Source: Escherichia coli (GTDB lineage: Bacteria > Pseudomonadota > Gammaproteobacteria > Enterobacterales > Enterobacteriaceae). Taken from it: a stretch of DNA of 64,000 nt. Where the stretch lies: NCBI RefSeq assembly GCF_003334335.1, contig NZ_QOWQ01000009.1; one strand, 5' to 3'. The notes beneath the pieces are model-generated. The model made no database searches, had not been told where the DNA came from, and saw only the letters and a list, made by a program, of their open reading frames with translations. Positions within the stretch are counted from its first letter, which is position 1, and every line of letters begins with the position of its first letter. The position numbers were made by a program, and so were the translations under genes. Shown here in pieces: positions 1 through 64,000 of this stretch.

Positions 1-9159: not shown

Positions 9160-10596
9160 TTACTGTTCGCTTTCATCAGTATAGCGTTTTGCTTTGTAAG
9201 CCGGGTGCATCAGATTCTGTACGGAGAAAATATCGTCAAGTTCCGCTTCAGTCAACAGACCGCGTTCCAGAACGACTTCACGTACACTCTTACCGGTTTC
9301 GGCACAGATTTTACCCACGATGTCACCGTTGTGGTGACCGATGAACGGGTTCAGGTAAGTAACGATACCGATAGAGTTGTAAACGTAACCTTCGCACACT
9401 TCTTTGTTAGCAGTGATGCCGTTAATGCATTTTTCCAGCAGGTTGTAGCAAGCGTTGGTCAGAATGTGAACGGATTCGAACATGGCCTGGCCAATGACCG
9501 GCTCCATAACGTTCAACTGCAGCTGACCTGCTTCTGCTGCCATGGTAACAGTGGTGTCGTTACCGATGACTTTGAAGCATACCTGGTTAACCACTTCCGG
9601 AACAACCGGGTTTACTTTAGCTGGCATGATGGAAGAGCCCGCCTGCAGTTCCGGCAGGTTGATCTCGTTCAGGCCGGCACGTGGGCCTGAAGAGAGCAAG
9701 CGCAGGTCGTTACAGATTTTGGACATCTTCACAGCCAGGCGTTTCAGCGCGCCGTGAACCATAACATAAGCGCCGCAGTCAGAGGTCGCTTCGATCAGGT
9801 CTTCAGCCGGTACGCATGGGAAGCCAGTAACTTCAGCCAGTTTTTTCACTGCCAGCGGAGAGTACTCTTTCGGCGTGTTCAGACCAGTACCGATTGCTGT
9901 TGCACCAAGGTTAACTTCCAGCAGCAGTTCAGCGGTACGTTGGATGTTTTTCACTTCTTCTTTCAGCAGGATGCTGAAAGCGCGGAATTCCTGACCGAGG
10001 GTCATCGGTACTGCGTCCTGCAGCTGGGTACGACCCATTTTCAGGATGTCCTGGAATTCGACAGCTTTACGTTCAAAGCCTTCACGCAGTTGGTTAATCG
10101 CATCTACCAGCTTAATCAGGGAAGAGTAAACTGCGATACGGAAACCGGTCGGGTAGGCGTCGTTAGTGGACTGACATTTGTTAACATGGTCGTTCGGGTT
10201 CAGGTACTGATATTCACCTTTTTGGTGACCCATCAGTTCCAGACCGATATTGGCCAGCACTTCGTTGGTGTTCATGTTTACGGAAGTACCTGCGCCGCCC
10301 TGGTAGACGTCTACCGGGAACTGATCCATGCATTTTCCGTTGTTCAGGACTTCATCACATGCGGCAATGATGGCATTCGCTACACTTTTAGGAATGGTTT
10401 GCAGCTCTTTGTTTGCCATAGCTGCGGCTTTTTTAACCATTACCATACCGCGAACAAATTCAGGAATATCACTGATTTTGTTGTTGCTGATATAGAAGTT
10501 TTCAATCGCTCTCAGAGTGTGAACACCATAGTAGGCATCAGCTGGAACTTCCCTGGTACCCAACAGATCTTCTTCGATACGAATGTTGTTTGACAT
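9160..10596 (-). CDS. aspA: Aspartate ammonia-lyase (aspartase)
   Basis: Matches AspA from [25 protein letters not shown]...; fumarate-lyase family. Start placed at the internal Met for 478 aa. Confidence 0.95.
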
Positions 10597-10932
10597 GTGA
10601 ACCTTCTTTTTCAAGCTGCCAATGATTTGCTTTAAACACACAGAATATATGTGGTTTCGAATGTTTTTCGACCGACGATTATCCCCTGCATCGACCGAAT
10701 ACCCGAGATCATATGCTGCTTGAGGATTTCTACCGTAATCTGGATCACTTTAAGTGTCGGTTTTTACCCCTTAATTATTAATTTGTGAAATAGATCACCG
10801 CTTTGGGATTACTACCAAAAATAGTTGCGCAAACATCTTGAAATTTTGCTAATGACCACAATATAAGCTAAACGCGATTCGCAACCCATTCAGGTAGCCG
10901 GGGTTAACCGGCTGCTATTACAGGAGAAACCT

Positions 10933-11409
10933 TTGCGCTGGTTACCTTTTATTGCCATTTTCCTTTATGTCTATATTGAGATTTCAATCTTTATTCAGGT
11001 TGCCCATGTATTGGGGGTATTGCTGACCCTCGTGCTGGTTATATTCACGTCAGTTATCGGTATGTCACTGGTACGTAACCAGGGCTTTAAGAATTTCGTG
11101 CTGATGCAGCAAAAAATGGCGGCGGGTGAAAACCCAGCGGCGGAGATGATTAAAAGTGTTTCGCTGATCATTGCTGGTTTGCTGCTTTTATTACCGGGCT
11201 TTTTTACCGACTTCCTCGGTCTTCTACTTTTATTGCCGCCGGTGCAAAAGCATCTGACAGTGAAGTTGATGCCGCATTTGCGCTTTTCTCGCATGCCTGG
11301 CGGCGGTTTTAGCGCCGGGACCGGTGGCGGTAATACTTTTGATGGTGAGTACCAGCGAAAGGATGATGAGCGCGACCGCCTTGATCATAAAGACGATCGC
11401 CAGGATTAA
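10933..11409 (+). CDS. fxsA: FxsA (suppressor of F exclusion of phage T7)
   Basis: 158-aa membrane protein MRWLPFIAIFLYVYIEISIF...; TTG start. Confidence 0.9.
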   Translation: MRWLPFIAIFLYVYIEISIFIQVAHVLGVLLTLVLVIFTSVIGMSLVRNQGFKNFVLMQQKMAAGENPAAEMIKSVSLIIAGLLLLLPGFFTDFLGLLLLLPPVQKHLTVKLMPHLRFSRMPGGGFSAGTGGGNTFDGEYQRKDDERDRLDHKDDRQD

Positions 11410-11424
11410 TGTCGAAACGCCGGA

Positions 11425-12681
11425 TTATGTGGTTATGCCATTTTCCGGCGTTTTTCGTTTTGGCAGCAACAGCCATAACCCCGCCAGCATGATCAGCGCA
11501 TAGAGACTTTTCCAGCCGACCATTGCCAGTAACAGAACGCATAACAGCCCGCCAACCACCGCCAGTAGTCGATAACGTCCTTGCAATAATTTACAGCCTG
11601 CCAGCATGCATAACAGATAAATCATAATAAAGATGCCATTGGCATAAATAATAAGAGCGTCCAGATTGATCTCTAAAGCATGAATCACCAAAGTGCTCAC
11701 CACACAGCAGCCGAGCACCGCATTGAGGGCATTATTCGGGATATGGCGAGAAGAGAGGCGTGCCAGGTAGTGGTCAGGATTATGTTGCGCCTGCGACCAG
11801 ACCAGGCGGGCGAAGCTCTGTATATAAATGTTGAGACTGGCAAAGCAGGCCAGATAGCCAATCACGCAGGCAATCCATAACGCTCCTACACCGAACAACT
11901 GCACTACAATTTTTGGAAGCGATGCTGCCGCCGCCATTTTTTCACCATAGGCGTCGAAGTGTAAGACGACTACCGTACAGCCCCAGTAGACTAATCCTGC
12001 CAGCAGCAGACCAATCATCAAAGCACGAGGAAAATCACGCTCTGGATTTTTAAATTCCGAGGCGAGATGGGCAAATGCCTCCAGACCGACAAAACACCAG
12101 AACATCACTGATAACGCAGCAAATAACCCGGTAAGTTCGATATTACCAGGTGCCGGAAAGGGGATATTCGCAGGTTTGATATCGCCCGCCCACCAGATAG
12201 CGACAATCAGCGCGACGATAAGTCCGGCAATAACGGTTTGTAGATTAGCACTGGAACTGGCACCGCGAGTACCGATATACCACACCAGCGCCAGCGTACC
12301 GAGTTCTGCCAACAACAGTTGCCAGCTATGCCAGCCAAACATCGCCTGGCCGAACCCGGCGGCAATTTGTAGTGCGGCAGGCAAACCCACGGGAATGACC
12401 GATAAAAACAGCCAGCCGGTGACTCGCTCAAGCCGCGAACCAAACGCCATACCGACGAAGTGCGCGACGCCGCCTGCGCTGGGATAGTGGCGACCCAGAA
12501 TCGCAAACACAATCGCAATCGGGAACACTAAGATAATCAAAACGGGCCACGCCCACAGGCTGTTATTGCCCGCTACCAGCGCAGCTAACGCAGGAACGGC
12601 AAACACGCCAGTGCCTAATAATGACGTCGATAGCAGGCCAATGCCCTGGGCCAGCCCCAGTTCTTGTTTGAGTCCACTCAT
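11425..12681 (-). CDS. yjeH: Amino-acid exporter YjeH (APC superfamily)
   Basis: Matches YjeH from MSGLKQELGLAQGIGLLSTS...; start at the internal Met for 418 aa. Confidence 0.9.
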   Translation of the reverse strand: MSGLKQELGLAQGIGLLSTSLLGTGVFAVPALAALVAGNNSLWAWPVLIILVFPIAIVFAILGRHYPSAGGVAHFVGMAFGSRLERVTGWLFLSVIPVGLPAALQIAAGFGQAMFGWHSWQLLLAELGTLALVWYIGTRGASSSANLQTVIAGLIVALIVAIWWAGDIKPANIPFPAPGNIELTGLFAALSVMFWCFVGLEAFAHLASEFKNPERDFPRALMIGLLLAGLVYWGCTVVVLHFDAYGEKMAAAASLPKIVVQLFGVGALWIACVIGYLACFASLNIYIQSFARLVWSQAQHNPDHYLARLSSRHIPNNALNAVLGCCVVSTLVIHALEINLDALIIYANGIFIMIYLLCMLAGCKLLQGRYRLLAVVGGLLCVLLLAMVGWKSLYALIMLAGLWLLLPKRKTPENGITT

Positions 12682-12840
12682 GGGTTGATGTCCGATTGCG
12701 CCCAAATTTTGGGCAACTGCGTAGATTTTCGATGGTAGCACAATCAGATTCGCTTATGACGGCGATGAAGAAATTGCGATGAAATGTGAGGTGAATCAGG
12801 GTTTTCACCCGATTTTGTGCTGATCAGAATTTTTTTTCTT

Positions 12841-12880
12841 TTTCCCCCTTGAAGGGGCGAAGCCTCATCCCCATTTCTCT
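12841..12880 (+). promoter_or_regulatory. groESL heat-shock (sigma-32) promoter
   Basis: CCCCCTTGAA at 12844-12853 and CCCCATTTC at 12869-12877 with a 15-bp spacer match the sigma-32 -35/-10 consensus, upstream of groES. Confidence 0.75.
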
Positions 12881-12905
12881 GGTCACCAGCCGGGAAACCA
12901 CGTAA

Positions 12906-13250
<345 letters not shown>

Positions 13251-13281
13251 TCCGCGCACGACACTGAACATACGAATTTAA

Positions 13282-14940
<1,659 letters not shown>

Positions 14941-14965
14941 TTGCCCTGCACCTCGCAGAAATAAA

Positions 14966-15000
14966 CAAACCCCCGGGCAGAAATGTCTGGGGGTTTTTCT
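14966..15000 (+). terminator. groESL intrinsic terminator
   Basis: AAACCCCC...GGGGGTTTTT hairpin plus T-run. Confidence 0.75.
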
Positions 15001-15077
15001 TTTGGTCATCTTTCTAGTATAAGATTCAGACACGGACGACGCGAGTGGCGTCCAGCTCATTGATTATGGGGAATAAC

Positions 15078-15431
15078 ATGCACGTAAAATACTTAGCAGG
15101 GATTGTCGGTGCCGCGCTACTGATGGCGGGTTGTAGCTCCAGCAACGAATTGAGTGCTGCCGGTCAGAGTGTACGCATTGTGGACGAGCAGCCAGGCGCA
15201 GAGTGCCAGCTGATTGGTACTGCGACAGGTAAGCAAAGCAACTGGCTTTCCGGGCAACACGGAGAAGAAGGCGGTTCTATGCGCGGCGCAGCAAACGATC
15301 TGCGCAACCAGGCGGCTGCAATGGGCGGTAACGTGATTTATGGCATCAGTAGCCCGTCGCAGGGAATGTTGTCCAGTTTTGTCCCGACGGATAGCCAGAT
15401 TATCGGTCAGGTTTATAAGTGCCCGAACTGA
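15078..15431 (+). CDS. yjeI: Predicted lipoprotein YjeI
   Basis: 117 aa from MHVKYLAGIVGAALLMAGCSS... with a lipobox. Confidence 0.85.
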   Translation: MHVKYLAGIVGAALLMAGCSSSNELSAAGQSVRIVDEQPGAECQLIGTATGKQSNWLSGQHGEEGGSMRGAANDLRNQAAAMGGNVIYGISSPSQGMLSSFVPTDSQIIGQVYKCPN

Positions 15432-15466
15432 TGTGATCCAGAGGCTGGGTGACAAACGTATAATTG

Positions 15467-15565
<99 letters not shown>

Positions 15566-15633
15566 TGACCAACGATCACGTTATCAGTCATTTCAGGCTG
15601 GATGGCTCCAGCCTCGCATTAGCAAAGATGAGA

Positions 15634-16503
15634 TTATTTCGCCTGTGGTGCAGTTTTGCTGGTGGATTGAACACGTAAGTGATGCAGCGCGCGTAAGCAT
15701 TGATCCTGGGTTAGCGGTTGGGCGTTATTCGCCGCTACGGTGCGAACATAGACCTGACATGGCACACCCGCGAGTTTTTTCAGTCGTGGGCTGAAATCAA
15801 GCATTCGGCGAGTGATCGCTTCTATTTCTTTACCCGGCGTTGCTTCACGCGTTTTCACCACTGCGCCGCTAAATTGTTCTTTGCCACTTTCATCTTTAAA
15901 GCGGTAAAGCACCGCCAGATAATGGTCGAACAAGTTATGTTTCCATTCCGGTTGGGAATAGGTGTCATATTCCAGATTGCCATTGTCCTGGCAGTCAACG
16001 TCGTATAACGGCAGGAAATCTAACAGTGAGGTAATACGTAATGCCAGTTCACGCATTTCCGCATTATTAATTGCATGAATGATTGCTCGCGCCAGCATTT
16101 CAATCTGCAACTCATTGACGACTAACTCACATTTGCTACCGTCATGTAGCGTTAATACGAAGGTAAGATTTTCGCCTTGATTATCGGTAAGTTCCAGCGT
16201 GTTAACCCGACGATTAATATCGGCATTTTTAAGCTCATCAACCAGAATTTCTGGGATGTTTTCTGCCATTTTCTTAATGACTTTATCGCGAGCTTGCTCA
16301 TACTGAAGGTGTGCAGCAGCATCCAGTTTATGCTTTTGATGCAGACGACTTTCCAGCGCAATCAGCAGGTCGCGCAGTTCCATGACAGACATAAAGAACA
16401 ACGATTCTTTATTGCGAGGTTCTTTAATTTTCAGCGCCAGTGCAATGAAATTATTACTCTTGCGAATAACACCGGTATTAACACCCTTGATGCTTATGGC
16501 CAT
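15634..16503 (-). CDS. yjeJ: Uncharacterised protein YjeJ
   Basis: 289-aa ORF consistent with K-12 YjeJ in position and length. Confidence 0.8.
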   Translation of the reverse strand: MAISIKGVNTGVIRKSNNFIALALKIKEPRNKESLFFMSVMELRDLLIALESRLHQKHKLDAAAHLQYEQARDKVIKKMAENIPEILVDELKNADINRRVNTLELTDNQGENLTFVLTLHDGSKCELVVNELQIEMLARAIIHAINNAEMRELALRITSLLDFLPLYDVDCQDNGNLEYDTYSQPEWKHNLFDHYLAVLYRFKDESGKEQFSGAVVKTREATPGKEIEAITRRMLDFSPRLKKLAGVPCQVYVRTVAANNAQPLTQDQCLRALHHLRVQSTSKTAPQAK

Positions 16504-16766
16504 GTAGGTTCTCCCTAACCATTTCTCAATTAAATAATTAATTTTAATTTATAAGCCAGATAAATGGGCTTGGTAGTAATAGTTGTTAAAATAACATAAA
16601 TAGCCGTACTCACTCTATATAAACAGAAAAGAAAGGTTAATTATTGGTGTTAGCTATATAAAAAGTAACAACAGCAATGCATATGAATAATTAAAGGTTA
16701 TGCAACGGGCAAAGATTAAACTTCCCAGTTTAATGACAGGTTGCTGTACTTGCGTTTGTTGCTCTT

Positions 16767-16865
16767 GCCGGATGCAGCGTAAACGCCTTATCCGGCCTAC
16801 AGTTCATTGCAAATCCATTCAATTTCAATGCACGATGTAGGCCTGATAAGCGTAGCGAATCAGGC
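16767..16865. repeat. REP elements
   Basis: GCCGGATGCAGCGTAAACGCCTTATCCGGCCTAC and an inverted GTAGGCCTGATAAGCG...ATCAGGC copy. Confidence 0.8.
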
Positions 16866-16897
16866 AATTTTAATGTTTAACTTCCCTGTTTAATCAG

Positions 16898-17926
16898 TTA
16901 CTGCTGGCGTAGCTGGAGATCCAGCGGCGTTTTGCTGGGTTCGCCGCCAATTTCTCGCGCCAGTTTCGGCACCAGATATCCCGACACCAGTGTCAGCAAC
17001 TCACGCATAATCTGCCGTGCTTCGTCATCACTCACCATAAAATGCGCCGCGCCCTGTACTTTATCGAGCACATGCAGGTAATACGGCATTACGCCGGCAT
17101 CGAACAACGCATTACTCAGGTTTGCCAGCGTTTGTGCGTTATCGTTCACATCACGTAACAGAACGCTCTGGTTCAGCAAAGTAACGCCTACCCGGCGCAA
17201 CTTAGCCATCGCCTGACGGAATGTTTCATCTACCTCATTGGCATGGTTGATGTGATTCACCAGCAAGATTTGCAGCGTAGAACGGGCAAAGCATTCAACC
17301 AGCGCCTCGGTGATACGTGCCGGGATCACAATCGGCAGACGGCTGTGAATCCGCAGACGTTTTATATGCGGGATGGCTTCCAGTTGTGTGAGCAACCAGT
17401 CCAGCTCGTGATCTTTCGCCATCAGCGGATCGCCGCCGGAGAAAATCATCTCGTCCAGTTCCGGATGCGCAGCAACATACTCAAGTGCAGTTTGCCAGTT
17501 ACGCTTGTTGCCCTGATTTTCGGCATAGGGGAAGTGACGACGGAAGCAATAGCGGCAATTTACCGCGCAGCCGCCTTTGACCAGCAAAAGCGCCCGGTTG
17601 TGGTATTTATGCAACAAACCAGGCACTACGCTGTGCTGTTCTTCCAGTGGGTCGGTGGAGAATCCGGGCGCGATGACAAACTCATCTTGCGAGGTAAGTA
17701 CCTGACGCAAAAGAGGATCGTCCGGATTGCCTTTCTCCATGCGATCGATAAATGAGCGGGGCACACGCAGGGCAAAAAGCTTTTTGGCGCTGCGTCCGGC
17801 TAACAGTTTTTCCTCCGCGTCTATATTCAAAAGACGCAGAAGTTCATCAGGATCGGTCACAACATCGGCAAGTTGCGTTAACCAATCTTCTCTGGATGGG
17901 GTATTTAGGGTTACAATATGCGCCAT
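16898..17926 (-). CDS. epmB: EF-P beta-lysylation enzyme EpmB (lysine 2,3-aminomutase-like radical SAM)
   Basis: 342-aa MAHIVTLNTPSREDWLTQLADVV... with a CxxxCxxC radical-SAM motif (CAVNCRYCFRR). Confidence 0.95.
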   Translation of the reverse strand: MAHIVTLNTPSREDWLTQLADVVTDPDELLRLLNIDAEEKLLAGRSAKKLFALRVPRSFIDRMEKGNPDDPLLRQVLTSQDEFVIAPGFSTDPLEEQHSVVPGLLHKYHNRALLLVKGGCAVNCRYCFRRHFPYAENQGNKRNWQTALEYVAAHPELDEMIFSGGDPLMAKDHELDWLLTQLEAIPHIKRLRIHSRLPIVIPARITEALVECFARSTLQILLVNHINHANEVDETFRQAMAKLRRVGVTLLNQSVLLRDVNDNAQTLANLSNALFDAGVMPYYLHVLDKVQGAAHFMVSDDEARQIMRELLTLVSGYLVPKLAREIGGEPSKTPLDLQLRQQ

Positions 17927-17967
17927 TTTGTGGCTTAGCTACCAATTAACAAATTTCAGAGGGCCTT

Positions 17968-18534
17968 ATGGCAACGTACTATAGCAACGATTTTCGTGCT
18001 GGTCTTAAAATCATGTTAGACGGCGAACCTTACGCGGTTGAAGCGAGTGAATTCGTAAAACCGGGTAAAGGCCAGGCATTTGCTCGCGTTAAACTGCGTC
18101 GTCTGCTGACCGGTACTCGCGTAGAAAAAACCTTCAAATCTACTGATTCCGCTGAAGGCGCTGATGTTGTCGATATGAACCTGACTTACCTGTACAACGA
18201 CGGTGAGTTCTGGCACTTCATGAACAACGAAACTTTCGAGCAGCTGTCTGCTGATGCAAAAGCAATTGGTGACAACGCTAAATGGCTGCTGGATCAGGCA
18301 GAGTGTATCGTAACTCTGTGGAATGGTCAGCCGATCTCCGTTACTCCGCCGAACTTCGTTGAACTGGAAATCGTTGATACCGATCCGGGCCTGAAAGGTG
18401 ATACCGCAGGTACTGGTGGCAAACCGGCTACCCTGTCTACTGGCGCTGTGGTTAAAGTTCCGCTGTTTGTACAAATCGGCGAAGTCATCAAAGTGGATAC
18501 CCGCTCTGGTGAATACGTCTCTCGCGTGAAGTAA
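17968..18534 (+). CDS. efp: Elongation factor P
   Basis: 188-aa [24 protein letters not shown]... Confidence 0.98.
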
Positions 18535-18585
18535 TGCGGTTGTGGTGCGGCCTGCAGGCTGCACCATCACTTATTCAGGTCAGAG

Positions 18586-18711
18586 ATGATGAAACGCCTT
18601 ATCGTTCTTGTTTTGCTTGCCAGCACGCTGCTCACGGGCTGTAACACCGCTCGCGGTTTCGGCGAAGACATCAAACATCTCGGCAACTCCATCTCTCGCG
18701 CTGCCAGCTAA
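18586..18711 (+). CDS. ecnA: Entericidin A (small antidote lipoprotein)
   Basis: 41-aa [41 protein letters not shown] with a lipobox; too short for the ORF track. Confidence 0.85.
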
Positions 18712-18821
18712 TTTTTCTTCTCTTCCGAAAAATCATCAGATTCCCATCATTTTTGGCGATGTTGTCTATTATTAATTTGCTATAGGCAAACATAAATAAC
18801 ATTACCTAAAAGGAAGACGTT

Positions 18822-18968
18822 ATGGTGAAGAAGACAATTGCAGCGATCTTTTCTGTTCTGGTGCTTTCAACAGTATTAACTGCCTGCAACACCACGCGTG
18901 GCGTTGGTGAAGACATTTCTGATGGCGGTAACGCGATTTCTGGCGCAGCAACGAAAGCGCAGCAATAA
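18822..18968 (+). CDS. ecnB: Entericidin B (small bacteriolytic lipoprotein)
   Basis: 48-aa [48 protein letters not shown]; paralogue of ecnA. Confidence 0.85.
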
Positions 18969-18971
18969 GCA

Positions 18972-19013
18972 ATAACGGTACGACAGCTGTGTCGTGCCGT
19001 TTGTTTTTTCTGC
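18972..19013 (+). terminator. ecnB intrinsic terminator
   Basis: CGGTACGACA-GCTG-TGTCGTGCCG hairpin followed by TTTGTTTTTTCTG. Confidence 0.7.
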
Positions 19014-19080
19014 GATAGTCACAAAGGTAATAGTTGAAATTCCCCTGCCACCTGGCAAAATATCCGTTCAACCATCAGCT

Positions 19081-19126
19081 TTGCAGGACGACCTGCAAAC
19101 GCCTCTTTTCACCGGGGACGGCCCCA
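19081..19126 (+). ncRNA. Guanidine-II (mini-ykkC) riboswitch-like leader upstream of gdx
   Basis: Two short hairpins each capped by an ACGR tetraloop (TTGCAGG-ACGA-CCTGCAA and GGGG-ACGG-CCCC) about 20 nt upstream of the gdx start; this architecture is characteristic of guanidine-II riboswitches. Confidence 0.65.
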
Positions 19127-19143
19127 ATTCTCCGGAGCCTGAT

Positions 19144-19461
19144 ATGTCCTGGATTATCTTAGTTATTGCTGGTCTGCTGGAAGTGGTATGGGCCGTTGGC
19201 CTGAAATATACCCACGGCTTTAGTCGTTTGACGCCGAGTGTTATTACTGTGACGGCGATGATTGTCAGTATGGCGCTACTTGCCTGGGCGATGAAATCGT
19301 TACCAGTAGGGACGGCTTATGCCGTGTGGACGGGTATTGGCGCAGTCGGCGCGGCCATAACCGGCATTGTGCTGCTCGGTGAGTCCGCTAACCCGATGCG
19401 CCTGGCGAGTCTGGCGTTAATCGTATTGGGGATTATTGGTCTGAAACTCAGCACTCACTAA
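19144..19461 (+). CDS. gdx: Guanidinium exporter Gdx/SugE (SMR family)
   Basis: 105-aa [26 protein letters not shown]...; start at the internal Met rather than the extended track ORF. Confidence 0.92.
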
Positions 19462-19991
19462 CTACCAGGCTGCTGTACCCAAATAAATTTACTGACATCA
19501 AACCCTTCCCGGGTCGCGACTGCCAGCATCTCCTGTTTCACTTCGTCAGAAATGGTTGGCGTGCGGGAGAGTATCCACAGGTAGTCGCGGTCCGGGCCGC
19601 AAACCAGCGCATGGCGGTATTCCCGATCGAGTGCAATAACGTTATAACCGCCATAGAAAGGACCAAAGAATGACACTTTCAGCGCAGCGCGAGTTGGTGC
19701 GCCGGTAAAGTACGCTTTCCCTTCACTCTGCTGCCACATTCCTCTGTCAGGGTTATAGCCTTTATTAATGACATTCAGGCCGCCGTCATCACGCAGGCTG
19801 TATGTTGCGGTGACTTTTTCCAGTCCACGTTCAAAGCGGTGATCAAAACGGGCAATCTCATACCAGGTACCGAGATAACGTTTGGCGTCGAAATTATTTA
19901 CTACGGTCACGCCACGCGGCGGCGTAGGAGAACTGCAGGCAACGACCAGAAATGCAGCTGTCGCTGCGGCAACGAGAGGGAGCAGGCGCAT
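19458..19991 (-). CDS. blc: Outer-membrane lipocalin Blc
   Basis: 177-aa [22 protein letters not shown]... with lipobox and lipocalin motif (GTWYEIAR). Confidence 0.95.
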
Positions 19992-20079
19992 AAATGTTTC
20001 CTTACTGGTTTTTTTCTAAGTGTAGATGACAGCAAGGAAAAGCGGAGAAAAGGTCCGAAAATTCGGACCCGATGGAATT

Positions 20080-21635
<1,556 letters not shown>

Positions 21636-21645
21636 CTCAGGCTCC

Positions 21646-22778
<1,133 letters not shown>

Positions 22779-22786
<8 letters not shown>

Positions 22787-24587
22787 TCGCCTTCTCCTTC
22801 TTATTGGCTGCTTCCGCCTTATCGGCTGCATCCGCTTCGCCACCGTAAACGCGTTTAGCTGGCGGCAGCGTAGTAATCTTCACGTCGCTGTACTCCAGGC
22901 GAGTCGTGCCATCAGCATCGCGGAAGGCGAGGGTGTGTTTGAGGAAGTTGACGTCGTCACGCTCGGTGCAACCTTCGTCCAGACGCTGGTGCGCGCCGCG
23001 GGACTCTTTACGTGCCATTGCGGAGTGCGCCATACATTCAGCAACGTTCAGACCGTGGCCCAGTTCAATGGTGTAGAGCAGGTCGGTGTTGAACACGCTG
23101 GAAGTGTCGGTGATGCGCACGCGCTTGAAGCGTTCCTGCAGCTCTGCCAGCTTGTCGATGGTTTTCTGCATCAGTTCCGGCGTACGGTAGATACCGCAGC
23201 CTTCTTCCATAGCCAGGCCCATTTCGTCGCGGATCTTCGCCCAGTTTTCGCCGCCATCCTGGTTAACCAGATCTTTCAGACGTTGTTCAACGCCAGCTGC
23301 CTGCGCTTCAATTGCCGCTTCGTTGCCATTACCGGCAGTTGCTGCACGCTCTGTCGCTTGTTCACCGGCCAGACGGCCGAAGACCACCAGTTCCGCCAGG
23401 GAGTTAGAACCCAGACGGTTTGCACCGTGCAGACCAACAGAGGAACATTCACCCACGGCGAACAGACCTTTAATGCGGGTTTCACAGTTCTGATCGGTTT
23501 CGATACCGCCCATGGTGTAGTGTGCGGTCGGACGTACCGGAATCGGTTCTTTAACCGGATCGACGCCAACGTACGCTTTCGCCAGTTCGCAGATGAACGG
23601 CAGACGTTCATGCAGTTTTTTCTCGCCGAGGTGACGCAAGTCGAGATAAACCACATCGCCACGCGGCGTGGAGATGGTGTTGCCTTTACGCCATTCGTGC
23701 CAGAAGGCCTGAGAGACTTTGTCGCGTGGACCCAGTTCCATATATTTGTTTTTCGGCTCGCCCAGCGGAGTTTCCGGGCCCATGCCGTAATCTTGCAGAT
23801 AACGGTAGCCATTTTTGTTGACCAGAATACCGCCTTCACCGCGGCAACCTTCGGTCATCAGGATACCGGAACCTGGCAGACCGGTTGGGTGATACTGAAC
23901 GAATTCCATGTCACGCAGCGGAACGCCGTGGCTTAGCGCCATACCCATACCGTCACCGGTAACGATGCCGCCGTTGGTGTTGTAACGATAAACGCGACCC
24001 GCACCGCCAGTAGCCATAACGACCGCGTTAGCACGGATCTGCACCAGCGTGCCTTCCATCATGTTCATTGCTACCAGGCCGCGAACATGACCATCATCAA
24101 CCAGAATATCCAGCACGAAATGTTCGTCAAAACGCTGGATCTGCGGGAATTGCAGAGAGGTCTGGAACAGCGTGTGCAGCATATGGAAGCCGGTCTTATC
24201 GGCGGCGAACCAGGTGCGCTCGATTTTCATGCCGCCGAAGCGACGTACGTTGACGCTACCATCCGGGCGACGGCTCCATGGGCATCCCCACAGTTCCAGT
24301 TGGGTCATTTCGGTTGGGCAGTGGTGGACGAAATAATCCACGACATCCTGCTCACACAACCAGTCGCCACCCGCTACTGTATCGTGAAAGTGATATTCGA
24401 AGCTGTCATGATCCTGCGCGACAGCGGCGGAGCCCCCTTCTGCAGCAACGGTATGGCTACGCATCGGGTATACTTTTGAGATTAGTGCGATTTTTGCATT
24501 CGGATTTGCCTGCGCGGCAGCAATTGCAGCACGTAATCCCGCGCCACCGGCGCCTACAATGGCAAGATCGGCTTGAAAGGTTTGCAC
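22779..24587 (-). CDS. frdA: Fumarate reductase flavoprotein subunit FrdA
   Basis: 602-aa [25 protein letters not shown]... with FAD-binding GxGxxG. Confidence 0.97.
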
Positions 24588-24699
24588 GACATTCCTCCAG
24601 ATTGTTTTTATCCCACAGCCACGTACTTCAGGGTAAGTACCTGAAAGTTACGGTCTGCGAACGCTATTCCACTGCTCCTTTATAGGTACAACAGTATAG

Positions 24700-24745
24700 T
24701 CTGATGGATAAGTCTGAAATTTGACGAGATCGATTTTTTTAGTGC
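24700..24745 (-). promoter_or_regulatory. frdABCD promoter region with a candidate FNR box
   Basis: Imperfect dyad TTTGACGAGATCGATT at 24720-24735 about 135 bp upstream of frdA; FNR activation of frd is established, but the exact site is not verified here. Confidence 0.4.
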
Positions 24746-24911
24746 GCAAGAGGGCTAAATTATCACTGAAGATGATTAATTTAATTACTAAACCATCAGA
24801 TCGTGCTTTTTTTAGTCACTGCCCACCGCTGTTTGATTCCTGCGTAAAATTTGTCTCGCCGTCGCGTTGCGAGTAGACTTCGTGCCCTTGTCAAAAACTG
24901 GAGATTTAACT

Positions 24912-25889
24912 ATGAGCGAAACGGCATCCTGGCAGCCGAGCGCATCCATTCCTAACTTATTAAAACGCGCGGCGATTATGGCGGAGATCCGTCGTTTCTT
25001 TGCCGATCGTGGAGTGCTGGAGGTGGAGACGCCTTGTATGAGCCAGGCGACGGTAACCGATATTCATTTGGTCCCGTTTGAGACACGTTTCGTTGGCCCC
25101 GGGCATTCGCAGGGGATGAATCTCTGGTTAATGACCAGCCCGGAATACCATATGAAACGCCTGCTGGTTGCCGGTTGTGGGCCGGTATTCCAGCTGTGCC
25201 GCAGCTTCCGTAATGAAGAGATGGGGCGTTATCACAACCCTGAGTTCACTATGCTGGAGTGGTATCGACCGCACTATGATATGTACCGGTTGATGAACGA
25301 GGTGGACGATCTCTTACAACAGGTGCTGGACTGCCCGGCAGCAGAAAGCCTTTCTTATCAACAAGCTTTCTTGCGTTATCTGGAAATTGACCCGCTCTCT
25401 GCCGACAAAACGCAACTGCGGGAAGTCGCAGCGAAACTGGATTTGAGCAATGTTGCTGATACCGAAGAAGACCGCGACACGCTGCTACAATTGCTGTTTA
25501 CCTTTGGCGTAGAGCCAAATATTGGCAAAGAAAAACCGACCTTTGTGTACCACTTTCCAGCCAGCCAGGCATCACTGGCGCAAATCAGTACCGAAGATCA
25601 TCGGGTCGCTGAACGCTTTGAGGTTTATTATAAAGGTATTGAGCTGGCGAATGGTTTCCATGAATTGACGGATGCCCGTGAGCAGCAACAACGCTTTGAA
25701 CAAGATAACCGTAAGCGCGCGGCGCGCGGTTTGCCGCAGCACCCCATTGACCAGAATCTGATTGAAGCCTTGAAAGTCGGTATGCCTGACTGTTCCGGCG
25801 TGGCATTAGGTGTTGATCGTCTGGTGATGTTGGCGCTGGGCGCGGAGACACTGGCTGAAGTCATCGCCTTTAGCGTTGACCGGGCATAA
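24912..25889 (+). CDS. epmA: EF-P lysine-lysyltransferase EpmA (PoxA/GenX)
   Basis: 325 aa from [30 protein letters not shown]...; class II aaRS-like. Confidence 0.95.
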
Positions 25890-25917
25890 TTCTGAAAAAT
25901 TACTGAATTAACAGCGA

Positions 25918-25945
25918 AGAATGGCGTGATAAGCGCCATTCTGTA
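25918..25945 (+). terminator. Probable epmA terminator hairpin
   Basis: AGAATGGCG-loop-CGCCATTCT stem with a T-rich tract shortly after. Confidence 0.5.
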
Positions 25946-26107
25946 GCATATGTTTTCATTTTTCCGTTAAAGGCCACAATTTAAGACTGGATATTTGATA
26001 TCATCCAGGTATCAATTCTGTATTGGTTTTTACGCTGCCTGCTCAATGTTGCGCAGTGCAGTTCAGTGGGCACGTGTTATACACGCGCTGAAATGAAGGA
26101 TGGTTTC

Positions 26108-27610
26108 ATGCCTCACACGATAAAAAAGATGAGTCTGATAGGACTCATATTGATGATCTTTACTTCCGTATTTGGATTTGCCAATAGCCCATCGGCTTAT
26201 TACTTAATGGGTTATAGTGCGATTCCCTTTTATATATTTTCTGCATTGTTATTCTTTATTCCATTCGCCTTAATGATGGCTGAAATGGGAGCTGCTTATC
26301 GCAAAGAAGAAGGCGGTATCTATTCCTGGATGAATAATAGTGTCGGACCACGTTTTGCCTTCATTGGTACGTTTATGTGGTTTTCCTCTTATATCATCTG
26401 GATGGTGAGTACCTCCGCGAAAGTTTGGGTACCGTTCTCAACATTCCTCTATGGTAGCGACATGACCCAGCACTGGCGTATTGCCGGGCTGGAGCCTACG
26501 CAGGTGGTTGGTCTGCTGGCTGTGGCATGGATGATTCTGGTCACCGTCGTTGCTTCTAAGGGGATTAATAAAATTGCCCGCATTACTGCGGTGGGCGGTA
26601 TTGCAGTAATGTGTCTGAATTTAGTATTGCTGTTAGTAAGCATTACTATTTTGTTATTAAATGGTGGGCATTTCGCGCAGGATATTAATTTCCTTGCATC
26701 ACCGAACCCGGGTTATCAGTCCGGTCTGGCAATGCTATCGTTTGTGGTATTTGCCATTTTTGCCTATGGCGGAATTGAAGCGGTTGGTGGTCTGGTCGAT
26801 AAAACGGAAAATCCAGAAAAGAACTTTGCCAAAGGTATTGTTTTTGCCGCTATTGTTATTTCAATCGGTTATTCGCTGGCAATATTTTTATGGGGCGTCA
26901 GCACAAACTGGCAGCAGGTATTAAGTAATGGTTCCGTTAACCTCGGCAATATTACCTATGTGCTGATGAAGAGCCTTGGGATGACGCTGGGTAATGCACT
27001 GCATTTGTCACCTGAAGCGTCATTGTCGCTGGGCGTATGGTTTGCGCGTATTACTGGACTTTCGATGTTCCTCGCCTATACCGGTGCGTTCTTTACGCTT
27101 TGCTATTCACCGTTGAAAGCCATCATCCAGGGGACGCCGAAAGCATTGTGGCCGGAACCGATGACGCGCCTGAATGCGATGGGGATGCCGTCTATCGCCA
27201 TGTGGATGCAGTGCGGGTTGGTTACTGTCTTCATCCTGCTGGTTTCGTTTGGTGGCGGTACCGCATCGGCGTTCTTTAACAAGCTGACGCTGATGGCGAA
27301 CGTGTCTATGACGCTTCCTTACCTGTTCCTCGCGCTGGCTTTCCCGTTCTTTAAAGCACGTCAGGATCTCGACAGACCGTTTGTGATTTTCAAAACGCAT
27401 TTGTCGGCAATGATTGCGACAGTGGTTGTCGTACTGGTGGTGACATTTGCGAACGTCTTCACCATCATTCAACCTGTGGTTGAAGCCGGAGACTGGGACA
27501 GCACATTGTGGATGATTGGCGGCCCTGTCTTCTTCTCGCTGTTAGCGATGGCGATTTACCAGAACTATTGCAGCAGAGTGGCAAAAAATCCGCAGTGGGC
27601 GGTGGAATAA
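26108..27610 (+). CDS. yjeM: Inner-membrane transporter YjeM (APC family)
   Basis: 500 aa from MPHTIKKMSLIGLILMIFTSVFG... Confidence 0.9.
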   Translation: MPHTIKKMSLIGLILMIFTSVFGFANSPSAYYLMGYSAIPFYIFSALLFFIPFALMMAEMGAAYRKEEGGIYSWMNNSVGPRFAFIGTFMWFSSYIIWMVSTSAKVWVPFSTFLYGSDMTQHWRIAGLEPTQVVGLLAVAWMILVTVVASKGINKIARITAVGGIAVMCLNLVLLLVSITILLLNGGHFAQDINFLASPNPGYQSGLAMLSFVVFAIFAYGGIEAVGGLVDKTENPEKNFAKGIVFAAIVISIGYSLAIFLWGVSTNWQQVLSNGSVNLGNITYVLMKSLGMTLGNALHLSPEASLSLGVWFARITGLSMFLAYTGAFFTLCYSPLKAIIQGTPKALWPEPMTRLNAMGMPSIAMWMQCGLVTVFILLVSFGGGTASAFFNKLTLMANVSMTLPYLFLALAFPFFKARQDLDRPFVIFKTHLSAMIATVVVVLVVTFANVFTIIQPVVEAGDWDSTLWMIGGPVFFSLLAMAIYQNYCSRVAKNPQWAVE

Positions 27611-27661
27611 CCCGATGCCCTATCGTCTACCTGACGATAGGGCGTAAAGACAGGAAATGTT

Positions 27662-27976
27662 ATGGATGACACCAGCCGGGACCCGGCAATAACCGAAGAT
27701 GAAATCAGGGCGCTGCAATTTTCTGCCGGGGATGTAGCGGAAATAGAGCAGACGATTCTCTCTTTTGTCGATGCCTGCCACACCCGTAAAGTGGCGATGG
27801 TGGTGGGTAGCACCATTAACACCCTCAAAGATCGCGATGGTAAACGGTGGGGAAACCTGCCGGATATTTATTGCGCTTATCTTATCCGATGTCTGGTTTT
27901 TCGCGGGGAATTAGTGGGATACGGCGATTTGTTTCGTATGCGCTATAGCGAAATTAAGCGACCGGTTACCTTATGA
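27662..27976 (+). CDS. yjeN: Uncharacterised protein YjeN
   Basis: 104-aa MDDTSRDPAITEDEIRALQF... Confidence 0.8.
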   Translation: MDDTSRDPAITEDEIRALQFSAGDVAEIEQTILSFVDACHTRKVAMVVGSTINTLKDRDGKRWGNLPDIYCAYLIRCLVFRGELVGYGDLFRMRYSEIKRPVTL

Positions 27977-28287
27977 GTGCGCGCATGTTTGTCTTATGCT
28001 GCATCTGGTTTATTGTGGCGTTCCTCTGGATAACCATCACTTCCGCGCTGGACAAAGAGTGGATGATTGATGGACGCGGGATTAACAACGTCTGCGATGT
28101 GTTGATGTATCTCGAAGAAGACGATACCCGTGATGTTGGTGTGATAATGACGTTACCGCTCTTTTTCCCTTTTCTCTGGTTCGCTTTGTGGCGAAAAAAA
28201 CGCGGCTGGTTTATGTACGCCACCGCGCTGGCTATTTTCGGCTACTGGCTGTGGCAGTTTTTTCTGCGCTATCAGTTTTGTTTGTGA
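27973..28287 (+). CDS. yjeO: Inner-membrane protein YjeO
   Basis: 104-aa MSARMFVLCCIWFIVAFLWITI...; 4-nt overlap with yjeN. Confidence 0.8.
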   Translation: MSARMFVLCCIWFIVAFLWITITSALDKEWMIDGRGINNVCDVLMYLEEDDTRDVGVIMTLPLFFPFLWFALWRKKRGWFMYATALAIFGYWLWQFFLRYQFCL

Positions 28288-28313
28288 GCCGGATTGGTTC
28301 ATCCGGCACACAA
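28279..28313. terminator. Bidirectional terminator hairpin between convergent yjeO and mscM
   Basis: About 14-bp stem GTTTGTGAGCCGGAT / ATCCGGCACACAAAC spanning the two stop codons. Confidence 0.55.
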
Positions 28314-28315
28314 AC

Positions 28316-31300
28316 TTACAAACTTCCCGCCTGACGACCTTTGCCCGCAGACGTCAGCGTTCTCCCCGTTTGTTTACCGTTGAGGCTTTCCAGACGCATC
28401 TGGAAGGGCGGGAATGGCATATCGATACCGTGGGCATGGAAGCCAGCCAGAATCAGCTGGTGGATCTCATGGCGTAGCGGCATACGGTGACCCATCTCAG
28501 CGGCGTAAATACGCAGCTCGAAAATCTGAATCCCCTGTTGCAGATCCACCAGGAAGACTTCCGGTGCCGGGTTGTCGATCACCAGCGAGCAGCGACGCGC
28601 TGCGGTGAGCAGGATTTCCGTCACTTCTTCGCTATTGGCATCGGCAGGGGCCGGTATCGTCAACACCACGCGCGTGACCGAGTCAGAGAGCGACCAGTTG
28701 ATAAACTGCTCGGTAATAAACGCCTTGTTCGGCACGATTATCTCTTTACGGTCCCAGTCGCTGATGGTGGTGGCGCGGGTGTTAATTTTCGTCACGCTAC
28801 CGGTGAGATCGCGAATTGTCACCGTATCGCCAATGCGAATCGGTTTTTCGAACAGGATAATCAGACCAGAGATAAAGTTGGCGAAAATTTCCTGCAAACC
28901 AAAACCGAGACCAACACCGAGCGCGGCAACCAGCCACTGCAATTTCGACCACTCAATACCAATCATTGAGAAGCCGACCAGCCCGCCAATCAGCATCAGC
29001 AGATATTTGGTGATGGTGGTGATGGCGTAACCCGTACCCGGCGTTAAATCCAGGTGCTGCAAAATCGCCAGTTCCAGCAGCGCGGGCAAGTTGCGCACCA
29101 GCTGCGTGGTGATGATAAACACCAGAATGGCAATCAGCACCGCACCGAGGGTAATTGGCTCCAGACTTTCTACGCCCTGTACCGTGGAGGTGACATCCCA
29201 CAGCGAAATATTTTCGAGGAAGCCGAAAGCGGAATGGATTTCTGACCACAGCACAATGACAGAAAGCAGGGCGATCAACATCAAAATTGAGCGCACCAGC
29301 CGCAAGGATTGCGCACTGATGGCATCGAGATCGACTTCGCTTTCATCGACTTCAATTGCTCCTTCCGGGCTACTGTGATGATGCGCTTCCTCTTCGCCAC
29401 GCGCACGTTGCGCTAACATCTCTGCCCGGCGATGCTTCGCCCGATCAAACGCCAGCCTGCGGCGCTGGATCAGCATCCAGCGGCGGATAACGTGATAAAC
29501 CACCAGTAGCAGGAACCAGATGGCAACCGAGGTTTCAAGCCTCGCTAACAGCGCCTGTGCCGTTGCCAGATAACCCACCGCCGACGCCAGAATGGCAACC
29601 AACGGCGCGCCAATCATCATGTTCCACAGCATATGGTTGGTAATGTTGTCGCCGCTGCCCTCTTTGTTGAGATACAGCGGAATCCCGGCCTTTTTCAGGC
29701 TGAGGGTGACCACCGCCAGCGCACCGCAAATGAGGATAAAGCAAAGCCGTCCCAGCGAACCGGAGAATTCACGGTCGTCGAGGTTATCGAACATCATCAG
29801 CGCCATAATCAGCGGCACAATAAGCCCGATGCTCATCAGGTAGTAGCGCATCCCACGGGAAACACGTTCGCGCGGCCAGCCAAAATGAGCGATAAACAAG
29901 CCGTTCGGGCGGGCAAAGGTGGCGCAAATCATCACTACCCACAGCAGCGGCACGGTGGCCGTTACACCATCGCCAATCGCGACCGCCAGCGGATAAGGCC
30001 ACGCCTCGCGCAAGCCGTAACCCAGCGTCATCCACAGCACCGGTAACGGTGACGCGACGAGAATCGACCAGAAAAGAGTGCGCAACGTCAGCCAGAAGTG
30101 ATCCTGAGTCACTTTGCCAACTTTCGCCGCCGAACGTTCAAGAAAACGGGTGAAATAGCGGCGCGAGTAAATACTGCAACCGACCAGAATCAACGCGCCA
30201 AACAGCGGCAAAATTGTCTCTTTGCTGGTCAGCATCATCACACTGGCTTTGCCCAACTGACTGAAGGTGTCCAGCGAAATGAGACGACGCAGATCCTGGG
30301 CGATTTCCAGCGGCCAGGCGATGGTCATCGGGCGCACGTCAGAGGTCCAGAACAGATAGCGGTGCGTTGCTTCGTTCACCTCTTTCAGCGCATCCTCCAG
30401 TTGCCCGTTGGAGACTTTCAGCTTGGTCAGTTCCAATAGTAGCGTGTCGCCACCCTGCAACAATGAGTTCAGCAACTCACGCTGAGTGCGCAGTTGTGCT
30501 TCCAGAATACGGTTTTGCTCGGCAGTCAGCGGCTGACCGTCGGCCTGATGAATTTGCCGTAGCAGCGGCTGTTTATTAAGCAGATCCTCATAACGTAACC
30601 GTTGCACACGCAACTGCGCCATTTCGGTATCAAGCTGTTGTGGTTTCGGCATTTCCGGCAGCCGTGCCACCTGCGCCCGCAGCGCTTCGCCGAGCAGATT
30701 GGACGATCCCAGCCATTGCGACTGTTCACGCAGCGTATTCAACGCCTGCCGGACCTGTAACGTCTGGCTGGCAGCCTGACGCTGTTGCGAGGCAACGAGA
30801 TCCATCCGCTGCGCCTGTTGATTCAAAGCCGCCGATAGTTCGCGGTTAATTTTGAATTGCGCGACGATATCTTTCGGCAAATCGGCGCTGTTTTCTGCCA
30901 GCAATTCGGTACTTTCCAGCGCCCGCTCCGCCTCAAGCTGACGTTGGCTGTTTAATTGATTACGCAAGGCCTGCAAATACGCATCCAGTTGCTGGCTCTC
31001 TTTTTCCGCCAGCTCTGAGCGTAAGCGCGCTAATTCCTGGCGGTTATTGGCAGACAGCTGCGCCAGCTCCAGTTCATCAACGAGCGCCTTAAGACGTGCA
31101 GAGTCAGACTGCAACGCGAAATTTTGTGCCTGATTGAGCGGAGTATTGCCGGTAAGCGTTCCCAGGCGGCGCTCGATCTCATTTAACTGACGGCGGGCGT
31201 CGGTTTGCTGTTGCGGCAGTTGATTCAGCGAATCGGCAATCTCGCGGGCGCGCTCCTGCTCTTGCTGGGCCTGACGGCTTTTATCCAGCAACTGGCTGCT

Positions 31301-31639
31301 GACCTGGAGAATTTCCTGATTCAGCGCGTCGGTAGACATTCCCGGCGACACGCTGCGCGGCTCGTCACGCATGTTGTTTAATTGTGCGCGCAGAGTAGCG
31401 GAGAGTTTCGGATAATTATCGATAACTTGCTGATATTGTTTGATGCGCTCAAGGGAACCTTTTCGTTCCTCAAGCGCATTTAAGGCAGACTGGAGCGCCT
31501 CTACGACTTCCGGCTGTGCGGGTTTCGCCGCTTTTGCCTGCTCCAGTTCCTGAGTGATTTGTTTGCTATCGGGGGCCGTCGCGGCGTACGCCCCCCAACT
31601 GAGGCACCAGGCCATCAGAAAAGTGATAATCAGGCGCAC
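28316..31639 (-). CDS. mscM: Miniconductance mechanosensitive channel MscM (YjeP)
   Basis: 1107-aa protein with signal peptide, long coiled-coil periplasmic region and C-terminal MscS-like channel domain. Confidence 0.95.
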   Translation of the reverse strand: MRLIITFLMAWCLSWGAYAATAPDSKQITQELEQAKAAKPAQPEVVEALQSALNALEERKGSLERIKQYQQVIDNYPKLSATLRAQLNNMRDEPRSVSPGMSTDALNQEILQVSSQLLDKSRQAQQEQERAREIADSLNQLPQQQTDARRQLNEIERRLGTLTGNTPLNQAQNFALQSDSARLKALVDELELAQLSANNRQELARLRSELAEKESQQLDAYLQALRNQLNSQRQLEAERALESTELLAENSADLPKDIVAQFKINRELSAALNQQAQRMDLVASQQRQAASQTLQVRQALNTLREQSQWLGSSNLLGEALRAQVARLPEMPKPQQLDTEMAQLRVQRLRYEDLLNKQPLLRQIHQADGQPLTAEQNRILEAQLRTQRELLNSLLQGGDTLLLELTKLKVSNGQLEDALKEVNEATHRYLFWTSDVRPMTIAWPLEIAQDLRRLISLDTFSQLGKASVMMLTSKETILPLFGALILVGCSIYSRRYFTRFLERSAAKVGKVTQDHFWLTLRTLFWSILVASPLPVLWMTLGYGLREAWPYPLAVAIGDGVTATVPLLWVVMICATFARPNGLFIAHFGWPRERVSRGMRYYLMSIGLIVPLIMALMMFDNLDDREFSGSLGRLCFILICGALAVVTLSLKKAGIPLYLNKEGSGDNITNHMLWNMMIGAPLVAILASAVGYLATAQALLARLETSVAIWFLLLVVYHVIRRWMLIQRRRLAFDRAKHRRAEMLAQRARGEEEAHHHSSPEGAIEVDESEVDLDAISAQSLRLVRSILMLIALLSVIVLWSEIHSAFGFLENISLWDVTSTVQGVESLEPITLGAVLIAILVFIITTQLVRNLPALLELAILQHLDLTPGTGYAITTITKYLLMLIGGLVGFSMIGIEWSKLQWLVAALGVGLGFGLQEIFANFISGLIILFEKPIRIGDTVTIRDLTGSVTKINTRATTISDWDRKEIIVPNKAFITEQFINWSLSDSVTRVVLTIPAPADANSEEVTEILLTAARRCSLVIDNPAPEVFLVDLQQGIQIFELRIYAAEMGHRMPLRHEIHQLILAGFHAHGIDMPFPPFQMRLESLNGKQTGRTLTSAGKGRQAGSL

Positions 31640-31660
31640 GTCAGCGTTTCCTTTGATGGA

Positions 31661-32629
31661 TTAGACCTGGTCTTTTTTGTCGTCAACCAATGGGCTGGCG
31701 TCGTGTTCTGCTTCGATCTCTTCAGCAGGAAGCGGGGCAGGTTCAGCGTCTGGCGTAACAAAGGTTTCGGTAGATACTGCCAGCGGCTGGCCAATTTTCG
31801 TGACAGACAGGCTTTCCAGTTGCTCAACCAGATTCACTTTACCCGGTGCAAACAGGTTGATAACGGTGGAACCGAGTTTAAAGCGACCCATTTCCTGGCC
31901 TTTCAGCAGTGCCACAGAACCGTCGTTTTCCCCGGCAGGCCAGGTCCAGCGCTTGATGATACCTTCGCGCGGCGGCGTAATGGTGCCCGCCCAGACCGTC
32001 TCAATGCTGCCAACAATCGTCGCTCCGACCAGAATCTGCGCCATTGGGCCAAATTCGGTATCGAAAAGGCAAATCACGCGTTCGTTACGGGCAAACAGAT
32101 TCGGCACGTTCTGAGCCGTGAGATGGTTAACGGAGAAGAGATCGCCCGGCACGTAGATCATCTCACGCAGAATACCGTTGCACGGCATGTGTACGCGGTG
32201 GTAGTCACGCGGGGAGAGGTAAGTGGTCACAAACGTACCGTTGCGGAACAGGTCCGCCATCAGATAGTTGCCTGCCAGCAGGGCTTCGAGGCTGTAGTTG
32301 TGGCCTTTGGCTTGCAGGATTTTATCTTCTTCGATTTTACCCAACTGGCTGATAACGCCATCGGCAGGCATGACCAGTACATTCGGATCGGTATCGATTG
32401 GGCGTACTTCGTCACGCAGCGGACGGACAAAGAATTCGTTAAAGGTGCGGTAGCTGGCGGTGTCCGGCTTTTGCGCCTCTTTCATGTCGACCTTGTAGTA
32501 TTTAACGAACAGATCGATAACCAGTTTTGTCAGCCATCCTGCCCGCTTGCTTGCGCCCCAACCCGCCAGGCGAGTAAGCCATAGTTTCGGCAGAATGTAC
32601 TGTAGCGAAAGTTTAAATGAATTTAACAA
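31661..32629 (-). CDS. psd: Phosphatidylserine decarboxylase proenzyme
   Basis: 322-aa [24 protein letters not shown]... with the LGST self-cleavage motif (FKLGSTV). Confidence 0.97.
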
Positions 32630-32725
32630 GGTAGCCTCCAGGCCATTGTTTTGTCGTTCCTGATCCGGCCTACATGCCGGATCCTGAAAAAAAGGGGACG
32701 ATTCTAACGACGGTTAGCTTAATTG

Positions 32726-33778
32726 TCAGTCATCCGTATCAGAAAAGTTTTTACGCGTTTTTACCTGCGCCATGCTTTCCAGAATACGGTGATAGTTTTC
32801 GAAACGGGTTTCCGCGATTTTCCCTTCCTCAACCGCTTCCCGGATAGCGCAGCCCGGATCGGTATCGTGTTTGCAATCGCGATATTTACACAGACCTAAA
32901 TAGTCATGGAATTCGACAAAGCCCTGAGTGATTTGTTCCGGCTCCAGGTGCCAGAGGCCGAACTCACGCACTCCTGGGGAGTCAATCACATCACCGCCGT
33001 GCGGGAAGTGATACAGCCGAGCGGCGGTCGTGGTGTGCTGACCGAGCCCCGAGTTGTCAGAGATATCGTTGGTCAGGATCTCTTTTTGCAGCCCCAGCAA
33101 CGCATTCAGCAGGCTGGATTTGCCGACGCCAGACTGCCCGGCAAAAATGCTGATGCGCCCGGTCAACGCCTCTTCCAGCGGTTTTAGCCCATCCTGAGTA
33201 TGGCTGGAAACCATCAATACGCGATAACCGATATTGCGGTAGATATCCATCTGCTCGTTGACGAACGCCATGCCTTCGTCGTCCAGCAGGTCTATCTTGT
33301 TGAGCACAATAATCGGCTCAATCTGCAAGGTTTCGCAGGCCACCAGGTAACGGTCGATAATATTGAGCGACAGCTCCGGCAAAATGGCGGAGACAATGAC
33401 AATCTGGTCGATGTTGGCGGCAATAGGTTTTACGCCGTCGTAGAAATCCGGACGCGTCAACACCGAGGTACGCTCATGCACCGCTTCCACGATCCCTTTG
33501 ACATTTACGCCTTCCGCCGCCGGTTTACCCGGACGCCAGACTACGCGGTCGCCGGTTACCAGCGAACGGATGGTACGGCGAATATTGCAGCGGTGAACGT
33601 CGCCATCGGCGGATTCCACATCAGCGTGCATACCAAAGCGGCTGATGACGATACCTTCATCAGGCTCGCCAAACAGATTGTCGTCGTAGTCGGGCTTCTC
33701 CTTAGACGTTTTAAGACGACGCTGGTGATTGGCGTTCACGCGGCGCTGCTGGCCTTTGGAGAGTTTATTTTTACTCAA
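32726..33778 (-). CDS. rsgA: Ribosome small-subunit biogenesis GTPase RsgA
   Basis: 350 aa from a TTG start ([19 protein letters not shown]...) with a GTPase P-loop (GQSGVGKSS). Confidence 0.95.
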
Positions 33779-33872
33779 TCGTACAGACTCCTGGTCGCCC
33801 CTGATGGGCAAAACATCTATGATACACGCAATTGTGGATCAATATAGTCACTGTGAATGGGTGGAAAATAGC

Positions 33873-34418
33873 ATGAGTGCCAATGAAAACAACCTGATTT
33901 GGATCGATCTTGAGATGACCGGTCTGGATCCCGAGCGCGATCGCATTATTGAGATTGCCACGCTGGTGACCGATGCCAACCTGAATATTCTGGCAGAAGG
34001 GCCGACCATTGCAGTACACCAGTCTGATGAACAGCTGGCGCTGATGGATGACTGGAACGTGCGCACCCATACCGCCAGCGGGCTGGTAGAGCGCGTGAAA
34101 GCGAGCACGATGGGCGATCGGGAAGCTGAACTGGCAACGCTCGAATTTTTAAAACAGTGGGTGCCTGCGGGAAAATCGCCGATTTGCGGTAACAGCATCG
34201 GTCAGGACCGTCGTTTCCTGTTTAAATACATGCCGGAGCTGGAAGCCTACTTCCACTACCGTTATCTCGATGTCAGCACCCTGAAAGAGCTGGCGCGCCG
34301 CTGGAAGCCGGAAATTCTGGATGGTTTTACCAAGCAGGGGACGCATCAGGCGATGGATGATATCCGTGAATCGGTGGCGGAGCTGGCTTACTACCGCGAG
34401 CATTTTATCAAGCTGTAA
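33873..34418 (+). CDS. orn: Oligoribonuclease
   Basis: 181 aa from [23 protein letters not shown]...; start at the internal Met. Confidence 0.95.
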
Positions 34419-34543
34419 AATTTTTCCTGGTCACGTAAGCGCCGGAATCCACTTGCGGCGGCGTGATTTTGACGCTAAATTGAACGTCTTGCTGATAATT
34501 TCAGCACTTGAGATAAAAACGCAAAAAAAACTTTTTTGGGGGG

Positions 34544-34571
34544 TTGCAGAGGGAAAGATTTCTCGTATAAT
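34544..34571 (+). promoter_or_regulatory. Promoter of the tRNA-Gly array
   Basis: TTGCAG, 16-bp spacer, TATAAT, followed by a GC-rich discriminator and preceded by an A/T tract. Confidence 0.65.
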
Positions 34572-34628
34572 GCGCCTCCCGTAACGACGCAGAAATGCGA
34601 AAATTACGAAAGCAAAATTAAGTAGTAC

Positions 34629-34704
<76 letters not shown>

Positions 34705-34740
34705 AAATTTGAAAAGTGCTGCAAAGCACAGACCACCCAA

Positions 34741-34816
<76 letters not shown>

Positions 34817-34829
34817 AATTCTTCTCTCA

Positions 34830-35095
34830 ATAAAATATCCACAGCGACGCGATGCGTTATTGCTGGTTTTTGTTGTCTCTGACAAACTCTTGTAAACAGA
34901 GTTATCCACAGCCTCAGGCTGTAATCTTAATTTCAAAGAAACTTCGCACGGTGAATAGTATTTTTTTAACCTATTGATAGATAAGTTAAAAATTAAGATT
35001 CCGTTTTGTCGAGTCGATCACTTGACGATTTTATTCGTCTTGAATTGCAATGCGTTTTTATTTTTATTCACAAGCTGTGGATGAATCAGGCGTCA
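34830..35095. promoter_or_regulatory. datA: DnaA-box cluster consistent with the datA DnaA-titration locus
   Basis: DnaA-box matches at 34835-34843 (ATATCCACA), 34902-34910 (TTATCCACA, perfect), 35064-35072 (TTATTCACA) and an inverted TCATCCACA at 35076-35084; datA maps next to the gly tRNA genes in K-12. Confidence 0.6.
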
Positions 35096-36223
35096 CGCGG
35101 TAACCCTTTTTCAATCACCCGAACCAGACGCTGTTTTTTCGGCAATTGCACTTCGACTATGCACGCATTTCGTCTCTCTATTTGCTGCGCAATCGCCCAC
35201 GCTATGTGCTCATCGAGAAGTGGGTGCTCACCTTTACGACTTTCCAGCGCTGTCAAAATCGTTTCATCCCAAGGGGCATTGCCTAATGCTACGGCGATAT
35301 TACGCAGCCAACGCAGGTGACCAATACGACGAATCGCCGATCCTTCCGTGACTTTTAAAAACTTCTCTTCGCTCCAGGCGAATAACTCAATGAGTTCCGG
35401 TGCGTGTAGCGGCTTACGCGGGCTGAAATCCTCTTCTGTGGTGAGTTGTGAATAGCGATTCCACGGGCAGATAAGCTGGCAGTCATCGCAACCGTAAATA
35501 CGGTTTCCCATTAACGGTCGCAACTCTTCCGGGATCGCCCCTTCAAGTTCGATGGTGAGATAAGAGATACAGCGGCGAGCATCGACGGTATATGGCTCGA
35601 CGATGGCACCGGTCGGGCAAATCGTCATACAGGCCACGCATTTGCCGCATCCTTCCTCGACTGGTTGATCCACGGGCAGCGGAATATCGACCAGCAATTC
35701 GCCTAAAAAGAAGAACGAACCGGCCTCGCGATTGAGGATAAGTGAGTGCTTACCTGTCCAGCCGAGCCCAGCTTTTTCAGCTAACGGGCGCTCGAGAATA
35801 GGCGCAGAATCGACAAACGGTCTAAAATTCAGCGAAACACAATGTTGCTGAATCATCTCGCCCAGCTTTTTGAGTCGGTTGCGCAGAAGTTTGTGATAGT
35901 CACGGCCCAGCGCATAACGGCTAACATAGCCGAGTTTGGGGTTTTTCAGCGTGCTGGCAAATGCGGCGTTAGCAGGAAGGTAATTCATCCGCACGCTGAT
36001 CACGCGCAGCGTACCGGGCAATAACTCATGAGGGCGAGCGCGCAGCATACCGTGACGTGCCATCCAGTCCATTTCGCCGTGGTATTGTTTGTCCAGCCAT
36101 GCTTGCAGTTTGGGCTCGGACTCGCTGAGATCGGTATCGGTAATACCTACCTGCTGAAAGCCCAGTTCCAGCCCCCACTGTTTAATTTTTTGCGCTAACT
36201 GATTGAGATCGAGGGGCTCTGAC

Positions 36224-36225
<2 letters not shown>
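35086..36225 (-). CDS. queG: Epoxyqueuosine reductase QueG
   Basis: 379 aa from MSEPLDLNQLAQKIKQWGLELGF... with 4Fe-4S Cys motifs; start at the internal Met. Confidence 0.93.
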
Positions 36226-38204
<1,979 letters not shown>

Positions 38205-38222
38205 CCTTTGAAAGGTGGCGGG

Positions 38223-39560
38223 ATGATGTATCGCATCAGAAATTGGTTGGTAGCGACGCTGCTGCTGCTGTGCACGCCGGTGGGTGCCGCGACGCTCTCT
38301 GATATTCAGGTTTCTAACGGTAATCAACAGGCGCGGATAACGTTGAGTTTTATTGGCGATCCTGATTATGCGTTTAGCCATCAAAGCAAACGCACCGTGG
38401 CGCTCGATATCAAACAAACGGGCGTGATTCAGGGACTGCCGTTGTTGTTCAGCGGCAATAATCTGGTGAAGGCGATTCGCTCTGGAACGCCTAAAGATGC
38501 ACAAACGCTACGGCTGGTGGTCGATCTTACCGAAAACGGTAAAACCGAAGCGGTGAAGCGGCAGAATGGCAGCAATTACACTGTCGTCTTTACGATTAAC
38601 GCCGATGTGCCGCCACCGCCTCCTCCGCCGCCCGTGGTTGCGAAACGCGTTGAAACGCCTGCGGTTGTCGCACCGCGCGTCAGCGAACCGGCGCGCAATC
38701 CGTTTAAAACGGAAAGTAACCGCACTACGGGTGTTATCAGCAGTAATACGGTAACGCGTCCGGCAGCGCGCGCGACGGCTAACACTGGCGATAAAATTAT
38801 CATCGCTATTGATGCCGGACACGGCGGTCAGGACCCTGGCGCTATCGGCCCCGGTGGTACGCGGGAGAAAAATGTCACCATCGCCATCGCGCGTAAATTG
38901 CGTACTTTGCTCAATGACGATCCGATGTTTAAAGGCGTTTTAACCCGTGACGGGGATTACTTTATCTCGGTGATGGGGCGCAGTGATGTGGCACGTAAGC
39001 AAAACGCCAATTTCCTCGTGTCGATTCACGCTGATGCCGCACCGAACCGCAGTGCGACTGGCGCTTCCGTATGGGTGCTCTCTAACCGTCGCGCCAACAG
39101 TGAAATGGCCAGCTGGCTGGAGCAGCACGAGAAACAGTCGGAGCTGCTGGGTGGGGCGGGTGATGTGCTGGCGAACAGTCAGTCTGACCCCTATTTAAGC
39201 CAGGCGGTGCTGGATTTACAGTTCGGTCATTCCCAGCGGGTAGGGTATGATGTAGCGACCAGTATGATCAGTCAGTTGCAACGCATTGGCGAAATACATA
39301 AACGTCGACCAGAACACGCCAGCCTTGGCGTTCTGCGCTCGCCGGATATCCCATCAGTACTGGTCGAAACCGGTTTTATCAGCAACAACAGCGAAGAACG
39401 TTTGCTGGCGAGCGACGATTACCAACAACAGCTGGCAGAAGCCATTTACAAAGGCCTGCGCAATTACTTCCTTGCGCATCCGATGCAATCTGCGCCGCAG
39501 GGTGCAACGGCACAAACTGCCAGTACGGTGACGACGCCAGATCGCACGCTGCCAAACTAA
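38223..39560 (+). CDS. amiB: N-acetylmuramoyl-L-alanine amidase AmiB
   Basis: 445 aa from [27 protein letters not shown]... with the Ami_3 amidase domain. Confidence 0.95.
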
Positions 39561-39569
39561 GGACGATTG

Positions 39570-41417
39570 ATGCCAATTCAGGTCTTACCGCCACAACTGG
39601 CGAACCAGATTGCCGCAGGTGAGGTGGTCGAGCGACCTGCGTCGGTAGTCAAAGAACTAGTGGAAAACAGCCTCGATGCAGGTGCGACGCGTATCGATAT
39701 TGATATCGAACGCGGTGGGGCGAAACTTATCCGCATTCGTGATAACGGCTGCGGTATCAAAAAAGATGAGCTGGCGCTGGCGCTGGCTCGTCATGCCACC
39801 AGTAAAATCGCCTCTCTGGACGATCTCGAAGCCATTATCAGCCTGGGCTTTCGCGGTGAGGCGCTGGCGAGTATCAGTTCGGTTTCCCGCCTGACGCTCA
39901 CTTCACGCACCGCAGAACAGCAGGAAGCCTGGCAGGCCTATGCCGAAGGGCGCGATATGAACGTGACGGTAAAACCGGCGGCGCATCCTGTGGGGACGAC
40001 GCTGGAGGTGCTGGATCTGTTCTACAACACCCCGGCGCGGCGCAAATTCCTGCGCACCGAGAAAACCGAATTTAACCACATTGATGAGATCATCCGCCGC
40101 ATTGCGCTGGCGCGTTTCGACGTCACGATCAACCTGTCGCATAACGGTAAAATTGTGCGTCAGTACCGCGCAGTGCCGGAAGGCGGGCAAAAAGAACGGC
40201 GCTTAGGCGCGATTTGCGGCACCGCTTTTCTTGAACAAGCGCTGGCGATTGAATGGCAACACGGCGATCTCACGCTACGCGGCTGGGTGGCCGATCCAAA
40301 TCACACCACGCCCGCACTGGCAGAAATTCAGTATTGCTACGTGAACGGTCGCATGATGCGCGATCGCCTGATCAATCACGCGATCCGCCAGGCCTGCGAA
40401 GACAAACTGGGGGCCGATCAGCAACCGGCATTTGTGTTGTATCTGGAGATCGACCCACATCAGGTGGACGTCAACGTGCACCCCGCCAAACACGAAGTGC
40501 GTTTCCATCAGTCGCGTCTGGTGCATGATTTTATCTATCAGGGCGTGCTGAGCGTGCTACAACAGCAACTGGAAACGCCGCTACCGCTGGACGATGAACC
40601 CCAACCTGCACCGCGTTCCATTCCGGAAAACCGCGTGGCGGCGGGGCGCAATCACTTTGCAGAACCGGCAGCTCGTGAGCCGGTAGCTCCGCGCTACACT
40701 CCTGCGCCAGCATCAGGCAGTCGTCCGGCTGCCCCCTGGCCGAATGCGCAGCCAGGCTACCAGAAACAGCAAGGTGAAGTGTATCGCCAGCTTTTGCAAA
40801 CGCCCGCGCCGATGCAAAAATTAAAAGCGCCGGAACCGCAGGAACCTGCACTTGCGGCGAACAGTCAGAGTTTTGGTCGGGTACTGACTATCGTCCATTC
40901 CGACTGTGCGTTGCTGGAGCGCGACGGCAACATTTCACTTTTATCCTTGCCAGTGGCAGAACGTTGGCTGCGTCAGGCACAATTGACGCCGGGTGAAGCG
41001 CCCGTTTGCGCCCAGCCGCTGCTGATTCCGTTGCGGCTAAAAGTTTCTGCCGAAGAAAAATCGGCATTAGAAAAAGCGCAGTCTGCCCTAGCGGAATTGG
41101 GTATTGATTTCCAGTCAGATGCACAGCATGTGACCATCAGGGCAGTGCCTTTACCCTTACGCCAACAAAATTTACAAATCTTGATTCCTGAACTGATAGG
41201 CTACCTGGCGAAGCAGTCCGTATTCGAACCTGGCAATATTGCGCAGTGGATTGCACGAAATCTGATGAGCGAACATGCGCAGTGGTCAATGGCACAGGCC
41301 ATAACCCTGCTGGCGGACGTGGAACGGTTATGTCCGCAACTTGTGAAAACGCCGCCGGGTGGTCTGTTACAATCTGTTGATTTACATCCGGCGATAAAAG
41401 CCCTGAAAGATGAGTGA
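39570..41417 (+). CDS. mutL: DNA mismatch repair protein MutL
   Basis: 615-aa [39 protein letters not shown]... Confidence 0.97.
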
Positions 41418-42360
41418 TATCAGTAAGGCGAGCCTGCCTAAGGCGATTTTTTTGATGGGGCCGACGGCCTCCGGTAAAACGGCGTTAGCCATTGAGCTGC
41501 GTAAAATTTTACCAGTAGAGTTGATAAGCGTTGATTCTGCCCTTATTTACAAAGGGATGGATATCGGGACGGCGAAGCCGAACGCTGAAGAGTTACTCGC
41601 CGCGCCGCACCGATTGCTGGATATTCGTGATCCGTCGCAGGCTTACTCGGCTGCTGATTTTCGCCGCGATGCGCTGGCGGAAATGGCCGATATCACCGCG
41701 GCGGGGCGGATCCCACTGTTAGTGGGCGGTACGATGTTGTATTTCAAGGCATTGCTGGAAGGGTTGTCGCCGCTACCGTCGGCAGACCCGGAAGTACGGG
41801 CCAGAATTGAGCAACAGGCGGCAGAGCAAGGTTGGGAGTCATTGCATCGTCAACTTCAGGAGGTAGATCCGGTTGCGGCAGCAAGGATTCATCCAAATGA
41901 TCCACAAAGGCTTTCCCGGGCACTGGAAGTTTTTTTCATTTCGGGTAAAACTTTAACGGAACTGACGCAAACGTCAGGAGACGCTCTACCGTATCAGGTG
42001 CATCAGTTCGCCATCGCCCCGGCGAGCCGTGAACTGCTCCATCAACGCATTGAGCAGCGTTTTCATCAGATGTTGGCTTCAGGTTTTGAAGCAGAAGTCC
42101 GGGCGCTTTTTGCCCGAGGAGATTTGCATACGGACTTGCCTTCCATTCGTTGCGTGGGTTATCGCCAGATGTGGTCTTACCTTGAAGGCGAAATCTCATA
42201 CGATGAAATGGTTTATCGAGGTGTTTGCGCCACGAGACAGTTGGCGAAGCGGCAGATAACCTGGCTGCGTGGTTGGGAAGGGGTTCACTGGCTTGACAGT
42301 GAAAAACCAGAACAGGCGCGTGACGAAGTATTACAGGTTGTTGGTGCTATCGCAGGCTGA
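41410..42360 (+). CDS. miaA: tRNA dimethylallyltransferase MiaA
   Basis: 316-aa [30 protein letters not shown]... Confidence 0.97.
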
Positions 42361-42433
42361 ATGTGTACAATTGAGACGTATCGTGCGCAATTTTTTCAGA
42401 ATCGAAAGGTTCAAAGTACAAATAAGCATATAA

Positions 42434-42754
<321 letters not shown>

Positions 42755-42829
42755 GGTTTCGGGCTGTTTTTTTACACGGGGAGCCAGCGATCCTGCGTTC
42801 CCCGCTGATCTATTTAGAGGGTTATACGC

Positions 42830-44110
42830 TTGTTTGACCGTTATGATGCTGGTGAGCAGGCGGTACTGGTACACATCTATTTTACGCAAGACAAAGATAT
42901 GGAAGACCTCCAGGAGTTTGAATCTCTGGTCTCTTCCGCCGGTGTCGAAGCATTGCAGGTGATTACCGGTAGCCGTAAAGCGCCGCACCCAAAGTATTTT
43001 GTAGGTGAAGGTAAAGCAGTTGAAATTGCGGAAGCTGTCAAAGCGACGGGTGCTTCGGTCGTTCTTTTTGACCATGCCCTGAGCCCGGCGCAAGAGCGTA
43101 ACCTGGAGCGTTTGTGCGAGTGTCGTGTTATCGACCGCACCGGCCTTATTTTAGATATTTTCGCCCAACGTGCGCGTACCCATGAGGGTAAGTTGCAGGT
43201 TGAGCTGGCGCAGCTGCGCCATCTGGCTACGCGCCTGGTGCGTGGCTGGACCCACCTTGAAAGACAGAAAGGCGGGATAGGTTTGCGTGGTCCGGGTGAA
43301 ACCCAGCTCGAAACCGACCGTCGTTTGTTGCGTAATCGCATCGTGCAGATACAGTCGCGCCTGGAAAGAGTTGAAAAGCAGCGTGAGCAGGGGCGGCAAT
43401 CGCGTATCAAAGCCGACGTTCCTACTGTTTCGCTGGTGGGATATACCAACGCCGGTAAATCTACCCTTTTCAATCGCATCACCGAAGCGCGGGTCTACGC
43501 GGCAGACCAGTTGTTTGCCACCCTCGACCCGACGTTGCGGCGTATTGACGTTGCAGATGTCGGTGAAACCGTACTTGCAGATACCGTAGGGTTTATTCGC
43601 CACCTGCCGCACGATCTGGTGGCGGCATTTAAAGCCACGTTACAAGAGACGCGGCAAGCCACATTACTGCTGCACGTCATTGATGCGGCGGATGTGCGTG
43701 TACAAGAAAACATCGAAGCGGTGAATACGGTTCTTGAAGAGATCGACGCTCACGAGATCCCAACCCTGCTGGTGATGAACAAGATCGATATGCTGGAAGA
43801 TTTCGAACCGCGTATTGATCGGGACGAAGAGAACAAACCGATCCGTGTCTGGCTTTCCGCACAGACCGGAGCGGGGATACCACAGCTTTTTCAGGCTTTG
43901 ACGGAGCGGCTTTCCGGCGAGGTGGCGCAGCATACATTGCGTCTGCCACCGCAGGAAGGGCGTCTGAGAAGTCGTTTTTATCAGCTTCAGGCAATAGAAA
44001 AAGAGTGGATGGAGGAGGACGGCAGCGTAAGTCTGCAAGTTCGTATGCCGATCGTTGACTGGCGTCGCCTCTGTAAACAAGAACCGGCGTTGATCGATTA
44101 CCTGATCTAA
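42830..44110 (+). CDS. hflX: Ribosome-associated GTPase HflX
   Basis: 426-aa protein with a GTPase domain (GYTNAGKST); TTG start. Confidence 0.95.
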
Positions 44111-44195
44111 CGGCGTAGCGTCTGAAGCGTGGAGTCATATCCTCTGGCGTCGAAAGACAACAGGGATCACCGCATAACAAATATGGAGCACAAAC

Positions 44196-45455
44196 ATGGC
44201 GTGGAATCAGCCCGGTAATAACGGACAAGACCGCGACCCGTGGGGAAGCAGCAAACCTGGCGGCAACTCTGAGGGAAATGGAAACAAAGGCGGTCGCGAT
44301 CAAGGGCCACCTGATTTAGATGATATCTTCCGCAAACTGAGCAAAAAGCTCGGTGGTCTGGGCGGCGGTAAAGGCACCGGATCTGGCGGTGGCAGTTCAT
44401 CGCAAGGCCCGCGCCCGCAGCTTGGCGGTCGTGTCGTTACCATCGCAGCGGCAGCGATTGTCATTATCTGGGCGGCCAGTGGTTTCTATACCATTAAAGA
44501 AGCCGAACGCGGCGTGGTAACACGCTTTGGTAAATTCAGCCATCTTGTTGAGCCGGGTCTGAACTGGAAACCGACGTTTATCGACGAAGTCAAACCGGTG
44601 AACGTGGAAGCCGTGCGTGAACTGGCCGCTTCTGGTGTGATGCTGACGTCGGACGAGAACGTAGTGCGCGTTGAGATGAACGTGCAGTACCGCGTCACCA
44701 ATCCGGAAAAATATCTGTATAGCGTGACCAGCCCGGATGACAGCCTGCGTCAGGCTACCGACAGCGCCCTGCGTGGAGTTATCGGTAAATACACCATGGA
44801 CCGCATTCTGACGGAAGGTCGTACCGTGATTCGTAGCGATACTCAGCGCGAACTGGAAGAGACGATTCGTCCGTATGACATGGGTATCACGCTGCTGGAC
44901 GTCAACTTCCAGGCTGCTCGTCCGCCGGAAGAAGTAAAAGCGGCGTTTGACGATGCGATTGCCGCGCGTGAAAACGAACAGCAATACATTCGTGAAGCAG
45001 AAGCGTATACCAACGAAGTTCAGCCGCGTGCGAACGGTCAGGCGCAACGTATCCTCGAAGAGGCGCGTGCGTACAAGGCCCAGACCATCCTGGAAGCTCA
45101 GGGTGAAGTGGCGCGCTTTGCTAAACTTCTGCCGGAATATAAAGCCGCGCCGGAAATTACTCGCGAGCGTCTGTATATCGAGACGATGGAAAAAGTGTTG
45201 GGTAACACCCGCAAAGTGCTGGTTAACGATAAAGGTGGCAACCTGATGGTTCTGCCGTTAGACCAGATGCTGAAAGGTGGTAACGCCCCTGCGGCGAAGA
45301 GCGATAACGGTGCCAGCAATCTGCTGCGTCTGCCGCCAGCCTCTTCCTCCACAACCAGTGGAGCAAGCAACACGTCGTCCACCAGTCAGGGCGATATTAT
45401 GGACCAACGCCGCGCCAACGCGCAGCGTAACGACTACCAGCGTCAGGGGGAATAA
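44196..45455 (+). CDS. hflK: FtsH modulator HflK (SPFH family)
   Basis: 419-aa MAWNQPGNNGQDRDPWGSSKPGG... Confidence 0.97.
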   Translation: MAWNQPGNNGQDRDPWGSSKPGGNSEGNGNKGGRDQGPPDLDDIFRKLSKKLGGLGGGKGTGSGGGSSSQGPRPQLGGRVVTIAAAAIVIIWAASGFYTIKEAERGVVTRFGKFSHLVEPGLNWKPTFIDEVKPVNVEAVRELAASGVMLTSDENVVRVEMNVQYRVTNPEKYLYSVTSPDDSLRQATDSALRGVIGKYTMDRILTEGRTVIRSDTQRELEETIRPYDMGITLLDVNFQAARPPEEVKAAFDDAIAARENEQQYIREAEAYTNEVQPRANGQAQRILEEARAYKAQTILEAQGEVARFAKLLPEYKAAPEITRERLYIETMEKVLGNTRKVLVNDKGGNLMVLPLDQMLKGGNAPAAKSDNGASNLLRLPPASSSTTSGASNTSSTSQGDIMDQRRANAQRNDYQRQGE

Positions 45456-45457
45456 CG

Positions 45458-46462
45458 ATGCGTAAGTCAGTTATCGCGATTATCATCATCGTGCTGGTAG
45501 TGCTTTACATGTCTGTCTTTGTCGTCAAAGAAGGTGAGCGCGGTATTACGCTGCGTTTTGGTAAGGTACTGCGTGACGATGACAACAAACCTCTGGTTTA
45601 TGAGCCGGGTCTGCATTTCAAGATACCGTTCATTGAAACGGTGAAAATGCTCGACGCACGTATTCAGACCATGGACAACCAGGCCGACCGCTTTGTGACC
45701 AAAGAGAAGAAAGACCTGATCGTCGACTCTTACATCAAATGGCGCATCAGCGATTTCAGCCGTTACTACCTGGCAACGGGTGGTGGCGACATTTCGCAAG
45801 CGGAAGTGCTGTTGAAACGTAAGTTCTCTGACCGTCTGCGTTCTGAAATTGGTCGCCTGGACGTGAAAGATATCGTCACCGATTCCCGTGGTCGTCTGAC
45901 CCTCGAAGTACGTGACGCGCTGAACTCCGGTTCTGCGGGTACAGAAGATGAAGTTACTACCCCGGCGGCAGATAACGCCATTGCCGAAGCGGCAGAGCGC
46001 GTAACGGCTGAGACGAAGGGCAAAGTTCCGGTCATCAACCCGAACAGTATGGCGGCGCTGGGTATTGAAGTTGTCGATGTGCGTATCAAGCAGATCAACC
46101 TGCCGACCGAAGTGTCTGAAGCGATCTACAACCGTATGCGCGCCGAGCGTGAAGCGGTAGCGCGTCGTCACCGTTCACAAGGTCAGGAAGAAGCGGAAAA
46201 ACTGCGCGCGACTGCCGACTATGAAGTGACCAGAACGCTGGCAGAAGCTGAGCGTCAGGGCCGCATCATGCGTGGTGAAGGCGATGCCGAAGCAGCCAAA
46301 CTGTTTGCTGATGCATTCAGTAAAGATCCGGACTTCTACGCATTCATCCGTAGCCTGCGTGCTTATGAGAACAGCTTCTCTGGCAATCAGGACGTGATGG
46401 TCATGAGCCCGGATAGCGATTTCTTCCGCTACATGAAGACGCCGACTTCCGCAACGCGTTAA
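45458..46462 (+). CDS. hflC: FtsH modulator HflC (SPFH family)
   Basis: 334-aa MRKSVIAIIIIVLVVLYMSVFVVKEGERG... Confidence 0.97.
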   Translation: MRKSVIAIIIIVLVVLYMSVFVVKEGERGITLRFGKVLRDDDNKPLVYEPGLHFKIPFIETVKMLDARIQTMDNQADRFVTKEKKDLIVDSYIKWRISDFSRYYLATGGGDISQAEVLLKRKFSDRLRSEIGRLDVKDIVTDSRGRLTLEVRDALNSGSAGTEDEVTTPAADNAIAEAAERVTAETKGKVPVINPNSMAALGIEVVDVRIKQINLPTEVSEAIYNRMRAEREAVARRHRSQGQEEAEKLRATADYEVTRTLAEAERQGRIMRGEGDAEAAKLFADAFSKDPDFYAFIRSLRAYENSFSGNQDVMVMSPDSDFFRYMKTPTSATR

Positions 46463-46488
46463 TATAACGACTGCGGTACAGGTCAATA

Positions 46489-46530
46489 AAGCCACCGCAT
46501 CCTCAGGGATGTCGGTGGTTTTCTTTTTCT
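46489..46530 (+). terminator. hflC intrinsic terminator
   Basis: CCACCG...CGGTGG stem followed by TTTTCTTTTTC. Confidence 0.6.
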
Positions 46531-46543
46531 ATAAGGATAATGA

Positions 46544-46741
46544 ATGAATTCGACAATCTGGCTGGCGCTTGCCCTGGTTTTGGTACTGGAAGGTTTAGGG
46601 CCGATGCTTTACCCGAAGGCATGGAAGAAGATGATCTCTGCGATGACCAATTTGCCCGATAATATTTTACGTCGTTTTGGCGGTGGACTTGTGGTTGCGG
46701 GCGTTGTGGTCTACTACATGTTGAGGAAAACGATTGGCTGA
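46544..46741 (+). CDS. yjeT: Small membrane protein YjeT
   Basis: 65-aa MNSTIWLALALVLVLEGLGPMLYPKAWKKM... Confidence 0.85.
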   Translation: MNSTIWLALALVLVLEGLGPMLYPKAWKKMISAMTNLPDNILRRFGGGLVVAGVVVYYMLRKTIG

Positions 46742-46812
46742 ACAAAAAACAGACTGATCGAGGTCATTTTTGAGTGCAAAAAGTGCTGTAACTCTGAAAA
46801 AGCGATGGTAGA

Positions 46813-46828
46813 ATCCATTTTTAAGCAA
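46813..46828 (+). promoter_or_regulatory. Candidate PurR operator (PUR-box-like) in the purA leader
   Basis: AAGCAAACGGTGATTT contains the GCAAACG core of the PUR box, just downstream of a TAGAAT -10-like hexamer. Confidence 0.35.
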
Positions 46829-46841
46829 ACGGTGATTTTGA

Positions 46842-48143
<1,302 letters not shown>

Positions 48144-48347
48144 TTCTGGTACGCCTGGCAGATATTTTGCCTGCCGGGCGAACAGTGTGATACATTGCTG
48201 TGTCGGGTAAGCCATTACGCTATCCGACACAGTGTTAAATCCTCGCTTTTTTCCTTCCCCGAACTGAAATAAATTAGCGACACAGCTTGTGGCTGGTTTA
48301 TCATCAATATAAATGTATTTTTTCCCGATTTCCCTTTTGAGGTTGAT

Positions 48348-48773
48348 GTGCAGTTAACGAGTTTCACTGATTACGGATTACGTGCGCTGATCTACATGGC
48401 GTCATTGCCAGAAGGGCGGATGACCAGTATTTCTGAAGTGACTGACGTCTACGGCGTCTCCCGTAATCATATGGTCAAAATAATCAATCAACTTAGTCGT
48501 GCCGGCTACGTGACTGCTGTTCGTGGAAAAAATGGCGGCATTCGCCTGGGTAAACCGGCGAGTGCGATACGTATTGGTGATGTGGTGCGCGAGCTGGAGC
48601 CCTTATCGCTGGTGAATTGCAGCAGTGAGTTTTGCCACATTACACCTGCCTGTAGGTTGAAACAGGCACTTTCTAAGGCCGTGCAAAGTTTTCTTACGGA
48701 ACTGGATAACTACACGCTTGCCGATTTGGTTGAAGAGAATCAACCGCTTTATAAATTATTGCTGGTGGAGTGA
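48348..48773 (+). CDS. nsrR: Nitric-oxide-sensing repressor NsrR (Rrf2 family)
   Basis: 141-aa (M)[23 protein letters not shown]... from a GTG start. Confidence 0.93.
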
Positions 48774-48811
48774 CGAAAATCTTCATCAGAGATGACAACG
48801 GAGGAACCGAG

Positions 48812-51253
48812 ATGTCACAAGATCCTTTCCAGGAACGCGAAGCTGAAAAATACGCGAATCCCATCCCTAGTCGGGAATTTATCCTCGAACATTTAACCAA
48901 ACGTGAAAAACCGGCCAGCCGTGATGAGCTGGCGGTAGAACTGCACATTGAAGGCGAAGAGCAGCTTGAAGGCCTGCGTCGCCGCCTGCGCGCGATGGAG
49001 CGCGATGGTCAACTGGTCTTCACTCGTCGTCAGTGCTATGCGCTGCCGGAACGCCTCGACCTGGTGAAAGGTACCGTTATTGGCCACCGTGATGGCTACG
49101 GCTTTCTGCGGGTTGAAGGGCGTAAAGATGATTTGTATCTCTCCAGCGAGCAGATGAAAACCTGCATTCATGGCGATCAGGTGCTGGCTCAGCCGCTGGG
49201 TGCTGACCGTAAAGGTCGTCGTGAAGCGCGTATTGTCCGCGTACTGGTGCCAAAAACCAGCCAGATTGTTGGTCGCTACTTTACCGAAGCGGGCGTCGGC
49301 TTTGTGGTTCCTGACGACAGCCGTCTGAGCTTCGATATCTTAATCCCGCCCGATCAGATCATGGGCGCGCGGATGGGCTTTGTGGTCGTAGTCGAACTGA
49401 CTCAGCGTCCGACTCGCCGCACCAAAGCGGTGGGTAAAATCGTCGAAGTGCTGGGCGACAATATGGGCACCGGCATGGCGGTTGATATCGCTCTGCGTAC
49501 CCATGAAATTCCGTACATCTGGCCGCAGGCTGTTGAGCAACAGGTTGCCGGGCTGAAAGAAGAAGTGCCGGAAGAAGCAAAAGCGGGCCGTGTTGATCTG
49601 CGCGATTTACCGCTGGTCACCATTGATGGCGAAGACGCCCGTGACTTTGACGATGCAGTTTACTGCGAGAAAAAACGCGGCGGCGGCTGGCGTTTATGGG
49701 TCGCGATTGCCGACGTCAGCTACTATGTGCGTCCGTCAACGCCGCTGGACAGAGAAGCGCGTAACCGTGGCACGTCGGTGTACTTCCCTTCGCAGGTTAT
49801 CCCGATGCTGCCGGAAGTGCTCTCTAACGGCCTGTGTTCGCTCAACCCGCAGGTAGACCGCCTGTGTATGGTGTGCGAGATGACGGTTTCGTCGAAAGGC
49901 CGCCTGACGGGCTACAAATTCTACGAAGCGGTGATGAGCTCTCACGCGCGTCTGACCTACACCAAAGTCTGGCATATTCTGCAGGGCGATCAGGATCTGC
50001 GCGAGCAGTACGCCCCGCTGGTTAAGCATCTCGAAGAGTTGCATAACCTCTATAAAGTGCTGGATAAAGCCCGTGAAGAACGCGGTGGGATCTCATTTGA
50101 GAGCGAAGAAGCGAAGTTCATTTTCAACGCTGAACGCCGTATTGAACGTATCGAACAGACCCAGCGTAACGACGCGCACAAATTAATTGAAGAGTGCATG
50201 ATTCTGGCGAATATCTCGGCGGCGCGTTTCGTTGAGAAAGCGAAAGAACCGGCACTGTTCCGTATTCACGACAAGCCGAGCACCGAAGCGATTACCTCTT
50301 TCCGTTCAGTGCTGGCGGAGCTGGGGCTGGAACTGCCGGGCGGTAACAAGCCGGAACCGCGTGACTACGCGGAGCTGCTGGAGTCGGTTGCCGATCGTCC
50401 TGATGCAGAAATGCTGCAAACCATGCTGCTGCGCTCGATGAAACAGGCGATTTACGATCCAGAAAACCGTGGTCACTTTGGCCTGGCATTGCAGTCCTAT
50501 GCGCACTTTACTTCGCCGATTCGTCGTTATCCAGACCTGACGCTGCACCGCGCCATTAAATACCTGCTGGCGAAAGAGCAGGGGCATCAGGGCAACACCA
50601 CTGAAACCGGCGGCTACCATTATTCGATGGAAGAGATGCTGCAACTGGGTCAGCACTGTTCGATGGCGGAACGTCGTGCCGACGAAGCAACGCGCGATGT
50701 GGCTGACTGGCTGAAGTGTGACTTCATGCTCGACCAGGTAGGTAACGTCTTTAAAGGCGTAATTTCCAGCGTCACTGGCTTTGGCTTCTTCGTCCGTCTG
50801 GACGACTTGTTCATTGATGGTCTGGTCCATGTCTCTTCGCTGGACAATGACTACTATCGCTTTGACCAGGTAGGGCAACGCCTGATGGGGGAATCCAGCG
50901 GCCAGACTTATCGCCTGGGCGATCGCGTGGAAGTTCGCGTCGAAGCGGTTAATATGGACGAGCGCAAAATCGACTTTAGCCTGATCTCCAGCGAACGCGC
51001 ACCGCGCAACGTCGGTAAAACGGCGCGCGAGAAAGCGAAAAAAGGCGATGCAGGTAAAAAAGGCGGCAAGCGTCGTCAGGTCGGTAAAAAGGTAAACTTT
51101 GAGCCAGACAGCGCCTTCCGCGGTGAGAAAAAAACGAAGCCGAAAGCGGCGAAGAAAGACGCGAGAAAAGCGAAAAAGCCATCGGCGAAAACGCAGAAAA
51201 TAGCTGCAGCGACCAAAGCGAAGCGTGCGGCGAAGAAAAAAGTGGCAGAGTGA
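48812..51253 (+). CDS. rnr: Ribonuclease R
   Basis: 813 aa from [23 protein letters not shown]... with RNB and S1 domains and a Lys-rich tail. Confidence 0.97.
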
Positions 51254-51310
51254 TCAATACCCTCTTTAAAAGAAGAGGGTTAGATTGCTGACAAAATGCG
51301 CTTTGTTCAT

Positions 51311-51407
51311 GCCGGATGCGGCGTGAACGCCTTATCCGGCCTACATAATCACGCAAATTCAATATATTGCAGAGATCATGTAGGCCGGATAAACGTAGTG
51401 CATCAGG
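51311..51407. repeat. REP elements
   Basis: GCCGGATGCGGCGTGAACGCCTTATCCGGCCTAC and an inverted TGTAGGCCGGATAAACG...CATCAGGC copy. Confidence 0.8.
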
Positions 51408-51432
51408 CAAAACGTAAACAACGAGTACATTA

Positions 51433-52164
51433 ATGAGCGAAATGATTTACGGCATCCACGCAGTGCAGGCCCTGCTGGAGCGCGCCCCTGAACGTTTTCA
51501 GGAAGTCTTTATTTTAAAAGGCCGTGAAGATAAACGTCTGTTACCGCTGATTCACGCCCTTGAGTCTCAGGGCGTGGTTATCCAGTTGGCAAACCGCCAA
51601 TATCTCGACGAGAAAAGCGACGGTGCCGTGCATCAGGGCATTATCGCCCGCGTGAAGCCAGGACGTCAGTATCAGGAAAACGATCTGCCGGATCTGATCG
51701 CTTCGCTCGATCAACCGTTCCTGCTGATCCTCGACGGCGTAACCGATCCGCACAACCTCGGCGCGTGCCTGCGTAGTGCGGACGCCGCAGGCGTTCATGC
51801 GGTGATTGTGCCGAAAGATCGCTCCGCACAGCTCAACGCTACGGCGAAAAAAGTAGCCTGCGGCGCGGCAGAAAGCGTTCCGCTGATTCGGGTGACTAAC
51901 CTTGCGCGCACCATGCGTATGTTGCAGGAAGAGAATATCTGGATCGTCGGTACGGCAGGCGAGGCGGATCATACACTCTATCAGAGCAAAATGACCGGAC
52001 GCCTGGCGCTGGTGATGGGTGCGGAAGGTGAAGGTATGCGTCGCCTGACTCGTGAACATTGCGATGAGTTGATCAGCATCCCGATGGCTGGAAGCGTTTC
52101 TTCCCTGAACGTTTCGGTTGCGACCGGAATTTGCTTATTTGAAGCGGTGCGCCAGCGCAGCTAA
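51433..52164 (+). CDS. rlmB: 23S rRNA (Gm2251) 2'-O-methyltransferase RlmB
   Basis: 243-aa [26 protein letters not shown]...; SpoU family. Confidence 0.95.
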
Positions 52165-52180
52165 TTTCTCAGAATTATGA

Positions 52181-52210
52181 AAAGCCATCCAGATTTGGAT
52201 GGTTTTTTTT
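52181..52210 (+). terminator. rlmB intrinsic terminator
   Basis: CCATCCA-GATT-TGGATGG hairpin followed by T8. Confidence 0.8.
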
Positions 52211-52289
52211 GTCTATAGCTGGTAAGATAATTACGTATTGCAAATATTCATTTTATTAATATTTAAACTTAATCTATATGGAATAATAT

Positions 52290-64000: not shown

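Follow-up and report, generated by a model that had tools for sequence, protein, structure and literature searches.

Two small genes between efp and sugE

The window, by which we mean the whole 64,000-nt stretch of Escherichia coli DNA that was analysed, carries on its plus strand two tandem open reading frames (ORFs) of 41 and 48 codons between efp and the short membrane-protein gene sugE (also called gdx) (Table 1). The original prediction had placed an entericidin gene pair at exactly these coordinates and had held that the ORF track missed it, and both statements are correct: the ORF lister has a default floor of 60 aa, above the length of either frame, and ecnA and ecnB emerge only with min_aa = 20. 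A spacer of 110 nt separates the two coding sequences, and the distance from efp to sugE in the window is 609 nt. An 801-bp query spanning the pair shows 100% identity with E. coli K-12 MG1655, among other strains, and it was matched in 5426 of 5426 complete E. coli genomes, almost always as a single chromosomal copy. At the same coordinates after conversion, the MG1655 RefSeq annotation has ecnA (WP_000977757.1, “lipoprotein antitoxin entericidin A”) and ecnB (WP_000239596.1, “lipoprotein toxin entericidin B”), in the gene order epmB, efp, ecnA, ecnB, sugE, blc, ampC, frdDCBA that is also found in the window. Compared with K-12 ecnAB, the DNA, the proteins and the genomic context are identical, with no difference within the locus.

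EcnA matched the NCBIfam equivalog model of entericidin A (NF007319) with 114.9 bits (cut-off 86, E = 1e-33), residues 1-41 lying on profile positions 1-41 of 41, and EcnB matched that of entericidin B (NF007487) with 121.9 bits (cut-off 94, E = 6.2e-36), residues 1-48 lying on positions 1-48 of 48. Since each protein scored only 44-47 bits on the model of the other, these assignments are unambiguous. EcnB residues 24-43 also match the Pfam family PF08085 (“Entericidin EcnA/B family”, model positions 1-20 of 20, i-Evalue 5.9e-07). Neither peptide failed to align with the entericidin models, and the equivalog scores, the RefSeq annotation and PF08085 all agree on the proposed identity: the two ORFs are ecnA and ecnB themselves, beyond mere similarity. 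The pair is already known, being annotated throughout the E. coli RefSeq genomes, and the entericidin locus ecnAB is said to have been described by Bishop et al. in 1998 (J Mol Biol 280:583).

Table 1 Features of the entericidin locus and its flanks, in window positions
Feature	Position	Strand	Description and evidence
efp	17968..18534		188 aa; upstream flank of the ecnA-ecnB pair
Strong hairpin 3' of efp	18538-18571	+	Just past the efp stop codon; ends 15 nt before the ecnA start
ecnA CDS	18586..18711	+	41 aa; ORF listing, RefSeq, NF007319, lipobox, synonymous variation
Inferred ecnB promoter core	18766..18786	+	Sequence reading and cross-genus conservation
ecnB Shine-Dalgarno sequence, AAGGAAG	18810-18816	+	5 nt before the ATG; sequence reading
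ecnB CDS	18822..18968	+	48 aa; ORF listing, RefSeq, NF007487, PF08085, conservation, published mass spectrometry
Predicted MicA pairing site	18823-18853	+	ecnB mRNA from start codon to codon 11; RNAduplex
ecnB intrinsic terminator	18974-19011	+	12-bp stem, GCTG loop, T-run; consensus scan and fold
Sigma-70-like sugE promoter	19034-19061	+	TTGAAA-16-CAAAAT with upstream TG
Guanidine-II (mini-ykkC) riboswitch	19080-19126	+	sugE/gdx 5' leader; Rfam RF01068, 50.4 bits (gathering score 32)
sugE/gdx	19144..19461		Short membrane-protein ORF; downstream flank of the ecnA-ecnB pair

Protein features and predicted export

Aligned with each other, EcnA and EcnB share 24 of 44 residues (55%, E = 4e-14) over a region that spans the PF08085 core, and at the sequence level they are paralogs. 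Both satisfy the PROSITE-type lipoprotein rule, which asks for a basic n-region, a hydrophobic h-region and a lipobox [LVI][ASTVI][GAS]C with the cysteine at positions 15-35, and the signal peptides and lipoboxes that had been expected of them are there. In EcnA, K3 and R4 lie in the n-region, the signal peptide covers residues 1-18 and the lipobox LTGC ends in Cys19, leaving a mature peptide of 23 aa; in EcnB, the corresponding features are K3 and K4, residues 1-21 and LTAC with Cys22, leaving 27 aa. The lipobox alone is no proof of a lipoprotein, since the same rule flagged 17 of the 960 ORF candidates with an ATG start in the window, of which several are evidently spurious.

From these sequences and general lipoprotein rules, both prolipoproteins would be exported by Sec and diacylglycerol-modified on the lipobox cysteine (Cys19 in EcnA, Cys22 in EcnB). 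Signal peptidase II would then cleave each of them and the new N-terminus would be acylated, giving peptides of 23 (EcnA) and 27 (EcnB) residues with a lipid anchor, which the Lol pathway would carry to the outer membrane. Sorting to this membrane is predicted because the residue at position +2 after the lipobox cysteine is Asn in both proteins, and not Asp. For EcnB, the Cys22 lipidation given in UniProt is a curator assertion, and the intact protein escaped top-down mass spectrometry, plausibly owing to its lipid (PMC12529367). The mature body of the peptides is amphipathic and Gly-rich and has the core CNT.RG.GEDI...G..IS.A. Provided that they are helical, mature EcnA and EcnB would be strongly amphipathic, with helical hydrophobic moments (0.62 and 0.43, respectively) above those of all 5000 residue shuffles. 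A search for solved structures of EcnB relatives gave no hit at E <= 1.

Sequence conservation and selection

We compared eight E. coli loci, namely the window and seven others chosen among the most divergent in the ranking. In ecnA, 13 nucleotides vary among them, 12 as synonymous changes and one as an amino-acid change located in the signal peptide (Thr14 to Ala), and in ecnB there are two synonymous changes and the protein is invariant, which makes 14 synonymous changes and one amino-acid change for both genes together. A 6-nt indel aligned at position 18960 corresponds to a short AGCAAT repeat across the ecnB stop codon and leaves the protein unaffected; the annotated ecnB is 147 nt long in all seven compared loci. 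Per 100 nt, the spacer between the two genes has 2.7 variable sites, the lowest value of any segment, against 10.3 in ecnA, nearly all of these synonymous.

For comparison across genera, loci of Salmonella and Klebsiella were taken from the “plasmids” collection. The order efp-ecnA-ecnB-sugE is retained in both, with the pair in tandem on the same strand, although the Salmonella locus has an additional gene for a LuxR-type regulator, ecnR, between ecnB and sugE, which is absent from the E. coli order. EcnB is identical to its Salmonella and Klebsiella counterparts at 46 and 44 of 48 residues, respectively (92-96%), with 22-23 synonymous codon differences, whereas EcnA is identical at only 33 and 25 of 41 (61-80%). 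The lipobox and the CNT.RG.GEDI core are retained in all six proteins from E. coli, Salmonella and Klebsiella. Both frames are genuine genes under purifying selection, since the nucleotide differences are nearly all synonymous within E. coli as well as across genera, and, judging from these comparisons, EcnB is far more constrained than EcnA.

Distribution, natural loss and plasmid records

The ecnAB genes form a core pair in 5415-5420 of the 5426 complete E. coli genomes, present in one copy at a fixed position, and in 11 of the 5426 the coverage of the ecnAB segment falls below 80%. At least one strain, UPEC129 (NZ_CP071522.1), has a clean natural deletion of both genes, with a gap of 101 nt between efp and sugE (positions 3001-3101 of its locus) where the window has 609 nt.

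The “plasmids” collection returned 13 ecnAB records, of which three were opened; several of the others are also multi-megabase. One of these “plasmids” is a mislabelled 5.4-Mb Klebsiella pneumoniae chromosome. Another, a 5.3-kb linear record in a K. oxytoca assembly, is 100% identical to ecnAB-sugE-blc-ampC-frdDC of E. coli K-12 and is probably a contamination. A 453-kb conjugative IncHI2A plasmid of Salmonella sp. (pPJT1-452kb, NZ_OM317741.1) carries a chromosomal-type segment with epmB, efp, ecnA, ecnB, the LuxR-type gene ecnR, sugE and a lipocalin gene. Most hits being mislabelled chromosomes or captured chromosomal segments, the 13 records offer no evidence of a plasmid-stabilising role.

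Terminators and the expression of ecnA

The two genes had been predicted to have a terminator each, which proved correct for ecnB and wrong for ecnA. A consensus scan found a sole canonical terminator after ecnB, with its stem at 18974-19001 followed by TGTTTTTTCT; it folds at -24.3 kcal/mol (z = -4.6), a stability reached by none of 200 shuffles. Its variation among the eight E. coli loci is limited to the loop (positions 18987 and 18989), and an equivalent hairpin lies 3' of ecnB in Salmonella and Klebsiella. This structure would also end any read-through transcript covering ecnA and ecnB. Downstream of ecnA, by contrast, neither the consensus scan nor the folding of 18680-18760 and 18690-18730 revealed a terminator: there is a T-rich run without a G+C-rich hairpin, the only stem consisting of 7 A/U base pairs, and the 81-nt region after the gene folds no better than expected (z = +0.24; 109 of 200 shuffles fold as well). 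The orthologous positions after ecnA in Salmonella and Klebsiella have no terminator either, and with scan, folding and both other genera negative, we rejected the ecnA-specific terminator.

A strong hairpin lies instead just before ecnA (Table 1). It folds at -24 kcal/mol (z = -2.8) and its stem is invariant among the eight E. coli loci. Because Salmonella and Klebsiella have a hairpin at the equivalent position, followed by a T-run, this structure is probably the terminator or an attenuator of efp, with a T-run that has degraded in E. coli. The ecnA gene, which has a second in-frame ATG at 18589, is preceded by a weak Shine-Dalgarno sequence (AGG at 18577-18579), and a scan for sigma-70-like promoters gave none in the stretch from efp to ecnA and a single hit elsewhere, that of sugE. 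With a weak ribosome-binding site, neither promoter nor terminator recognisable as its own and a start only 15 nt past the efp hairpin, ecnA probably depends on transcription that arrives from efp, either as read-through or from a promoter within that gene, and the transcript probably continues through ecnB.

Control of ecnB

The ecnB promoter, which lies in the 110-nt spacer, is known from published work (PMC5389655). It depends on sigma-38, is poorly recognised by the sigma-70 RNA polymerase and becomes active when stationary phase and high osmolarity coincide; RNA polymerase is made to pause at +17/+18 by a -10-like motif within the initially transcribed region, and the pause site is overlapped by a site for the repressor OmpR (PMC5389655). 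In the window, CTATTAT at 18766-18772 is the putative sigma-S type -10 element, and TGCTATAGG at 18778-18786 is probably the motif described as inducing the sigma-38 pause. The string GTCTATTATTAA.TTGCTATA is shared by E. coli and Salmonella, and Klebsiella retains part of it (GTCTAT..TATA in the comparison of the three genera).

Translation signals also differ between the two genes, since the ecnB Shine-Dalgarno sequence forms a strong duplex with the anti-Shine-Dalgarno sequence (-5.6 kcal/mol) whereas that of ecnA is weak (-3.2 kcal/mol). The small RNA MicA represses the ecnB mRNA in E. coli (PMC3551931). Using a MicA sequence verified by its location in the genome, flanked by luxS and gshA, and by its match to Rfam RF00078 (83.9 bits), RNAduplex paired MicA nucleotides 1-28 with the beginning of the ecnB coding sequence at -24.2 kcal/mol, compared with -11.9 +/- 3.0 for 500 shuffled targets, 0.2% of which reach this energy; the exact site listed in Table 1 is a prediction. 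With its own sigma-S promoter, OmpR, a strong Shine-Dalgarno sequence, MicA and its own terminator, ecnB is an independent and tightly regulated unit, probably yielding a short mRNA of ~230 nt that runs from this promoter to the terminator at 19011. The observation that inhibition of LolCDE induces ecnB together with the sigma-S regulon, and does not induce ecnA (PMC5105897), fits a separate control of the two genes.

Other elements in the window

A search for known RNA families in 18400-19200 at a permissive threshold found none overlapping ecnAB and only the guanidine-II riboswitch of sugE. The latter consists of two ACGR-loop hairpins, GCAGGACGACCTGC and GGGGACGGCCCC, directly before the sugE Shine-Dalgarno sequence. 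A second hit of the terminator scan (19080-19099) was discarded, being actually the first hairpin of this riboswitch. Upstream of its start, the sugE frame stays open through the riboswitch as a GTG-started ORF of 155 aa (18994-19461, plus strand); judging from the title of the original paper on sugE (Greener et al. 1993), this ORF is probably the longer one of its “two nested ORFs”. A 2025 review suggests that the multicopy suppression of groEL may in truth be due to ecnB, which the original suppressor plasmid carried, and not to sugE (PMC12186494).

Farther along, the window has two tandem tRNA-Gly(GCC) genes (34629-34816, plus strand), in contrast with the three of K-12, a difference that lies beyond the entericidin locus. 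Of the 12 records listed for this array, K-12 BW2952 and three more have three genes, and in the others the match covers no more than two; the 551-bp tRNA-Gly stretch is matched whole, in one piece, in only 105 of 5426 genomes, for example in E. coli KO11FL at 100%. Although its ecnAB region cannot be told from that of K-12, the window therefore probably comes from a different E. coli strain. A tRNA-Phe(GAA) gene, presumably pheU, lies at 4820-4895 on the minus strand. The pheU gene is a known hot spot for the integration of genomic islands.

Function of the entericidin pair

The possibility that both short ORFs are chance frames between efp and sugE, with accidental lipobox-like motifs, could appeal to the abundance of ORFs of 40-50 aa on both strands in this region and to the spurious window ORFs that the simple lipobox rule also flags. 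It is refuted by the equivalog E-values (1e-33 for EcnA and 6e-36 for EcnB), by substitutions that are mostly synonymous within and between genera, and by the identification of EcnB peptides by mass spectrometry (PMC12529367), and we regard it as vanishingly improbable. With a probability of roughly 0.9, we interpret the locus as the chromosomal entericidin pair ecnA-ecnB, encoding membrane-active, lipid-anchored peptides of stationary phase and envelope stress that constitute no proven addiction module.

What these peptides do is a matter on which several readings compete. The product names in RefSeq and NCBIfam, “lipoprotein toxin” and “lipoprotein antitoxin”, imply a genuine toxin-antitoxin (TA) or addiction module in which EcnB would be a pore-forming lipoprotein toxin and EcnA its stoichiometric antidote in a programmed cell death, with stationary phase and high osmolarity tipping the balance to lysis and a possible stabilisation of plasmids by post-segregational killing. 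The adjacency, paralogy and differential regulation of the two genes agree with such a module, as does the bacteriolysis provoked by overproduction of EcnB and counteracted by ecnA in cis (Bishop et al. 1998, as summarised in PMC7296081). However, the toxin/antidote label rests on one overexpression study that has since been questioned, a deletion of ecnA is viable in the Keio collection, and many Proteobacteria carry ecnB-like genes without ecnA (PMC7296081). EcnB is among the most consistently detected small proteins of E. coli in mass spectrometry, with up to ~70,000 copies per cell in growing cultures that do not lyse, in a proteomic study where EcnA is unreported and where EcnB rises more than 100-fold in a clpP deletion mutant, consistent with RpoS control (PMC12529367). 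The response to the LolCDE inhibitor, restricted to ecnB, also speaks against a TA module, as does the natural isolate without either gene. Moreover, TA loci are typically mobile and patchy, whereas ecnAB is a core chromosomal pair in single copy at a fixed position, with synteny conserved across genera. The separate control of ecnB, the absence of an intergenic terminator and the stronger constraint on EcnB likewise make the pair unlike a classical TA module, which on the whole we consider an unlikely interpretation.

Alternatively, the entericidins may be lipopeptides exposed at the cell surface or borne by vesicles, with their effect beyond the producer, in adhesion, in the docking of outer membrane vesicles (OMVs) or in bacteriocin-like antagonism, without self-killing. 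The predicted outer-membrane sorting conferred by Asn at +2 would suit such a function, and a series of observations on homologues points in the same direction: Atu8019, the EcnB homologue of Agrobacterium, is a surface-exposed lipoprotein secreted in OMVs that mediates OMV docking and has no lytic activity, which also counts against the TA module; OMVs of E. coli, Klebsiella, Shigella and Acinetobacter are reported to contain EcnB homologues; the entericidin secreted by Enterobacter C6-6 inhibits Flavobacterium; and Moraxella ecnAB mutants are less adherent (PMC7296081). Yet these supporting data do not come from the E. coli proteins, Atu8019 is a distant relative in a host without ecnA, and the lysis of the producer by its own EcnB and the suppression of this lysis by EcnA are left unexplained; action outside the producer seems to us rather unlikely. 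In a third reading, which we hold to be less likely than not, the TA label would be wrong and EcnB would be an abundant, extremely conserved lipopeptide of the outer membrane under sigma-S and envelope-stress control, serving a housekeeping function in the envelope or in vesicles, with EcnA as a faster-evolving paralog coupled to efp. The roles of EcnB may then include membrane remodelling, OMV docking and the multicopy groEL suppression credited to sugE.

The PF08085 relatives in Salmonella, Klebsiella and Agrobacterium (Atu8019) have in common with the E. coli proteins that they are small prolipoproteins with a lipobox and the mature core CNT.RG.GEDI..(G)..IS.A; unlike E. coli EcnB, which has EcnA as a partner, the non-lytic Atu8019 has none (PMC7296081). 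As in type I TA systems such as hok/sok and tisB/istR, a tiny membrane-active peptide is toxic when overexpressed and an sRNA pairs near the start codon, here MicA on ecnB. Entericidins are, however, exported lipoproteins and not inner-membrane helical peptides, and their proposed antidote is a paralogous protein instead of an antisense RNA. MicA itself is encoded in trans and, as an sRNA of the sigma-E regulon, acts on many targets, which sets it apart from a dedicated cis-antisense antitoxin. By description, the entericidins also resemble small sigma-S lipoproteins such as OsmB, which are short, Gly-rich and lipobox-bearing and are induced in stationary phase and at high osmolarity; to our knowledge, neither lytic activity nor an antidote paralog has been reported for OsmB. 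Under LolCDE inhibition, ecnB is co-induced with osmB, osmY and katE (PMC5105897).

The locus is a reference member of the entericidin family, for which every sequence-level test of membership came out positive, and finding it here carries little biological weight. Its methodological lesson is that a floor of 60 aa on ORF length conceals genuine and highly expressed small genes. If EcnB is indeed a housekeeping lipopeptide and EcnA its efp-coupled paralog, EcnA would be tied, via a leaky efp terminator, to the translation capacity of the growth phase and not to an addiction circuit.

Follow-up and report, generated by a model that had tools for sequence, protein, structure and literature searches.

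Downstream of the two tRNA-Gly genes of an E. coli contig (NZ_QOWQ01000009.1, assembly GCF_003334335.1) there is a 266-bp region, at positions 34830-35095, in which DnaA-box-like sequences crowd together. Is this region datA, the chromosomal DnaA-inactivating locus, and if so, which of its sites would be responsible for its action? Throughout this report, "the window" refers to the whole stretch of 64,000 nucleotides (64 kb) that was analysed, position 1 being its first letter.

Three non-coding loci, datA, DARS1 and DARS2, govern the ATP/ADP state of DnaA and so help hold E. coli to one replication round per cell cycle. By the accepted mechanism, datA stimulates the hydrolysis of DnaA-ATP in an IHF-dependent manner (DDAH), direct titration of DnaA playing a lesser part (PMC5835720). 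The distance between datA and oriC is conserved in relative terms, and datA lies on the same replichore as DARS1 (PMC4585315). Its physiological weight is modest, as its deletion leaves the cells viable (PMC4585315); the dispensability of the extrinsic DnaA regulators is the subject of PMC11331064.

Results

When the window was aligned with K-12 MG1655, the stretch from 34817 to 35160 proved 100% identical to the MG1655 sequence between glyY and queG, the identity beginning where the last tRNA-Gly gene ends and continuing into queG. The gene order, rsgA-orn-tRNA-Gly-[datA]-queG-nnr, is also that of MG1655, with the oligoribonuclease gene (orn) upstream of the tRNA-Gly genes and queG, encoding epoxyqueuosine reductase, forming the right-hand flank (35086-36225, minus strand; NCBIfam TIGR00276, 510 bits, E = 1.7e-153). 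The last codons of queG overlap nothing essential in datA. Minimal datA has been placed in the glyY-queG intergenic region (PMC10950094; PMC5742627), so that the window is identical to MG1655 at the very location given in the literature. An earlier note, made from the sequence alone, had proposed datA on the grounds that the cluster lies between the gly tRNAs and queG, and both the 100% identity to MG1655 and the published location bear this out. We conclude that the region is almost certainly datA, its function being assigned by way of the studied sequence of K-12, to which it is identical.

The earlier note had described the element as a known one that gene-centric annotation would not display, and it was right on both counts: this is E. 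coli datA, identical to that of MG1655, and both the MG1655 RefSeq annotation and that of a 100%-identical genome show nothing but a 17-codon open reading frame here. This frame (yjeV, or "hypothetical protein"; 35050-35103, plus strand) overlaps boxes 3 and 4 as well as the 3' end of queG, and it is the only annotated feature that touches datA. Its conservation may be owed to the underlying DNA sites rather than to a peptide. A functional non-coding element that is left blank by the RefSeq annotation can thus be picked up from sequence. The locus itself is already known, and what is present here is an ordinary copy, base for base the same as that of the laboratory strain; nothing new is learned about datA itself from finding it in this genome.

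To anchor the names of the boxes, the published mutagenesis primers (PMC10950094) were mapped onto the window. A search for sites with at most one mismatch to TTATCCACA returned exactly the four boxes that had been noticed at first within about 250 bp, spread over 34835-35084, and the perfect match and the inverted pair around AGC were both found as described, the former being TTATCCACA at 34902-34910 (plus strand) and the latter TTATTCACA-AGC-TGTGGATGA at 35064-35084. The perfect box corresponds to the high-affinity, essential datA box 2, because the primers subDnaAbox2_L and subDnaAbox2_R, whose flanks match at 21/21 and 24/24 bases, replace exactly 34902-34910. The one-mismatch site ATATCCACA at 34835-34843 (plus strand) was identified as box 1 by means of deletion primers: those for the delta-TglyV-X-Y deletion flank 34834-34856, and TglyV-X-Y overlaps datA box 1, its deletion removing that box as well (PMC10950094). 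Box 1 is dispensable for DDAH.

Box 7, which has low affinity, lies beside box 2 and is essential for DDAH (PMC5835720), was absent from the first list of boxes. Most likely, it is TTGTAAACA at 34890-34898 (plus strand), which carries two misfits to TTWTNCACA and shares the orientation of box 2, which it precedes by three nucleotides (GAG). Three observations support this position well: TTGTAAACA is the only plus-strand 9-mer with two or fewer misfits to TTWTNCACA beside box 2; the stretch that begins with it and ends with box 3 (34890-35072) measures 183 bp, which is the length published for minimal datA (PMC5742627); and the position is conserved in relatives, as described below.

On the other side of the region, box 3 (TTATTCACA, 35064-35072, plus strand), which is of high affinity and essential, fits TTWTNCACA and is oriented like boxes 7 and 2; the essential datA boxes all point one way (PMC5742627). 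Box 4 (TCATCCACA, 35076-35084, minus strand) follows in inverted orientation three nucleotides after box 3, and both were recovered by the one-mismatch search. Box 4 has been found to have a stimulatory effect in vitro and to be non-essential in vivo (PMC5742627; PMC10950094). A further one-mismatch box, TTATCCTCA, is present inside queG at 35733-35741 (minus strand), and may be the box historically numbered 5 in the original 1-kb datA fragment.

The search for an IHF site between the boxes, which had been suggested as a check, was successful. The IHF binding site (IBS), which is essential, is TATCAATAGGTTA at 34967-34979 (minus strand); it is preceded by an A/T tract, lies between the perfect box and the inverted pair, and agrees letter for letter with the MG1655 datA IHF site (PMC4585315, supplementary figure S11). 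It is one of only four perfect matches to WATCAANNNNTTR in the 64-kb window. Primer ChdatAsubIBS matches the window at 64 of its 69 bases, the five changes falling at 34974-34975 and 34977-34979, that is, inside the IHF core. There is thus a single IHF site between boxes 2 and 3, with gaps of 56 nt from box 2 to the IBS and of 84 nt from the IBS to box 3, the same as in MG1655. The box 2-IBS-box 3 spacing, which has been published as functionally important, is therefore kept. Both the absence of the conserved spacing or IHF site and a published location elsewhere had been named in the earlier note as observations that would speak against datA; what was found is the reverse, with the location matching and the IHF site and conserved spacing present.

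The interval between the IBS and box 3 contains the only GATC (Dam) site of the region (35016-35019), located within an inverted repeat with a 9-bp stem (35006-35028); the sequence around it, TTGATCACTTG, is moderately conserved across Enterobacterales. Just upstream of box 3, a T-rich run (35055-35063) is 80-90% conserved among the 67 enterobacterial sequences listed below. A TTGA at 35041-35044, in the same interval, is conserved in these sequences as well. Neither the inverted repeat with its GATC, nor the TTGA, nor the T-rich run is a named datA element in the cited datA literature.

Every one of 5426 complete E. coli genomes contains a single copy of the 266-bp region, which is at least 95% identical in all but three of them. 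To look beyond the species, one genome per species was scanned with a pattern consisting of box 2, a gap of 46-66 nt, an IHF consensus, a gap of 74-94 nt and a consensus box. At least 120 loci matched, and among the matches listed, 67 adjoin a queG homologue. The genera named here are those of queG-linked loci with listed titles: Escherichia, Enterobacter, Cedecea, Buttiauxella, Dryocola, Pantoea, Erwinia and Serratia, and further Rahnella, Rouxiella, Hafnia, Edwardsiella, Photorhabdus, Xenorhabdus, Providencia and Morganella. In these 67 listed loci the distance from box 2 to the IBS is 55-58 nt and that from the IBS to box 3 is 82-86 nt, both ranges being narrower than the 46-66 and 74-94 nt permitted by the search. 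As the gaps are confined in this way, the spacing that is experimentally important is conserved far beyond E. coli, and the conserved spacing of which the earlier note had spoken is real.

Boxes 7, 1 and 4 were not imposed by the scan pattern, and their positions could be followed independently in the same 67 listed sequences. At the exact position of box 7, a 9-mer with two or fewer misfits is present in 59 of the 67 (as compared to 3.6% of random 9-mers), and it is followed by GAG or GAC in the relatives. In 50 of the 67, a plus-strand box with at most one misfit, corresponding to box 1, precedes box 2 by 56-59 nt. The inverted box 4, with two or fewer misfits, is found at its position in 30 of the 67 and is absent in the rest, its carriers being mostly Enterobacteriaceae and Erwiniaceae; such a distribution would fit its non-essential role. 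Thus, the contrast between the conserved elements (boxes 7 and 1 and both spacers) and the lineage-restricted box 4 matches the published distinction between essential and stimulatory parts.

Upstream of datA, ARAGORN identified two tRNA-Gly(GCC) genes, at 34629-34704 and 34741-34816 (plus strand). Their counterpart in K-12 is the glyV-X-Y operon, which has three copies (glyV, glyX, glyY) instead of two. According to the alignment, one tRNA-plus-spacer unit is missing relative to MG1655, the rest of the neighbourhood being identical, and the tRNA promoter is consequently about 111 nt nearer to the IHF site than in K-12. In 626 of the 5426 genomes, a single place covers at least 80% of the orn-queG query, roughly as a two-copy array would give, a count that is approximate because pieces from three-copy genomes were sometimes joined; about one tenth of the complete E. 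coli genomes therefore appear to share the two-copy array. Transcription from the tRNA-Gly operon promoter reads through into datA (PMC10950094), and the two-copy allele could alter this read-through and hence the timing of IHF binding, as compared to K-12.

Two hairpins can be formed by the plus-strand transcript. The first is the terminator/attenuator of the tRNA-Gly operon, TglyV-X-Y (34828-34875, plus strand), which overlaps box 1 and is followed by GTTTTTGTTG; an RNA fold of 34817-34880 gave -14.3 kcal/mol, with z = -2.8. The second is a short G+C-rich hairpin, ACAGCC-TCA-GGCTGT (34908-34922, plus strand), that was detected by a terminator scan and by folding. It is terminator-like, with a 5' arm that shares bases with the end of box 2, but the T tract following it is weak. 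Boxes 1 and 2 both end in CACAGC, which in each case supplies the 5' arm of a G+C-rich hairpin in the plus-strand transcript. With this motif shared between the end of the box and the arm of the hairpin, DnaA binding and the RNA hairpin would compete or cooperate. Box 2 contributes to attenuating read-through (PMC10950094), and the overlap of box and hairpin may be related to this effect.

Discussion

This work yielded sequence identity, site positions, spacing and conservation; DnaA and IHF binding, ATP hydrolysis and cell-cycle timing are taken from the literature on the identical K-12 sequence. On this basis, ATP-DnaA would bind to the high-affinity boxes 2 and 3 and spread cooperatively onto the low-affinity box 7, with box 4 helping. 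After initiation, IHF would bind to the single IBS between boxes 2 and 3 and bend the DNA sharply, bringing the box 7/2 and box 3 DnaA sub-complexes together so that they could interact head to tail. ADP-DnaA would then fall off datA, which would render the action catalytic and lower the initiation potential after each round. Under the timing model proposed for datA (PMC10950094), IHF occupancy would be timed partly by read-through from the tRNA-Gly promoter, which would keep IHF binding low before initiation; the read-through would itself be damped by the operon terminator (overlapping box 1) and by DnaA at box 2, and be blocked by bound IHF. The boxes would also titrate some DnaA directly. 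In cells deleted for datA, the fraction of bound DnaA and the number of origins both increase (PMC12371093).

The earlier note called datA a "DnaA-titration locus". This is its historical name and some direct titration does occur, but DDAH is now regarded as its main function (PMC5835720). The original model of datA went further, in that the locus would be a passive sink for DnaA and nothing else, having no catalytic effect on the nucleotide state of the protein. High-affinity boxes are indeed present, the locus was named for titration, and plasmid-borne point mutants of box 2 or the IBS reduce titration without abolishing it, indicating that direct titration is real (PMC5835720). However, point mutations in the IBS, box 2 or box 7 that abolish DDAH reproduce the phenotype of the datA deletion, and DDAH largely accounts for the apparently strong titration (PMC5835720). 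Moreover, a sink has no need for a precisely spaced IHF site, yet the spacing is held within 3-4 nt across the listed Enterobacterales loci. The sink-only model has already been largely refuted in the literature, and we consider it highly improbable for the locus described here.

Another explanation is that the locus mainly serves transcriptional control, either as a roadblock or attenuator of the tRNA-Gly operon or by regulating yjeV or queG, with DnaA inactivation being incidental. The overlap of box 1 with the operon terminator hairpin and of box 2 with a second hairpin is in line with such a role, and IHF bound to the IBS, like DnaA bound to box 2, does interrupt read-through transcription (PMC10950094). 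However, in the published model it is transcription that regulates the binding of IHF to datA, the reverse not being its purpose, and removal of the terminator has a small effect on replication (PMC10950094). In addition, queG is convergent in orientation, and a scan of 34380-35250 found no sigma-70-like promoter, at thresholds that miss even the tRNA-Gly promoter. The latter can be recognized by eye, with a perfect TATAAT at 34566-34571 and TTGCAG 16 nt upstream; as it too falls below the thresholds, the scan says little about the putative PyjeV. Taken together, a primarily transcriptional function has next to no probability in our estimation, and inactivation of DnaA by way of DDAH is retained as the function of the locus.

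Sites with at most one mismatch to TTATCCACA are common, there being 25 in the 64-kb window as compared to 12.0 +/- 3.8 in shuffled sequences, and the possibility was therefore considered that DnaA-box-like 9-mers had come together by chance in an A+T-rich spacer between genes. Other 266-bp spans of the window contain at most two sites each, and among 500 dinucleotide-preserving shuffles the maximum per span was one site in 285, two in 210 and three in 5, and never four. With the background density of the window itself as the rate, a Poisson estimate comes to about 2e-6 for a single span and about 5e-4 for the window as a whole. Chance was rejected outright on account of these shuffles (0/500 reaching four sites in 266 bp), the presence of the sites at conserved positions throughout the 5426 E. 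coli genomes, and the conserved positions and spacing in the 67 listed loci of other genera of Enterobacterales.

An origin-like element was rejected as well: the region is without an unwinding element and is identical to a locus known as a non-origin.

The closest known system is datA of MG1655 itself (94.7 min, with glyV-X-Y on one side and queG on the other, acting through DDAH), with which the locus shares boxes 1, 7, 2, 3 and 4, the IHF site and the spacing; only the upstream context differs, with two copies of tRNA-Gly(GCC) here and three in MG1655. Like datA, E. coli oriC combines high- and low-affinity boxes with one IHF site, and bending by IHF promotes head-to-tail oligomers of ATP-DnaA (PMC5742627). 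However, the boxes of datA have no adjoining duplex-unwinding element, the outcome being ATP hydrolysis at datA and unwinding at oriC, and IHF binds to datA after initiation but to oriC before it (PMC10950094). DARS2 resembles datA in that it is a non-coding cluster of DnaA boxes, has a timed IHF site and alters the nucleotide state of DnaA (PMC5742627). It differs in that it works in the opposite direction (release of ADP and reactivation), also needs Fis, has its core boxes I-III in another arrangement, and is located elsewhere on the chromosome. Clusters of DnaA boxes in Bacillus subtilis and Streptomyces coelicolor repress untimely initiation and are cited as analogues of datA, but they are not homologous to it in sequence or location, and the papers that cite them (PMC10950094; PMC5742627) show no IHF-dependent hydrolysis for them.

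Among the listed scan loci, 12 from Betaproteobacteria (Sutterellaceae and Pelistega; by name Sutterella, Parasutterella, an uncultured Burkholderiaceae and Pelistega) have a datA-like architecture at another location (L061, at 2690-2900, and L016, L022, L023, L027, L045, L053, L064, L068, L070, L077 and L003). In the alignment, their layout begins with TTGTCCCCA or TTATCCACA, three nucleotides and TTATCCACA, followed after 59 nt by TAACnnnTTGATT; 86 nt including a hairpin then lead to TTATCCACA-AAG-TTATCCACA and a GATC. The gaps are exactly 59 and 86 nt in the 11 listed loci other than that of Pelistega, a likeness to the datA spacing that is partly imposed by the search pattern. In all 12 listed loci the cluster adjoins a hemE homologue and lies downstream of it, and priA is on the other side in all nine whose sequence extends that far. 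The GC skew at the cluster is +0.04 to +0.15 on both sides (+0.08 to +0.15 where the flank is at least 2 kb); since it keeps its sign across the site, the cluster is not an origin. A literature search on DnaA boxes at hemE-priA yielded a single paper, on genome annotation and unrelated to the subject.

Judging from its sequence layout, the hemE-priA cluster may be: a datA-like (inactivating) element; a DARS-like (reactivating) element; or a priA promoter controlled by DnaA and IHF. As the layout recurs at this site, which is not an origin, IHF-dependent hydrolysis might operate outside Enterobacterales. The datA core could then be a portable module, in which a low-affinity box is followed after 3 nt by a perfect box, after about 57 nt more by an IHF site and after about 85 nt more by a pair of boxes, and which would promote IHF-dependent hydrolysis of DnaA-ATP at a non-homologous locus as well. 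This generalization is tentative, and we regard it as rather unlikely.

Several other matches that are not linked to queG (L054, L097, L121, L074 and others) have 7-24 boxes nearby. In three of those from other phyla (L097 at 5870-6041, L121 at 195-350 and L054 at 2937-3107), 14-24 consensus boxes fall within about 770 bp. Such box-rich matches in other phyla are probably replication origins in which the boxes co-occur by chance with an IHF-like motif.

Follow-up and report, generated by a model that had tools for sequence, protein, structure and literature searches.

An eight-proline run where the AMIN domain of Escherichia coli AmiB ends: a likely spacer with an EF-P-relieved stall, near the EF-P genes most likely by coincidence

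The amiB gene of Escherichia coli encodes an N-acetylmuramoyl-L-alanine amidase with a run of eight consecutive prolines, and in the stretch of DNA analysed here (64,000 nucleotides, called the window) it is found together with efp, epmA and epmB, the genes for elongation factor P (EF-P) and two enzymes of its modification pathway. Two questions follow: why such a run stands in this protein, and whether its closeness to the genes of the factor that relieves stalling at prolines carries any meaning. A first-pass annotation, made from the sequence alone, had pointed to the combination and called it an illustration of a dependency and not a novelty. Our answer, which we consider very probably right, is that the run is a clade-specific feature at the exit of the AMIN domain and likely a spacer, that it gives rise to a stall relieved by EF-P, and that its co-location with the EF-P genes is coincidental.

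The three EF-P pathway genes were identified by scoring their products against NCBIfam equivalog models and by the RefSeq annotation (Table 1). The efp product scores 253.6 bits against TIGR00038 (cut-off 185.8), EpmB, a radical SAM enzyme of the lysine 2,3-aminomutase family, 533.9 bits against TIGR03821 (cut-off 369.3), and EpmA 604.4 bits against NF006828 (cut-off 264). Each score is above the equivalog cut-off, RefSeq agrees, and the positions coincide with those in the K-12 RefSeq record after an offset of 111 bases; the placement of efp, epmB and epmA in the one window, as first annotated, is therefore correct. In E. coli, EpmB makes beta-lysine and EpmA attaches it, giving active EF-P. 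We take the tight efp-epmB pair with epmA nearby to be a known conserved arrangement, one that helped to predict the pathway. PMC4231759 names the hydroxylase YfcM/EpmC as the third pathway enzyme, and YfcM/EpmC is not among the annotated genes of the 64-kb window.

Direct reading of the run gives ccg cca ccg cct cct ccg ccg ccc, eight proline codons that translate in frame with the plus-strand open reading frame ending at position 39560. Given the annotated ATG and a product of 445 aa, they encode residues 130-137 of AmiB (P8). The first-pass annotation had read the run in the same way, and the gene is also the one it had named: AmiB matches the NCBIfam equivalog NF007751 over residues 1-445 of 445 with 977.4 bits (cut-off 532), RefSeq gives the same annotation, and the amiB DNA is 100% identical to that of amiB in E. 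coli K-12 BW25113. All four proline codons are used within the run. Two or more consecutive prolines in a translated frame mark an EF-P stalling motif, and P8 is one. In none of the six frames of the window is there another proline run of more than four, and no other annotated gene there has at least three prolines in succession. Runs of this type are expected by chance about 2-4e-5 times per E. coli-sized proteome, calculated from the observed proline frequency, and about 1e-5 times per strand of the window, calculated from the CC/GG dinucleotide content. Because of these low expected counts, chance is ruled out as the origin of the eight-proline run.

Table 1. Positions in the window of the EF-P pathway genes, of amiB and of the parts of its product
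Feature	Position	Strand	Basis
efp, elongation factor P, the stall-relieving factor	17968..18534	+	NCBIfam TIGR00038, RefSeq
epmB, EF-P beta-lysylation protein, divergent from efp	16898..17926	-	NCBIfam TIGR03821, RefSeq
epmA, EF-P--(R)-beta-lysine ligase	24912..25889	+	NCBIfam NF006828, RefSeq
amiB, N-acetylmuramoyl-L-alanine amidase AmiB, 445 aa	38223..39560	+	NCBIfam NF007751, RefSeq, K-12 identity
AMIN domain, residues 23-127	38289..38603	+	Pfam PF11741; AlphaFold2 strands
Interdomain linker, residues 128-191, predicted disordered	38604..38795	+	pLDDT, secondary structure
Eight-proline-codon run, ribosome-stalling motif	38610..38633	+	Sequence, translation, published asymmetry scores
Amidase_3 catalytic domain, residues 192-418	38796..39476	+	Pfam PF01520; structure model

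The domain layout of AmiB was taken from Pfam matches and from an AlphaFold2 model that used 42 homologues and has a mean pLDDT of 81.6. The AMIN domain (PF11741) was matched at residues 27-112 with E = 8e-4, and the model has beta-strands at residues 23-127 with block-mean pLDDT mostly about 90 or above. Ahead of it stands an N-terminal hydrophobic helix, presumably the export signal, and we take AmiB to be exported by the Sec pathway and to fold in the periplasm. The Amidase_3 domain (PF01520) was matched at residues 194-413 with E = 4e-48. Between the two, a segment of roughly 64 residues has pLDDT block means of 40-58 and no secondary structure, and AmiB thus consists of AMIN and Amidase_3, both confidently predicted, joined by a low-confidence linker. 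According to the model, P8 begins three residues past the last AMIN strand, at the N-terminal end of this linker.

In the window annotation amiB stands between tsaE and mutL. The same neighbours were found in Citrobacter and one or two other relatives, within flanks of at most 2.5 kb, and in one relative a mutL-sized product, judged by its size, is encoded downstream of amiB. [quoted passage not shown] When the surroundings of amiB were scanned for promoters and terminators, no hit rose above the level expected from shuffled sequence, and no promoter-like site was seen in or around the run. The ribosome-rescue GTPase gene hflX lies at 42830-44110, downstream of amiB in the super-operon, and the genes of the window that concern the quality of translation include efp, epmA, epmB, hflX, rsgA, miaA, tsaE, rnr and rlmB.

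Compared with K-12, the window is not uniform. Positions 4706-50000 are about 99.96% identical to the BW25113 record, while positions 50001-63999 are 99.03% identical to the K-12 record (135 mismatches in 14 kb), with an indel after 50 kb; the drop in identity near 50 kb suggests either a recombination boundary or a strain other than K-12 whose central segment resembles K-12. Two tandem tRNA-Gly(GCC) genes are present, at 34629-34704 and 34741-34816, where the BW25113 substrain record NZ_CP069133.1 annotates three tRNA-Gly genes, and the window has one 111/112-base unit fewer. Positions 1-4705, to the left of a tRNA-Phe gene (4820-4895, minus strand), do not align with the cadCBA region of BW25113 and are probably strain-specific or island DNA beside that gene. 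This also rules out that cadC, the first EF-P client to be described, is present at the window start, where K-12 annotation would place it.

Peptide bonds between successive prolines form slowly, and without help from EF-P ribosomes stall at P8. Published data bear directly on this. A 2015 NAR paper called the amiB run the longest run of proline codons in E. coli and reported a ribosome footprint peak at it in wild type (PMC4402525), in line with the initial judgement that the run is not a novelty. For the dependence on EF-P we used a 2024 ribosome profiling study of BW25113 that compared wild type, an efp deletion, an efpL deletion and an efp deletion overexpressing EfpL (PMC11611912). Its Supplementary Data 3B gives an asymmetry score for each tripeptide, in amiB for six PPP positions and then PPV. 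In wild type the PPP scores are 1.24, 1.20, 1.17, 1.15, 1.10 and 1.05, with 1.00 for PPV; in the efp deletion they are 6.74, 7.44, 8.09, 8.91, 9.71 and 10.50, with 10.39 for PPV, from which we computed a 5- to 10-fold higher asymmetry without efp (PMC11611912). The efpL deletion gave scores of 2.94 falling to 1.01 and the efp deletion overexpressing EfpL scores of 3.77 rising to 6.68, and the EF-P paralogue EfpL is reported to give partial help at the run (PMC11611912). When the criteria as printed on that sheet are applied to the scores, the amiB run belongs among the motifs that both factors help, EF-P more strongly than EfpL.

The dependence on EF-P claimed for the run is thus confirmed in BW25113, with asymmetry of 1.0-1.2 in wild type against 6.7-10.5 in the efp deletion (PMC11611912). 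The check proposed with that claim, profiling of an efp mutant against wild type, already exists in print, and a lack of EF-P-dependent pausing is not what it found. In the literature on AmiB together with EF-P, efp or stalling, the 2015 paper (PMC4402525) was the sole relevant main text found; amiB is not mentioned in Elgamal 2014 or its supplements, and for mutants of epmA or epmB our literature search returned no data specific to amiB. Since E. coli EF-P generally requires beta-lysylation, EpmA and EpmB would be needed at the run too. Synthesis of the AmiB protein was reportedly tested early on, in Ude et al. 2013 or else in Peil et al. 2013, and our conclusions do not draw on that test. 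Four points are already published: the run, its rank as the longest of the species, the wild-type pause and the strong dependence on EF-P.

The closest known counterpart is the PPPIP motif of CadC, the first described case of EF-P-dependent stalling, with which amiB shares consecutive prolines and a strong rise in asymmetry when efp is absent. The absolute rise in the efp deletion is up to 9.5 for amiB, larger than that listed for cadC in the same dataset (8.2-8.5 for PPI/PPP), and cadC is listed as 'efp only' whereas amiB is partly rescued by EfpL (PMC11611912). The run of eight prolines in amiB is also much longer than the CadC motif. At CadC the stall reportedly sets the copy number of this regulator, an account that goes back to Ude et al. 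2013; the run in AmiB is not known to have a regulatory effect. AmiA and AmiC share the Amidase_3 catalytic domain with AmiB, but the motifs listed for them have little or no EF-P-dependent pausing, the scores without efp going from 0.79 to 1.65 at DPG in amiA and from 0.60 to 0.52 at PPA in amiC (PMC11611912). Within the window, hflK (44196-45455) is a second gene with published EF-P-dependent pausing: it carries three PP motifs, and its PPE is listed as 'efp only', with asymmetry of 1.45 in wild type and 4.49 in the efp deletion (PMC11611912 Supplementary Data 3C).

We examined how constant the run is within the species by searching 5,426 complete E. coli genomes with a 121-base query across it. 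Matches of at least 95% identity came from 4,551 genomes; nearly all rows sampled from this group were full length (P8) and a few were three bases shorter (P7). The other 875 genomes matched at lower identity, and the ten rows sampled from them were all six to eight bases shorter. Two short alleles were counted. One encodes PPSPPP and was found in 698 of the 5,426 genomes (12.9%) with at most one mismatch to the allele query; the other encodes six prolines (P6) and was found in 131 (2.4%). Altogether P8 is present in about 84% of complete E. coli genomes, and a six-codon segment takes its place in about 16%, or one in six. Carriers of PPSPPP include Nissle 1917, ATCC 25922 and strains named UPEC, all of which we take to belong to phylogroup B2. 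The short alleles share one six-base gap and both end in CCA; what sets them apart is the third codon, TCG in PPSPPP and CCG in P6. Some P8 alleles differ from one another only silently, for example by CCG to CCT at the third or the eighth codon.

A near-full-length match to amiB is kept in 5,425 of the 5,426 genomes. Among E. coli and Shigella there are AmiB variants of 412-420 aa that have in-frame linker deletions of about 25-31 residues; these deletions fall roughly between residues 150 and 185, downstream of the run, and all of the variants keep P8. Given the number of genomes with short alleles, the run itself is dispensable to AmiB. Two individual strains have rearrangements at this locus. 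In strain D3 (NZ_CP010140.1, locus 789-2356) amiB is annotated as a pseudogene that lacks its N-terminus and directly follows a frameshifted IS1 transposase, leaving a remnant without signal sequence, AMIN domain or proline run. In strain M15 (NZ_CP185789.1) amiB has 1374 bases and encodes 457 aa, and a 36-base in-frame insertion upstream of the run places P8 at residues 142-149.

Beyond E. coli we compared the best 120 AmiB clusters formed at 90% identity, most of them from Citrobacter. The longest proline run in the linker was P8 in 98 of these, P6 in 10, P3 in 5, P4 in 3, and P9 and P7 in 2 each. The Citrobacter AmiB, 88% identical to that of E. coli, has exactly eight prolines, and five of the eight codons are silently different. 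The rate is similar to that of the whole gene, in which 177 of 389 identical residues have different codons, and these silent changes indicate that the run was conserved at the protein level and does not simply go back to DNA shared recently. The linker after the run is less well kept, with 37 of 53 residues identical (138-190) against 215 of 225 in the catalytic domain. Representatives that are 73-79% identical carry PPPPSAP, PSPPPPP or P6. Homologues at 68% identity or below, which include named Yersiniaceae and Sodalis clusters, mostly have one or two prolines and no long run in the linker; among 46 two-domain representatives, 31 have no adjacent linker prolines and 9 have only a pair. Exact retention of P8 across Escherichia and Citrobacter favours some constraint on it, and what has been selected could be the pause and not a spacer. 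In the 5.1-Mb genome GCA_002886105.1 (CP025776.1), nnr, tsaE, amiB and mutL are each split into several short ORFs, which looks like an error-rich assembly and not like real pseudogenes; an AmiB fragment from it carries PSPPPPP.

The reading that we prefer is structural. P8 follows the AMIN domain, the septal-targeting part of this cell-division amidase, at the head of a disordered linker that leads to the catalytic domain, and most likely serves there as a short, stiff polyproline spacer at the AMIN exit. Its dependence on EF-P would then be mainly a cost of the proline sequence and not its purpose. Polyproline motifs are reported to be enriched just after domain ends and in linkers, and the pause has been proposed to aid co-translational folding (Qi et al. 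2018, PMC5811046). The zone of enrichment in that work extends from -2 to +9 relative to the domain end, and the amiB run begins within it. The folding rationale fits AmiB poorly, because folding of this protein takes place in the periplasm after export through Sec. Proline-rich rigid spacers are found in other envelope proteins, such as the Glu-Pro/Lys-Pro region of TonB and the Ala-Pro hinge of OmpA. Like the segment in AmiB, these are extended, proline-rich stretches that join two modules of a periplasmic or envelope protein; they alternate proline with other residues, however, whereas P8 is pure proline, an uncommon composition that costs far more in translation.

The main rival to a spacer that brings a cost is that the stall is itself selected. 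AmiB output would then be coupled to EF-P activity, as for CadC, and there may be polarity on the genes downstream, since lost coupling of transcription and translation might affect the rest of the super-operon; P8, P6 and PPSPPP would amount to throttles of different strengths. We regard this as unlikely, although several observations fit it. Eight prolines are kept exactly in both E. coli and Citrobacter despite silent changes in five of the eight codons and a linker in which only 37 of 53 residues are identical, the stall in the efp deletion is very strong, a pause is still visible in wild type (PMC4402525), amiB is the first gene of its super-operon, and EF-P is reported to maintain transcription-translation coupling (PMC5021804). 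Against these stands the six-codon segment in about 16% of complete E. coli genomes, healthy Nissle 1917 included, as well as one strain in which IS1 truncation has removed the run-bearing N-terminal part of amiB. A long run is missing from the closest homologues with less than 70% identity, which include one named Yersiniaceae; these bacteria use the same EF-P lysylation pathway. Moreover, a wild-type asymmetry of about 1 means little throttling as long as EF-P is present, and we know of no condition under which E. coli regulates EF-P activity. The extra promoters upstream of hfq would blunt any polarity on the distal genes. That selection has kept P8 as an EF-P-gated throttle on AmiB, possibly with polarity on mutL-miaA-hfq, accordingly seems to us rather improbable.

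Two further explanations concern the nucleotide sequence of the run, and a third its position on the chromosome. The in-frame variants P6, P7, P8 and P9 among close homologues could be taken as the product of a slippage-prone simple-sequence repeat, a contingency locus that switches or tunes AmiB by length, but the codons are mixed, Tandem Repeats Finder reported no array even at its lowest score threshold, there are few variants in length, and every short allele sampled has a single fixed sequence. Every translated variant is in frame, and the near-full-length amiB match in all but one of the 5,426 genomes points the same way; the run does not belong to the contingency repeats, and we give switching very little credence. 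That features of the mRNA, namely secondary structure or a Shine-Dalgarno-like sequence, cause the pause in place of the prolines is scarcely credible: the segment is indeed G+C-rich, but its local fold has z = +0.78, with 158 of 200 shuffles folding at least as well, the mRNA strand is C-rich with no GGAGG-type sequence, and the pause depends on efp. There is finally the idea that AmiB, as a client, has stayed encoded close to its translation factor so that the two are co-regulated or co-inherited. The four genes do fit within 22 kb (between the end of efp and the start of amiB there are 19.7 kb, and 12.3 kb between the end of epmA and the start of amiB), and for one gene specified beforehand the prior of lying within 20 kb of efp is about 1%. 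The gene was picked, however, after the window had been seen. The 4.63-Mb genome has 79 PPP tripeptides, six of them in amiB (PMC11611912), which corresponds to about 1.1 per 64 kb, and some PPP-bearing gene is therefore to be expected in the same window as efp. Moreover, more than 20 unrelated genes on both strands intervene between efp and amiB in the RefSeq annotation, among them ecnAB, sugE, blc, ampC, frdDCBA, epmA, yjeMNO and mscM, and also psd, rsgA, orn, the tRNA-Gly genes, queG, nnr and tsaE. In relatives amiB keeps its own neighbours tsaE and mutL, and in Vibrio cholerae a long distance presumably separates efp from amiB. A functional cluster with the EF-P genes was rejected, as amiB is neither adjacent to them nor in a shared transcription unit and belongs instead to the separate unit with mutL, miaA and hfq. 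We consider functional co-location highly improbable, and the closeness of amiB to efp and epmA most likely just reflects how the chromosome happens to be laid out.

To what was already in print, the present analysis adds the position of the run at the domain exit, the silent-site evidence that P8 has been retained, and the frequencies of its alleles in E. coli. Were the stall a throttle after all, P8, PPSPPP and P6 would mean that the dependence of septal cell-wall hydrolysis on EF-P is specific to lineages. The same natural alleles are a ready-made series for separating structure from translational pause in the role of long proline runs.

Follow-up and report, generated by a model that had tools for sequence, protein, structure and literature searches.

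The purA-nsrR spacer

The window, i.e. the whole stretch of 64,000 nucleotides of Escherichia coli DNA that was analysed, carries purA and nsrR on the same strand (+), separated by a spacer of 204 nt; rnr is the next gene after nsrR. Positions are given in window coordinates and are converted to the MG1655 genome by an offset of +4,357,842, derived from the annotation of purA and nsrR. According to Conway et al. (2014), purA-nsrR-rnr belongs to one complex operon with read-through at leaky internal terminators. The flanking genes, both taken from the list of open reading frames and the MG1655 RefSeq record, are:

46845-48143, + strand: purA coding sequence (adenylosuccinate synthetase; MG1655 4404687-4405985), with both hairpins described below in its 3' UTR
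48348-48773, + strand: nsrR coding sequence (MG1655 4406190-4406615)

Two hairpins downstream of purA

The 5' half of the spacer contains two inverted repeats, here numbered in the order of transcription:

48152-48180, + strand: hairpin 1, a 10-bp stem (CGCCUGGCAG / CUGCCGGGCG) with one G.U pair and a 9-nt loop, evaluated by folding against shuffled sequences
48197-48233, + strand: hairpin 2, from an inverted-repeat search and RNA folding against shuffles; the element occurs once per genome in 5426/5426 E. coli

Hairpin 2 is built on a perfect core of 9 bp, CTGTGTCGG (48198-48206) and CCGACACAG (48224-48232), with 17 nt between the arms; the inverted-repeat search lengthens this core to 12 nt at 92% complementarity (48198-48209 / 48221-48232). 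An earlier note on this DNA, made from the sequence alone, had described a stem of 9-11 bp with a 17-nt loop about 60 nt after the purA stop codon. The stem is indeed there and starts 55 nt past the last base of the stop codon (48143), and what was called the loop pairs further: folded as RNA, hairpin 2 has 13 pairs that are followed, across a 1-nt bulge, by 2 inner pairs and an apical loop of 6 nt. Seven of the 15 pairs are G-C. The 301 nt around the hairpin are 100% identical to K-12-type chromosomes and are found in 5426/5426 complete E. coli genomes.

The fold of hairpin 2 reaches -23.2 kcal/mol, compared with -8.1 +/- 2.1 kcal/mol for 200 dinucleotide shuffles (z -7.2), none of which is as good. 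Perfect hairpins of at least 9 bp are found at 13 distinct places in the window, or in 24 entries when nested ones are counted, as opposed to about 4.75 entries in mononucleotide shuffles, and the chance expectation for one such hairpin in a spacer of 204 nt is about 0.015. Both the shuffled folds and this low expectation indicate that hairpin 2 is more than a chance pairing.

Hairpin 1 is absent from the earlier note. It begins 9 nt after the purA stop codon, upstream of hairpin 2, and folds with -19.7 kcal/mol (z -4.5); a stretch of 130 nt with both hairpins folds with -48.6 kcal/mol (z -6.5). In the minimum-energy fold, hairpin 2 is additionally enclosed by the outer helices AGUG/CGCU and GAU/AUC (48184-48247), which end at a T-run. 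The direct repeat ACAGTGT that was said to flank the stem is present in both copies (48182-48188 and 48229-48235) and carries no weight, being at chance level, with its second copy overlapping the 3' arm of hairpin 2. We considered a target-site duplication as the source of this repeat and dismissed it, since chance alone accounts for a 7-mer that recurs within 300 nt and the second copy is part of the stem.

Conserved blocks upstream of nsrR

The spacer also contains two conserved features on the side of nsrR:

48244-48252, + strand: CGCTTTTTT block with the T-run TTTTTT (48247-48252), a conserved element upstream of the nsrR promoter and not the U-tract of a hairpin
48267-48309, + strand: nsrR promoter region, with AAATAAATTAGC at 48267-48278, TGGCTGGTTTATCATCAATA at 48290-48309 and a predicted -10 element TATCAT at 48299-48304

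The promoter region has a column identity of approximately 100% over 61 enterobacterial loci and is the only promoter-like site in our scan; the nsrR transcription start is placed from the conserved predicted -10 element. Together with AAATAAATTAGC and TGGCTGGTTTATCATCAATA, the block GAGGTTGATGTG (48338-48350) is near-invariant across genera. Judging by these conserved blocks, the 3' half of the spacer evidently represents the nsrR promoter and its ribosome-binding site. The blocks upstream of nsrR (CGCTTTTTT, AAATAAATTAGC, TGGCTGGTTTATCATCAATA and GAGGTTGATGTG) are 70-100% identical over 61 enterobacterial loci of many genera, which is far more than a plain sigma-70 promoter needs.

The T-run was the last element of the structure proposed in the earlier note, which placed it about 20 nt after the stem. 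It exists, at a distance of 14 nt from the perfect stem, and its connection with the hairpin does not hold. Over 61 non-Escherichia loci, the CGCTTTTTT block is 70-90% identical, compared with 0-30% for the hairpins, and it keeps a fixed distance from the nsrR promoter across genera. In Salmonella enterica subsp. diarizonae (locus L024), an ORF of 178 aa parts the T-run from the purA terminator, and repeat insertions do the same in Dryocola, Cedecea colo and a third locus (L061, L073 and L070); in all of these the T-run stays with the nsrR promoter. Since it remains there where insertions separate it from the purA terminator, we regard the T-run as a separate conserved element that moves with the nsrR promoter. 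It lies about 60 nt upstream of the predicted nsrR start, where it could act like an UP element or bind a factor.

Some further observations concern these insertions and possible binding sites. The extra ORF of the diarizonae locus (492-1028 in L024) occupies a spacer of 893 nt, in which purA has a simple hairpin terminator, GGGCGTGGTTATCCACGCCC. The insertions in L061, L073 and L070 comprise about 70-110 nt with long inverted repeats and lie between the purA terminator and the nsrR promoter, while insertions of the same kind and size are located inside the nsrR 5' leader in L040 and L056; they are probably small enterobacterial repeat elements. Near the predicted nsrR start, TAAATGTATTTT (48309-48321) resembles an NsrR half-site and is not conserved in other genera. 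It fits 8 of the 10 specified positions of AANATGCATTT, which we take to be the half-site consensus, and might allow autoregulation. For CRP, PurR and IHF, comparison by eye of the spacer between the hairpins with the consensus sequences gave no convincing match.

Turnover of the hairpins between genera

Our comparison includes 80 enterobacterial loci. The sequence of hairpin 2 occurs only in Escherichia, and the present pair of hairpins only in E. coli and E. albertii; the latter retains the fold of hairpin 2 with -23.9 kcal/mol. Right after the purA stop codon the sequence is unconserved, and a stable hairpin of some kind is found in every enterobacterial genus sampled. Klebsiella, Raoultella, Kosakonia, Phytobacter, Pluralibacter, Yokenella, Cedecea, Buttiauxella, Shimwellia and others possess a canonical GC-rich hairpin with a T-tract. 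A REP or a pair of REPs lies between the same conserved flanks in Citrobacter, Salmonella (arizonae), Kluyvera, Enterobacter and Leclercia. The comparison shows that the end-and-protect role stays at one position while the sequence that fills it turns over between genera, being a canonical terminator in some, a REP/BIME in others and a unique pair of hairpins in Escherichia. The variable segment of E. coli (91 nt) has no significant similarity to that of other genera in shuffle-controlled local alignments (best z 2.9 in about 65 comparisons).

Covariation was examined within Escherichia, in a sample of eight E. coli variants, an albertii-like 'E. coli' and E. albertii, which amount to seven distinct, nearly identical sequences. 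Among 25 base pairs, none is changed on both sides in these seven sequences, which show little divergence, the other genera being unalignable. Four of the 25 have one-sided changes that keep the pairing (C-G to U.G, U.G to C-G, G.U to A-U and U-A to U.G), and 93% of the cells are paired. The 9-bp core stem of hairpin 2 is constant in eight aligned E. coli sequences, drawn from the 5426 genomes with the element. In hairpin 1, two pairs change on one side within Escherichia and are still paired, and two others are unpaired in some strains. This pattern, seen in closely related sequences, is compatible with the predicted structure and does not prove it.

Two functional readings offered in the earlier note find no support in these data. 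An attenuator is not indicated by any Rfam match, by conservation outside Escherichia or by double-sided covariation. As for an RNA derived from the 3' UTR, there is likewise no Rfam match, the sequence is restricted to Escherichia, and it is without the U-tail of Hfq-dependent 3'UTR sRNAs. The sole match in an Rfam scan of 47800-48700 at E <= 10 is SraB, whose 16.9 bits fall far short of the gathering score of 130 and are considered noise.

Mapped RNA 3' ends and Rho-dependent read-through

Published transcriptome data and base composition add three features:

48238 (MG1655 4406080), + strand: RNA 3' end, Term-seq, LB at OD600 ~0.4 (Adams et al. 2021, eLife 10:e62438, PMC7815308; files 1 and 3 of the supplement)
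48236-48312, + strand: C-rich, G-poor untranslated tract, a putative Rho loading (rut-like) region according to its C/G ratio and by analogy with Dar & Sorek 2018
48283-48304, + strand: small weak hairpin CAGCUUGUGGCUG followed by GUUUAUCAU, a terminator-like match of the scan (fold -5.4 kcal/mol, z -1.0)

Transcript ends had been proposed as a check on the hairpin, and the Term-seq data place one just past the stem of hairpin 2. The end at 48238 follows the extended stem by 5 nt and the perfect stem by 6 nt, in the context ...CCGACACAGUGUUAA; it corresponds to base 51 of the printed 61-nt string, which shows the hairpin sequence, as checked on the thrL row of the table of Adams et al. It is supported by 1179 reads, is classed as 'orphan' and is located 110 nt upstream of the nsrR start (PMC7815308). 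The signal is weak compared with the 21835 reads at the post-hfq end (4400650), and it was called in one of three conditions. For the T-run, positions 48250-48255 and hairpin 1, no 3' ends are reported in the three growth conditions (PMC7815308). The TERMITe tables hold no purA entry. In a literature search we found no published discussion of hairpin 2, though its 3' end stands in a published table.

According to the same data, the region is sensitive to the Rho inhibitor bicyclomycin: DirectRNA-seq counts upstream and downstream of 4406080 are 289 and 258 without bicyclomycin, and 541 and 1088 with it (PMC7815308). For this position the authors give a Rho score of 2.25 and the entry 'significant Rho termination region: Yes' (PMC7815308); the score is computed on 800-nt windows that include the nsrR promoter, and an effect of bicyclomycin on that promoter could add to it. 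A stronger Rho-region peak lies about 150 nt downstream of the 3' end, at 4406232 (window 48390, ~40 nt inside the nsrR coding sequence), with a score of 5.41 and p = 2.7e-55 (PMC7815308, file 2). This signal of 5.41 inside nsrR suggests that Rho also limits nsrR-rnr expression.

From the 3' half of hairpin 2 to about 48312, the + strand is rich in C and poor in G. Windows of 78 nt with starts at 48190-48250 have a C/G ratio of 1.4-1.64, as opposed to 0.7-1.0 farther up- and downstream. The tail right after hairpin 2 is UGUUAAAUCC, which is not U-rich. In the consensus terminator scan hairpin 2 is not called, and there is no U-tract 0-2 nt after its stem. The published intrinsic-terminator score of the 3' end is 2.41, where values of at least 3.0 suggest intrinsic termination (PMC7815308). 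Hence the opinion in the earlier note that the element is not a tight canonical terminator is borne out.

Minor, weak 3' ends are listed at 4406132 (48290) and 4406146 (48304), at the small hairpin with GUUUAUCAU (PMC7815308, file 1); judging from their place in the file, the first would belong to LB at OD 2.0 and the second to M63. The small hairpin and GUUUAUCAU overlap the -10 element of nsrR, so that purA read-through transcripts may also end within the nsrR promoter.

Interpretation

With moderate confidence, and by analogy with a class of E. coli transcripts described previously, we interpret hairpin 2 as a protective 3'-terminal stem-loop of purA mRNA that would act after Rho-dependent termination farther downstream, with hairpin 1 as a second barrier. 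Rho-dependent transcripts of this class have steady-state 3' ends directly after stable stem-loops without U-rich sequence (Dar & Sorek 2018, NAR 46:6797, PMC6061677). C is enriched over G (rut) immediately 3' of such stem-loops, and PNPase and RNase II produce the ends by trimming back to the stem-loop, an arrangement that is presented as general for Rho-dependent transcripts of E. coli (PMC6061677). Because the anatomy of the purA 3' region matches this class feature for feature, hairpin 2 is taken as a protective 3' cap. Most likely, it adds an ordinary example, not discussed before, to a known class and is not a new regulator.

The mechanism that we propose starts from what is directly supported, namely a stable hairpin, a mapped 3' end, read-through that is sensitive to bicyclomycin and an excess of C over G. 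Polymerase leaving purA would transcribe both hairpins and the untranslated C-rich, G-poor tract. Rho would load on this tract and release part of the transcripts downstream, presumably around the nsrR start. The 3'-to-5' exonucleases, by analogy PNPase and RNase II, would trim the tail until hairpin 2 stops them, and this stop would give rise to the defined 3' end at 48238, while hairpin 1 would serve as a backup barrier behind it. No 3' end is seen at the T-run or at hairpin 1, as expected if trimming from downstream halts at the outermost hairpin. Transcripts that escape Rho would continue into nsrR-rnr, and such read-through agrees with the complex operon of Conway et al. (2014).

Among the alternatives, a weak intrinsic terminator fares best, though we consider it unlikely. 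Hairpin 2 with its poor U-tail (UGUUAA) might itself release the transcript at about 48238, or the bulged structure 48184-48247 might end it at about 48250, the end being nibbled back afterwards. The 6 nt between the perfect stem and the 3' end are a typical release distance and, as a counterpoint to the trimming model, also fit weak intrinsic termination; the outer helices of the minimum-energy fold finish right at the T-run; and in most other genera the same position is taken by a canonical intrinsic terminator. However, the published score stays below its threshold and the consensus scan makes no call. The outer helices, set off by a 4x4 internal loop, contribute no more than about 4 kcal/mol. 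The T-run belongs to the nsrR promoter block in other genera, and no 3' end is reported at 48250-48255. The bicyclomycin sensitivity of the region also argues against this explanation.

Another alternative concerns the relationship of the two hairpins to REP elements. They could be a decayed REP/BIME remnant without selected function, both hairpins descending from the REP pair found at this position in Citrobacter and Salmonella and persisting since palindromes decay slowly. REP elements are said to have been described as mRNA stabilisers by Newbury and co-workers in 1987. Bona fide REPs are present at the orthologous position in Citrobacter, Salmonella, Kluyvera, Enterobacter and Leclercia. 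By eye, hairpin 2 (GUCGGGUAAG...AUCCGAC) is similar to the Y-type REP (GCCGGAUAAG...AUCCGGC), a C-G pair of the REP stem being replaced by U-A, and hairpin 1 is similar to the Z2-like REP of Pseudenterobacter and Leclercia. From 21 true REPs we built a covariance model, which matches hairpin 2 with E = 0.02 when the spacer alone is searched. Over the whole window, however, the same match has 7.0 bits and E = 6.3, whereas the seven true REPs there score 41.6-57.5 bits. The local alignments to other genera mentioned above lack significance, and that of hairpin 2 to the REP consensus has a score of 15, which is about the 90th percentile of random windows. The GTAG motif is absent, with CUGU--G where REPs have UGUAGG; the element is single-copy (a query of 119 nt finds a median of one place per genome in 5426 E. 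coli genomes); and the stem of hairpin 2 exceeds a REP stem in length and strength and is invariant in the eight aligned E. coli sequences. The reading as a decayed BIME, first suggested by MAFFT and pairwise alignments, was therefore reduced to a weak hypothesis of origin, as membership is not supported by the consensus alignment, the shuffle-controlled alignments or the covariance model. Hairpin 2 is not a member of the REP family, and descent from a REP is possible. A functionless remnant is improbable in our opinion; moreover, origin and function are separate matters, and a remnant could still cap the mRNA.

The window itself contains four bona fide REP pairs (BIMEs), at 15466-15564, 16767-16865, 51311-51408 and 58066-58148, one of them just past the rnr terminator. 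The REPs of the window carry no annotation in the MG1655 RefSeq record used here. As this record lists no REP features whatsoever, not even at the true REPs at 15535 and 16767, a missing annotation in the spacer carries no information.

We give an equally small chance to endonucleolytic processing, in which RNase E would cut at UUAA|AUCC, in a single-stranded, A/U-rich segment directly after the hairpin, or RNase III in the long stem, and thereby split purA mRNA from an nsrR-rnr RNA. RNase E reportedly prefers a purine two positions upstream of the cut and A/U followed by U downstream, a preference said to come from work of Chao and co-workers in 2017; AA|AUC fits it in part. The hairpin would stabilise the upstream product, and read-through transcripts exist. 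But processing leaves the Rho dependence unexplained, a bulged stem of 13+2 pairs is short for RNase III, and our literature search returned no 5'-end or RNase-mutant data for the site at 48238.

A further copy of a hairpin arm in the spacer invites the idea of a switch:

48278-48286, + strand: third arm copy CGACACAGC, perfectly complementary to 48197-48205 and overlapping the predicted -35 element of nsrR

This copy repeats the 3' arm (48225-48232) as CGACACAG(C), 53 bp away, and is present in Escherichia only. In an attenuator or switch, the 5' arm 48197-48205 would pair either with its 3' arm or with 48278-48286, thereby controlling the hairpin at 48283-48295 and hence read-through into nsrR-rnr. 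The alternative pairing is perfect over 9 nt, and growth conditions other than that of the main 3' end yield the minor ends at 48290 and 48304. A complement of at least 9 nt to the hairpin region elsewhere in the spacer occurs in 1.2% of shuffles, a figure that was calculated post hoc, after the match had been seen. Against the switch, hairpin 2 is the first to form as the RNA is transcribed, and its stability exceeds that of the small hairpin by about 18 kcal/mol. Neither a leader peptide nor a ligand-binding fold nor an Rfam match accompanies the pairing, and the third copy, confined to Escherichia and overlapping the -35 element, may be under promoter constraint. We consider such a switch very unlikely, and the third arm copy is probably without function.

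Least plausible of all, and hardly to be expected, is an Escherichia-specific switch of hairpin 2 and the third copy that would set purA read-through into nsrR-rnr, or a hairpin-capped fragment of the purA 3' UTR that would act in trans as an sRNA or sponge; if the switch were true, purine metabolism would be linked to the levels of RNase R (rnr) and of the nitric-oxide sensor.

With the protective stem-loop as the preferred explanation, the purA transcription unit of E. coli gains a defined 3' end (window 48238, MG1655 4406080), and hairpin 2 would account for the 'orphan' Term-seq peak previously listed as a possible nsrR 5'-UTR element. For engineering of purA or of the nsrR-rnr promoter, the T-run should be counted, together with the blocks downstream of it, as part of the nsrR promoter, and the two hairpins as part of purA. 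Beyond annotation, the importance of these assignments is small.

Comparison with known systems

Three known systems resemble the purA hairpins. The REP/BIME elements share with them the location of extragenic palindromes in a 3' UTR, the arrangement of two hairpins as in a BIME and the motif CGG.UAAG...AUCCG; a block to exonucleases is expected of hairpin 2 as of REPs. In contrast, REPs are repeated, possess GTAG and have a stem of 7+3 pairs, whereas hairpin 2 is unrepeated, without GTAG and has 13+2 pairs.

The canonical intrinsic terminators downstream of purA in Klebsiella, Kosakonia, Raoultella, Cedecea, Buttiauxella and other genera occupy the same position and presumably have the same task, i.e. 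ending and stabilising purA mRNA. Unlike them, hairpin 2 has no abutting U-tract, a less GC-rich stem, a large loop and a score below the threshold.

The closest correspondence is with the protective stem-loops of Rho-dependent transcripts. Protective 3' stem-loops are said to have been proposed earlier, for REP elements, by Peters and co-workers. At the purA locus there are two hairpins in tandem instead of one, the Term-seq signal is weak and comes from one condition, and a role of exonucleases is assigned by analogy. In agreement with these stem-loops, hairpin 2 is stable, has no U-tract and is followed by a precise 3' end a few nucleotides downstream, and the locus combines bicyclomycin-sensitive read-through with a tract of C over G immediately downstream.
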